A stretch of 64,000 bases of DNA from Hyphochytrium catenoides (lineage: Eukaryota; Protista; Hyphochytriomycota). Of this stretch, positions 1 through 64,000 are shown in pieces. A program made the position numbers and the translations under genes. Position 1 is the stretch's first letter, and each line of letters starts with the position of its first letter. The stretch is from contig FLMG01004575.1 of NCBI GenBank assembly GCA_900088475.1, positions 1 to 64,000 on the forward strand, read 5' to 3'. The notes under the pieces are model-generated. The model had not been told where the DNA came from and did no database searches. It saw nothing but the letters and a program-made list of their open reading frames with translations.

Positions 1-38
1 AAAGCAGGGGGAGGAGGGAGAGGGAAGAGGGAGAGCGC

Positions 39-600
39 ACCTAAATAAAACAGGAACGGGGCGGAAAAGAACAGACGGAAAGGAAAGATTGGCTCCAGTG
101 CGAGACTATAGCTTGTGGAGCTTTCCCAATGATAGATTTCCCGCAGCTTTGAAGTTTTGCATGGAATAAAAAGTTTCTCCCAATGTTGGAAGCGGTCAAG
201 GGTCCTAAAATTATCCGTGATTTATAATGGTGTGTGCTTGTCTTTCTGTCAGAAGGGGTGGACTAAGAAAGGTGTTTGGAATAACATTGCTCATATTATG
301 GTATAACACACTGCAAGCTGCAAGCCGTTCTTTATCGGCATTATGGTTATCCATCAAGTTCATCATCGTTTCCTACGATATCCACTCGGAGTTTTGTGTT
401 CGTATGTAGTAGTACAGCGTACGACATTCTACCTGCTCTTCCTCCTTGAAGAAAGGAACATACCCAGCGAAACGCAACCTTCGTACAACTGTACTACGTT
501 GTAACTGCGTACAGTAGCCCTCCAGTAGCCCGTAGGAGGACACATCACTCTTCTTTGACAAATATCTGGGCTGGCGCTGGTGCGGTGCTGGCGCTGCATG
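39..600 (-). CDS. Spliced hypothetical CDS fragment running off the left edge (may continue the adjacent ARM gene)
   Basis: Open segments flanked by GT/AG: ...RRLRFAGYVPFFKEEEQ|gtag (~432); ag|ETMMNLMDN...; ag|TLDRFQHWEKLFIPCK...FYL|gtgcg (~39). No family recognised. Confidence 0.35.
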
Positions 601-999
601 CAGTCTGAAAGTTCTGAGACTTCAAGGTGAATCAAGATCAAGCCTTCTTTGTTCTTTGCCATTGATGGTTTACACAGTTGTTAGAACGGCGAGGAAACAA
701 CTTCTTCTCTTTGGTTGTTAGCTTGTGCTGTGTCAATCGACTGTTGCCGCTGCTTGGTGGTGTTCCGCACATCAGATCAGATGCGGCAACAGAGATTACA
801 GTGAAAACAATGACGAAGCACGATGCAGCCAGTCAGGCAAGGCGACGAGGGAGGACCAATGATAGGACGTGATATTCCTATAATGCGAGTATATATCAAG
901 TGGGGCGGAAGCGTGATATCTCTGGGTGGCAAGAAGCAAAAGATGTGTTTCTTTATCATATTCTCTAATAACTCTTCACCGCACCTTATTGGCAAACTA

Positions 1000-3286
1000 C
1001 CCACCCCAACTCGAGGGAACCCAGACAGTGCTGATAAATATTCAATCATACCACTACTATCACGGAGCAAAGAGGCACGGGCTTCAGGCCCCTCGACACG
1101 GCTGTGGTCCTGACGACGACTCAAGTGTAAGGACATGCTTCACTGATTCCAAGGAAAGCCCATCTGCATCATGCAGGGTTAGCTTACTGAGGTCTCATGA
1201 AATGGATCTGCACCAAGTCCCATCGTACCTTTCTCCATACAGCTGTTCTCTGAATCTTCCATATCATGAACAAACCTCCACAGCAGCTTTGAGGCCATGT
1301 CTCGTACTATTGGACTTCTAGAGCGGAGGGACCTTAGAACGCCCGAAGCGCCGACTTTTGAGTTAAAGATGTCCGGAGAGTAGAGGTGCGACACAAGCCA
1401 CACCGTCGCATGCATACCAGCGCTGTCGAGGGGAAGCTGACATAGGTAATACCTCTGCAAGAAGAAAGGACTTTGTCAGACACCGACCTCAGGTCTCAAC
1501 TTGATACCCTAGCTTCCAATAGTCTTGGGCCCAATGGGCCACGCTTACCGTCAGCTCTAAACTTAGGGCGATATTGGTCTTGAAACTCCACGGATCCACT
1601 CCAGCGACTACCTGCATCACCGTCTCAGAAAGACTAGACCCTGGAAGCTGGGATGTATCAAGGTCGCAGCTCTGAAATGCTGTGCTTGGACCTGCATAGG
1701 AAGAGTGGTCAGCAAAGACCCTCGACTCAACCTCTGCATACTCTTACCCCCCTCAGAAGATCTACACGCGGTGCCAACGGCATCAGATCCTACAGTGAGA
1801 CCTGCTGCGGCGATTAGAGAGTATACGAATGCAATATCCCTGTGGGGGTTGTTTGGCGACCCAGTCTCTAGCCGCTGGATGAGAACCTCGGAAATGAAAC
1901 CAACGAAGTCTGGAAAATGCTTGAGAATGTCACCTCTAACTTGTTCACAGTAGGATACATTCATTAGGACTCCAATGGCATAGCTGCAGCATTCATCGAA
2001 GCTCTGCTCCTTCGCCAACCGCGCAATTTCAAACAAAATATTTGTACCGTTGGCCCTTTGCGAGGTGTCGGGCTGCAGAGACTGACCTTGATGAACCCGC
2101 AACTTGTTTGATGAGTTTCCATCACTTGCGTTCATCAATGTGGAGAGGATAAGACAAACTCTCGCATTTGATACCACTGACAAGCCAAGGCGGCGGACAG
2201 AGACCATCTCTTGTGCCAAAAGATTGAACAATATATCAATCCCTAGGTAGCAAGTCAGTAGGACAGCAACACACAGCCAGGCAGTTGCAAAAAGTACCAA
2301 CCTCCTAGCCGTGAGAAGTGGGCAGCGTTCGGCCGACACTTGAAAAGAATGTTACATATAAGTTCGAGCAATGTATTTGTTAGGGGACCACTGGTTTGCT
2401 TCAAGCAGCTGATAAGAGATTGGAGGAGGCCTAGAATACCAAATGACCGCGGGTACGTCATCTGCGGACAGCATGGAACGGATCGTTAGACTCTTCAGAG
2501 GAAAACCACAAGCGAGACGTGAACAGTTTCCGGCTTACCAGCAACTTGTCCACCAGCAACAAAGCCTTCAAGTAAACGATGTCGATGGTTGATGTTTGAA
2601 GAGCAGCATTGACGACATCTAGGCCTCCATGCAGGAGGACGACCCCCACCAAGTTTTTCCGTGTCAGGGAACAAAGCTCATCGAGGTGCTGGGTGAAGAG
2701 GAGGCCCGTCATGCGCTGGGTGGATACGGTGCGTTGTATAGCCTATAACGCCGTGGTGAGCGATCACTCTTGGTGATAGAACTGAAAGCCAAGCCCACGA
2801 AGGCGCCGTAAAGTAAGCTGTCTTACCACTATTCGGATCTCATCCTTCGGTGGAAGTCTATGAGGGCTTCGCATGCAAGCACGCAATAGTAAGTAGCTGG
2901 AATGGCAAATTGTTGATACGTCTCCACGTTGCACACCAAGAACCACTTTCACTTCGTCCTCAAGCTCTTCATCAGCATCGGTCTCTCTGACGTATTGTGC
3001 CAGTCGCCACAGGCCGCCCCAATGCTGCCGAATGACTTCCTGGATATGGCACTAAGTATCCTGCAATCGAGCCTAAACATGTGGCTGTCCCTCTTACCTC
3101 AATAGCAGCTCCAACATCCTTGTCGATGGTTATTCGACTCCGGAGAGATTTGCTTGCTAATGAGAGGTTAACAATTGAGGCTCCATCTAAGAATTGTAAG
3201 CTGTAGCCCACAAGGGAAGGGACAAGGCTTGTTAGGAGGTCTGCTGCTTCCAGAACCTGGTGCGTCTCGAACATACAGTCCATCAT
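1000..3286 (-). CDS. Multi-exon helical (ARM/HEAT-like) repeat protein with an N-terminal F-box-like segment
   Basis: First exon MMDCMFETHQVLEAADLLTSLVPSLVGYSLQFLDGASIVNLSLASKSLRSRI resembles an F-box. Later exons carry Leu-rich amphipathic helices (GGLDVVNAALQ, LLELICNILFKCRPNAAHFSRLGG-IDILFNLL, YAIGVLMNVS). 3' end uncertain. Confidence 0.5.
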
Positions 3287-4002
3287 TGGCGGCAAAGCTT
3301 CCTAAATGGAAACCACTTTTATCTTCAGATCCGACTCGGTGAGTGAGCCAGCTATAACGGTCTCAACTGTGAGACTTCCTCATAACGAGCCCAGCTCTCT
3401 CAACCTAGGCTACCAACGCAAGATGGCTTAACTGCAACACAAGGTTTACGTCCTCTAAGTCTTTCTGGCAGCTGTCTAGGAGAAGTGGATTGTTCACAGT
3501 GTAAATCATGAGCCTGGCGGGCGACAGAAGTGACAAGAGGAGACAGGATAAGCGCAGCACACAATGACCCAGCCAGAACGAAGAGAAGCTCCTGCTTCTT
3601 GAAGCAGGAAGACAAAGAGTGGCAAGTACAACATCAGGATTCTGATTACGGTCCGCTAACGGCTACTAGTGCGATCAATAGGAAAGGCGCTTTGCAGTTG
3701 ACGCACACCCTTGTACGGCGCACAACAGGGTGTAGCTCAATCTGTGCAAATAATTGTCGGGCATGAACAATGATGTTGCAGGCAGCGGGTTTATTGATTA
3801 TTACCATCAGGCTTTAGAGTGTAAGTCTCTTGGGTTGCCAGGTATGGAGCAGCAGGATCAGATGCAACCCAAGCCTTTACCTGCTAGGGTATAGTCTCCA
3901 TGGCTTTGTCATAAAGGCTTCGACTTCCCAAGGGCGCGATGTCCAATGTAACCTCGCTGGAGGCCTCAACACCCCTACAGCCAGCCATCAATAGAAAAAG
4001 TT

Positions 4003-5497
4003 TCAGGGCTTCGAGTCAGCATTTTTCTTCTTTCCCTCTTTGCCATCTTCGTTCGCCTGTGAGTCTGGAGCCTTCTCATCCGTAGCCTTCATGCCGACAA
4101 TAACGATTAGTCAGCTAATACATGAATATGGCAGAATAGTCTTCTTGAAGCTGACCTTTGCATCCTTTGTTGCTTTCTCTTCACCTTCAGGTTGGTCCTC
4201 ATCTATGTCTCGGTAACGGATTTTGTTGTTTACGAGATTGTGCAAGGCGACAACGGAGCGGATAAGGGCAGAAAGATACATAACCTGACACAGAGCAGCG
4301 AGGAGGTAGATTTCAGGGTACAGCTCGGTCCAGTCCCCCGCAGTGCATGCAAAGACATACCAGGTACATGTCATTGGTCTTCACAAACATCGATCGAATC
4401 AACTCTTCCACGTTGAGATTGGGGAGAAGGTTGAAGATGGTCTGCATATTGTAGATAATCTGATGGTTGACAGGCAGCTTGCCGCTCAGGACATTCTGCA
4501 GATATTGCTGCATTTCCTCCAAGCGCTCGCGAAGGCCAGAAAGAGCTGTCATTTTGTACTTGATCTGTCAATAGAAGCATATTAGCAGTAGCATGGTGCA
4601 GGCTCGCGTTTTTGTTAAGATACCTGATTGGCCAAGACGCTGACTGACGGGTCATTGATGTCCCTGAGAAGATGCTCGACACCGACCTGGTCATCCATGC
4701 ACCTGTCAGAGCATTGCTCTGTTCGTATAGCAAACGACCTTTATCCAAAATAGCCTCACCTCTTCTGCCTCATAAGCGCCAATACTACTCGGAATATGCT
4801 TGAAAGTTCTCTTGATGGCCTTACCATCCTGAAGGAGAGCCTGAGGTCAGCAACTAGGGCTATTCGGGGCTGTAACACGAACTTGAATGATTACCTCCTC
4901 AACCTCTTCAATCGTACCATATGCCTTGGTGGGTATCCCCTCCACAGTAGGCCGGACATCGCAGATAACCAGCACCGGGTTAGGAGTGTATCTTCTGAAA
5001 AGCTCGTCAATCTCCAGATCAGCTTCACGAATTTTCGGCCCAGTGCTGTAAAAGCCAACGATTCTTTCCTTTGCTAGTAGTAATGAGGTTGTTAGGTTTG
5101 ATGGACTGTAGGCCATTGTTCACGAAGACTGCACCGTTGATCTTTCTTGACATGTTATACATTGTGTCTAGAAAATTGTGATCCAGGTACCAAACCTTGG
5201 GGTTCTTTAGATCCTCCTCGAAAGGAACTGGAGAGACAATGGACTTAGACAAACTATAAGGCTGATGTTTCACGAGAGGCTTACCAGCAAAGCTGTTCGT
5301 GATGTCCACCTTGCCCTTAAAAGTGGTTCCCAAGAGAACACCGACTACTCTTTTCTTTGTGTCTTTCGCAACTCTGTGAAGTCAGTCAGCTAAATAGATA
5401 ATTCCAAAGGCAGCGACGAGCTAACTAACCTGTTATAATGATCAACTATACTCAGGAGGACGAGAGGATGTGTGACAATCTCAGTGGGAAGCGACAT
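4003..5497 (-). CDS. PSMD7: 26S proteasome non-ATPase regulatory subunit RPN8 (MPN domain), multi-exon
   Basis: Spliced product [38 protein letters not shown]...[27 protein letters not shown]...[12 protein letters not shown]...[19 protein letters not shown]...[21 protein letters not shown]...[21 protein letters not shown]. Stop TGA at 4003-4005. Confidence 0.97.
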
Positions 5498-6489
5498 CTT
5501 TCCAGTGACTTGAGTTCAGCCTCGGCCGCTACTATACGTACCCTTGACCGTTAGAAGAAGTCAGGAGAACGATCTGAATTTCCTGCTTACTGAGTCTCCA
5601 GATAGTTTACAAAGAAGATCTGCTGTCCTCCTTATCCGAATAGCAGAGGTCTTCTTGCAGCCAAATCGCGCTTTCCCTTGCGGCGTCTCCCGGCAGATCG
5701 GCTCAGCATCTGACATTGCGTTCTCTGGAAGCCGATTCTTCTTGCTGTGAAAATCTTGCAGATCCTATCTTTATTAGACGCACATTATAACAAGGGCCGT
5801 TTGAGGGACCGCAGTACTCCCCCATGACCCAAGCTCATTGATCACTGGTACAAGAATCTAAAGCATGATCAAACGCATAGATTACCATGAAAAGGTTAAT
5901 CTCTCTGATCCGCAGACTGATAACAACCTTGAACCGCCTAGCACCAGACATCCCCCAGGTACAAGCTACAATCAAGCGGGGGCACGAATGTTGGCTCTGA
6001 TGCCAGCACCCAAAGCACCGAAGTGGTCGGGTCACTCAGTCACAGGTGCTGTGTGCTGCTCTGTCACGACTCGAGACGATGAGGGATGCACTCCATCGGG
6101 GGAACTCTTGGCACTACTCGTACATCATAGTCTTTGCGAGGTCTCCATCCTCAGGTGAATAGTATCTCTATTATCCGGACACCAACGGCCGGTGGCAATG
6201 CCTTGCGGGACGAGACAGGGTCTAAGTCTGGGCTTTGTGCAGCCGCGTTGACCCGAAGCTTCGTTTACTGTCACTGGGTTCTACAGCTCCTGTACGGCTG
6301 TCACCACCGCGCCAGCCATCAACAGCTGTTTGCGGTCTCATATTATAGGAAAACTCCGCTTTTGCCTTTTGAAGCCCAGATCAACACCCCCAACAACTTC
6401 GCAGTTCCCCGATGGCTCAGTGGTACACCTGGTCGCAGTAGGGGTTTAGCTCAGCCCATGAAAAAAGCAGGCTGCTGCCCTAGGTGACT

Positions 6490-7926
6490 ATGACAGCTTT
6501 CGATAAGAATGGACAGAAGGCCTGGTACCACGATGAAGGTTTTGCCGGTGGCTTCTTTCACACCTACGATGCCATCTCTTTCGATGCTGGCTCCACGCCT
6601 AGAAAAATCCACGTCTTTCTGCCTTCGGACTATGAAGAAAGCGAACGGCAATATCCAGTGCTCTACTTCCAGGATGGCCATCAGATATTCTGGAACGAAA
6701 CAGGAGGCCGAGGCTGGAACGTTGGACGGACACTAAGGTAGGCAGCTTCAGACTATCCTTATTGGATAGATATACTGATCGTTGAATGTATGTTTGCAGC
6801 GAACTGTATGAGCTTAATCAAACGGAAAAGGTGATCATTGTAGCTATCTATCCGCTGGATAGAGACTATGAATACACTCATACAGAGTGGGCTGAGGGGA
6901 AGTCTCATGGCGGACTCCAAGGCTACGCCAATTACGTGGCGAATGTGCTGAAGAAGTGGATTGATACTACTTACAGGACAGTATCTACTAGAGAGAGCAC
7001 AGGAGTGATCGGATCAGGCCATGGAGGTATGTGGAGAGGTCAGAGCCTACCGGATCGTGACTCTTTCATTGTTACACTCTTCTTTGGCGGAGCTTGTCTC
7101 TTCATAGGGCTTTCTCTCTCTTCTATGACCTTACCTTCTGACTCCCACTCTACACTGCCCTACATCCAACCATCTGCCTTCTTCTTTCCCATTGACAGGC
7201 TTGGCCTCCTTCTATATTGCCACCCGCTTTCCACACTTGTTTGGGTTTGGGGGCTGTCTCTCGTCTTCATTCTGGGTGGGGATGGACATCCTACCAGATC
7301 CTTGGATGTTCCGGGACTCCATCTCATTCACACATATCCAGTTCTTTAAACCGCCGATAGAGAAGTCTCCACTGCTGCAGCAAGTAAGACCTCTTCCTCA
7401 AAACGCTCTCTCACATTCATCCTCATACTACTCTCTCCATCAACCTCTTGCTCCCTTTGTCTATCTTCTGGGCTCCTCTCTACACGGTCCGATAGTTCGC
7501 TCCTACTTCTTCTGACCGAGCTTGTCCGTCATTCAGGTCAGAGATATTCTGGCAAATAAGGCAGTGCGTCCTAAGCTTTGGATAGATTGGGGTCTCCGTC
7601 GGGACAACGAATTCCAGAACGCGGTGCTGGAAAAGATGTGCGCAGAATGGTCACAGGAGCTAGTGCAGCTGCTGGTGGACAAGTTTGGCTATGAGCGAGG
7701 GAAAGATCTTTACGTTCATGTGGATCCTATCGGAGGGCATGATGAAGATGCCTGGGCCCACAGATTTGGTCTTATAATGAGGTGGCTTTTTCCACGACCT
7801 CAAGAAGAGCATGGTGAGGGGGAAGGGAGGCTGGAAGTTGCGCAGGGCCCGTCGCGGCAGGTAGATGGAAGGTCGATTAGGGAAGCAGAGTATAGGAACG
7901 GTCCAACGAGGAGCCATATTGAATAG
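6490..7926 (+). CDS. Putative esterase (alpha/beta hydrolase, enterochelin-esterase-like family), 4 exons
   Basis: WYHDEGFAGGFFHTYD, RKIHVFLPSDY..YPVLYFQDG, R.YEYT, LKKWIDTTYRT, GVIGSGHGGLASFY, LSSSFWVG, LWIDWG, GGHDEDAW. Introns at about 6738-6799, 7027-7198 and 7384-7537. An upstream exon from 5865 is possible. Confidence 0.85.
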
Positions 7927-8064
7927 AAACAGATATGTAAATATTTTTCAAGGAAAGAACTTGTCGTAGACACCACCTTCCTTCTTCTTTCTCTCCTAGT
8001 ACACTGTCCCTCGTCAAAGCTCTTCTCTCACTCCATCTGTTGTCTTTTGAGGCTAGCTATCGGT

Positions 8065-11000
8065 TTAAAAGTCCTTGAACCAAGTGTCGTCTCCTTTAAA
8101 AGGTTCTCCCACGTCTAGAAGTGCATCCTCCGTAGGAGTAGAAGCTGTAAGTTCTGCATACTTTGTCTTGGCAGCCTCAGCGAGTGGAGCCTGAGAAAGA
8201 GATCAGATATTAGTACGCATATACCCCTTCTTCATCGCCCCTTCATCCTTATTAGGCCGATTGTGCCAAAGAACGCTTAGCTTACCTCTACCAGTCCAGT
8301 TCTGAGTTTATCCCAGTCAATGCTTGAGAAAAAGGCATGAGTCTGCAGCTGTCTTCCCGGATCATCTAAAGAGGAATGCCGTTAGGTGGCAAGTGTTAGC
8401 GATATATCGTGCCTCTTCTGAGCATGTCACATATTGCCGCTAAAACCTTTCGCTTATAGTCACCATCTCTTCTATGCTATAATAAATATTTCCCTCCTTT
8501 CGCGGTAGCTAAAGGCCATTCTGTCTCTCCGCTCATCTCACTTACCTTGTCCGCCAGGGATCATTGAGTTCCGAAAGCCTAGACGACCTGCCGGTCGTGG
8601 ATTGATAAGACCGTTCATAATGTCCCTTGCGTATGGGCTCACGCCTTCAGGGATATTAAGGCCTCCCTATAAGCATGCTTTTAGCTAACCGTTCGTGTAA
8701 ATGGCAAGAGCATCACGCCAGTAAACGTCCATTGCATACCGGAGCAAAGCTGGCAATTCGCTTGTAGATTTCCATCTCGTCATAAGTCTCATTGTAAAAT
8801 GGAGTGTTGCCAGCTAGCAACTCGTAGATAAAGATGCCCAGTGCCCAAAGATCACTTGCTTGACCGTGGCCTGATGTGTAACAAGGGAGATCAATTGCTG
8901 CAAAGTGCAATCCCTTCTAGAACACCATTTGCTATATATGGCACTCAATGGTTCTCCGTCTGTTCCCCTGCTCCCAAAGTATCTTTTTGCAAAATTGTGA
9001 GGCAATCAATGATACTCGTGTGCTCTCCTGCTCCCAGGTAATGGCTAGTTTGCCTTACCGTGCCCCTTCACTTGCTCGGGGGCAAGATACTCCGCAGTTC
9101 CGCACAGCGTATATGTTCTGCCAGTGCCGACGTACTTGGCTAGGCGAATATTCGTCAAGCAAATGTGACCATCTTTGTCCATTGTGAGCATCTCCGGAGA
9201 AAGGGCGCGGTACACGTAACCAACCTGTCGGCGAGGCGGAGAACAGTGAGAAGAGGTAACGCCGTAGAAACAGAAGGCGAGGAGCCACACACACCTCATG
9301 CAGGTAGTTAAGCGCAAGCACCACTTCAGCGGCGTAATACTGCGCCACCCTTTCAATCTGAGGAGTCTGGTCCAAGAAGGTGCTGAGATCAGCTACTATC
9401 ACTCGCTGCAAAAGCATGTGGAGGGATGTTTCGTCATCGAGAGTTGCAAGAAGAGGCGCCAGTGCATGCGTGCCGCCCGTAAGGGTAGCATAAACGTCTC
9501 TTTCTCCCGCAACTTGAGCCTGTAAACCTTCCGAAACGACCGCACGCTTGTTAGCGCTTTTAAGGGTATACTCCTTTCTTGTAACTTTGTTCCGAACCAG
9601 ACGGAGCACCTAGGAATAATGGCGGGTCAGTTTAATAGAGACCAACAGCCATACGCCCGCCCCTCCTGCAATGTTTCTTTCATGTCTCGTTCCAGCGATC
9701 GGTGGATGATTCTGACCCAATCCCATAGAGTTTAAGAGGGCAAGTCATTGTCGGGCGCTTAACTATTTTCGCCTGATTATTGTTCTTATTGCATTGGCCA
9801 GTGATGTCCATTTCTCAAGCCGTTACTTTCCTTGTTCTTGTCCGCATATCGTAAGCCATACCCACTGACTTACATGGCTATCTCCATCATTCCAGACTTC
9901 TGCAATGACCTCAATATCCTTGATCCCAAAGTTCCACTCTTCTTTGTTTATCGTCCGATTGGTGGTCAGGGAGTTGGGGGCAGGGACAAAGTCCCCATTC
10001 TGCGAACGAAGAAAGCAATCGCAGTTGCGTGCAATTTAGAGAGAGAATATAACAAGGCGGTCTCCTTAAATAGAACTGCGCAGGCACCCAGGCACTAAGC
10101 AGCGAGAAACAGCAATCATCTTGGACCCAGAATTTTATGAGTGTAGTAGGCTTGACCTAGGATTACAGCCAGCACCGGAAAGAAGAAAACTGCGTACCTT
10201 CCAGCTTTTTTTCATTTGCTCAAAGTCTTTCCCCAGTTGCCTCCGTTTTGCGTCCAAATCTATCAGGTAGCGTAGTGGTCCTAAGTACTTTTCAAAATCA
10301 TCGCGATGGATATGCAGACACTTGACTTCTTCGGATGAAGCTACTACATCGGCCATTCTATCAAAGTGCAAAAGCATCAGTCTATTGCAGATATATCGCT
10401 CATTGGAGTACAGAGAGGATAAAAGCAAAAGCCAAATGTCATGCTTGATCCGTACTAAGAACCAAACGAGCGGAGGAGCAGTAGGACAAGAGGTGGGGAT
10501 AGGACACGCCGAAGTAAATCAGCTGGAGGAGTTAGGTCTTAGCAAGCAACCAGAGCTCAGGGGAGCAGGTATCCCGGTGCTTACCTGGGCTCTCCTGTCA
10601 GCAAACCTCTTTCTCCAAAGTATTCGTGTGCGCCTAAGCTCACTGGCGGTCCACTACCTGATTCCACCTTTACATCTCCTTGGACTATAATGTAGAACGT
10701 GTCACCGATGTCCCCGGCCTTGATAATTTTATCACCCTTCTTAAAAGTGACGGCTTTCAGAACCTCTGCAAGCCGTTGCAGTTGCGTGGTCTTTAGAGGT
10801 TTCAGGACATCCACCTTCCTTAGCACTTGAACCATGTTACGAATCTGGGTTTACGGCCCCCAAAAGCGCGCAGGAGAGAGACCAATAGTAAGCAATTTTG
10901 GCCAGCGCGCCTTAAGGAATGGAAAGATGCCCAAGCGGAAAACGTGAAGAGGGGCAAAGTGCCAACAAGTAGGTGATAGAGAGCCGCGTAGAAGAAAACG

Positions 11001-14000
11001 TAAAGGGTCATTGTACACTTTTGGGATAGACTTAGACAAGCGAGCTTGGTATAGTCCACAAGATATCAGAAGGTTGAACGGAGAGGTTAACGAACCATCA
11101 TCGGTCTGTGCATGAGAATGTTCCTGAAAGCTAGCCTATCTAGGGCCCAGAGGATGCCTCGGGTTTTGGCAATGACAGTTGCGGCACGAGGTTTGGAGTG
11201 CATCAACGCCAATTCACCAAAAGATGGATGCTGGACTCCCCCGTTTGAACTAATGGAAAAAAATGGTCAGCCTCTTCCCCTTTTAATCAACAGAACGACC
11301 TCAATCACTGGCAACCAGAGGTTAGTTGTAGAGCCTTTTGTAGTACCTATACTCGTGGACCACTGGACCATACTTGCCCTCAAGAGAATTTGGATCTGCG
11401 TCTTGAGAAAGAAGGATATTTAAGGGGAGGTGATGAGTCAGGACATTACGAGTAAGGAAAAGGGGCAGATGGAGGGGCGCAAGGGATGAGCAAGAGGAGG
11501 TATAAATGGCTCGACCTACTTGATTCAGCGCCATCTTGTTTGATGCGGACCTCAAAGTCTCCAATGTCAACCACAAAGAATTCCTCCCCATGATCTCCTT
11601 GCTGAATGACAACCTCTCCTGCGACAACTTCCTTCCTGTACATCACCGAAAAAACGTCTTCACGCTGTTAAGGTAGACATAAAGATGCATGTTACTATTG
11701 TGCTGCAAAGACGAAATCAGACAGACATCGCCACCTGTTTCACGTTGAGATGCTGGAAGAGAAAGTTTGATTTGATGGAATCAGCTATCCTCATCACTTC
11801 CTCATTCGACTTGGTAATTCGGTGCTCGTCCACATCATAACCGGTCAAAACATTGTTCCCAATCTGCAAAGTACGTAGGAGGTTCAAAGTTTTATACAGA
11901 GAGGTGCCCTTAGTCAAAGATGGAGAGAGGAAACCCTACATCAGGTGCTAGTGGTAAAACTCTTGATCAAAGACAACCAAAGAGGACTCCGGACAAAAGC
12001 ATGCGCACGGTACCTCCATCTCATCACCGATATCACCGACAAGCGTTATACGAATTGCATCTGAACCAACAATCGTATCTCTCTTTCTGCCGCCTGTTCT
12101 CTCGCCTGTTCGTTTAGGGGAATTTGAGCTCAGATTGCACGAGGCGGAACATAGTTCCATTTGGTTGCTATACCTGCGCGTCTGACTGGCTTCATGGAAG
12201 CTTGGAACTCCAAAAGCTCGGCTCCTGTAAATATACTGCCGCGCTGGTCTCTCTCTTCCGTTACTCCCTCGAGGAAGATGCAGATCATTGTGATATCATC
12301 CGTCCTAACTTCGTACTGAAGCCACAGGTTATACGCTTCAGTGACTACAGCCTTGCAGGCCTTGAGAGGATCGTCATACTGCTTGACTATGTCCGCGACT
12401 GACTGACTTGTCAAGAACTCGAACACACCATCACTGGGAAAAAAAAGCGTCGTTGACCACAGAATCAAAGTTAAATACTGCGTCGCAGAAACTCAGAGAA
12501 CTTGGACTGTACCTGGCAATGACAATAAACTTGTCGTTGTTATTAAGCTTCTTGGAGAGAATCTCCGGCACCGCAATGACTCCTAGTTCTTCTGAAATAG
12601 AATCTCCAATGCTTCGTGTGAAGGCTGTGCCCTAAAGAAGTGATAATAAAGGCTTTAGCCCAAGCTCTTTTTCTTGGGTCTCACGGGCCATTGTCCTCAG
12701 ACCAATCAACGGTACCACTGTTATACGTACCGGGTAATCGCCGACAGGATGCCAGATTCTAGGAGGGTCTCCAGTCTCATCAATCTCGTCGCCGAGGTTC
12801 ACACCCCAATTTTCATGAATCGGTTCAAAGCTGTGTTGCGCATCCGGTAGTCAGAATCAGTACTAGAAAGCGGAAGTTGAGATGGTCCATAATGCTTACC
12901 CTTCCAACTGATCAACGGTGAGCACTCGGGCCCCTGTCTTCTTGACACGGTCGCGCTCATCCTGGAAAGAAGAAGAGAGAATAACAAGGTTCAGTCGTCT
13001 ACAGGCACTAAAACACGCATGCTTGCAGGAGTCGTTAGGACCTTTCGGAAAGGCGTCTGGTCCACGGAGAGCGGTTTTGCAACAGTATGAGGACTGCCCC
13101 CATACTTTTTGTCCTCCAGCTGTCCAATGATCGCTCGGGAATCGCCAACATTGGAGACATAGATCATCTCGTCAACCACAAGCAAGCTTATTGCAGTTGT
13201 GCCACTCATTGAGTCATCAAAGGGGGCCTCGTGCATCTAAGTGGTGGCAGAGGGTCAATTTGGACATATGCTCCTCTTGTTTAACCAACTATCTATATAC
13301 CTTGCGATTGGTCTCCACATGGGCATCAATAATATAATTCTTTAGCTGGAGCTCATTGAAGGTCGCTGGTAGCTTATCAGAAAGAAGCTTGGGCAGCTGT
13401 TCCCCCAACCAAATCGAGGTGAATGAGTGACTCTGTAACCATAAGAGCTCTATTACGATGCACACTGCTTACCTGATCCCGAGCGAACTGCGCACAAACA
13501 TCTCCCATCGAACCGTGTCCATCAAACACTGAGAAGAAAGCCATATTCTTATGTCCTCCAAAGTTGGTCTGAACGCAAAAGGCATCCTGGTTGGGCTTCG
13601 ACAAGGCTGCAAAGGCCAGGGAGAGCGCAAAGGCTTAGGATGGATTTTCCTAGCAAATTAGCGGATTGACGCTACCTTCAGGGTAATAGCCTCGTTGTGA
13701 GTAGTACGCATACCGAAGATGGTAGCCCACTATATCAACCGATTCAGTCTGCTTTGAGCATGTCACTCTGGAGTTTATCTCAATATCATTTAATGGCCCA
13801 CCAGCGCCGGGCAAGCGGGGAGGCAGATAAGATCCCTGGTTATTGCTGTTGTTGTTGCTTGTTAGGGGGTTGGGAGCAAACACTGTATGGAAAGGACGTC
13901 AGAATCTCCACGCTTAACGGAAACGCTAGAGGACGAGCTTACTTGGAGGCTGGTTATTGCCTGTGGCCCCGTTAGCGGAAGTCGCGAACGGGTCATGATA

Positions 14001-14042
14001 TTGGCTGTTCTTCACATCGGCTTTGTCGCAGCAACCGCCCAT
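8065..14042 (-). CDS. Protein phosphatase 2C / two cyclic-nucleotide-binding domains / AGC-like (pseudo)kinase fusion protein
   Basis: N-term MGGCC. PP2C motifs [55 protein letters not shown]. cNMP cassettes [14 protein letters not shown] and [14 protein letters not shown]. Kinase [32 protein letters not shown]-term WFKDF*. Same architecture as the plant PP2C/cNMP/kinase protein. Confidence 0.93.
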
Positions 14043-15768
14043 CTTTTGAAGAGGGAACCTTAGGTAAGGTTGAGCTCGCAAAGTTTTGGCCGGATGCGAA
14101 CCTGGTTCCCTCTTCTCGTCACACAACACCTCCTACTTTGAAGATGAGGGTCAGAGTGCCTGCTACTTGCTGCTGAGCGCGGACCCCGAGCGCTCGCACT
14201 ATCTGGAGCTAAGCGTTAACAATATACTGGCAGAGACTAGGGGGTGACGCCAATGCGACCAGGAAAGAGTTTCCGTTCCTCGTACAGGCTAGGCACTTCT
14301 TATGAGGATCGATAGAGGCTTGATGAGGCACTGTCATAATCAATGTACCTGCAGTAGACGGAGGCAAGCGGAGCCAAGAAAGAGCGAGCGAGCCTCTGAG
14401 ATCAGATAACGGGGAGTTATTTTTCCTCTCCGTTGTGAGCGCCACCCCCACCCCACCTCGACGACTCTTACGCCCTATGATGTTATGTTGGGAGTGATCC
14501 CCGCGCTCCATAGGGTACTCAAGAATGTACCATACTTAGGTGGTATCAGAGGTTACCCCCAGAGGGTGGGTGTCCCAGCTTGTGGAGGGTACACAGGCTG
14601 TTTTATCCTTGATAACCTAGTCATTAGCACACTCTGTCTCGCAGATCCTCTCTCCGCTATGCGGCCATGAATAATGCCCGTCTATTGGTCTATTGGGTAG
14701 TTCTATCTCCTGCATTCTATGTGGGGTTCAACCATGATAGCGGGAGGAAGAAAGAGCCAGCCGCCACAGCTGAGGTGATCCTCACCTGTACAGCTTGTAC
14801 AGCGGTTGGACGTACACCGAGTTCCAAATGATGAGACAGCACCCGACAGCATACTGTATTATTTACAGCGTCATCACAGTAACTCTTGGGATGGCCCTTC
14901 ACTGGTCATTTCGTAGTCAAAGGCCTACACTGCTGATAAGCTGTTTTATTTTTTTCTCCTGAAAACCGGAGCCATCTCAGGATCACATTCACTGCTCAGA
15001 CCTTTCTTCCCTCTATGAAGGAAGACACCCCTCCTATTGCAGTTTCTTAGCACACTCCAGATCCTTTATTAAGTCCGTGATTGTGATCAACTATAAAGTT
15101 TGCCCGATAGATAGACAGCGACACGCTGGACGCTAAGCTGCATCAGGGAATTCACTATGATCGGTGAAGCAAACCTAAGAGTCTGCCTTTATCTAAAGGC
15201 GCTTCTTCCGCAGCGGAGATAACCTTTTTTAAAAACTTTCCCATATGCTATACGTGACCGCATAAGAATAAAAGCGGTGTAATGCCAAAGTAAGGCTCAC
15301 TCTGTGCATCGTGTTACGTTAATATGATCGTGTGAAGATGCCTAGATTTGTTAACGGAACGACACGAAAGTCAAACTAGCTCACGAACATTATATCCCCT
15401 GAGTGGGGCCCGCGTCTCTACGGTCGCATTGGGACTATGGCTACTCATAGGGGATTCGATGTCCTAACGCTTATGACCGTTGGGCAAGAAAAAATATGGA
15501 GAGAAGACGGGGCTCGAGAGGAGCCCAGTCACCCATAAAAACGTCCGAGCAACCACGGGGCGCTCCGGTGGCGTTACCATGACAGAAAGTTCTATTTATG
15601 AGAGGGCCAACTACCTATGGTAGACTCACATCCGTGACGCACTCCACTAATAGGTCCACCACCACTCCTACACTACTTGAAAAAAGTTCTAATTCTATTA
15701 AACAGACCCCCACATCATAACCACCAAGATATTCACACACCAGGGAGGACCGTCACAGGCTAGCAGGT

Positions 15769-16713
15769 TCACTCAACAAAACTTCCTTGACTTTGTCTCT
15801 TCCTGCTTTGCTTCTCCAATTTCTTTTTGCTAAGCTTCCGAGTCGCCATCTTGTCATAGTAACCTGCTTGCTTGGCTTGGTTATTGGCATAGATTACAAG
15901 CGCTCCGAGACCGCCGACGGAAAGAGCTTAGGAAACGAGGAGGGACACATCGTTAGCCGGACTTTCACAGTCACCGAATAGGGATGCAAAGGCAACATAC
16001 CTAAGAAGACCCCTATGATCACGTAGGAAGTCGTAGCATCAGATTTGGCCTTCGATTTCTTCCCATTTCGTGTTTTAGCGTTCGCTGAGGCCTTCGTTTT
16101 CCTCTCCCCTGCTTCCTGAGCTTTAGTACGGAGCTCCACATATTGCCTCATACCCTCGTTGACCTCATGCTGGCATCTGGGAATGACTTCAGTCAGCTTT
16201 TTGTGGATAAAACCCCACTTGCAGCCTGCCTATATCTTACTCTTCCTTAAGCTTGTTATTTAGTTTCCCTTCACCGGTTGCACCCTCCGCTTGCAATTCT
16301 TCCAACGTTTTCCTGAGATCTGCCTGACAGTCTTCGCTCATTCTACTGTAAATGAAGCTGAACATGCGCGTCCTGCAGTTGACAGGCGTAAGCTTTGTTT
16401 TTCATAGGCTCAAATGAGGAAGCTGGGCTTACTGCTCTTCCTCGTCAGGAGTCGCTGCGGTCTCCGACTGGTGGCCTGCGTCTTCGGTCGTTTCGTCAGA
16501 TGCGTCAAAGTCTTCATCCTCATCCTCTAGGGAACCGGCAGAAGAGTCTTTGGCCTCTAACGTAATATCGTTATCTTTACTCTCCTCTTTTGCCAAAGCA
16601 TCGATGCTATCTTTGCTATTGGCATTCGCATAAACGGCGATAACTCCTGTGGCCACAAGCAGCGCGGCTAACAGGAGACCCAACAGATTATGTTTACGAC
16701 GGCCAGACAGCAT
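15769..16713 (-). CDS. Hypothetical single-pass membrane protein (signal peptide, acidic linker, Cys pair, TM helix, Lys-rich tail), 4 exons
   Basis: MLSGRRKHNLLGLLLAALLVATGVIAVYA signal; EDEDED linker; spliced TM SYVIIGVFLALSVGGLGALVIY; tail RKLSKKKLEKQSRKR...GSFVE*. Confidence 0.7.
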
Positions 16714-17448
16714 CCTGCACCTGTACGAGGCTCCACGAGGGCGGGTTGTTGGCTTGTGCAGTCAATTAGAGGCCTCCGATAGAAAACATATAGTGACTTC
16801 ATCACTGCTTCCTGAGGACGCGAGCTTGTGGTCTTCCAGGCGGCATCAGATTACACAGTAGTTCCAATCCAGCACACCTTCTAGAACTAAACTCCAGAGT
16901 CTGAAGGATTCGGAGGAGGGAGGAGGATCTCCTGCTGATCTGCAATCTGTGAGATCTGTGGATCTAATAATGTGATTACCCTTTCTTTGATCCGATATGG
17001 GATTATTCTTTGTCCTGGGGGAGGTCTCTACGTGGTTGAGAGGGCGGGAATTACGAAAGCTCAAAAAGGGAACCACATTTCCCTCGCCTTTCGTCTTCCG
17101 AAAAGCTGCAGATCATTGCGGATCAGAATGCGACGTCTCATCATCGCTCCTCTTACGGTTTACTTAGGGAGAATAACCATGGCACAGGGAGCGATCTCAT
17201 ATATCGCTTGGTCGTCGAGGCACAACGGGGGCCATGTGGCTATGTCTGTGTTTCGTGGCTGCTTAGGGTAGAGCTAACTGGGAACATAAGAGAGAATGGC
17301 CTTTGATAGAGTCTCCACGTGAAGAAGTTTCTCAATTTACACGCCGTCGCTATCTTGACGAGTGACTTAGAGCCTAGGCGAGCAAAGTCTTTCAGAATTA
17401 TTCCTGTCGCTTGGTCAACCCTGAAGGCTTCAAGTTCCTTATCGAGCT

Positions 17449-20400
17449 ATGTTGCGCAAAAAGTCTATAATAAGCAAACTTGGCTCGCCGCCCTCGCAAA
17501 AGATAGGAAAGCCCTTCGTCTCGCCCACAGCCAAGAGGCCAGACAACCAAGATGAGAGCTTTCCTAGACATGATGAGGAGCAGTATCTTACAAACTCCCA
17601 AGCGGTGAGCTTAGCGAAAAGTCGCACTGATCTCAACCGCAGCGGGCCTTCTGACGCTGTCTGTGCATAGGTCAAGTCAGGCTCTGTTGCAGTGCAGCGG
17701 ATGCCATTTCTGTCTTTTCTCTCTGTCCCAAAGGATACTTCCAGTCTCTGCAGAGCTTTCAAATCACCTGCTGGAGTTAAAAGAACACCGCAGAGCGATG
17801 AGCTCTTGAAGAGAAAGACTCTAGGAGTACGTCTCGTACACCAATGATTAGAGCTAACCCATGTAACTTTTCTTAACGCTCAACTCGGTTTTATAGGCAA
17901 GACGGATCTGGAGTCGAAATATTCCCTCAGGTTTCCGCAAGCATGACTATGTTCAGGTAAGCGGCAGGCTATTCCAGGGCTACTCTATCGTCGTTGACGG
18001 GCGATGGCTGACTGTATCTCTCGAAGGTTGAGGATGGCCTCGAGGAAGATGAAATAGGTGTTCCCGAGCAACCTACAATTGAAGCTCAGCCGCCAACCAC
18101 AGCGCCAGCGGCTTTACCTGAGGCTCCTCCTTTGGTCTTATGGGAGCCCCCAGAAGGTGAAGAAGGCGAGCCTGTGGTTGTCGACCCTATTGTGGGAGCA
18201 TACCTACGCCCTCATCAACGTGAAGGTGTACAGTTCATGTTCGAGTGCGGTGAGTTGAACCTTTGGAAAGTTATGCAAGCCCCGATGTTGTTGACTAAGA
18301 TTTCACCCCTACAGTTGCTGGGCTTCGAGAATTCGAAGGCAGCGGGTGTATCTTAGCAGATGACATGGGCTTAGGCAAAACCCTCCAGGTATAGTTTGTT
18401 ACTATAGGCGGTTCTTCTTAAGTTGAATACTCAGTCGTGCTGCAGAGTATCACGCTTTTGTGGACTATGCTTCACCAGGGCTGGAAGGTGAATGCCCCCG
18501 TAGATAAGGCCATTGTCGTGTGTCCCACAAGGTCTAGTGAGCATCGGAGTCTGTCCCACCTAAGCTGAGGCTGACATTACTGGCTTTCAGTCTGGTCAAG
18601 AATTGGGACGACGAGATTGACAAGTGGCTAAATAAAGACCGTAAAGGGCTGCCTTCAAGACTGAAGACTGTCGCTCTTAGTGGTAAGTCGTTCAATGAAG
18701 CGCCTCCAAAGCTCCTTCAATCAAGTGCTTCCTTGCCACAGAGGCTACGCGAGAAGAAGTTGTTCGAGGAATCCGTGATTTCAAAGCTACCAAGTTCAAA
18801 GTTGTTTTGATCATTTCATATGAGGTGAGCTGTGGAACGGAAGTTTCAACTCATCAAGCTATTGACAGCGCACTTCAGACTTTTCGCCTTCACAGCTCCA
18901 AGTTCTCAGATCCCGCCGCTTGCAGTCTGCTGATCTGTGATGAAGCACACAGGCTGAAAAATGGAAATGCTCTCACAACGCGCGCATTATCCAGTAAGCA
19001 CTAGGAAGGGTTGAGAAGTCCGTGTCGTAGCCCTAAATCTTCCGTCAGATTTGCACTGCAGGAGGAGAGTCCTGCTATCTGGCACACCCATCCAGAATGA
19101 CCTTGAAGAATTCTTTGCCATGGTAAAGTACAAGGCTAGCCTCGTTTAGGCGAAGCTCTGTGGTCTTCTAATCACGAGTCTTATCCAATGGTGCAGGTTG
19201 ACTTCACTAACCCCAGTATTTTCGGAGACGCGTCAGACTTTAGAAGGACTTTTATGAACCCCATTCTGGTGGGAAGGGAGCCAGATGCTTCCGAAGGAGA
19301 GAAAACATTGGCTCAGCAGTAAGTGAAAAGACGTAGAACCCAGCTCTTCTTTGCTTCACTCCTACTCTCTCTCCGTTAGGCGATCGTCGGAGCTATCTGA
19401 TATTATCAACCAGTTTATCCTCCGGCGGACCAATTCGTTGAATGCGAAGCACTTGCCCCCTAAGCTTACTCAGGTATAAGCTTTCTATTGCACCAAACTC
19501 TGATATGCAGCCCAGCTAAGGCAGATTCAGGTTGTCTGCTGCAGGATGAGTGAGGTTCAGAACCAGTTGTACACACATTTTCTCAACTCTAAGCACTGTC
19601 GAGCCATCATCAACTCTCAAGATACAAAGGTTCTGTCCTCAATAACAGCGCTAAAGAAGTTGTGCAACCATCCCCAGTTGATATATGATGCCAGGTAACT
19701 CCTTGCAAGCTAGTGATTGCTAGCTTATCCTCAACCTTCTTCTACAGCAAGAACTCGTCTGGTGCAAGTGCTCCAGGCTTTGAGGACTGCGACAAGTTTT
19801 TTCCTCCGGAGATGAGATCCCGAAAGGCATGCAATCCGAGTCTTTCTGGGAAGGTTTGTCTGGTTGTTGTTGCTTTGCCGCCCGGGATATAATGTTAATG
19901 CTATTCATGAACTTCAAACTCTGTTCTACTTGGGACAGCTCCAAATTCTGACTGAATTATTGAGATTCATGAAGCTGAAGACTCAAGACAGAATTGTCAT
20001 TGTCTCAAATTACACGCAGGTAGATCCTTGCTAATTCTTAGCAACGGGTTGAATTCTCATTTATCCTTAGCAACGGGTTTAATTCTCATTTGTCAACATT
20101 TCCCGGCCTAGACGCTGGACTTGTTTGCACAGGTTTGCGAGAGTCATTCTTGGGAGTACATAAGGTTAGATGGGAGCACCACAGCCTCAAAGAGAAAGAA
20201 GCTGGTTGATGTCTTCAACAAAGAAACACGATACTTTGCCTTTCTCCTGTCAAGCAAGGCTGGTGGTTGCGGTTTGAATCTAATCGGCGCCAACCGGTTG
20301 GTGCTCTTTGATCCAGACTGGAATCCAGCGACAGACAAGCAGGTACGAGCCCAACAGCAAGACCCAAAGGTCACGAACAGGTTGCTTTATGCTAACCAGA

Positions 20401-22381
20401 CCGCTATACCTATAATGATGGTAGGCCGCGGCGAGGGTCTGGCGTGAAGGACAGACCAAGCGATGCTACGTTTACCGCTTTGTTACTACGGGTATGGTTC
20501 TGCGCACCTTGGCCACAGTTAAGTAAAGTGTACTAACTGCAGATTGAGGGACCATTGAGGAGAAAATTTTTCAGAGGCAACTCAGCAAGGAAGGACTTCA
20601 AAACATTGTGAACGATAAAGAAGATATGAATACAATGTCATCCAAAGATCTTAAGGTAATGGCTCTCTAAAAGTTGTCACCGCTTTTATTTTTCTTCAAC
20701 CTTCCCTGCAGCTCAAGATCTAAGGCTTCTGTAAAGCACTGCCCCTAGTCATCCTGAAAGTGTGCAGGTTATAGATCTGGTGCACTGGGCGTTGACCACA
20801 CTGGTTGTCTGGTTCTCACAGTGCGTCCTTCAACATTTCAAAATTCTAGAATCTCTTTAAGTATCGGGACGCTGTCTTCTCGGACACTCATGATAAGATA
20901 AAATGCAAGCGATGTCCGTGGCCTCTATACCATCAGGAGGAGGTGGAGGAGATAGAGCCACCCATATCGCTGCCTAGCCCTATCGTTGCTCTTGAGAAGT
21001 GCCGGAGGGTCCTGGACACTATCCTCGACCACAAGCTCTGCTCACTCTTTGAAACAGGTATGCCTCTCATGGCCATGTCTTCTTCCTGGAAGTCTTCGTG
21101 AGTTTCCTATCTCCTTCACCCACTACCGTGCTAATTCAATAGCGTTTGCTTACAGCTCCGCTGGACTTAGACGATATTGAGGAATATACTAGGATCATTC
21201 AGAAGCCCATGGACATTGCCACTGTACAGCAAAACCTTGTTTCTGAGACTTACAAGCGGGCAGGAGAATTTTTGCGGGATATGCGACTAGTTTTCTCAAA
21301 TGCCTTAGCATTTTATCATCCGCAACAAAGAATGCACAGAGACGCACTAAAGCTTACAAAGGTCTTTGAAAAGGCCTTCTCCAAGCTCGTGGGGAAGCCG
21401 AAGGATTATGAGAACGATTTTGAGATGGAAGAGAATGTGACACCAGCAAAAGCGGGTAGGTCTAGTCGGGGTCAAAAGTTCGCTTAGCTCCCCCAAGTGT
21501 CCGCGTACAGCTGGCCTCACAGTTCCCACTTTCATATCATTTTCTTTAGGCCTTGTTAGTTCCAATCCTGACTTCCCTTACCTCGCATCGCCAGGCTCTC
21601 CCGGCAGGGCGCAATGTAGTCCAGAGGTGCAGGACGGTAGTCCGTCTCTGGCCTCCTCTGACACGAGTGACCTCTGCTTGTCACTCAGCGCACTTCGAAT
21701 AAAGTATAAGGGCCAGTCTTCGTCCCAAATTGGGTAAGCAGGGAAATATCTTACAAATCTAAGCCCCATTTGCTTCCCGGTCTGCGTCAGAACTGATCAG
21801 CAGCGCCATGCAGGCTCCCCTCTGAGGATGACCTAAACAGCTGGGGTCATCACATATCTTATGACACTGTCGACGACGAGGTTATGCGCGCTGCATGCGA
21901 AAGTAGCGATCTGGTATGTTTTTTGGCCTCTTCTCTGCATAATCAGTCAGCTTTCTAACTGAGAGCAACAAACTTCAGGTGTCTTTTATCTTTACCTGTG
22001 AAATTGATTACGACATTATGATGAAGCACGCTGAGAAAGAGGCGAACGAACAAAAAGATAAGTCTTCGTCAACCAATTCTAGCACAGACTCCCCTATATT
22101 ACCCGATGCGGAAGAGGTTCAAGAAGAGCTAAGCTCTACACGAACTGGTAAGTCTCCATTCACGGGCATCTCTTGCACTTCAGGTCAACATCAATGTGTT
22201 CTCTTCAGAGGAAGACAGCCCAGACAAAGGCAGCAAGATGATGAGTCCTGTACCTATGCGAACCGGCCTGTCCTACCTTAGTGCGGACAGCTCGCCCCAG
22301 AAGCGCAGTGCTGAGGAGGAAGAGCAAGCATTTGACGAGAAAGAGAATTACAGCGGCAATAGGCCAGTAAAGAAGGTATGA
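17449..22381 (+). CDS. RAD54: DNA repair/recombination SNF2-family ATPase RAD54 with an inserted bromodomain, many exons
   Basis: [155 protein letters not shown]...WGHH. Confidence 0.95.
20037..20091 (+). repeat. Tandem duplication (29-bp period, 2 copies) inside a RAD54 intron
   Basis: cttagcaacgggttgaattctcattt at 20037 and cttagcaacgggtttaattctcattt at 20066 (1 mismatch). Confidence 0.85.
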
Positions 22382-22945
22382 AGAATGAACTCGACAGCAC
22401 CAGTGACCGACATCTCATGCGTGATGGGATCCCTACCCTGCACTTTGGACCCTCCTTTGCTCTGATGACAGACCAAGACCCTCCAGCAGGACTCAATTTG
22501 CATGAGCACTCCGAAGCTCAGCAGCAAACATGGGCGCCTCCCTGCTGGGTAGCTCTGTTCCGCTTCCTCCTCACACTTTGTCTGCTTCCTTGCAGTTGTG
22601 TACGATTTGATCTTCATCTATTTATTATAACGCTTGTATTAAAAGTATCTAGCAGATATTGTTTTTCGTACATGTTCTGCCTTCCGACTTCTCTCGTACA
22701 TTAAGGTGCTTGGTACTGGCGTCTCCACCCCAACTTGGAGAGAATCGATAGCTCTTTCATAAGCCTAGAGATGCTCGTTTAGGCCTCTCCTTCAATATCA
22801 CTTCGGTCCGATTGTCCCGTCCTCTCTAACCAACTCGCGGTTCAAAACCAAAGTCTGGTGGTTGACTGTGATACTGTGATGTTGAACCACCTTTCAGGTC
22901 GCCGTCCTTCTCCTCGGCGGCAAAAAGCTCACTTTTCGTGAAGAC

Positions 22946-25323
22946 TTAGCCTTCTCGACGGATGCTGTCATATCTTTTCAAAGGCCTTGGGAAGACGCTG
23001 TGCTTATACTTGCCATCAACAAATCGCTGATAAATGAAGATATGGAGGGGCCGCATTGTCTCCGGTGCCGTTGCGTAGATATGTCCAATTAATGCGAGAG
23101 AGAGGGAGAAAAGAGCCAGCTAACCAAGCCCGAGAAAACAACCCATCGCCATAGAGGTATAAGAGCAGAACCCGAAAGGCGAGAGAGGCAGAACGAGGAA
23201 AGCATGAGCTCCATTTTGCAAATCAATCACATCTGTACATTTACCTCTGGATGCGGCAGGAGTGATCTCACTCCCTTACTCTTCAGTTGCCCCACCGCCG
23301 TGTGGAAAGCTTGAGCTAAGAGGTACAGACAGAGCTCAGCCCGACGGCTGCTCTTTTCAACGGTAATAGAAGCGCCACCAAGCAACCCTGCCAAGGTTCT
23401 GAAATGCAAAGAGTCAACTTCAATACTGGAGAAGCAGGAATTATCACATATCAAAGTGCAAAATTGATGCATGGGAACATCTATAGGCTAAGCTACCGGC
23501 AGCCAAAGTACTTACACTGTTGCAGGAGTCCGCCGTCCACCCCGGAACAGAAGCAATAAAGCGCACCTACGTAGGGAGAAAAGGGGAGCGACATTTATCT
23601 CAAAGCGGACGTGATGGAAGCAGCTCGAGTCGATCTGTTGAGAGAAGGTAGCCCTTATATATATATAAAGAGAGAAAAGGACAGTTGATGGGAAGGAAGA
23701 AGCTCTAAAAGGCTGTCGATGAGTACCATGATATGCCCGTCAGCAATCCCAGAAATAATGACGATCTGGCCACACCCAAGCTTGCGCGATAAATAACTTT
23801 CCTGGGTGTTGCAGGGTTAAGAGCCAAGGCGTGTGAGCTATGGAACAGGTTAGGGTTTCATGTGAAGCCCGTGCTTACGTGGGTGAGGTGAGAAATGCCT
23901 TCGGACTTAGCATCACTAGCGGGAGAAGATAAACAGGATAGTAGAGCCGAGCCGCCCTCTGATAGCCGCGGAACGTCTCTCTACGGATGGGGAGTTTGTG
24001 CAGCTTAGACCAAGGCGTTGGCCGCCGAGATAAGTAAGAAGTCGGAGATCACTCACTTGAGGAAAAAGGATAAAAGAGGTTGCGCAGAAGGGTTTAGGGT
24101 CTGCAGTAAGTCATGTCCTCCAAGAGCTGAACACGAATTAGATATTGATCCGCTGAGGCCCCCCGTGCGCTTCGACTCTAGGGTAGCGCGGATGGCACTA
24201 ATAGCAGCTGGCTTTCCGGTCTGCTCAACATTGTGAGGCAAACTCGAAGGTGTCCCTGGGTATGTTGTCTTCCTTCTCCCCAATCATGATCTTTCTCTCT
24301 TCTTTTCTTTCACTTTGATCTTCCCCGTCCACAGCGGCATACGATCCGCCTTTGATCTCTTCTCCCATGGGTCATGTCGTCATGTCACACCGACGCCGCT
24401 TGCTATCTACCCCTAAGCTGACCTGAATAGCCATAAACCTGCGGTAACCTGCTGGGATAACTTCCGGCGATAGAGCGAAGGCTGTTAAGAGGTAAGATGT
24501 CGACGCCATGAAAAGTCCAACGTCAGCAAATGGGATCCGAAGATGGGTGTGCTTCTTGAGAATATAAGAGGAGAGAACCTGTATCAAGAAGGGAAAAGAG
24601 CGAGAGGAGAAGAGAGGTGCTGCATGAGGGCACTTACAGAGACGGAAGCGTTTGGTAGAAGTGCTCACCTCTAAGGCTCTCACAAAGACAAAGAGAGTTA
24701 CAGGCACCCGCTTGGAGGGAGATAGCATCAGCAAGGAGGCGCTGCTCACTAGCCCTAGTGGTGTAAGAGAGCCAACATGCCGACTTGAGGTCCGAGAAGA
24801 ATACCGACGTAGAACCGATCTACCTACCAGCTATTGCCCCACGTAGCGGATAGAGCAGTTTATCATTGACCCTCAGTAGGTACATCATCCCATTGAACGT
24901 AGAGAGAAAGACGGCAAAGGACATCTGCACAGATGCACAAACCCAAAATAGCATAGAAGTGGGGAGAGATGATGGGACGACAAGGGAAGGGGATTATTAC
25001 TCTGCCTTGACCAGTGCCTATGAGGCAACCAACGGCTTACCCCGTGTTCTAATGGCTTCTTTCCTAGCACCGCCGCCATCAGGCGTGCCTTGAAGCTCTG
25101 GTCAACTACCCTGACAACAGCAAAACAGATAATCCAAAGTCAGACTATGAACTACTAAGCGCTGAAAGCAAGTGAAAGCTGTTCTATTTCAACTACCTTA
25201 CCGCAATAGACCGTCAACAAAGACGACGTTGAGACGCTTCAGAATGAGAGGAAGGACGTCTAGGACTATCTGGCCCGTCCAGACGAACGCAAAACCCTGC
25301 AGCAGCTTTCCGTTAACTTCCAT
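22946..25323 (-). CDS. Transmembrane protein 135-like (TMEM135/PMP52, Tim17-related family), multi-exon
   Basis: MEVNGKLLQGFAFVWTGQIVLDVLP..., TRGKPLVAS, IPFADVGLFMAS..LLTAFALSPEVIPAGYRRFM, TLAGLLGGASITVEKSSRRAELCLYLLAQA, last exon LALFSLSLALIGHIY...RREG*. Confidence 0.8.
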
Positions 25324-25499
25324 GACGGAATGAATGCAAGAGTTGGATGACTAGGAAACAGACGTAGAAAGCAAAAGCTGTTAGAATGAAAGACGGGGTT
25401 GGAGTTCTTAACCTTGACAAAGCTTCTGAGCACACATTCAGGCAGTCCAAAGCGGTAGGAGTATAGAGCCCTTCACAAAAGCTTTTTTGAGTGAGGGTA

Positions 25500-26740
25500 T
25501 CAACACAGGGAGGCGTGTTCGTTCTCTCGGTCAGGCCACGGTACGCGCTTCTCCATCGCACAGCGTCCCTCCTTCCCTACTCTGCCACCTTTTCGCTTTG
25601 CCCCGTTGTCCAGACTTTGCTCTCCCTCAAAGTGGCGTTTTGGCCTTCTCCTGGTATACGAACTCGACTTCCCAAAAATATACGCCAAGTAACCCTTCTG
25701 GACTCACTTTCGTTGGTGGGCTTTCCGTTGGCCTGTCTCTATGACTGACGGACCCGGCGGAATCTGCGTTGGAAGGTTCTCCGAGGTATACAGCTCCTTC
25801 AAGTGATGTCTGCCGTCATACTCTTGGAGCTGCTCGTCATCCTGGTTTGCGCGGTAGAGTTGGTCCTCCGAGGGTGACGCAGTGAGTCGTGAAAGCTGGT
25901 CTAGATGTGACTCCACGCGAGAGAGCACGCTGACCTAGCAACATTTGGATGCGTGAAGAGGTGAACTTTGCAAGCTTCGATAAAAGGTGAGACAACTCAA
26001 GGATATTTCTGGAGGATGTGAAAGGTATCGCCCCATCCTAGTTCCGGCCTTCTTCTCACCTCCATCACTTCAGTCTAAGGCGAAGGAAGCACTTCGCCCT
26101 TTGAAACCTTCTTAGAGCAAACAATCACCCCGATGAACTTGCTCCGTCACGTTTTCCTGACGTAGGGCCAGGTCTGGAGTCCCTTGGAGGTCACTGCGTG
26201 GCTGGATAATCCGAAGTGCGGAAAGAGAGAGGGGAGCAGGCAAATCACTGAGCTTCAAGGCGAAGAAAGGATCAGAACAGGAACAGTGTGCCAAAGATCT
26301 TTAACAGCGGAAGTGGGCTAAGACAGAGTGACGTGAGGGGAGAGAGGGCTGTCTGGGAGATGGAAGAAGTAGAGAACCTGACGTGACAGAAGGAGAGAGA
26401 GAGCATCAGAGGGAGCGGGTAACGCCAAGGATCCGTCACGAAAGGGTGTGAGGTGAGGGAAGTGAAGACATCACCTTTGGACTTGAAGACCCATCGGCTA
26501 GTGAGACTGATGACAGCGCCGCCGACCGGACCGTAGTCACCTCCCAAGCAAGAGAAGCAAGAGTCAGGGACGGACGATTTTGAGAGAGAGAGAGGTGATA
26601 GGGAAGAGCTGACATTATCAATAGGGATGAGTGAAAGGCGTCCTCTGAGTGGCGAAGGGTGTGGCTGTTCCTAATAAGAAAAGGAGGGTAGTTGAGTGTA
26701 TATACGGTGCTTGTCAGTGGTAGCAGCAGTGCCATAGAGT
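25500..26740 (-). CDS. Hypothetical spliced protein (5' end unresolved)
   Basis: Exon SVLSRVESHLDQL...RKAHQR|gtgag splices in frame to ag|RRPKRHFEGEQ...ASLC*. No recognisable family. Could be an alternative 3' part of the TBC gene. Confidence 0.3.
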
Positions 26741-27022
26741 CCTTTTGGCCAACGTCGTGGCCCCATCGAAGTTGGGCCCAGATATGTTGGAGTCCGCAGG
26801 CAAGGGTACCACGATGATTTATGCAAGGCCTTAGGAGCACGTTGTCCCGTGCGTCATATCTTCCAGCTTGTTATTCCCTGTCGACCAGAGCTTTATGATC
26901 TTTGATGTCGATGCCCGACACCTGACAATATCAGAGACTATTCAAGACTTTCTATGTCGCGCCAACTAGTCCGCGCCGCACTAGAGCAAGCATAAAACTA
27001 ACGTTCGGCTTTTATTGACGGA

Positions 27023-30000
27023 CTATATACAGGCATTCTTTGAAAAGACTTCTTCTTCCACTTCTGGCGTCAAGTCCTTGCGCGATTGTCCCTCTGACGC
27101 TCTCCAGTGGTAGTAGTTGAACTTCGGCTTGACCTGTTCCGCATCTGGAGTTTTTTCTTTCTCGGACCCGGTCTGCACGGCAAGCGTCAGGCTCCAGGCC
27201 CGACCTAGCCTTGACCGCTCCGCTGGTTCAGGGGTGGTGTGACCTAGTTGTCCAACCGCGTCTGCAAACGAGGGAGTTAGCGCACAAGAAGCCTCAAAAT
27301 AAAAGCTAAACATTTGCCTATACCTGCAGATCTATCTCTGAGTCCGGGACTTGGCTCGTTATTATTGACAGGAGGAGATGGAGGTACGCTGGCGTTACTG
27401 CCACTTGAAGGTCTGGCGGTAGCCCTTGGAGCTGTTTTCGCCTTCAGAAAGCTGATGCCTGAACCCACCACTTTCCTTGACCTACAAATTCACCAACGGG
27501 AGAATTTTAGCCTTCGGGCTCAATGGCGGGCAACTCCATCTCACGAAGCGCCCATACTTCCTGGCTCTAACGGTACATGTGAGAGTGACAAAGAGAGAGT
27601 TGTAAACTTACATGAGGGCTGCTTTTCTGGCTTCGGGAATCAGTTGCGTCACCTGTGGAAGTGAGGGTCTGCGTATTCGAGACGATATACCGGACCAGCT
27701 CGCTCGGTAACCACTGACGTCTGTCCCAAAAGCACTAGTGACCAAAGACAAAGGTTATGGCTCGGACGCCACTGATACCGAGGAAAGCACCTCTAGAGCT
27801 TTACCTACCTTTTACTATCTCCTGAGTGCCTCTGCTGGAGACAGAGACGGCATTTGCTAGGGACGTGAGCAGCCAAGACGTCCAGGCCATGTGATTCATA
27901 AGTAGAGAGAACGGAATGGCAAGCTGCAAAGCCTCCGCTGACATAGCAGACGTACTTAATTTGTTTTCTTTGAAGAAAGAGAGAGAGCTTGCCTAATTGC
28001 TTCTTCTGTGCTATCAGAGATAGTTCGGCCTCTGACGACGAGAGATCCTTCAGACACCCACTTGATGGCCAAGGGATGCCATGATGCAGCAAAAGAATCG
28101 CTCGATAGCGGTCCTGGCAGTCTTCCACCTCTTTCACCACCTCCTCCAGCTTCTCCGGGCGCTCCCAGTATGATGGGTCAATCGGGACCGTATTCGGTAG
28201 CCTGAAGAGATAGGAGAATAAGAAGGATGCCACCCCTGTACAGACGGATGTTGCTCCGGTCTCCTTATCCTTCTGACTCTTTCGGCTCACCTGCCCACGA
28301 ACATATCATCACTGCTTCTCACGGCCCTACAGTCGAACACCAGGCATGGGCGACCACCATTGCCACTTAGCCACTCTAGAGCCTCCTCCGCGATTATTGG
28401 AAGGCAAAATGTAGGCACATCTTCCGCAGTACGAGGTTGGAAGGGTGAATCCCACTGCGTGGCGTGAGTCTTCGAGTTATACCAATAGTGCTTCCCTGCA
28501 TAGGTTTTTGACTCCACCCGCGTCCACTGCCATCGGCCGACACCTTCTTCGTTATCCTAAGAGAGGAAGTTTAAATTAAGGGCAATCTGCCAGTGCTCTA
28601 CTGTTATCAACGCTCTCACCTCAGCCTCGCCGAAGCTTATACTTAAGCCTTCTCCAATCCGCGCCTACATTAACATCCGACGTACGGTAAGCTGATAGCA
28701 GTACATTGCAATGGCTGACACTTACCTCCTCCGCGAGGCGGTAGAACATGCTGGGTGTACGTTGCTTGAGGATTCTGCTCTGCCGACAGCAATAGTCCAT
28801 AAATCCTTCGTTATCGAAGAGCTCTGACAGCCTGACACCCATAGTTCCTCTTATTCCGTCTCCTTGACCTTGTATCAGTTCATCCTACACAACATTGGAA
28901 GCAGAATCGTGAGGATAAAGTGTTAGTTGCTACTGCTGTCTCTGCAGCCGTTGGCATCTCCTACCTCCAAAGCCTGGATAGCGCTTAGAGCCACAAAAGA
29001 TCCAAGCTCTAGATCTTTCGTGACAAGCATTTGCTGAAAAAGGGAGAGGACAGCACTTGGGGGGATGGAGCCGGCAAAGTAAGTGCCTAACCATTCATCC
29101 GGGATGCAGTTGGGATCTGGGGCAAGGTATAAAGTCAGGCATATTTTAGCAGAGGATTAAACTTTCCTAGAGTTCCAGTCATAACGCTTTCCGTGTCTTA
29201 CCGAGTTCCCATTCTTTCCATTGATCATCCAGATGACGAGCGAGCCTCGGTGCGTGGTAGTAAAGGAGGACTCTAAAGAGCCGGCGTTTAGCCGCCAGGA
29301 CATTATGTGAGGGCGTAAAGGATTCCTGTGGTACTGGTGAGGAGTAAGTATCCCAGACTCCTTCTAGAAGTCGCCAAAGCGTTGCTTAGGTACCTGGCTC
29401 GGAATGGGAAGTGTGGTTCAGGAGCGCTATAAACTTGAAGATACAGTCGAAGAGAGTGAGAAGCGGTAGGCCCAATAAGAAGAATGGGGCCACAATGTTA
29501 GCCAGGCCCGTTGGATAGTGCATTGATTTTCTTGAGCAATACAACGACAGAATCATCTCCATCTCCGCTCGGGATGACTCTCCTGCGCACAACTGAGTTA
29601 GACTATTTGGCCTTCTCCATACAAAAGGCCTTGCAATACATCTCACCGATACTGCCCGCTATGGAATGAGATGCCATCAAACACTCTTCATGCAAAACCT
29701 CTGCATTAGCGACTGTCGAAAGATCCTGGAAAAGCCCGGAACCGCCTTCTGCTCTCTCACTGACATCCAAAAGTACTCTCCATACGCTAGCTCTCAGTTC
29801 CTCCGGGACATTGGTGCCCAGCCGTAAACAAAGGTCTCGAACTAAGCTAATGTCAGGCACCGGTTCGTCCACCTCCTGAGCCAGCTTCGCCTGGACCTGG
29901 TGGACCAAATGACACACATCAAAGTCATAAGTTGGTATATAATACAAAAGAGTTGAAGAGAGAAGATGAAACAAGGTACAGAATCGAAGTAGAGATCAAA

Positions 30001-30547
30001 GGAGAGGGACAGGAGACCACCCCAGGAGATTAGACAGCCGGAGGTTGAGAAATAGCACAAAAGAGACGGAGTATGGCGATACCTCTTTCCTCAAGCGCTG
30101 GCTCTGGTGTTTCCATCTCAACAAAGCAATCGCTCTTATCTTCTGTTTGAATATGCAGAATCTCTCATCTGTAACATTGCAGTGTGAGGAAGGGCGATGG
30201 AGGTGGTGGTAAGGGGCGTACCTTGACAGGCTGAGCCATCAGCTGGCTCAGGAGAATGTGTCGAGACGCTAGTCTCATCCTCGATCTCCCGACTTGACTG
30301 AGGAGTCCAGTCTTCTTCCGGATGATGATCACGCTTTAGAAGCCATTCCTCTTCGTTATCACTTCTCCTGTCGGACTCCACACTCTATAGGAATATATTG
30401 AGCAACATGGCCAGAATGTTAGCAGCGCCATGAAATTGGTAGAAAGTAGTTGTCGTACACACTCACCAACGAGGCCTCTCCCCTGGGGCTAACGGAGTCC
30501 TTGGCGGACATGGCATCAAAGGAAGACGGTGGTGGCTCGTCAGCCAT
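27023..30547 (-). CDS. TBC (Rab-GAP-fold) + WW + rhodanese-like domain protein, TBC1D23-like
   Basis: VPEELRASVWRVLL, MILSLYCSRKSMHYPTGLANIVAPF, LFRVLLYYHAPRLARHLD, EWLGTYFAGS. WW: WQWTRVESKTYAGKHYWYNSKTHATQWDSP. Rhodanese-like: CLVFDCR...KYVCYVSGGFAACH, HVPSKCRLC. AATAAA lies just after the stop at 27023. Confidence 0.82.
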
Positions 30548-31009
30548 AGTAGGCTAACTCACTGCCCATCGGTTCTGTCACCCTTTTCTAATAGGTCTCT
30601 ACCCTATTCATTCTTGCTTATTGGGATACGTCCTTCACTTATCCTTGACGCCCAGCAGTATGAGGCGGCAATGCACACTTTACGCAGGAGAAACAGACCT
30701 TTCTAACCGCAGAGATAGCCAATGAAGACACCGCTCTTCATCGACTGCCTCTTACCCCTGTTGAATGCCCGTATGAAGATAATCGGATGCTATGGTGACA
30801 CTGTTCTTATCTAGCGCTTGACGATGGTGGAGCTTTTTACTGAAGACGCCGGCAGCTGTTGTCTGATGCGAGTCTGCTGAGTCTTTCCTGGGCTCCTCGC
30901 AGTCCCCATGCCCATCATCATCGTGCTTGTGTCACGCTGCTGCGCTGACGTGCCTGCCGACTGGCTCCTTGTGTGCCCCTCCCTCCCTTTGTGCACGCAC
31001 CATCATCAT

Positions 31010-31235
31010 GTTTCTGTCTGCCTCTGCCTCTCTCTCTCCGCTCCCTCTACTAACTTTTCTCTCTCTCTTCTCTGTGTCTCCCTTCCCTTGTCTCTCTCCT
31101 CCCTCTGTCTTGCACGCCCTCTCTTTCACACGTTTCCCTCCTATCTCGAGCACTTCTTTCTGCCTTTTCTCTGTCTGTCCTGTCTTTCCTCACTCCCTCC
31201 TCTGTCTCTCGATGCTGCTCTCTGTCTCTCTCCTT
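31010..31235. repeat. Degenerate (CT)n polypyrimidine low-complexity tract, intergenic
   Basis: Run of ctctctct/ctgtct units. The overlapping ORFs are L/S- or R/E-rich artefacts. Confidence 0.8.
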
Positions 31236-33701
31236 CGCGGATAATAACAACACGCTAGATCCTCTAATCTTCTTCTCTTGACTAATTTCGGGTCTGATCC
31301 TCTATAGCGGACACCACAACAATTCTGACTCCTTCATTGCCCTTTTAACACTTCAATGAAGATGGAGTACTGTCTAGAGGGGTCGTGTTGATGATGGAAG
31401 GCCTGGGTCCAAAGACTGGTCATTTGGCGCGTCCATTTCGGTTCTGATTTTTTAGAACCGCCAAAAAGCGGAGCCGCTAACGCTCAGCTCCGTCAGTTCA
31501 ATGATGGCTTTTTGACTCGGCTGCACTTTGATCACATGATGACCGTCATTTCCTGTTGGGTTTCTTCTCTTGTTGGGAGGACCAAACTACCTTCATGCCT
31601 GCCTCCATCTGCTTTCTGTCATCATCATGGCACGATCAAGCCTCATTCATGCCCCCTTTCTATCAGTTCTGCGCTCCACCGCACAGCGGAACCGTTCAAG
31701 AGAACTCTAAGATGTCGAGTTGCTGCCCCTTCTTGGTTGCCCACCAATGAGCCTCCACAACGGCTCTTTAGCTTTCTTGCAAGTCCCTCACCACGGCGAA
31801 ATCATGACATGGCGAAACGCCGCCGTACGATGAGCCTTGGTATCGATGTATCTCTTCCTCTCCTCTAGCCTTTGATTGGGCTTTCCAAATTCTTCAAATA
31901 GTCCAGCGGTCGTTGATGGGCTGACAGCTGTACAAGAGAGCTCAGCTCTGAATTACTTCTTAGGTTATGAGCGAGGCCAAGTCTGAGATCAGTCGTGAAA
32001 ATGTTGCATCAACAACTTCGTATCCATGGTGGGCCAATCCAGTCCAATAGATAGAACCACCATAGATGGCGCTTCAGGTTCACCTCCTTGGATGGAGCTA
32101 TCATCGATTATTGGTTTGAGAGTGCTGCCCTTTGGGTAGTGGAACTACAAAAAGAAGAAGTCTCTTTCCTAGACAGTTGTTGAGGAGCCAGAGTAGCAGC
32201 AGGGCTATCTGTCTTGCGGTTTGGTAAAAAGTGAAGGCTGCCCTTCAGCCACAAGGGCTGTAGCCGGATAATACACCCTGCTGCTAGTCGAATATCAGTT
32301 TATTGAGCAAGTGGTCAGTTCAGATAGAAAAGCCACGACTAGTAGGAAAAAATAGCGCACATATGACAGCCGTGTTAGTCTGCCCGCATCTGCTACTGGT
32401 TCTCGTCCGAAGTAGACATGATTGAATGCGAGCAACAATGGTACAATGTACTGATCTATTATGATGCCTCGGGATTCCTCTTGCACGGTGCTGATTACTT
32501 GCCTTTGCTATCCATCAGGTAAGTCGACGACGGCTTGTAAAGTATCGTGCTGGATCGTTTTACCGCTATTGGTTAGTTCCCATTACGCTGTGTGCCCTAA
32601 TAGAATGGTAGCCTCTCTTTGCTAGCATTTGTTGGAATTGCTCTTCGTGGTCGCGTCTTCAGTAAAGGGCTCGGCACACCGATTGAAAGATTATTGTCTG
32701 AGCACCAACATTCCAGTACTGGGGGAGGAGGGTGCGGACAGCGATCATACCATTATCCTGCTGCTCCCGCAGTACCTACTCCCAGTAACAAGTATGAGAA
32801 AGATTCACTAATTAGTAGGAGCGCCAGTCTCGTGCACAGAGCTAGCCTTAAGGAACGACGGCGAAGAAGTAGATATTACAGCCCGATTGGCAGCAAGACA
32901 TCGATAAACCTCCAGTACTGTTGCGACCATAAGTTTCAAGAGACTAGAGGTAATAGCGATAATAGTGCTCGACAAAGCACTCTTGTCAACAAGGAACGAG
33001 GAAGCATATAAAGATTTTCGTTTATTTTTAGTCACATTCAATGCTAGCTGGTTGCTGCCTGTCCGCTGCTTCTTATAGATCTGTGCCGCTAGGAACTACT
33101 TCTGCATGGTTAGTGAGGAGTTAGTCCTCCAATATGAACAAGAAGAAGCGAGGAGAGCAATCCAATCAATGATAAAAGTTGTTGATTATTGTGGATGATT
33201 ATAAAGGATTATGATGATGATGGATACCGACCTGAGTGTAAAGTGAGGACTACCTTGACACAAAGAAACAGTGTATGTCAAATATCGTGTCAATATCGCT
33301 CTGTTTGGTTTCATAGGCTGGTCAGAGCACTTGAAGAGTGTGTAGTCTATATTGACGGCCAGTCAAGGACTTGTCAAAAAACAAAGATTATTCCCAGCTT
33401 TTTCTTCTTTGGCTGGAGAGTGTGTGATTTATTAGCGTATGAAGAACGGAGGGTTCCTGGGTTTCTGGTCTGTGATGTGCCTTTGTCCCGCGTTTTCAGC
33501 GGGTTGTGTTGAGACTTCACCGATGGCACAGTGGACAGTTGATAGATCGAGCGTCAGTGACAAGGGTTTGGAGCTGGCAGACCTTGAGGCGCGTGTAAGA
33601 TCCGATAAGGGAGTCCATCGGCATTCCTTAACTGGCAGTCCTCTTTCCTTGAAAATTGGAAGAAGTGGTTGTCTTTATCTTTCTTTCCGAGTTATTGCAG
33701 G

Positions 33702-34969
33702 ATGAGCGAGAAGAAGCCAAAGAATAGAGGTCGGCACCAAATGCTCTTAGTGATCTGTACGAGGTGGGCGCCTTAATTCTCGGTGGTCTATGCAGGAAAA
33801 TTCAACAAGGGCCGCCATGGCGGTTCAAGGTCGTTTGTTCAGTCAGAGGAGGAGATGCGTCAGCGAGCACAGATTGAAAAGGAACGAGCCATCAGAAGAA
33901 AGGCTAGACGAGGCGACAGTGACGAGGAAGATGGCGACTTTGAGGAGGGTGAGAGTGGCGGTAAGTCCAGTCATGCCCTGCAGGAGTAGAATAATTGGGC
34001 ACTCACCAGGGCACTTTAGACGATGAGGTGGAGTTCAAGGATGATGACGCAGGTGAGGATCAGCAGCTGGCTGACCGAGCTAGAGTAGCTATTGGCCTTG
34101 GAGGAGAAGTTATCCATGTACCCGGAGCTCAAGATCTACCTCCAAAGGTTGTTAGCTTTCTGTGTCAGTCCTCCTCGCATGATCTAAAAGATGAATCTAG
34201 CCAAAGAAGGCATCTGGTGTGGCGGGATTGATCCAAGTTGAAAACCCCAATATGGCAAAGCCTCAAGATAAGGTGATCAAAGCAAAGGACATGAAGGACA
34301 ACTTTGAGCAAAAGCTATCCCGGCGAGAAAGGTTAGATTTAGGAGCCACTTATGCCTGCTTCCAACTCTAAAAGGGATCTCGTCATGCTAACCTATGTTC
34401 CTTTAAAAGGGAAGCCATTGAAAAGGCTCAGGCGGAAGCAGAATATAGGCGTAGACATCTGGCGGGCCAAACGGTAACCTTCAGTCTCACCTTCTTCGTT
34501 ATGGATAACGCTGGCAGTGAATTCATTGCCTTACTCATCAGGAAGAGGCAAAGCGAGATTTAGCACGTTTAGCTGAAGTCAAGAGGAGACGAGAAGAAGC
34601 AGCCAAACGGAAGCAAGAAGAGGAAGAAGGTATGACGGCATTTCGATGTCTTGAAGGCTATAGGTAGCGCTTAACCTTTTCATCACTATTTGCTCTTTAT
34701 ATCCCTGGACAGCCGAGAAGCAGAGGAAGGCTATGGCAGGACAGAAGGCCGATGACGACTCTGACGGTAACTATAGAGCTTTAGCGATGAGAAGAACTTG
34801 TGTGAGATTACATTCGGGCTCACTTCTTGTCTCTTTAGATGAACTGGACTCCATTAAAGTCAAGAAGATGAACCCCACAGAATTGAAAAACGCGTTGAAG
34901 AAGAAGGATTTGTCCACTCAGGGCAACAAGAAAGAGTTAATGCAAAGATTGTTGGACTCGCTCAAGTAG
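33702..34969 (+). CDS. PDAP1: 28 kDa heat- and acid-stable phosphoprotein-like (PP28 domain) with a C-terminal SAP domain
   Basis: MSEKKPKNRGKFNKGRHGGSRSF...; [96 protein letters not shown]. Confidence 0.88.
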
Positions 34970-35047
34970 AAGTATTTCCAGCGTCTCAGAGTCTTTTCTA
35001 CGTATTATTAGGAGGTTACAATGCAAGAATAAATATCTAGTTCGGCA

Positions 35048-36924
35048 CTAAGCAGACTGGGCGGCAGCGGGGAAGCGGTGGGCCCGCCTTTCAAAGGGTT
35101 TGGGTTGGCGAAGGTTATGAGACATAGAATCAATCCCTGGCTTGTTGCTAGAGGGAGAGGCATGCATGGGCTCCGAGGGTGGAGAGTACAGTTCAACTTC
35201 CGGGCTGAGAGGGATTAGCTTGTACAGCTCCTCAGTATCGAAATCCTCTTGGCAAAGGGACGGCCCGCTTATTAGTGAGGTGGTCTCACTTTTTAGAGAC
35301 CCGGAGGTGAGAATGGATGTGCTCAGCGGATCATCAATATAGAGGTGCTGCAGAGTTACTAGTGCGCGGGAGAGCTCTGTAGCAGGCGTCACTTTTGGCG
35401 TGTAAAGAGTAACATTCCCAACCCCTGCTCTGACCTCCGAGGTCACCATTGTCCGAGGAGAAAGTATTTGCTCCTCACTTCGCCCAAGAGGAACAGGGCT
35501 CTTCTCTCCACTCCAAAGGTGAATCAGGCTAGGTTTCCTCTTGTTACCTATAGAAGGCCTTCTAGCAGGAGGGGCTTGACTGTCACTGACTCTCCCTGGT
35601 TCCTTCTCTGCATAATCCTGGTCCCCACCAGATAATATACATCGTAAGCACATCTTGTGCTTGCTGAGACCTAGGGCAGGTATTGCGACCATTCTGGATG
35701 CAGTACAATGGCCGCAGGTCACCTAGGGGAAAGGGACTGATAAGTTTCTCCAGCAAGATCTTGGGAGTTAATGCATATATCATCGAAGCAATACCTCGCC
35801 ACAAAAACGGCAGCGATGACGGAGTCTCAGAGGTCCAAAATTCCGCAGACATATGGCACAACTCGGGCGCTTGCTATTTTGCGTTGAGAGCAATCTTCAG
35901 AAATGAGTTATCGAAAGTAACATGCACGTTTAGCTGTCTTACCGTAAGGGAGGCCAAAGGAGGTCAGGCACGTAACTTTGCGCTGACTTTTGCAGGTGCT
36001 TCTCCAAAACGATACGAAGCTTCTTGAGTATGCTCAGACTCCAATCTGAGCCGTAGTTGTTCCCTATCCAGCCGGTCCAGCCCGCTCGAAGGTCGACTTT
36101 GCTTATAAAAACAACGTCTAAGACACCTTCAGCTGGAGACTGGTAGAAAAGGAAGCCAAAGGTGTCAAAGTATCCTCGCACTAATTTCTCACTGGACCCA
36201 GGTCCACGGACGTTGTCGCAATCAATGCTCTGCATGATATAATATCCAACTTGCCGGCCGCTTTTTGCTATCTTGACACCTGAAGCCTAAGTTAAGTATA
36301 TGGCAAACTTGGGGGTTAGTAGTTGTCATCGAATCTTGCGACAATACGGCTTACCTCCAGAAGAATAAAGTCTCTATCCTTACTAACCGTGCTATCGAGC
36401 CCAAGGACACTATTTATGGGAAGTTTAGGTCGAAGACGGAGCCATTTGAAGGCGATATGTCTTTCGGGGAAGCCTGCGGCCTTCTTGTCAAAGACGCTAC
36501 TCAGGTGCTTGCAGTCCACAAAGCCGTCGAAGAGTTTTCTACAGATCTGCCTATATGCCTCGGTGTCTCTTGTCACAAGGAAACTCAAGACATCGGACAC
36601 GCTCGATCTTATCTTGGCTACTGCTTTGGTGAAGCCCTTGACCAACGGGCCCTTATCGGAAGTCTGGTTTAGAGACACCCGGCGATACCTAGCCGTTGGC
36701 GCTGTCCTTGAAGACCTTTGCGCAAGAAGCTCTTGAGGGTCTAGAGCCCCTTTACTGATGGTGACCCCGTCAACAGCCTCGGTTGGTTTCCATTTCATTG
36801 GACCGCTCTCCCTAGAAGCACGCAAGACCGCATGAAACATCTTCTCAACATATTCCTCATAGAAGATGGCTTCCTCAGGCCCAAGCTGGACAGCATGCAA
36901 CGTGTCTTCTGAGAAGAGCTCCAT
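35048..36924 (-). CDS. START-like lipid-binding domain + FYVE-type zinc finger protein, 4 exons
   Basis: MKWKPTEAVDGVTISKG, AFKWLRL, KDRDFILLE, GYYIMQSI, LVRGY. Spliced finger CAICLRNFGPLRLRHRCRFCGE|VTCGHC...MCLRC. Confidence 0.8.
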
Positions 36925-37574
36925 CGGTCGAGCGCTATGCGATAACAGCAAAAGCCACGAATTTGTTATGAACTCGACAAAGAAACTCTCCTTACTCAAA
37001 CTCCAAATGCCCCCCTCAAGCAAGCACCTCTGACAACCCAGGTAAGCTATATAGGACAGAGGAGTAACGATGATGGATGCGCGACACGACGCGAACGATG
37101 TTCAACACGAGCCCTCACACAGCAAGGCAGCAATAGGCTAACCAATTCTGCGTGTCTTCAGCCGATGGTCAGGCCGCAAGAGGCCAAGAAAGGCTCGATA
37201 AGAAGGTTCAAGAGCCATGCCGCGACAGGCATCGGCGATCTGAGGCTTCGGGTGCTTGTACTGTATGATCCTCGAAGGAGAGGGAGTGAGGCAGGGAAAA
37301 AAGGAAACGCGGATCGAAGAAGTGTACCTACACTTCTCCTTCTGATCCCCACCCACCTCTGCCCTTTCTCATCTCAGCCGTCGTGATCATTCCTTATCAT
37401 AAGAGCTTTAGAGGAACGATTATAGAATATAGTGATAGGGTTATTCCTGACCTTCACTCCTCAAAGGTCACCGCCAGTCTGTACATACACATCCTGCGCT
37501 CATCCATTCTTTTGTGGCTTGTCAATCATCCGCAGCAGCGCGGCTTTTGCCTGCCTTTTTGTTGTGCTGCCTCC

Positions 37575-37620
37575 CCGCCCTGCCTGGCCGCCCTGCCTGG
37601 CCGCCCTGCTGCCTGCCTGT
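37575..37620. repeat. Short tandem repeat (ccgccctgcctgg) x ~2.7
   Basis: Direct reading at 37575-37609, followed by degenerate gcct units. Confidence 0.7.
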
Positions 37621-39537
37621 CACCTCCTTCAACCAGGACAAAAGCCTGGCCACCTCTGTCATAATGATGAGCGACCAACCAGCCGACCTGACCAACCGAC
37701 CGAACTCAGCTCACTGTTCCTGGGGAGCTATCTTCTCATCATGATGGCGGTAGCAGCAGCAGCAAGAAGAAGGAGCGAAAGATGGAGCGAGGATGCACCC
37801 AGTCCCTATCTCTCCTTCTTGGCATGGCGAAAAAGGATGGCACTGCACTGTGTTTTCGAGCTGCGGTTAAGTGATGATACAGCAGCAGTAGTAGTGTCAG
37901 CAAAAGGGCCAAACTGCATTGTTGCTCCAAGAATAGCGTATGTTCCAGTAGCTGAGAGCCCCTCCCAGTTCAACAGCAGGATGACAAGCGCCACGATTGT
38001 CGAGCAGTTGTAGCTCTGCCGCTGGAAGGCATTGTACACGTAGGTTCAATACAGGACAGACCACCTTGTTCCCCTACTCTTATCTGTTCGATTCTTGATT
38101 ATGACCATACTGGCGCGATAGAATAATGAGTACTTCTTGTAGGTTAGCGGCAAAAAACTCTAGGCTCATTGAACCCCAACCTCCCCGCCGCGAGCCGTCA
38201 ATAATTTTGCGACGTAGTGCGAAGCCCATGAAGCTTATGGCTGCTAGCTAGGCCGATGATTATCCTTGAGACTCGATAAGCATCTGGCCTGACCACCTTA
38301 TAGTGGACACCACCAGTAGTCTTGAGCAGCTCACACAAACGACAAATAGGCTACTATGTGATGGACAGAAACTACCTTCTTTACCTGATTGCACTGCTCC
38401 TTCTTAGAACGGCCCTCTAAGTCTAGACTTAGCCTTGAGCAGGGCTGCTTGACCTCGCCCCTCCTCGGAGGAGTAGTACATCATGATAACGACACAAACT
38501 TTTATCCGTCCCTCATCCTCCTTCTCCACAAGACCTTTGGTTGCCCTCATCTCTCCTCTAATAAGTTCCATCATTGTCATCGTCCACAAATTCTCATTCA
38601 GCCCGCTCCCGTTGGCTTCTCTTCCATTTACTACAATAATCGCGGGAGGAGAGGTGCTGCTTTAATCACTCAATCAGAGAAGAGTCCTCGTCTGAACTAC
38701 TACTTACTCAGGATGGCAGCTAGCATCTCGATAGGTAGACGAAGAAGCTCTTCTTTATAAACTCGTAAGACCAAAGTTGCTACCTTTTACAAGAGTCGCA
38801 GTAGGCGCTTCATCATCAGTAACAGCAGCTGAGATTGGTAGAGGTGCGAAATAAGAAGATGGAAGTAGTAGTCGTCTATCCTGCTGCTGCTGACCTGCCG
38901 CAAGAGAAGAAGATCATTGCCACTCTCTGCCCCTCCTCTGCTGACGGGATCATCACTCTCCTCCTTCCGTCCCTCACCCCATGCGGCCTGCCCCTCTATT
39001 ATCTCCTCGTCGTGCTGCTGCAGGCTGCAGGTGAAGCTTCTTGTTCGTCGTTGTAGTAGTCGTTGTACTTGTGTAGCTTCAGGATCTGGAAGTACTTACT
39101 ACTATTCTGTTTTGACCTCCAGCCTCCAGCTCGCAGAATCCGTTACAGGCTTGTCCCGTCTTTCAAGGTTGATGCAGCATTTGTTCTTCAGCCTCCTGCT
39201 CGCTGCTCCTACAAGTACCCTCACAGCGGGCGTCGAGAGGACTGAGCTGCCACAGACGCAGGAGGAGACTCTACCTACGTCAGGTCAAGACTCGAGATCC
39301 AACCCCTCTTGACCTCCATGTGCCTCCGAAGCGTCAAGATGCAGCGAAGTCCACCTTCCACCCGGCCTGGACACTCTTCTCACTCTTCCTTTATAAAATG
39401 GGTGTACGGGGTTGCCATGGATTAATCCGGAGTGGGAACAACATAAACCATTCAAGCGTGGCCCCTTACAAGGGCTGTGTGGACTGGTGTGGTGGTTTAT
39501 CTGGAACAGAACTGCATATCGCACTTGAGGAAGAATA

Positions 39538-42364
39538 ATGGCCATGGCAACCCCTCAGCACATAATGATATGGGAGAGGATAGCCGCGGAGGGTTGGACG
39601 CCACCCACGAGGACCGGTGAGGAAACCCAAGTCACACCTTTCCTCTTCTATGGCATCCATGGCGTCAAGAGGAGTAACCATATAGTACTCTTACTGTAGG
39701 TCACTCTGCGGCCGTGATCAACAATAAGCTTTACATATTCGGTGGCCTGCAAAGCGGCGTTCCTGTGAACACCCTTCTTTGCTATGATCTCAGTGAGTTA
39801 CCCGAAGAGTTGGGGCGAGCATCACGGGGCACTCGCTAATCCTTGCATGCGACGTCTGTTGCAGGTTCCAGACAATGGACCTCGATAGATCCATCGGGCA
39901 GTATCCCCTCCCCTCGGGCGCGTGCGTAGAGAACCTTTCCTTTGCAACTACCTATTATGATTGGTGCTTACCCTCAGATCATGACACTTCTGTAGACCAT
40001 GCCTCCTGGGTACAGGGAAGCAAAATCTTTATACACTCTGGGGAAGGCTCTCCAATTCACGATGGCAAAGATGCAAACCTTGACGAAGGGCAGCGGCTAC
40101 AAGAGGCCATGGCGGAGGCTTTGATGCTCTTGAACGACGGTGTGCGGCCCCGTCGCCTTTGTTTCGACGAATTGCATTGCTACGACACAGGTTGAAACAC
40201 TCGCCTTCAGCATGAAATATGACTTCCCATTGACTCTATCTTCACATCAATAACCTTTACAGAGTCAAATTGTTGGTCTAGCGTACAGACACGACTAGCA
40301 CCTTTCCCTCGGAAAGGCCATTCCATAGTCTCAGGTCTCGACGGCAATGGAAAGCCGGTTGCCATTCTCTTTGGTGGGGCTCCACCTGACCCTAAGCCGT
40401 TGTCAAATGAAGTCTTCATGCTCAAGAATGGTAACGCTTATGCCAAGCACCAGATAGTTCTTTCCGAGCCGTAGTTAAGTCGCCGAACTGTTTTCGTCTG
40501 ACTAGATGAAAAGCTTATATCCGGGAAGGCTACCTGGACCAAATGTGCAGCCAAAGGACTGGAGCCCTCTCCTCGCTTCTATCACAGCTGTGCAGTGATC
40601 GAAAAAGAAGAAGGAGGGCAGGGCTGCCTTATCCACATCTTCGGTGGCATCAGCCGTGAAGGCAGCCTGCTCGGCGACAGCTTTATCTTCGACACTGGTT
40701 GGAACAGCAGATTTACTAGCCTTCGAATTCAAATATTTTTGCTTACCCCTGATTTCACTTGCAGGTACCTTGACATGGGAGGCGATTAGGGCGTCGGGAA
40801 CTCCGCCATCGGCGAGATCTGGCCACCAAGCGGTGACCATAACAGCATTGAGCGGACATCCTTCCGTTCTTATTTATGGAGGTCTGTGTCAAACGGAGGG
40901 AACTATTAGCTTTCCTACAACCATTCATGTCTTTGAGACTGGTAAGCTACAGAAGCACCATTTTTCTCGAGGACAGCTGGTTTTGTCGTTCTCAGATTTC
41001 AATCCCAGAGACAGCTTCATGGTCCTCCTTGGATGTGGGGCATCTGTATCCTCCTCCTAGGTCAGTTGTTGAATATGTTACCAGACTATAGTTCAGCTTC
41101 CCTTATTACGGTGACGTATCAGATATGGCCACTCAGCGATACTGGTTCCCGAACTTCAGAAGTTCTTGCGTGACCCTGGAGGACCCTTTGTAGAAGGGAG
41201 GGCCCCCGGTACTGAGCCTCGGCCTCCACTGGCGAACGCTGGCGGCAATCCTAATGCAGGGTTGCTTGTGTTTGGCGGAATGAACTATGGCTACTGCAGC
41301 AGGTTGTCCCCCTAACTGTCTACCTCTTCTCGTTTTATGGCAACTAACTGTCACACGATAGTGACATTTGGTGCTTAGACACTCGATGGAGAAACAAGGC
41401 CTTAGGGGTTCTAAAAGAACCGCCTAGGATCTTCATCCATCAGGAGTCGTTGACCGATACGAGAGAAGGGGGAAGTGACTCATTATCTTGGGGCACGCCT
41501 ACGATCTGTTAAGGGAAGAGAAGTCTAGGGTAAAACCGCTCAGAAGTAAACCTCACTGAAAAGTGCGATGAGTTCTGACTCAAACCGTCTAGCTGGAACA
41601 CAAGGTGAGGCAAGAGCAGGCCAAACTCACGGAGGCTGAGGCGGCAGTAAGGACATCCCAAGAAGAATCAGAGGTGAGAGGCAAGTAGGATACTACCTCC
41701 AGCTAAGAAGAACTAATCTCTCATTTCTGTCAGCAATGGAGGCACAAGGTTACTGTTTTAGAGAAGCAGCTGGAAGAAGAAAGTTCAAAGGTGAGGCGAT
41801 CCCAGCAATGGGATGAAGTTCGTTGTTTAATCGCTTCTCTAGCTTCGTAAAGCATTAGAGAATGAATGTATGAAGAGCATTCGCCTTGAGGAAGAACGTG
41901 ATGAAGCACTGAGATTATTGGCCATGTCAAACTTTGCAGCGGTAAGACTGGCCCGTTGTCCATCGCAATCTAGGTCCTAAAGGGCCTAACTCCACAAACA
42001 GAGACTTCGCCTTGACGCGGAACTACTTTATCGAGAGGAAACGACCAAACATGCGGCAGGTCAAATCCGTTGTAAATGCGATATAAGCGATGAGCCCAGG
42101 GGTCCTGTTCAAAAGACAAGCTCTCCCAGTGAGGCGCTGCCACCAAGAGAACAACTTCGCGAAGCACTGCACCTAACCGATAAGAACCCGAGAGAAAATG
42201 AAGACGAAAGTGACCACGCCGTTTCCCAAGATCTACAATTAAGTCCAGCTGACGCAGCCGCTGCCACCGCTTCATCGCCATCAAGACAACCCGTGCTGGA
42301 AGACTCTATGCCGCCTCTACATGTACTTCCACGACGTCATCAAGGCGAACATAATCGCGTTTGA
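39538..42364 (+). CDS. Kelch-repeat beta-propeller protein with a C-terminal coiled coil, multi-exon
   Basis: PPTRTG|HSAAVINNKLYIFGG, PFPRKGHS..ILFGG, PSPRFYHSC..HIFGG, PSARSGHQA..LIYGG, PRPPLANA..VFGG. Coiled-coil exons LEHKVRQEQAKL, LRKALENE. Last exon ends at TGA 42362-42364. Confidence 0.85.
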
Positions 42365-43406
42365 CATAGGACGGCAGCACGTTAGGCTTCATTTATAAGC
42401 AAAATTTATAAGGATGAGGTTTTATTGTCCGGACACGATCAGCGCAGCGTCACATGCTTCAGGATGACCATTGTTATGCACACAGACGCACACTAGCCCT
42501 CTAGGAATCATGCCTTTGTTTTCCGTTGGCAGAGAGGTGTGTTAAGGGTTCACAAGGATTGACTGACTGGGAAATGGGAGCAGAAGGGCGATGCACTCGG
42601 GTTGACGGGGCCAAGCTGCAGGTCCATCCGTCTTCTTGAGTTTGAGGCAGGCCAGCAGGTCAGCAAAGAGTGGAGGTGTTGCTTCTCACTTCCGTCTGTC
42701 TCAAGCTCCATATTTCGGATAGTGCCCGTAAACTGATGCCCGATCTAGGTTTTTATAGATCTAGTCCGGAATAAATGCTTGGGCGTTACAGTACAGCATG
42801 GTATGTTTATGATGGGAAGAGTTATAAGAGGAAGAGGGAAGAGTGACCCCACTCTCATGATACTTCCAGGGCAAGGGGACAGCGGAGGAAGTGGACCTGA
42901 GGCAGCGGTGGCGCTGACTGCAGGTTGAGAGCATGTCCCAAGGCGCTATGTGGTGCAGCAGCAGCGGTCCCGTCATGTTCACCTTCTAATAGTATATAAA
43001 GCTTCATGAAAGGATGAGCTCTGACCATTGCTCGCGAAAGCCCAATCACCGCACTTCTCTAGGAGCGGATGCAGCGCTGGTGGTCTAGCTAGCTAGGGCT
43101 CGTGCGCACGGTGCGGTAGGACATGTTGAGACTATACAGTCCTTGTAGCACCAGGGCTTTGTAGGTCTAAAAGGAACAGGTGCTACGGGCATGGCCGCTC
43201 AAAGGAACGTTTGGAATAGAGGTATTAACACTTAGGTGAACACGAGGCCAAGGAGTGCGATCCTTGCCATTACATCTGGGCTACTTTAGGGTCTATACTC
43301 TCGTTCCATGTAAGGACAAAGCAGTAACCCCCTGAATGTAAGCGATTATGGCGATCAGATAGTCAGATCATCGCCATAAGAGGTTCCCTCGTGGTAGGGC
43401 TGCGCG

Positions 43407-46052
43407 ATGGCGCTTCAGCGCAAAGAGGTGGAAAGGATCTCCAAGATCATGTAAGACTCGTTCAGCTAAGGCAAAATCCCATGCTTTTTTTATCCGTGCC
43501 CTAGTCTAACTAGCATCATTAGCCAAATCTCAGACCGGAGGATGCAGACCTCGGTCATGAGAGGTCTAAAGCTATCAGGTACCTGAGACAATGGCCTGCA
43601 GACTGAAGTTACCCACTTACCCACTTGGTTCTGATACATCGTCGGCTCGTCGCAGATATAAATCCACGGATAGAGGCCCTTGGCCACGATGTGGCCAGCC
43701 TCGGACAATATCTGACTTCACTTAGTGAATCAACGGAGCCACAGCTTACAGAGGTACTCTCCTACGTCGTGAAGGAGCACAAGATTAAGTATCAGGTAAG
43801 TCTAGGCATCAGCCAAGGTGATGTCGCTTTGGAAGCTACAAGTAAATCTGATACCGAAATTGATAGGAGGAAGATAAGGACAAGTGGCTACTGACATTCA
43901 TATCCTCTCTGGTTCTGATGCTGAAGGAGGGGCTGGAGGTTAAGGTAAGAGCTCTCTGTGGAGTGTACCTACCCCCACCTGAGAGTAAACACTACGATGG
44001 CCAACGGTTATATGTCGCAGGATGATGTCGTCAGAAAGGAGGTTGTGCAGCATGTACATGGCTGGTTTGCACATAAAGTGATGCGGTTTGAGGTAACTGA
44101 CTCTATTTCTTACCAAGCCCTTCTATGGAGTCCACACTTATAAGAACCGAACAGGCCATGTTTGGCGGCGACAGGGCATGGCGCCTCAGTCTCGGGGGAA
44201 AGCCAGAGAGTAGCAATAATGACCCCTTGATACCGTTAGGAAGAGTCAGCTCTAGGTGAAAACTACTGGACAACTTAGAGCTCTTTAGGACGTCTACTCA
44301 CTCTTGGCTCCCGTTCAGTACGCCTCAAGTGGTTCACGGAGATCAGAAAGCACCACTTACAACCAGTCTAGGAGCGTCGTTCAAGGTTCTCAACCGCTCC
44401 TTCGCCGAGAGGGCAGCGACTTACCAACAGCGCAGCCTGCGAACGTCTAAACTTAGACGAGAGCTGAACGCTCTTAGAAGCCCAGAGGATGATCACGAAG
44501 GACCAAATGGGGAAACTGATGGGACAAGCTATGAGAAAGCTTCATCAACACAGCCCATGGGCTCTAGATTCGCATCTAGCCCCAAGGCTACTGATGAATC
44601 TTCTTCTGGCCAAGGGAGCTTAACGTATCCAGTCGCCACAGAAAGAGTCAAGGTAAGTCTACTTCTGCGCTACCGGTTAAACACGCCGCCGAGACGGATT
44701 TCATGCCTCACATCATGTTCACCGCAGACCGGACAGCTTATACATACAGATGTTACCGCTGCGGAGGTAGGCGTGACGAGGAGCCTATTACTTTCGGCAT
44801 TCTCACTTCTTTCACTTTTGTAGGCTAATCTTCATAAAGTTTGGTTTGACCACCGGATAGAAGACCTAGCGGAGAGTCAGAATAAAGGTAGGTAATTACT
44901 TATGCGCTGCATGAAAGAACACTTCGTAAGCGTAGCTGCACAGAGGATGTTCACCGAGCCCTGGGTCGTTGGTCTACTGCAAGGAGCAGACTAGACGCCG
45001 AAATAGCGAGGCGACAGGTAGATCCTGAAGCCCTCAAATAGACTTTGCCCTTGTACTGAAACCCTTACTTGTCTTTTCCTTCCAAACCTATTCAGGAAGC
45101 TACACATGTAACAATGAAGGTCATGAGCCCACGGGCGGCAGAGAGCTATCGCAGTAGTGTAACCCCGTCCTCGCCATCAAAGAGCCCAAAGTCTAGAAGC
45201 GTTGTGCATCCGGGAGAGACTCTTGTGCAGTTCGAGGCACAAGAAATTTCAAGTAAGAGTTCGTACCACTGCTTCTTCGGGCAAAGGAGCGCTAATTTCC
45301 TTTCCCTTTTTGCCAGGAGCTACTTATTGCGACCCTGCTGAGAGCTCACTCGTCGACTTAGAGAGCAAACGACACCCTACGGTGGCAAATGTCGAAGCTC
45401 TTGAGAAGGCCGTCAAGGAAAAAAATGCGGTGGTGGTAGATATGGATGCTGCAGTCAAGCCCACCAAAGCTCCTTCCAAACAGTCCTCCACCACTGCTGC
45501 CACAAAAGAAGCGAAATCAGAGCCCCCTCCTTTTGTCTCGTCCTATGTAAGACCGTGCAACGACGTGGCTGTTTGTTGTTCTCCATGTACCTTAAACAGT
45601 GTCTCTGACTCATCCACAGGTAAACTCAACGGGGAAACTTATGGTACGAAGCAAGGTCGCAGAGCTGACGAGGGAGACGGACGAAGAGATTAGTCGGATA
45701 GCGTCATCGTTTGACAAGTATGGGCTTTCCGTTAACAAGGACTTATTAGATAGGTAAGAGAGGGTTTGCTCACTGCTATCAATGCAAAGATGTGAGGAAG
45801 GCTTAACCTGGAACTCCTCGCAAGGGCATTATCTATACCTGAAAGCAGGCCAAAGGTAGAGAGCGTTCGAAACTTGCCCTTACCAGACCATAGGCTGCGG
45901 CAGAACCCTGCCCCTCCAGCTCAAAAGAAGGTAAGACAGCTCCCACCGGCGGTGTTCGTGATGCTTGGCAGCTAAGCTAATACTACTTGCGGCAGGGCAA
46001 AAAGAAATCTTCAAAGAAAGGGGGGAAGAAGAAGAAGAGTGCCAAGAAGTGA
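43407..46052 (+). CDS. Hypothetical multi-exon protein with a Lys-rich C-terminus
   Basis: MALQRKEVERISKI|gtaag start and consistent GT-AG exons through ...ALSIPESRPKVESVRNLPLPDHRLRQNPAPPAQKK|GKKKSSKKGGKKKKSAKK*. No domain recognised. Confidence 0.6.
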
Positions 46053-47340
46053 GGCATTCTAGAAGTTGTGAGTCAGCATTCTCACAACAACCCAGACGGA
46101 GTGGCACAGGCAGCCCGCGGTTGGCTGTTATAACATGAATATAAACCTGTTGCCATGCACCACTCTGTAACCATCTGGCGCACCATAGAAGCAACGAGAT
46201 GCCACTACGGCTGTAGTTGCCTTGCGTGGTTCAGCGTCATTTTCAGTCCGAGTCAGTATTCAGTCAAGATTAGCTCGTTCGCAGCTGTACTAGGCACCTC
46301 TCAGTGGCGAAGAGGAGGTGGACGAGGGACACGCCCTAGACGGTATTGCCATCTCTACTGGGTGCCAAGGAAAAGAGAAGGGAGGAGTAGGTGATAAGAC
46401 AAGCTGTACGCAACCCTTCTGCCTGGAACGAAGACTATGAATCTACTTAAGAAAGAGGTCATATCTGTGGCCGCATTGAAGCTCTCTCATTGCTGCGATG
46501 GCCCACCCTACAGACCCAAGCTGGCCTAAGTAGACCTGGAGCGGACAGTCCGTTTATAAGGATTGAAATCTTTGTGCACTAAACTGACCCAGCTGTAGGG
46601 ATGAGCTGATGGTCTTCTTTACCTTCATTCTTAGCCGACTGTACACCCGAACAGACAGAGTTCACTTGGCTAGAAATGAGGGCCCGTAACGATGTCATGG
46701 CTTGATCATCTAGGTCCGCAATGCGGAATAGGGTATAAGGTACGTACCACTGCTCGTCGTAGCTTTCTAGGAGGTTTTTCCATCAGAGTTCTCAACCTCA
46801 CATCAGCAGTTGGAGTCGCTAAAAGCTGTCGGTAAGGCAGTTGTGCATGTCAAAGGGTGGGAAGTAAGAAGTAACGTAAAGCACGACAAAAGAGTGATGG
46901 AGTCGTACTAGCCGGTAACTACCTTCCCCTTCTACGAGTACGAGTTGTACGAACTACATCTGTCACTCGGACGAGAGAGACCCTCAGCTTGAAGATCTGC
47001 CTCAAGCGATGCAGAATGCCTGCTCGTCTCATTTATTAGCCAGGCTGTAAGAGTACCTGGCCTGTCTGTTCATTCCCATCCTTGACCTTCTTCCAGAGCT
47101 AGCCTACCGGGTCAATAAGCCTCTAGTGCAGTTCTTCTTGGGCAAGAAGGGGTTGGCAACAGAGTACCGCAGCCTCATTCTTATCTGATCTGCTTCTTCA
47201 GAGTGCCACTTCCGCAATGAGTATTTAAGAGAAATTACCTCATCAGGGTGATGAAGAAAGGCCTCCCATTGAGCTCTTCTGTTTCTTCAGCTGGATTGCT
47301 GTCTAGCACACGTATGCGGCCTGACAAGTAGAGTTACAAT

Positions 47341-49086
47341 ATGGGAGCGGAGAGACAACAAGGCAATAATACTGCTGAGGAGGAGATGGAGGAAATTGAC
47401 GGCGATACTGGACCACCTTCCGCTGAGGATCTTGTCATGGTATGCTAGTCTGGTCGTACACTGTTCCTGACTCAATGCTGATTCCTGGGAGCAGGAGCAG
47501 GAGCTACGGTCGTTCTTAGTAGGTTCTTTCAAGCCTGGCGTAGTCCGGCTATGTGCCCTGCTGATTGACGCTTTCGGGATACTGGCACCCCACTCGACCT
47601 CAAGACATTTTGTGTTTCCTGTAAGTCCTGGAGGGAAGAAGCTCATGATGCCGCCAGCCAATCCATCACCACCTCAGGCCCAACCGCTGGCAGCACAGCA
47701 GGGCATGGCTTCACAACAAGCTACCTTGTCCAAGGATATACCTCCTCCAGGTCTACCTACACCGCCGCCCGCGCCCACCGCCCCTTTAAGCACCCGCACC
47801 GCGTCGTCCTCATCGATGAAGTTTGTTCGAGTATTTGAGCAGCTTAGAAGTGGCTCTCCTGCAAGGTACCACCCAGAAACTTCTAGCGGCGCAATCTCTC
47901 CTGCTATGCGGTCAGCTCAGCTTGCTCAAGGGATCCATCGACTGGATAGCCAGAAGTTGAGAGGATCTCTGCAAGTTGAGGTGGGTGCAAGCGAATGTGG
48001 ACATAACAAACCATTACCTTTCATTCACTCCGTTCATTCTGTGGCAGTGTGGCAAGGTAGTCGGTGGCGAGCTTGAGGTTAGGCTTCAGAAAGCTCGTAA
48101 TCCTCTCTTCAGGACTACGTAAGGAAGACAAACGCAATTATCCATTTTCCTTGGGACATGGTTCTTTGAGAGCCATCCTTGACCCTCTTGAATACTCCCT
48201 TCCATGCACTGCTGGCAGACACATTGCTAACGTAGCCCCTTTCCCGCACTCCTCTAGGATAACGAAGCCCATTGTCCTGGACCAGCTGCTATATGCTTTA
48301 CGAGCTGTCCAGAGCGCGTTGTTAGAGCTTCATCCTTGGAAAACTCTTCTTTCTGAGGGCTCCACTACTGCGTGGAAACACACTGATCTTCCTAACTCTC
48401 CAGAGGATCCCACTATAGAGGATCAGCTTCTACAACTAGCTGCAGACTTGCAAAAGGCTGACTTGGTACATGCTCTAGAAGTGAGTGTGATATTTTCCAA
48501 ACATGTAAACTCTTCTTGCACTCTTCCACCAGACGCTGGCTGCCGTTATTAAGCAAGTTAGAGAAGCCATTCGTGCTTTAGAGGTTCCCAACTCTGGGAC
48601 ACTATTCCCAAGCTCGATTTGCTTTCAGCTGGAGACCAATCCTCCTCTTCCGAGCGATACAGTGCTAGATTTTTCAGTGCAGCGCGGTCATCTGGTAAAA
48701 GCTGATGTACGGGAAATTCCTCCACAAGTTGGTAACGACAACAACTCTCTTTCTAATCTTTATCAGGCTGTGAATGCTTATGCGATCTCAGAAACTAATT
48801 TGAAAGGAGCGGTAAAGCAGCAGTCTGATCTTACGACAGGCAAGCTTGTCGGAACTTCAGTGTAAGTTGCAGGTCGCATGGTACTAGACTGCTATTGCGC
48901 CGTGCCTAACCTCGAGCTTCTGTGCGAAGACTATATAGGGATGCCATTGTGGATGTTTTGGAGCACGGGAGAGCTACTTCCAGCATCCCGGAGGTCGACA
49001 TTGCACTCAACAGCCTCACCTCTGTCATGCAGGAGATTGGAGAGCTAAAAGCCTCCAGCTCTCCTTTATTGAAGACAATAAAGTAG
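47341..49086 (+). CDS. Hypothetical protein (Pro-rich N-terminal region, helical C-terminal region)
   Basis: MGAERQQGNNTAEEEMEEIDG...DLVM|gtatg links to ORFs 47612, 48064 and 48662, and to a last exon ...LYRDAIVDVLEHG...LLKTIK*. Confidence 0.55.
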
Positions 49087-50286
49087 AGCTGGATAGGTAG
49101 ACGGAGCCCAGTCACTGGCTAGCGCTCTCCTCTGCGCAGATAGCTCAAACGAACCCAAAGCAATGCCTCTTTTTATTCATTGGTGGTAAACAAGAATCCT
49201 GCGTCTATGTTTTTTTATTCTCAGCGCTGACACGTCGGGGTATATAGTACAATCCTGCATTGATCATAGGCATCCGGAGGTGTCCGAGTAATACATAGTT
49301 CTCCTCCACCTGCATGTGACGCATTGACAGACTGATAAGAACTTGTGGGAGTGAAAGGCCACCTCTATCAGTGGCATTTTTCCAGGAGTTCTTCAAGTGT
49401 ATCGGAATAGTTGGGCGTACGGACCAACGGCCAACTCTGCCAGATGATCATGCCAACCTCAGTTCGGGCGCCGGCGCACCTCTGGGTTCGTCCTCCTCGA
49501 AGGTACGTCTCTAGAGTGGACCAACGGGGTGTATCGTACCTGGCCTAAAAACCAACCTTCCGACTTGTGCCATACGATTTGTTCTTTACCAAAGACAATT
49601 AGTTGGCGGCATACCAGGCTTGAATAGAAGTAGGGCGTACTTAATAACCCCATCCTACCTACTTTGCTGCACCAGCCTCATGTGCCTTGGCTGTGTGCCA
49701 AGAAGACTATTGCCATGTGGATCACGAACCGAAGATCGGACCTTCTGACCAGCTTCGAGCTCTAAGAACGAGGAACTAGCTTCTCGAGGATGAGAAATGA
49801 GGAGGATTGCGCACTGACCGTGATGACAGCCCAATAAGAAGCCATCATGTAGCCTCTAACGGCTATCTCCGCCTCCTTTTGAGACTCGACAAGTCCTGTA
49901 TCGTGTAACGCACCAATTGCTCGCCATCAGGAAGATTCGGAATGGCCTTACAGAAGACCTTTACTATTCTAAATAGATAAGGGCGAAGCAGCGAAGGAAG
50001 CGTCCAAAACAGCCAAGGAAAGTTGGCGCGAGGCGGCACTGCACAGTCCACACAGCGGCAAGGAACAGCATCAAGCTCATCAGCTCAATCAGCTTCGCGG
50101 TGGGCAGCTGCCCAGACGTCGATCATAGTTCTGAGAGAAGGAAACATCGCCCACACTTGCCACTTATTTGCCGCACTATCTAAAGCACCAAGATCGATGC
50201 CAACAGAACCTAGCTTGGCAGTTCCTTGAGTTCTCTCTTTCTTTTTGTCCAGTTAGCGACGTGTGTTCGCTCTACTGTTGGGACCA

Positions 50287-52110
50287 ATGGCTTCGTCCAT
50301 TCCCATTGACCGAAGGCGAAAGCGGCGTTTAGAGTATGCTGGTCGCAAGCTGATTGTCGTCGTTGGGTTAGCTTTCGGTTCATTTGGCAGAGATTCTTAT
50401 GGGGAACACACAGTGCCTCCCCTGCGGTGGGACACGCTTCCACCAAAGTCTAAAACGGTCATTCCGAACTCTATAAACCGAATCGTTCTCAAGAGTGACT
50501 GGAACGCTGCGACAAGTTGTTATGGAAGGTTCTACCTAAACGGGAGGGAGTTATGGTTGAGTGTAGACACAGTCTCCCCTGATACCTGGGCAAAAAGTAC
50601 TTCCTCAGAAGTGTTCACTATTCCCGCTAAGGACTGCTGCAAAGGAAAGTGCTGTACCCGGCAGGCCCCTTGTAGGCAGTGGCGGTCGTACAAGCAGATT
50701 CTCTCAAAGTACTTTTACCTTCCAGACTCTGGCTACGACGTTGAGTTGGCAGAAGGCGGAGCTTGCTCCTACATAATAGATAATTTAGATGGGATTGTTC
50801 AAGTCTCTGCTGCCCAAACCGAGATGAGTCTGGTGAACCCCACGCAACCACTTCTCGACGAAGAACCGTCCGATACCAGCTTGGGAGTAGACATGCAGAT
50901 CGGCAGCTACGTCTCTGGCAACTCCCTGTACGCGTTCGACGGCGTGGCTGGGCTCGGTCTTTCCAAACGGTCCCTAGTCACTAGCCCGCGATTAGCGTCA
51001 TGGTTCAAAAATTTTACTTTCCAGTTCTCTTCCAACTTCAACACTGGGAGCTTTCTTCACATTGGTCAAGAGCTTTCTTTTTTCCCTATAGAGGACAGGG
51101 GTATAACCTGGATACACGTTCCAGTTACCAAAGTCGATGGCGCCTTTAAGGACTGGGCAATGGAAGTTATGCAGATTTCTATCGGCCGAGAGACCATGTA
51201 TCTGGGTCCGGGATCGGATAGTTACGGGTTAGGCCACGACGATACGATTGAACCAATGTTGCCGCGACGGGACAAGGTCCGGCTCATTGCAAAAATATCG
51301 AGCTCCATTCCCTTCATTTCTCTCCCGTTTGAAATGTATGCTATACTCCAAAGGTACATTAGCACAAGCAACGAGTGCGGTATATGCGAGGAGCTTGGCA
51401 ACAGCAGAGAGTTTTTCTATATGTATGCCTGTGAAACTGTGTACCAGCTGCCAACTCTGAAGCTTACCATCAGAAATCCGACGGATCCCACAGGTCTTGT
51501 TACCTTTTCCATCCCTCCCAAGGCCTACACCCAGACTGGACTATGCAGAGAGCATCCTAGCCATCATCTCATCACTGCGTATCCAATAAGGTGCAATATG
51601 TCCAGCACGAATGTTACGGCAGACGGAACCGCTAACTGCGCTATTGAGCTTGGCATATCGTTCATGAGAGACTTTCCCTTCCTTCACTTCGATACCGGGG
51701 AAAGGCCAGGACCAGATGAAGAGAGTGAGGAAACCCCAACTATATCCTTCGGATGCTCAAACATGACGGTCTCGAAGTGGGAAAACATCACAACGAAAAC
51801 CTGTCATATCGATGGGTCAGGGGCACCAACCGTTCTCGACACTGCTAAGGTTATTGAAATCTCCACCAGTTTGCTGATAGACCTTGTCGATATCAACTTG
51901 GTACCGCAGTCAATGACTTCGACAGTATGGTATGTCGCGCAGCACGGCCTATTGGTTATTGGGCTGTATACTCTAATAAGCGCTCTGGTCATCTCCTTCC
52001 TCTACGTCAAACCTTGCGTGGCAAACAGGCTTGCCCGACGCAAAGTGGTGGAGGCAACGGGGGAATGTAGCCCAAATAGTGTCAACAGGGAGGAACAGAG
52101 TAATCTATAG
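50287..52110 (+). CDS. Intronless pepsin-like (peptidase A1 fold) membrane-anchored protein with degenerate catalytic motifs
   Basis: 607-aa open frame from ATG 50287. Motifs YGRFYLNG..LWLSVDTVSPDTW, FDGVAGLG, GSFLHIG, W.MEV, KISSSIPFISLP, LPTLKL, IPPKAY, IELGISFMR, and a C-terminal TM (LLVIGLYTLISALVISFLYV). Confidence 0.82.
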   Translation: MASSIPIDRRRKRRLEYAGRKLIVVVGLAFGSFGRDSYGEHTVPPLRWDTLPPKSKTVIPNSINRIVLKSDWNAATSCYGRFYLNGRELWLSVDTVSPDTWAKSTSSEVFTIPAKDCCKGKCCTRQAPCRQWRSYKQILSKYFYLPDSGYDVELAEGGACSYIIDNLDGIVQVSAAQTEMSLVNPTQPLLDEEPSDTSLGVDMQIGSYVSGNSLYAFDGVAGLGLSKRSLVTSPRLASWFKNFTFQFSSNFNTGSFLHIGQELSFFPIEDRGITWIHVPVTKVDGAFKDWAMEVMQISIGRETMYLGPGSDSYGLGHDDTIEPMLPRRDKVRLIAKISSSIPFISLPFEMYAILQRYISTSNECGICEELGNSREFFYMYACETVYQLPTLKLTIRNPTDPTGLVTFSIPPKAYTQTGLCREHPSHHLITAYPIRCNMSSTNVTADGTANCAIELGISFMRDFPFLHFDTGERPGPDEESEETPTISFGCSNMTVSKWENITTKTCHIDGSGAPTVLDTAKVIEISTSLLIDLVDINLVPQSMTSTVWYVAQHGLLVIGLYTLISALVISFLYVKPCVANRLARRKVVEATGECSPNSVNREEQSNL

Positions 52111-53298
52111 TACAAAACTAGAGTAACTTTCACGAACATGTTCTTGGCCCATTGCACCCGTCACGTTTTTTATCCCTATGGAATAAGTTCGACAGCAAGT
52201 CTGCGGGTTTAGTGTTCGTAGAGGTCTCTCCATCTTATTGATTAGGTTACATAGGCAAGAAGACAGCCTAGCTGTATGGCACATGGCCGTGCGGACCAAG
52301 GACAGCCTTTTACCTGAGAGAGCCGCCGGGCGGATAGTCTTGACTCCCTCGAACTCACCTGCTCCCAGGAAGAAGCCTTTGAGTCAACTTATGACCTTTC
52401 AGCGAAGAGATTCTCGTTCTGTTCTTCTTCTCTCTCTTTCTTCCTTCCCTATTGCACTAGCAGACCTTATGGCTCTCAGCGTTCTCCTTGCTCCACCTTT
52501 GTCTTTGTGTACCTCAGGTAGATTGTCTTTGATAGTCCGTTGAGACTTCTTTACTCATGATACTCACTAATACACTTCTGAGAAAAGTTTGTAATCGATG
52601 CGCTGATGGTCCTTGCACCGCTTGGCTGAACTGGGCCTTTCGGCAGACTCTCGCCAATAGAAAAAGTCCTCTTCTACCTGGCTCTCCATCTCCTCCCTTA
52701 TATTAATAACAGTCTAGTACCCTCTCTCATGACACCACCCTCAGCCCTTATTAGGCGTTATAGAGGCTTTACTTCGAGTCTCTCTTCTGTTACTCGCTTT
52801 TGCTCTCTCTCCTTCCTCTCATTGCACTCAGAATCCTTGTAAAGGCCAGACGTGCTTTCTAGAAGAAGTTTGGCATCATGCTGATTTCTTTTTACCTAAA
52901 AAGTACCGTCATTTCTTGGTAGATGATCGCTCCATTCATGTGACCATGTGAGCCTTTGACCGTGAAATGTCGACGAAGCGTGAGGCTCTTCACACCGTAA
53001 TCATTGGTAAGTAGAGAATCATTATTGGGTTTTTTGATGTTTACAAGCAGGGATGGCAACCGAAGAGAGGGTGAGGAACCTCAATCGGTCATTTCCTAGC
53101 AATTTGTTGCTGGAACAGGATTCCTTATTTCTGGAACAAATGAGGGAGCTATTCCCCATCAAGCAGCGTATTATCCATAATAATATTGGCATGTTCTTGT
53201 TGTTGTGTCCTCCCAACTTTTTTGAATATTTCATTAGAACCATTCGAGAGATTGACCTAGAGAAACGTGGGAAATATTCCCATGAAAATTAATAAATC

Positions 53299-53313
53299 CG
53301 AACTTTCTGGAAG
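53299..53313 (+). promoter_or_regulatory. Heat-shock element (nGAAnnTTCnnGAAn) upstream of CPN10
   Basis: cGAActTTCtgGAAg is a perfect three-unit HSE about 225 bp before the CPN10 ATG. Further GAA/TTC half-sites lie at about 53110-53290. Confidence 0.7.
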
Positions 53314-53535
53314 GCCTCTGTTTCCTGTGCTGCTGTTGATGGTGGCGAGCGCTTCATGTCAACGCGGCAGTCGGCTCATCAAGCTCAAGATCAGAACTGC
53401 TGCCCAAGATCCTTTCTTGTCGCTGCAGATGGAGACAGCTCAGACCTTTTCTTTCTGAAACATCAACATACTGGGACCAAGAGGCCTCCATACACAGAGC
53501 AACTCACGTCGGTTTCCATTTTTGCTTATAAAATA

Positions 53536-54076
53536 ATGGTAAGTAGACTATATGCGGAGCTTGTAGTCGTTAAAGTTCATGGGCTCCTTGACTTCTATGG
53601 ACTATGTGAAGAGGGAACTCGTACTTATCTTGTCACTCTCCTTTCTACAGTCCACTCTTGCAAGAAGACTGATTCCTCTTGGGGACAGAGTGCTAGTCAA
53701 GCGTGTAGAGGCTGCGGCAAAGGTTAGGAGAACTCCGGTCTGAGAGTATGTTAACACCTGACTAACACTCACTCTAACTATACAAACAGACTGCTGGTGG
53801 CGTCTTCCTTCCAGATACAAAGAAAGAGCGCCAGAATGAAGGAGAGGTAGGGATCTGATCACAACTTCAGCGTTTTAATGACTTAGCCGGACTTTCCTAT
53901 AGGTAGTAGCCGTAGGTCCTGGTGCACGTTCAAAGGACGGCAATCTGATTCCTCCCTCCTGCCAAGTTGGAGACAAGGTTCTCTTGCCTGAGTACGGCGG
54001 AAGCCTCGTAAAAGTCGGAGAGACTGAGCTTCACCTTTTCCGTGATGAGGATATCCTAGCGAAGTTCGACAACTAA
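53536..54076 (+). CDS. CPN10: 10 kDa chaperonin (mitochondrial CPN10/HSP10, GroES family), 4 coding exons
   Basis: ATG|gtaag, then STLARRLIPLGDRVLVKRVEAAAK|TAGGVFLPDTKKERQNEGE|VVAVGPGARSKDGNLIPPSCQVGDKVLLPEYGGSLVKVGETELHLFRDEDILAKFDN*. Missed by the ORF track. Confidence 0.96.
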
Positions 54077-54275
54077 GCTACAAATGAAGCTATTTGCCAC
54101 AGCCGCGGACAAGCTGCTGTGCGTAGGTGTCGCAGACCCAATGAAACTCTCCACATAACCTTATCAATAGAAATAGTATGACTCTATCTGAGGATGTCAT
54201 CTCCAATTATACACTCTCAGCCAGTTTCTATGCTTAAGCTGAGATCAGCTCTGATCAGCTCTCATTAGGTTACTA

Positions 54276-57200
54276 TTAGTACAGCTCGTCCCAGTCCCTG
54301 TCCACTTCTCCATCAATAACAGGAGCCGGAGCAGCAGTCAGTGCTTCCATACCATGGTGTTCAAAAGAGGCAGTTGGTTCCTGAGGGATCTTTTGCTGAA
54401 TGACTTCGTCATCTTCATCCCAAGAGTCACGGTCTGCCTCATCGGAGACATCGCTCAGTGCAGAGTATTTCGATTTACTGACAAGGGGCGTCAACTGGTA
54501 AAGAGGCGGAGTGACTGTCAGGCGCTGATTTGCGTTGACAAATATATCCAGTAGACTCACTTTGGTTAGAGACTTACTCTCCCAACCCCGAGACTTGGGG
54601 ACCTGTGCAGCCTCAGCTTTTATAGTATCTTCTGGGGCAGGAGTTACTTTCTTTGGCAGCTCCCAGACGAGCTTTAAGTCCAAACTCGTGTCGCTTGTCG
54701 CATCCCGATATGATGGCTGACTGGAACCTAGTCGCATGGAGATACCTGAGAAAACTCTGCGTGCTTTTTCGACGGTTGATAGAATTACGCGGATGTTGTG
54801 AGCATCGAGGACTTCTACTTTACACTCCGCAGGCGATACATATCTAGAGTGAACGCCGTCAGGAAGCTGCCAATAGTGGAAAGAGATTAAATCGACGTAC
54901 TTAGATAAAAGCTCCATGGCTACTGTGCGATCTAGGGTTGGGCTCCAGCATCCATTGTAAATCTTGAAGGTTTTGCTGTTAGGACCCACACTACATTGAG
55001 TGAGATTAGTTTTGACTCTACCGCAAGTATAGCAAACAAAGCGTGCAGGTCTTACTCTGAACTCTGGGCTTGCTTGAAGGTAGAGTCATCACTAACCAAC
55101 CGCCCGTTGTCTCGGGAGATAGATTCTGAGAGCGAGGTCGAGCGAAGGACTGTCGAGAGGAGTTGAGGTGGGATGGTGCTAGCCTTTGTCTGCCAAAGGG
55201 GTGGTTGGTCAGATTACCTTGAACCTTCTGTTCTACTGCTGTACCAAAAGGATTGATTTATCTTACCCTATGCACGCAAATGTACCGCTTTGGTTCAAAG
55301 CCATAAGAGGCTGTACTGAGGCCGTAGTAAGTACAGAGCTCGTGAACAAACGCCCGCGTGGGGCGGTCCATGGCGGAGAAATTGAACCTGAGGAGAATGA
55401 GTCAATCGTCGTGCCAAAGAACTCAATCTGTTTGCCGGCCATTCAAAGACATGCGGAGACATACGTCAGATTCCTTGGGGTGAAGTCAAGTTTCAAAAAT
55501 TGGTCCAATCGTTTCTCTATTCTAGCCACCGTGGCTGGATTCGCAAGGCCAAACGCAATGAGCGCATCGGAGTACTTCACCGCCTGGCCTGGTTTATTCT
55601 CCTCAACCCCTAGAGCACTTGCCAGGCGTCTGTTTCGCTCCAGCTGTTTGCACTACGACAGGATGAGATATTAGTTGACGACTATATGTGAACCACACAC
55701 CTCAGGGTCAGACGCCTACCTCCTCATTACAAGGTAGTCCCCGACGTATGAGCTCCAGTCCTGCCTCCACCGAAGAGACATCAATGTCATCGTCAAATGC
55801 CGTCCGTCGGCCACAAGGACAGCGGAGTGACTTGAGTTTACTATGCGTGAGTGAATGAAAGCGATGGTTTAGGGAGTGAAACTAGTGACTTAGGGTTTCC
55901 GTAGGGGCATTGATATTGTTCTTGTAGGGATATGGACATACATGGTATATTCTCGCTGAGATGCAGCAGTAATGGTCCCTGGTGGGCGATTACTTGGAGC
56001 TAAAGAAGGATTCGGGAGGCTTGGGGGCAGCGAAGGAAAGTGAGCCTCCTGATTTGTCTCAATGCTGTGAGGCAAGTGGCTCATATCCAATGCCAATGGC
56101 TCCGGGGGCCTAGGGAAGGGCTAACCAGCACAATGATCAGTGACTAAGAATCTGTCCGCTACGCTCTGTCAAGTTAGTACTAATCCGACGGGAGGCTTAC
56201 CGTTGATAACCCTTCCTCTGAAGCTAGACCCGTGGCATCTCCTCTTCTGACTCTAAAGCCCACCTCCAAGTTCCTATCAATTCTAAGGTGAGGGTGTACT
56301 GAGGCCATGTGAGCCTTGTAGTCAATGATATTGCCGAACACGACAAACTTGCTTCGCAAACAGTCAGGCTCCTACATAGGAGAGATACTGTTAGGCACAN
56401 NNNNNNNNNNNNNNNNNNNNNNNNNNNNNNNNNNNNNNNNNNNNNNNNNNNNNNNNNNNNNNNNNTGCTCCAGCTCATTATAATCACGGTAGTACCGGTC
56501 TCTGACATTGTGCAGAGATTGACAGAGATGGCACTCGTAATGATCCCGGTGCAGGTGATCATACAGTTCATTGTTGCTATACCAGCGAGATCCACAGAAC
56601 CGACAAAGCGGATGTCCTGTACGAATCCAGCTTTCCGTCAGCACCTGTACAAGTAGTGCTGTTTCATTCGAACCTACCTTGAAAACCTTCTTCAGGATCG
56701 CCTTTCTTTTCGTGCCTTTCTAGAGCTTTTTTAGTAAAGAGAGCTTGCTCTGAAACAAATAGCTGGTCGAGAGCCGAGTCAGACAAAGAGGCCATCGCAG
56801 CTGTTCACGACTCACACTTACCATTTTGGACTTCAAACAAAGCTCGCAAAAGGAGAGTCCATGACCCTTGCCCAGATGAGCTTTATACGCTTTCAGCGAG
56901 AGGAAACTTTCGCCGCACTTGTCACCCCCTTTGCATTTGATCCCGCGCAGTTCTTGGACATAGGGAAGCCCCTTCTTGATCAAGAACATTTGGGAGTCCT
57001 CATCAAAGACATGGTTGGGGCCAATGCTATCTCCCCAGGACTCAAAGCTCTAGGAGCGGCCCACAGGCGTTAGTGCTTATAGTCTCCAAATATTTGACCA
57101 ATAGCACTGGATATCAATCCCCAAACATGCAAACAATGGCTCTGGATTTTTGTCTCAGGCTACAGCCGTAACTGCACGATTTTTTATGGACCCTCTTACC

Positions 57201-58459
57201 AGGCTAGACCTCAGAAACTATCTGATGCTTACCTCGTAGCTTTGGCTCTCATCTTCTATGCAAATCACCTTGTCCATTCGTGTCTTGCAGATTGCACAAT
57301 TCAGCTCTTTCATTAATTGTCTCATTCGAAGGACGCATAGACTGCAGCAACCCCGATGGTTGCACGCGCCTATAGTGTTGAAGGTTCTCACGTTGTCAAT
57401 CGTGGAACAGCAGATTAGACACGTAACTGCACCTTCTGCCTGTTGGCCTGAATATAGGTGGAAGCGATTCAGTCCATATCTAACGAGAAAGCAGCTACTC
57501 ACTATATCCTTACCTTCAAGATCTGCTTTATCCTTTCCCTCCTTTCTTTTGTAGGCCAGAGGCCGCTTTCTATCGTTTCGCTTCCTTTGTTGTCCGTCAC
57601 TCATGGCACCATACTTCTCCGTAAACGTTTCTTTGCTGGCCGCCTGGGGATCTGAGTTGGTTCCTGAGCTTCTTTCTGCGGTCACCTTAGCCGGGTCACG
57701 TCGACTTCCCTTGCGCTGGCTCTCCCGCGATTGTCGCGGCCGCCGCTGAAGGCCTCCAGCACTTGCGTCTAGCCGCTCAACGTTTCTCGTCGCCTCTCGA
57801 CTGTTCATCCGCTTGTCTGATTTTTCACCGTCATGGCGCTGACTTTCAGGGGCAGCAGCTGCACTTAGCCCCTCCGTATTAGTGAATGAGATGTACTGCT
57901 GTTGAGGACGATGAGGGCGCTGATTACGGCTAGCTGGAGACGGCCCTCGAACCGACGCATTGTTCGCTCCTTCCTCAGGGTGACGAGAGGAAGATGAGGA
58001 ACTATCTGCCAGGTGGTGCTGCTCCTTCTGCTTAGATTTAACGTACTTCTCCTTTGGTTTGTTCTTTAATAATACTTCTCCCTTTGGAGCTGTGCCGCGT
58101 GGCGGTTGTGAGGCAGCCAACATCACCTGTAAAGGCGCCATTGAGATGTTGGAGGTGCCTGTACCCAAGCTATCAGAAGCAAGAGAGGAGGTTAATTTGC
58201 CGTTGGCTGGCTGGAAAGCTTGATGTGAGTAGCGGCACTTATCACCGCTTCGACAACCGCTTCTGGACACGGGGTCGAAATGGCGGCAAACAGCCGTCCG
58301 CTTGGGTTTCGAAAGTTTGGATCTGGCTGGATGGGCAACGTCGCTCCCGCCTTGTCTCTCCCTATTTTCCTTTGGTTTTGACTCCTCACTACCTGATGGT
58401 AAGACAGCGACTGAGCTGGTTTGGGCGAAAACCCTTCCGTCGGGCTGCACGGTGTCCAT
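54276..58459 (-). CDS. ZNF598: ZNF598/Hel2-like RING E3 ligase with an N-terminal CCCH finger and a C-terminal NFX1-like R3H region
   Basis: CCCH: CRHFDPVSRSGCRSGDKCRYSH. RING: CLICC...GACNHRGCCSLCVLRMRQLMKELNCAICK. C2H2 array: HLGKGHGLSFCELCL, GHPLCRFCGSRWYSNNELYDHLHRDHYECHLC, YYRDYNELE. R3H: FSAMDRPTRAFVHELCTYYGLSTASYGFEPKR. Confidence 0.88.
56400..56465. other. Assembly gap (66 N) inside a ZNF598 exon
   Basis: Run of N. The length is a multiple of 3, so the C2H2 reading frame is preserved across it. Confidence 0.99.
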
Positions 58460-59274
58460 CTTCAGCAGCAGCAAGGACGAGGAGATCTGAAGCCCAGAGC
58501 CTTAGGAAGGCCTTGTAGACCTCTAAACCATCCTTTTCCCCCGCCAGAAATGAACGAAATAAAGGAGATGGGAGGAAGGAAGAGGAACGTGAGAGAGAAC
58601 GAGCGAAGAAGAGAGAACCGCACCGCCTGCCCCTACACTGATTGCTCGGAGAAACTGCTGATTGATGTTCGCAGCCGCAAGCCCCGAACGGAGTGATTGT
58701 GCTGCTTTATTTGCTGTGGTGACTCCTACTGTGCAGTGAGTTCGGAATCCGCATTGTCCGATTCTGATCGGAAGAACAAACCCAAGCAAATCCCTTCACA
58801 GTCATCAAGTCGTGCGGGAGTGATAACTAGGATAAGATGTTGATCTATCCTCACACAGCTTGGTTGGGCAAACTCACTACAGCGTTATCCACACATACAA
58901 AATCACCCCTTCCATTATTATGAATTCACTGAGGTTTATCAGCGATCCGAATGACTAATGCTCTTCATCAAGCGGTTTGGTTGAGTGGCGGACCAGCAGG
59001 CGGGACAACAGCGAAGGGAAGCGGAAGGAAAGAGGAGAGCTCGCTCTCTTTATGACTCTGGTACGGAGCTTCCCTCAGGGAACTGATGATCTCTTCCATG
59101 CTTCAGAGACTTCCGATGCCATGATACACTATTGAGGGCAAGACGACTCCAGATATCAGCTAGCTCGTAGACTTGCTTGAACAGCAGGTGATCGCCAAGA
59201 ACGCAGGGGGCAAAAGATAAAGCAGGAGGGACGGAAAGCCAGGGCAGTTCGGAACAAATACTGACGATAAGGGA

Positions 59275-59855
59275 ATGTCTGTGACAACCTCTGCTGCGCC
59301 TTTATGGCGTGCCCTTGCTTTCAACAAGCAGACTCGCAGAGGGAGAATCCTTCGTGTCACTCAAGAGCACTACCTGAGAGACGACATCGGCTGTTGCTCC
59401 GAGCTCTGTTTAATCTGTCCTCCGCCTCAACCGCGAGAGGATGTAGAGCCAACTCTCCTCGGAAAGAGGTAATACTGCCACCAGTGATAAGGGAAAGGTC
59501 GTCTTTGCATCTTCTAACCTGCCTTCCATGGTACTCGCTTCTCACCAGTCCGGACGGTAACCGGTATCTTGTACTCGACACCAACACGTTCCTGCATCAG
59601 ATGGACCTATTAGAAAATGCTGTGGGAGCTATTGATAACGTCATTGTAACTCAGACAGTGATGGAGGAAGTAAAGCATAGGAACATCAGCCTTTATAGGA
59701 GGTTATACGCCCTAGTGAAGGTACTGAGAGACGGTGAAACCCGGAAGGATGGGTAATACCTGTCGTCGATAGCTGGCACTATGTCTTCCCGCTATCAATC
59801 CTACGGGTCACCTCTCCATGCCGGTTAGCTTACGGTCTTCTGTTATCTCTCCTTT

Positions 59856-59924
<69 letters not shown>

Positions 59925-62900
59925 CTCTCTCTCTCACCTTGGGCTTTTCCTGCAGAATCCATCCCGTCATTTCGTCATCTTCGCCAACAAGCATCACCAG
60001 AACACATTCGGTATGTCAGAGACCTCCTCGCCGCTGTACTAGTCTATGATGGTTACGTTATCGCCCCAAACGCCACGCTTCTCCACGCTCAAAAGAGTCA
60101 CCGGGTTACCTCACTTTCTGGATTAACCATGTCGATCAACTAACAAGCTGCTTGTCTCCTGCTACTTAGTGGATAGACGGCGAGGAGAGACTGCAAACGA
60201 CTACAATGATCGGGCGATCAGAAAGGTTGTCTCCTGGTACAAGGACCATCTGTCGCAGAGTAAAAAGCCGAACCTCTCAGTAGTATTAGTAACGAATGAT
60301 GCTGCGAATAAGCAGCAAGCCAAGATACAAGGTTTACAAGCAGTTACCATCCAAGAGCTGGTCGGTGGATTTAAAGACAGATATCCCGAACTCTCAGAGT
60401 TGGTGGCGCAACCAAATGACGGGGATAGTGTGGGTGAGGTTGACGCTGTTCCCCGGCCCACTGCGAGCAACGTTAAGAACCAGGGCCAGAAAAAGGGTTC
60501 CAGAGAAGGTCCAAAGGGATCACTTTACCCAGAGTACCTTCCGGATGATCAACTGAACATAGGCCTTAAGGCTGGAAGATACTTCAAGGTGTGTTTTTCC
60601 AGAAAGCTGAACTAGGGCCTCCTCCCTTCAAGCTCATGACAAAAAATCTCACACCTCTAGCCTTCACAAATTGCCTCAGATTAGCCCTTAGGACCTCTAC
60701 TATGAACCTCTTCCTGCTTTGTCTTAGCTTATTACGACTGATTTAGGCCTAATCTATCTGTAGGGTACTCTCCGCTGCTCGCGGGACAATTGGCAAAGTG
60801 CTTATGTCGTAGTCGGAGCAACCGGCGGAGACCGAGTGGGGGTCACTATTCAGGTAAACAGAACGTTACGCGCTTATCAGCCTTGCCTTGCCTTTGTTAC
60901 TGATTAATCTTCTGTACGCCAGGGGCGAGAGAGAATAAATCGTGCCATTGATGGCGACATCGTGGCTATTGAGATCCTTCCTCAGATGGAATGGGGAAGG
61001 GAAGGAACCCCGAAAGCTCCAAAGCTTCTTGCCAAGAGCGACGCAGAGGGTGAGAGGAAGTAGGATAGGACTGACCCCTGTGTGCGCCTTCTAAGACGTG
61101 ACTCCTCCAGTTGAAGGCACTGATACACGGGAGGAAAAGGCCAATGCAGAAATAGCTGATATTGTAAACATCAGCGATGAGACGTGTAAGAGACTGAGAA
61201 TCGACGAGATAATATAGTTCTTCCCGCGAATTGGTCTAACCCCATTCCTCACCTACAACAATTCCAGCCACCACAACGGAGAAGTCATTAGGCACTAAAC
61301 CTTGTGGCAAAGTTGTTGGCGTCCTAAAGAGGAATTGGCGCAGCCTTTGCGGTTCAATCGAGCCGGTTGATGGGCCAGCAGTTAGCAGCTACTCTTTGTT
61401 CGTACCAGTAGATCGTAAGGTGAGCAACTCTTTCTGAGATCTAGGTCGACTGTTTGCTTTGAAGCAATTAACTCTGCTTAAAGAACCTAGGTTTCTCCCC
61501 CATTACTCTATGTAATCTCCGTCCCATACACACCTCCTTGCTCTGACTGGAGAAATGGTCCTTCCTCATATTCATAAATACCGGCAGATCCCTAAGATCA
61601 AGATACTGACGAGACAGCGGGATGCTCTACTGAACAAGCGCATCATGGTTACCATTGACGGATGGCCAACAAACAGTGGATTTCCCATAGGGCATTACGT
61701 TAAAACGCTCGGAGACATCGGGGATAAGGACACAGAGACGAAAGTGATCCTTTTGGAGCACCACATACCCACTGAGGAGTTTTCGCCGAAGGTACGGCAC
61801 GGACAAGACGTGGTTTTGGCGAGTGGGAGAGCATTTTTACGGTTAAAGAGGATTACTAGATACGAAGGGAGTCTTCTTTGCCTACTCCATGTGGGCAAAC
61901 GGGGGTGTCCAACTGTTGGAAGAAATATTTGAGTCGAGAAAAGACAGTGATGTACCAATGTCTTACCCCGATGATAGGTTATTGCGTGTCTACCACCATC
62001 TAACTGGGTAGTTACGGAAGAAAACTCGAAGGGCAGAAGAGACTTGCGCCATCTACCTGTGATGAGCATCGACCCGCCAGGATGCAAGGATATTGACGAC
62101 GCCTTGCATGTCATCAAACTGGACAATGGAAACTATCAGGTAGAGCTCTATTAGTTCTGGCTGTTTGTAGCTTGCCTACACTATGTTGCCTAGTGGCCTG
62201 GCCATGCAGTAATGATCGGAGTTAACCCATTCGATAATATTCTCTCATGTTCACTGTCAATGCCAACAACAGGTGGGGGTTCACATTGCAGACGTGACAC
62301 ACTTCGTCGCCGCAGGTTCAGCGATGGACCTTGAAGCTGCAAATCGAGGCACTTCGACCTACCTCGTGGAACGGCGTCTTGACATGTTACCTGGACTTCT
62401 GACGACGGACATATGCTCTCTAAGGTGAGAAGTGACTCTCACCAATCATCATGCGGGTGGTAAAATCAAGCCAATCAAAAAGGGGTCTCGGGTAGCAGTC
62501 AGTTGCATGCATGGAAGGTGACCGCACTATTTGGTGGGGTGGCGGAGGGTACTATCAACCACTGCGCCGTAAATGGGGTTAAACTGCCGAAAACGCAAGA
62601 AGCGAGTACGCTAGGTGCTGACTGAGCTTGACTGGCAGGGAAGACTAGCTAACCTTCACTTTTGACAGGGGTGGTATCGACCGCTTTGCCTTCTCAGTTG
62701 TCTGGGAGATCTCTCCTGCCATCGAGATTGTATCGGTAGAGTTTTTCAAAAGTATCATCCATTCGGTAGCCGCGATGTCATACCAGGACGCACAGGATCT
62801 TCTGGATAGCGACAGAAAAGATGTCAAGGTGGGTGAGGTGGGCACAGAAATAAAGATTTTCCCAGGGTCATGTGACCTGATAAGCTGAGTACTCTTGCCA

Positions 62901-64000
62901 CCTAAATGAAGCTGTGGCCTAGCGTTCGGTCAAGTTACTTGCTGGAGCCTGCTGCTTTGCTAATTACTTCCTCTGGATCTCCAGGCGAGCTCTGTGAAGA
63001 TGTTAAATCACATCGCAAAGGAACTGCGACAGCGGCGCCTGGAGGCGGGAGCCTTAACACTGGCCTCTCCAGAGGTTTGACGTCACTCTCAGGCTGTTAG
63101 TTCCAACCCAGTCGTCACGCCACTAGACCATCATGTTTCTCTTGTACACCTGTTGCTATTCCTAAATTATGTCGTCTGGGTGCTCTCATGCTATCTTAGG
63201 TGCGGTTCACACTGGATGCCGAATCTCAGAACCCTCTAGATGTGCAGCTGTACCAGCTCAAAGAGACAAATGCGTTGGTGGAGGAGTTCATGCTACTTGC
63301 CAACATCACAGTAGCGAAGAAAATTCTGCGCCACTATCCGTCTTTCTCCATGCTTAGACGCCATCCTGCCCCTTCCCGGCAACAATTCGACGATCTTATG
63401 GCCGAGGTTAGGGCATTGGGCTTTGACATGAACGTAAGCATATCAAACTAGGCTGCTTGGCGATGGCGCAAGCCACTAGTATGTTTCATCGAGTCTTCGT
63501 TTCTGAACTGTCTCTAAACTGCCAGACGGGGTACTTCATCATCTCGTTTCTTACTCCTTCTTTCCACTCTTATTCTTTCGACTGTTCCACTGTTCAGGTG
63601 GACACGAGCAAAACGTTAGCCCAATCCCTTGACTCAATAGAGTCCTCTGAGAACCCGTACATGAATAAGTTGATCCGCATCCTGACCACGCGCTGCATGA
63701 GACCAGCCGAGTACTTTTGTTCAGGTATGACTAGAGCAATAGTGTCACCAAGCATCACGACATCCCCGTCCATGTTACCTCTCGCACTACCGTTTGCATT
63801 TGCAGTTTGGGTTTTACCTATGTGCCCATCTTCTTCAAGCTCCTTTCTTCGGGTGCTTGTCAACGATAACTATACTTCAATTTCAGCGCTGTACCAGAGA
63901 TCTTTTTGACATCTCATGCCCGACTATCCCAACTGATATACTTGACCTCAGGAGAATTCGCTCCAGCTGAGTACCATCACTACGGGCTCGCCGCGCCTAT
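59275..64000 (+). CDS. DIS3: Exosome catalytic subunit DIS3/RRP44 (PIN + CSD + RNB), truncated at the window end
   Basis: [18 protein letters not shown] (CR3), [17 protein letters not shown] (PIN), [97 protein letters not shown]. Confidence 0.97.
59845..59935. repeat. (CT)n/(CTTT)n microsatellite in a DIS3 intron
   Basis: ctctctctct... followed by tttctttctttc... immediately upstream of the acceptor ctgcag at 59955. Confidence 0.92.

Follow-up and report, generated by a model that had tools for sequence, protein, structure and literature searches.

Collided ribosomes are sensed by an E3 ligase, ZNF598 in animals or Hel2 in yeast. Fap1, a member of the NFX1 family of NF-X1-finger RING ligases, acts during 18S non-functional rRNA decay, where its targets are stalled 80S ribosomes. 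To our knowledge, ZNF598/Hel2 of animals and yeast has no R3H domain. A locus of the soil hyphochytrid Hyphochytrium catenoides raises the question of whether modules of both ligases are joined in one polypeptide, as the original prediction for this DNA had proposed. In the present study, we examined the locus in the window, that is, the whole 64,000-nt stretch of contig FLMG01004575.1 that was analysed, and weighed the proposal against the other explanations of the same sequence.

The gene model and the ZNF598-like half

All of the peptide strings quoted in the original prediction were located on the minus strand of the window: RCPCGRR...GLPCNEE in exon 8, CKQLERNRRLASALG...YSDALIAFGLANPATVARIEKRLDQFL in exon 9, FSAMDRPTRAFVHELCTYYGLSTASYGFEPKR in exon 10, and VEVLDAHNIRVILSTVEKARRV in 54843-54561. 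The DNA itself shows the domains and their collinearity and yields a consistent splicing model. An open frame leads from the ATG at 58459 to the TAA at 54278-54276 with consistent phases at all 11 core junctions. All the modelled introns (57-183 nt) are of the GT...AG type. A CTRAY-like branch site precedes the AG by 14-21 nt in most of them; intron 7 has no clear one there. The locus is probably a single minus-strand gene with 12-14 exons (58459 to 54276), and its product would be a RING ubiquitin ligase about 1,050 residues long. The features of its 5' part are as follows.

57514..58459, minus strand: exon 1, with the start ATG at 58459 and a long low-complexity N-terminus
58223..58291, minus strand: probable CCCH finger within exon 1, C-x10-C-x5-C-x3-H, with the Cys/His spacing read from the sequence
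57448..57513, minus strand: intron 1, 66 nt, in frame, which could also be read through; signals GTAAGG...CTGAA...TTCAG
57233..57447, minus strand: exon 2, C3HC4 RING finger at about 57427-57254
56822..57049, minus strand: exon 3, C2H2 finger 1 and the beginning of finger 2
56678..56762, minus strand: exon 4, finger-array linker ...KGDPEEGFQ, phase compatible
56466..56616, minus strand: exon 5, C2H2 finger 3 and the first half of finger 4, entering the gap
56400..56465, no strand: assembly gap of 66 N, an estimated length; the sole run of N in 53000-60000
56201..56371, minus strand: exon 6, terminal part of the ZNF598-type finger array

The ATG at 58459 is the first ATG of a stop-free piece of 427 codons (58501-57221). 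The Pfam matches of the CCCH finger were weak and under the cut-off (zf-CCCH_4, E 0.0015; Torus, E 0.0024). The RING families matched include zf-C3HC4_3 and, as the best, RING_ZNF598 (PF25447), and the gene contains no other RING. The RING_ZNF598 match (E 1.1e-5) lies on one exon, covers profile positions 4-56 of 90, and scores 26.1 bits against a curated cut-off of 27, which is 0.9 bits short.

The frame of exon 3 opens precisely at the acceptor, with a TAG immediately 5' of it. The exon matched zf-C2H2_4 weakly, and its fingers are, in our reading, collinear with the ZNF598 finger array. The signature GDP..G-HPLC-x-FC, which we take to be typical of the ZNF598 family, crosses the exon 4/5 junction. 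Residues 25-49 of exon 5 correspond to positions 2-26 of zf-C2H2_13 (PF23230; 13.2 bits) and residues 3-21 of exon 6 to its positions 40-58 (E 0.008, 16.7 bits); neither half reaches the cut-off of 27, since the gap and an intron divide the unit. Exon 5 also matched zf-C2H2_4, and its look-alike cluster in the ESM Atlas carries PF23230, a family that is presumably specific to ZNF598. Pfam gave no PAH_ZNF598 domain on any exon (E<=1 on exons 7-12), and a PDB sequence search with exons 2, 3, and 5 returned no ZNF598/Hel2 chain. With RING_ZNF598 as the top RING family and zf-C2H2_13 on both sides of the gap, the sequence supports a ZNF598-type N-half, probably a ZNF598/Hel2-like core composed of a RING and about five C2H2 fingers.

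The gap falls inside one zinc-finger unit, and positions 27-39 of zf-C2H2_13 are absent between exons 5 and 6. From the split match, it hides the donor (5' part) of intron 5 and about 11 residues of finger 4, presumably the H-x3-5-H half in about 34 nt ahead of a GT. As an in-frame TAG stands directly 5' of 56371, entry into exon 6 must use the acceptor at 56372. Continuity across the gap is plausible, the frame there not being readable from the sequence.

The C-terminal cassette and the R3H domain

The C-terminal half was compared with natural NFX1/Fap1 genes retrieved from metagenomes. Its domains are encoded by three exons.

55720..55840, minus strand: exon 8, NFX1-type half-finger from LRCPCGRRTA to LPCNEE
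55465..55652, minus strand: exon 9, C-KQ-LERNRRLA-S-AL helix and pre-R3H helices (KYSDALIAF...)
55267..55387, minus strand: exon 10, R3H domain core (R-AFV-H)

In natural NFX1 genes, the motif L-x-C-[ND]-[DE]-EC-x-x-LERN-[RK]-[RK]-LA-x-AL is located about 60 residues N-terminal of the R3H domain, which agrees with its assignment to the NFX1/Fap1 C-terminus in the original prediction. Conservation of this motif extends to metazoan-type loci and, among the 120 fungal Fap1/NFX1 proteins listed, to about 100. Of the fetched loci, 10 have the motif followed by a readable R3H domain, and each of these is a true NFX1 gene; the remaining 44 are unrelated. In the present gene it reads LPCNEE followed by CKQLERNRRLASAL, interrupted at the exon 8/9 junction.

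The expected alignment of the C-terminal part to NFX1 and R3H profiles was obtained. In hhalign against the NFX1/Fap1 cassette profile, exon 8 occupied columns 21-53 (E 7.4e-4, probability 26%), exon 9 columns 54-105 (E 4e-8, probability 95%; 49 columns aligned, including KYSDAL / IPYS..TL), and exon 10 columns 118-155, the R3H columns of the profile (E 2.5e-8). The three exons are collinear on successive profile columns with agreeing spacing, and the exon 8/9 junction coincides exactly with the boundary of columns 53/54. Among the six-frame translations of the window, the pieces with exons 9 and 10 were the sole matches to an HMM of NFX1 C-termini. Exon 9 gave E 8e-7 among the 1760 six-frame pieces with the HMM of 60 NFX1/Fap1 C-termini, although the NFX1 sequences had been fished with a pattern from this gene and part of this score therefore arises by construction. 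Exon 8 matched the metazoan-type NFX1 locus L014 in blastp-short (E 0.001). Exon 9 was 40.6% identical to the NFX1 locus L045 in tblastn, and exon 10 was 48.6% identical to the R3H domain of the same locus. By Pfam, the R3H domain (PF01424) of exon 10 scored 41.6 bits (E 1.3e-10) against a cut-off of 26.8.

A PDB sequence search at E<=1 with exon 10 gave two chains, an unrelated ligase and Fap1 (weak, E 0.98), the latter being the sole R3H chain; the same kind of search with exons 8 and 9 gave no match. NF-X1-type zinc fingers (PF01422), which the fetched natural NFX1 proteins have, were found on none of the exons by Pfam, and no NFX1-type PHD/RING was found in the gene.

These results would also have to be accounted for if the C-half were an ordinary R3H region that resembled NFX1 through a chance short motif and not through common descent. 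In line with such an origin, residues 13-62 of exon 9, from which the conserved motif is removed, had no significant BLAST match to the NFX1 loci, a PDB search with exon 9 misses yeast Fap1 at thresholds up to E<=10, the hhalign probability of exon 8 is 26%, and no similarity extends beyond the R3H domain. However, a chance motif would not be expected to place three successive exons on successive profile columns with matching spacing, or to extend over 49 columns of exon 9. The finding that all 10 loci with the motif and a readable R3H domain are true NFX1 genes, and the return of Fap1 but no other R3H chain by exon 10, also speak against it, and we consider this explanation highly improbable. 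The sequence instead supports the presence of the NFX1/Fap1 C-terminal cassette, namely the half-finger, the LPCNEEC-x-x-LERNRRLA helix, two helices, and the R3H domain.

The region after the R3H domain contains the following features.

55056..55189, minus strand: exon 11, phase compatible, no recognisable domain
54276..54990, minus strand: exon 12, containing the stop TAA at 54278-54276
54900-54844 and 54560-54495, minus strand: two probable in-frame introns in exon 12, with signals read from the sequence
within 54843-54561, minus strand: candidate RRM-like segment VEVLDAHNIRVILSTVEKARRV in exon 12

Exon 11 had no match in Pfam or in hhalign, and exon 12, whose acidic tail terminates in DRDWDELY, had none in Pfam. 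The RRM-like segment that had been suspected here was not borne out: Pfam gave no match, hhalign against the fungal Fap1 tail gave a probability of 0.1%, and the AlphaFold model of the putative fold was unusable (pLDDT 37). A likeness of the post-R3H region to the fungal Fap1 tail that had been noticed by eye (YN...VE.L domain, GW, F/YSAL, DDWE) was likewise unsupported, as the HMM gave no match and the hhalign probability was the 0.1% mentioned above. The terminal PAPV..DW motif gave E 0.11 against the same tail in blastp-short.

The junction between the halves

Two features lie here, intron 6, the junction that decides between one gene and two, and the exon after it.

56121..56200, minus strand: intron 6, 80 nt, GTAAGC donor
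55942..56120, minus strand: exon 7, Pro-rich linker without a Pfam family

By splice-phase logic, we infer that the two halves quite probably share a single transcript. The same DNA could be read as two neighbours on the same strand, a Hel2-like ligase ending at 56180 and a truncated NFX1-derived R3H protein starting from the ATG at 56084. Read-through past the donor at 56200 indeed reaches a stop at 56180, 7 codons past it, and the ATG in exon 7, which is in frame and has a purine at -3, would be the sole possible start of a separate downstream gene. A frame-compatible intron-like bridge at this site occurs by chance in 8% of shuffles, a figure that we counted for this reading and, being low, also for one gene, and yeast Hel2 is likewise short, with only about 640 residues. 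However, the ATG lies 96 nt past the read-through stop, and a terminator and a promoter would need to fit in this spacer. With the gene count of 18,481 and a genome size that we take to be about 65 Mb, the mean gene spacing in H. catenoides is of kilobase order; we therefore counted the 96-nt distance for one gene. The donor, the branch (CTGAT, 17 nt upstream of TTAG), and the acceptor of intron 6 resemble those of the other introns. Exon 8, whose stop-free piece lacks a Met, has to be joined to exon 7 by splicing, and a downstream product that opened with the Pro-rich linker and then half of a zinc finger would be odd on its own. We thus regard two separate genes as unlikely and retain the single gene.

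Another explanation is that the locus is an unexpressed, decaying duplicate (an NFX1 fragment behind a ZNF598 copy) or a mis-joined scaffold. The assembly gap lies within the gene, and two of its ORFs, looked up as exact sequences, were absent from the protein collection. A phmmer search with exon 9 against 1.84 billion proteins gave 0 matches at E<=0.001, a result that excludes no more than close relatives, since a query of 62 residues requires, by a rough estimate, about 41 bits. Against this, every exon is open with the phase kept at all 11 core junctions, none of the key Cys/His residues is lost, the R-x3-H motif is preserved, and the last exon is a stop-free piece of 269 codons. The sequence from exon 6, with its ZNF598-type finger, to the NFX1-type exons 8-10 is uninterrupted and independent of the gap. 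A relic or an artefact is accordingly very unlikely, and we proceed with a probable single gene.

Searches with exons 9 and 5 found no orthologue with the same architecture; a metagenome scan with exon 5 peptides gave no match, and a word search using the RING region gave no candidate. The ESM Atlas look-alikes of exons 10 and 5 were domain fragments only, and uninformative on architecture. A ZNF598 domain was absent from the best 120 relatives of a fungal Fap1 cassette. Among publications naming ZNF598 together with R3H or NFX1, no such architecture was apparent from the titles and abstracts. The gene is probably a new combination of known domains.

Possible function and comparison with known systems

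The R3H fold binds single-stranded nucleic acid. In a fold search with an AlphaFold model of a natural Fap1 cassette, 188 columns were matched to Fap1 as it stands in 7zw0, the Fap1-80S structure (E 1e-11), and the cassette therefore belongs to the ordered, ribosome-bound Fap1. Hel2/ZNF598 and Fap1 are the two RING ligases that distinguish collided from individually stalled ribosomes, and Fap1 binds the 40S subunit together with the mRNA at the sites of entry and exit (PMC9846516, PMC9953336). The mRNA-level effects of NFX1-123 require its R3H domain (PMC8067315).

For the present protein, the following mechanism, with its ribosome binding and its substrates, is an inference. The RING would recruit an E2, as in RING E3 ligases, and the C2H2 array may attach to the 40S subunit in the manner of Hel2/ZNF598. 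The R3H cassette, which appears to occupy the place of the usual, here undetected, ZNF598 C-terminus, could keep single-stranded RNA, in the simplest case mRNA, bound at the ribosome. In this way, the ligase would be anchored to stalled mRNA-ribosome complexes or gain selectivity for them. It is conceivable, and we suggest it only tentatively, that this hyphochytrid ligase fuses the collision-sensing core of Hel2/ZNF598 with a portable RNA-/40S-binding cassette of Fap1, so that one enzyme reads both collision and mRNA occupancy. If true, the C-terminal cassette of Fap1 would be a ribosome-targeting module in its own right. A natural chimera, if real, would mean that the Fap1/NFX1 R3H cassette is able to function apart from the NF-X1 fingers, and it would offer a direct handle on the contribution of the cassette to ribosome recognition.

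The R3H fold is shared with IGHMBP2/Smubp-2, PARN, R3HDM/encore, SPAG7, and bacterial Jag/KhpB, whose structures rank after Fap1 in the fold search with the natural Fap1 cassette. However, none of their chains was matched by exon 10 in the PDB sequence search; we know of no NFX1-type motif helix upstream of R3H in these proteins. Like ZNF598/Hel2, the protein probably has an N-terminal C3HC4 RING of this type, with RING_ZNF598 as the best family, followed by about five C2H2 fingers including zf-C2H2_13, and the domain order and spacing of this half are presumably collinear with the family. Unlike ZNF598/Hel2, it shows about 300 low-complexity residues and an additional, probable CCCH finger N-terminal of this core, PAH_ZNF598 is undetected, and the C-half has the NFX1-type cassette with R3H. 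It differs from NFX1/Fap1 in having neither the PF01422 fingers nor the NFX1-type PHD/RING, and its post-R3H region has no significant similarity to the fungal Fap1 tail. As in NFX1, NFXL1, shuttle craft, and yeast Fap1, the half-finger, the L-x-C-N-EEC-x-x-LERNRRLA-x-AL helix, the pre-R3H helices, and the R3H domain follow one another in equal order and spacing.

Gene model and its continuity

We read the minus strand of 59000-53800, and the exon limits were set by script. Every peptide quoted in the original prediction was found on this strand, by sequence reading and with the exon script, and the following model was obtained.

Gene model of the putative chimera gene
58459-57514, minus strand, exon 1
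57447-57233, minus strand, exon 2
57049-56822, minus strand, exon 3
56762-56678, minus strand, exon 4
56616-56466, minus strand, exon 5
56400-56465, assembly gap (N run)
56371-56201, minus strand, exon 6
56120-55942, minus strand, exon 7
55840-55720, minus strand, exon 8
55652-55465, minus strand, exon 9
55387-55267, minus strand, exon 10
55189-55056, minus strand, exon 11
54990-54276, minus strand, exon 12

The introns (57-183 nt) have GT...AG ends throughout, and in most of them a CTRAY-like branch site lies 14-21 nt upstream of the AG; intron 7 has no clear one within this range. As the phases are consistent at every exon junction, a single frame runs from the ATG at 58459 to the TAA at 54278-54276. 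Three in-frame introns (57513-57448, 54900-54844, and 54560-54495) can also be read through. After splicing, the predicted protein would be about 1,042 residues long, with about 11 more concealed by the gap. A chaperonin-10 (GroES/Cpn10) gene (last exon 53903-54076, plus strand; Pfam E 3.5e-13) is convergent with the chimera gene, the stop codons being about 200 nt apart, and a divergent PIN_4 ORF (59304-59753, plus strand; E 1.2e-6), about 800 nt away, possibly encodes the N-terminus of a Dis3/Rrp44-like nuclease.

Exon 8 lies in a stop-free piece lacking any Met and so has to be joined to exon 7 by splicing. The only alternative to one gene is a second gene starting from the ATG at 56084, 96 nt past the stop at 56180, which is reached when the intron 6 donor is read through. 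A frame-compatible intron-like bridge appeared in 8% of 5,000 shuffles of this spacer, giving a likelihood ratio of about 12 in favor of one gene. The H. catenoides genome is about 65 Mb with a gene count of 18,481, which suggests intergenic spacers of kilobase order. Judging from the sequence, the exons quite probably form one gene.

The gap is the sole N run in the gene region (53000-60000). Pfam zf-C2H2_13 matched residues 25-49 of exon 5 (profile positions 2-26) and residues 3-21 of exon 6 (positions 40-58), so that the gap lies within one zinc-finger unit, and about 11 residues and one intron donor are absent from the assembly. Because a TAG is in frame immediately upstream of 56371, entry into exon 6 must use the acceptor at 56372. 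By this reading the two flanks belong together, and the frame across the gap is predicted. No break separates exon 6, which is ZNF598-type, from the NFX1-type exons; thus, the chimera is independent of the scaffold join.

The ZNF598-type N-half

All searches were run exon by exon. The top RING family in Pfam for exon 2 was RING_ZNF598 (E 1.1e-5, 26.1 bits vs the cut-off of 27), and weak generic C2H2 matches accompanied the split zf-C2H2_13. PAH_ZNF598 had no Pfam match on any exon after the N-half, and a PDB sequence search with exons 2, 3, and 5 matched no ZNF598/Hel2 chain. Near the N-terminus there is a probable CCCH finger (58223-58291, minus strand; C-x10-C-x5-C-x3-H; zf-CCCH_4 E 0.0015, the Pfam matches being under the cut-offs), which to our knowledge is not a feature of the ZNF598 family, followed by about 250 low-complexity residues. 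The Pfam results and the layout, which we take to be collinear with that of the family, support a probable assignment of the N-half to ZNF598/Hel2, as originally proposed.

The NFX1/Fap1-type cassette and the region after R3H

Exon 10 encodes an R3H domain above the Pfam cut-off (41.6 vs 26.8 bits). Exon 9 alone had no match at E<=0.001 among 1.84 billion proteins and no PDB match in a sequence search. A scan of JGI metagenome contigs for EEC..LER..RLA, written as a degenerate DNA pattern, gave 54 loci. In 10 of them (L007, L012, L014, L016, L017, L025, L030, L043, L045, and L051) the motif was followed by R3H, and all 10 were true NFX1 genes, in which NF-X1 fingers lie upstream; the other 44 were unrelated. 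When the L007 copy of the cassette (in this family a half-finger, the motif helix, pre-R3H helices, and R3H) was used for a word search, 597 proteins matched. The 120 listed were all fungal and, where the source gives a name, FKBP12-associated protein or NF-X1; most had PF01422 and PF01424 together, and some shorter gene models had PF01424 alone. About 100 of the 120 keep L-x-C-[ND]-[DE]-EC-A-R-LERNR-[KR]-LA-x-AL, and the corresponding stretch in the chimera gene is LPCNEE, then CKQLERNRRLASAL.

Of the 1,760 pieces that a six-frame translation of the window gives, an HMM built from 60 NFX1/Fap1 C-termini matched only those of exon 10 (E 7e-8) and exon 9 (E 8e-7). In hhalign against a 23-sequence cassette profile, exon 8 occupied columns 21-53 (E 7.4e-4), exon 9 columns 54-105 (E 4e-8, probability 95%), and exon 10 columns 118-155 (E 2.5e-8, probability 95%), consecutively and collinearly, with a seamless junction between exons 8 and 9. 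The pattern used to collect the family was derived from the chimera gene itself, and the exon 9 tail with the motif cut away had no significant BLAST match to the NFX1 loci. Independent of this pattern are the coherence of the family, the conservation of the motif, and the same motif-to-R3H distance. The collinearity and the R3H score bear out the proposed NFX1/Fap1-type C-terminus.

The nearest natural match to exons 9 (40.6% identity) and 10 (48.6%) is a metagenomic NFX1 (L045, 3213-3898, plus strand), in which, too, an intron separates the pre-R3H helices from the R3H core, a few residues off the position in the chimera gene. In two lichen-fungus proteins (P0076 and P0081), the R3H region of Fap1 occurs together with NmrA-type reductase domains (PF05368, PF13460, and PF03435); both proteins are most likely merged gene models.

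The RRM-like segment that had been proposed after R3H was not upheld: it had no Pfam match, and its AlphaFold model had a pLDDT of 37. A likeness of this region to the fungal Fap1 tail, apparent by eye, was unconfirmed in every test (HMM, hhalign, and blastp-short). Fungal Fap1 ends in VVDDWE, with D-W-E invariant in our alignment of Fap1 C-termini, metazoan-type NFX1 loci (L014, L017, and L045) terminate in IDYFDD, and the chimera gene ends (54279-54494, minus strand) in ...DRDSWDEDDE...VDRDWDELY. This acidic-aromatic ending may be a short linear motif common to NFX1 proteins and the chimera (blastp-short E 0.11, not significant).

Possible role in comparison with Fap1

With a RING, a C2H2 array, and R3H plus the NFX1-type cassette seen in the gene, the chimera protein would be a ribosome-associated ligase, in which the R3H cassette might give a Hel2-like core an added contact with mRNA or the 40S subunit. 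For a natural Fap1 cassette, the AlphaFold model (pLDDT 76) matched the chain of Fap1 in the Fap1-80S complex 7zw0 (188 columns, E 1e-11), indicating that the cassette in Fap1 lies in the ordered, ribosome-bound part. The mRNA-level effects of NFX1-123 depend on R3H (PMC8067315), and, according to reviews, Fap1 wraps the 40S subunit and contacts the mRNA at its sites of entry and exit (PMC9953336, PMC9846516).
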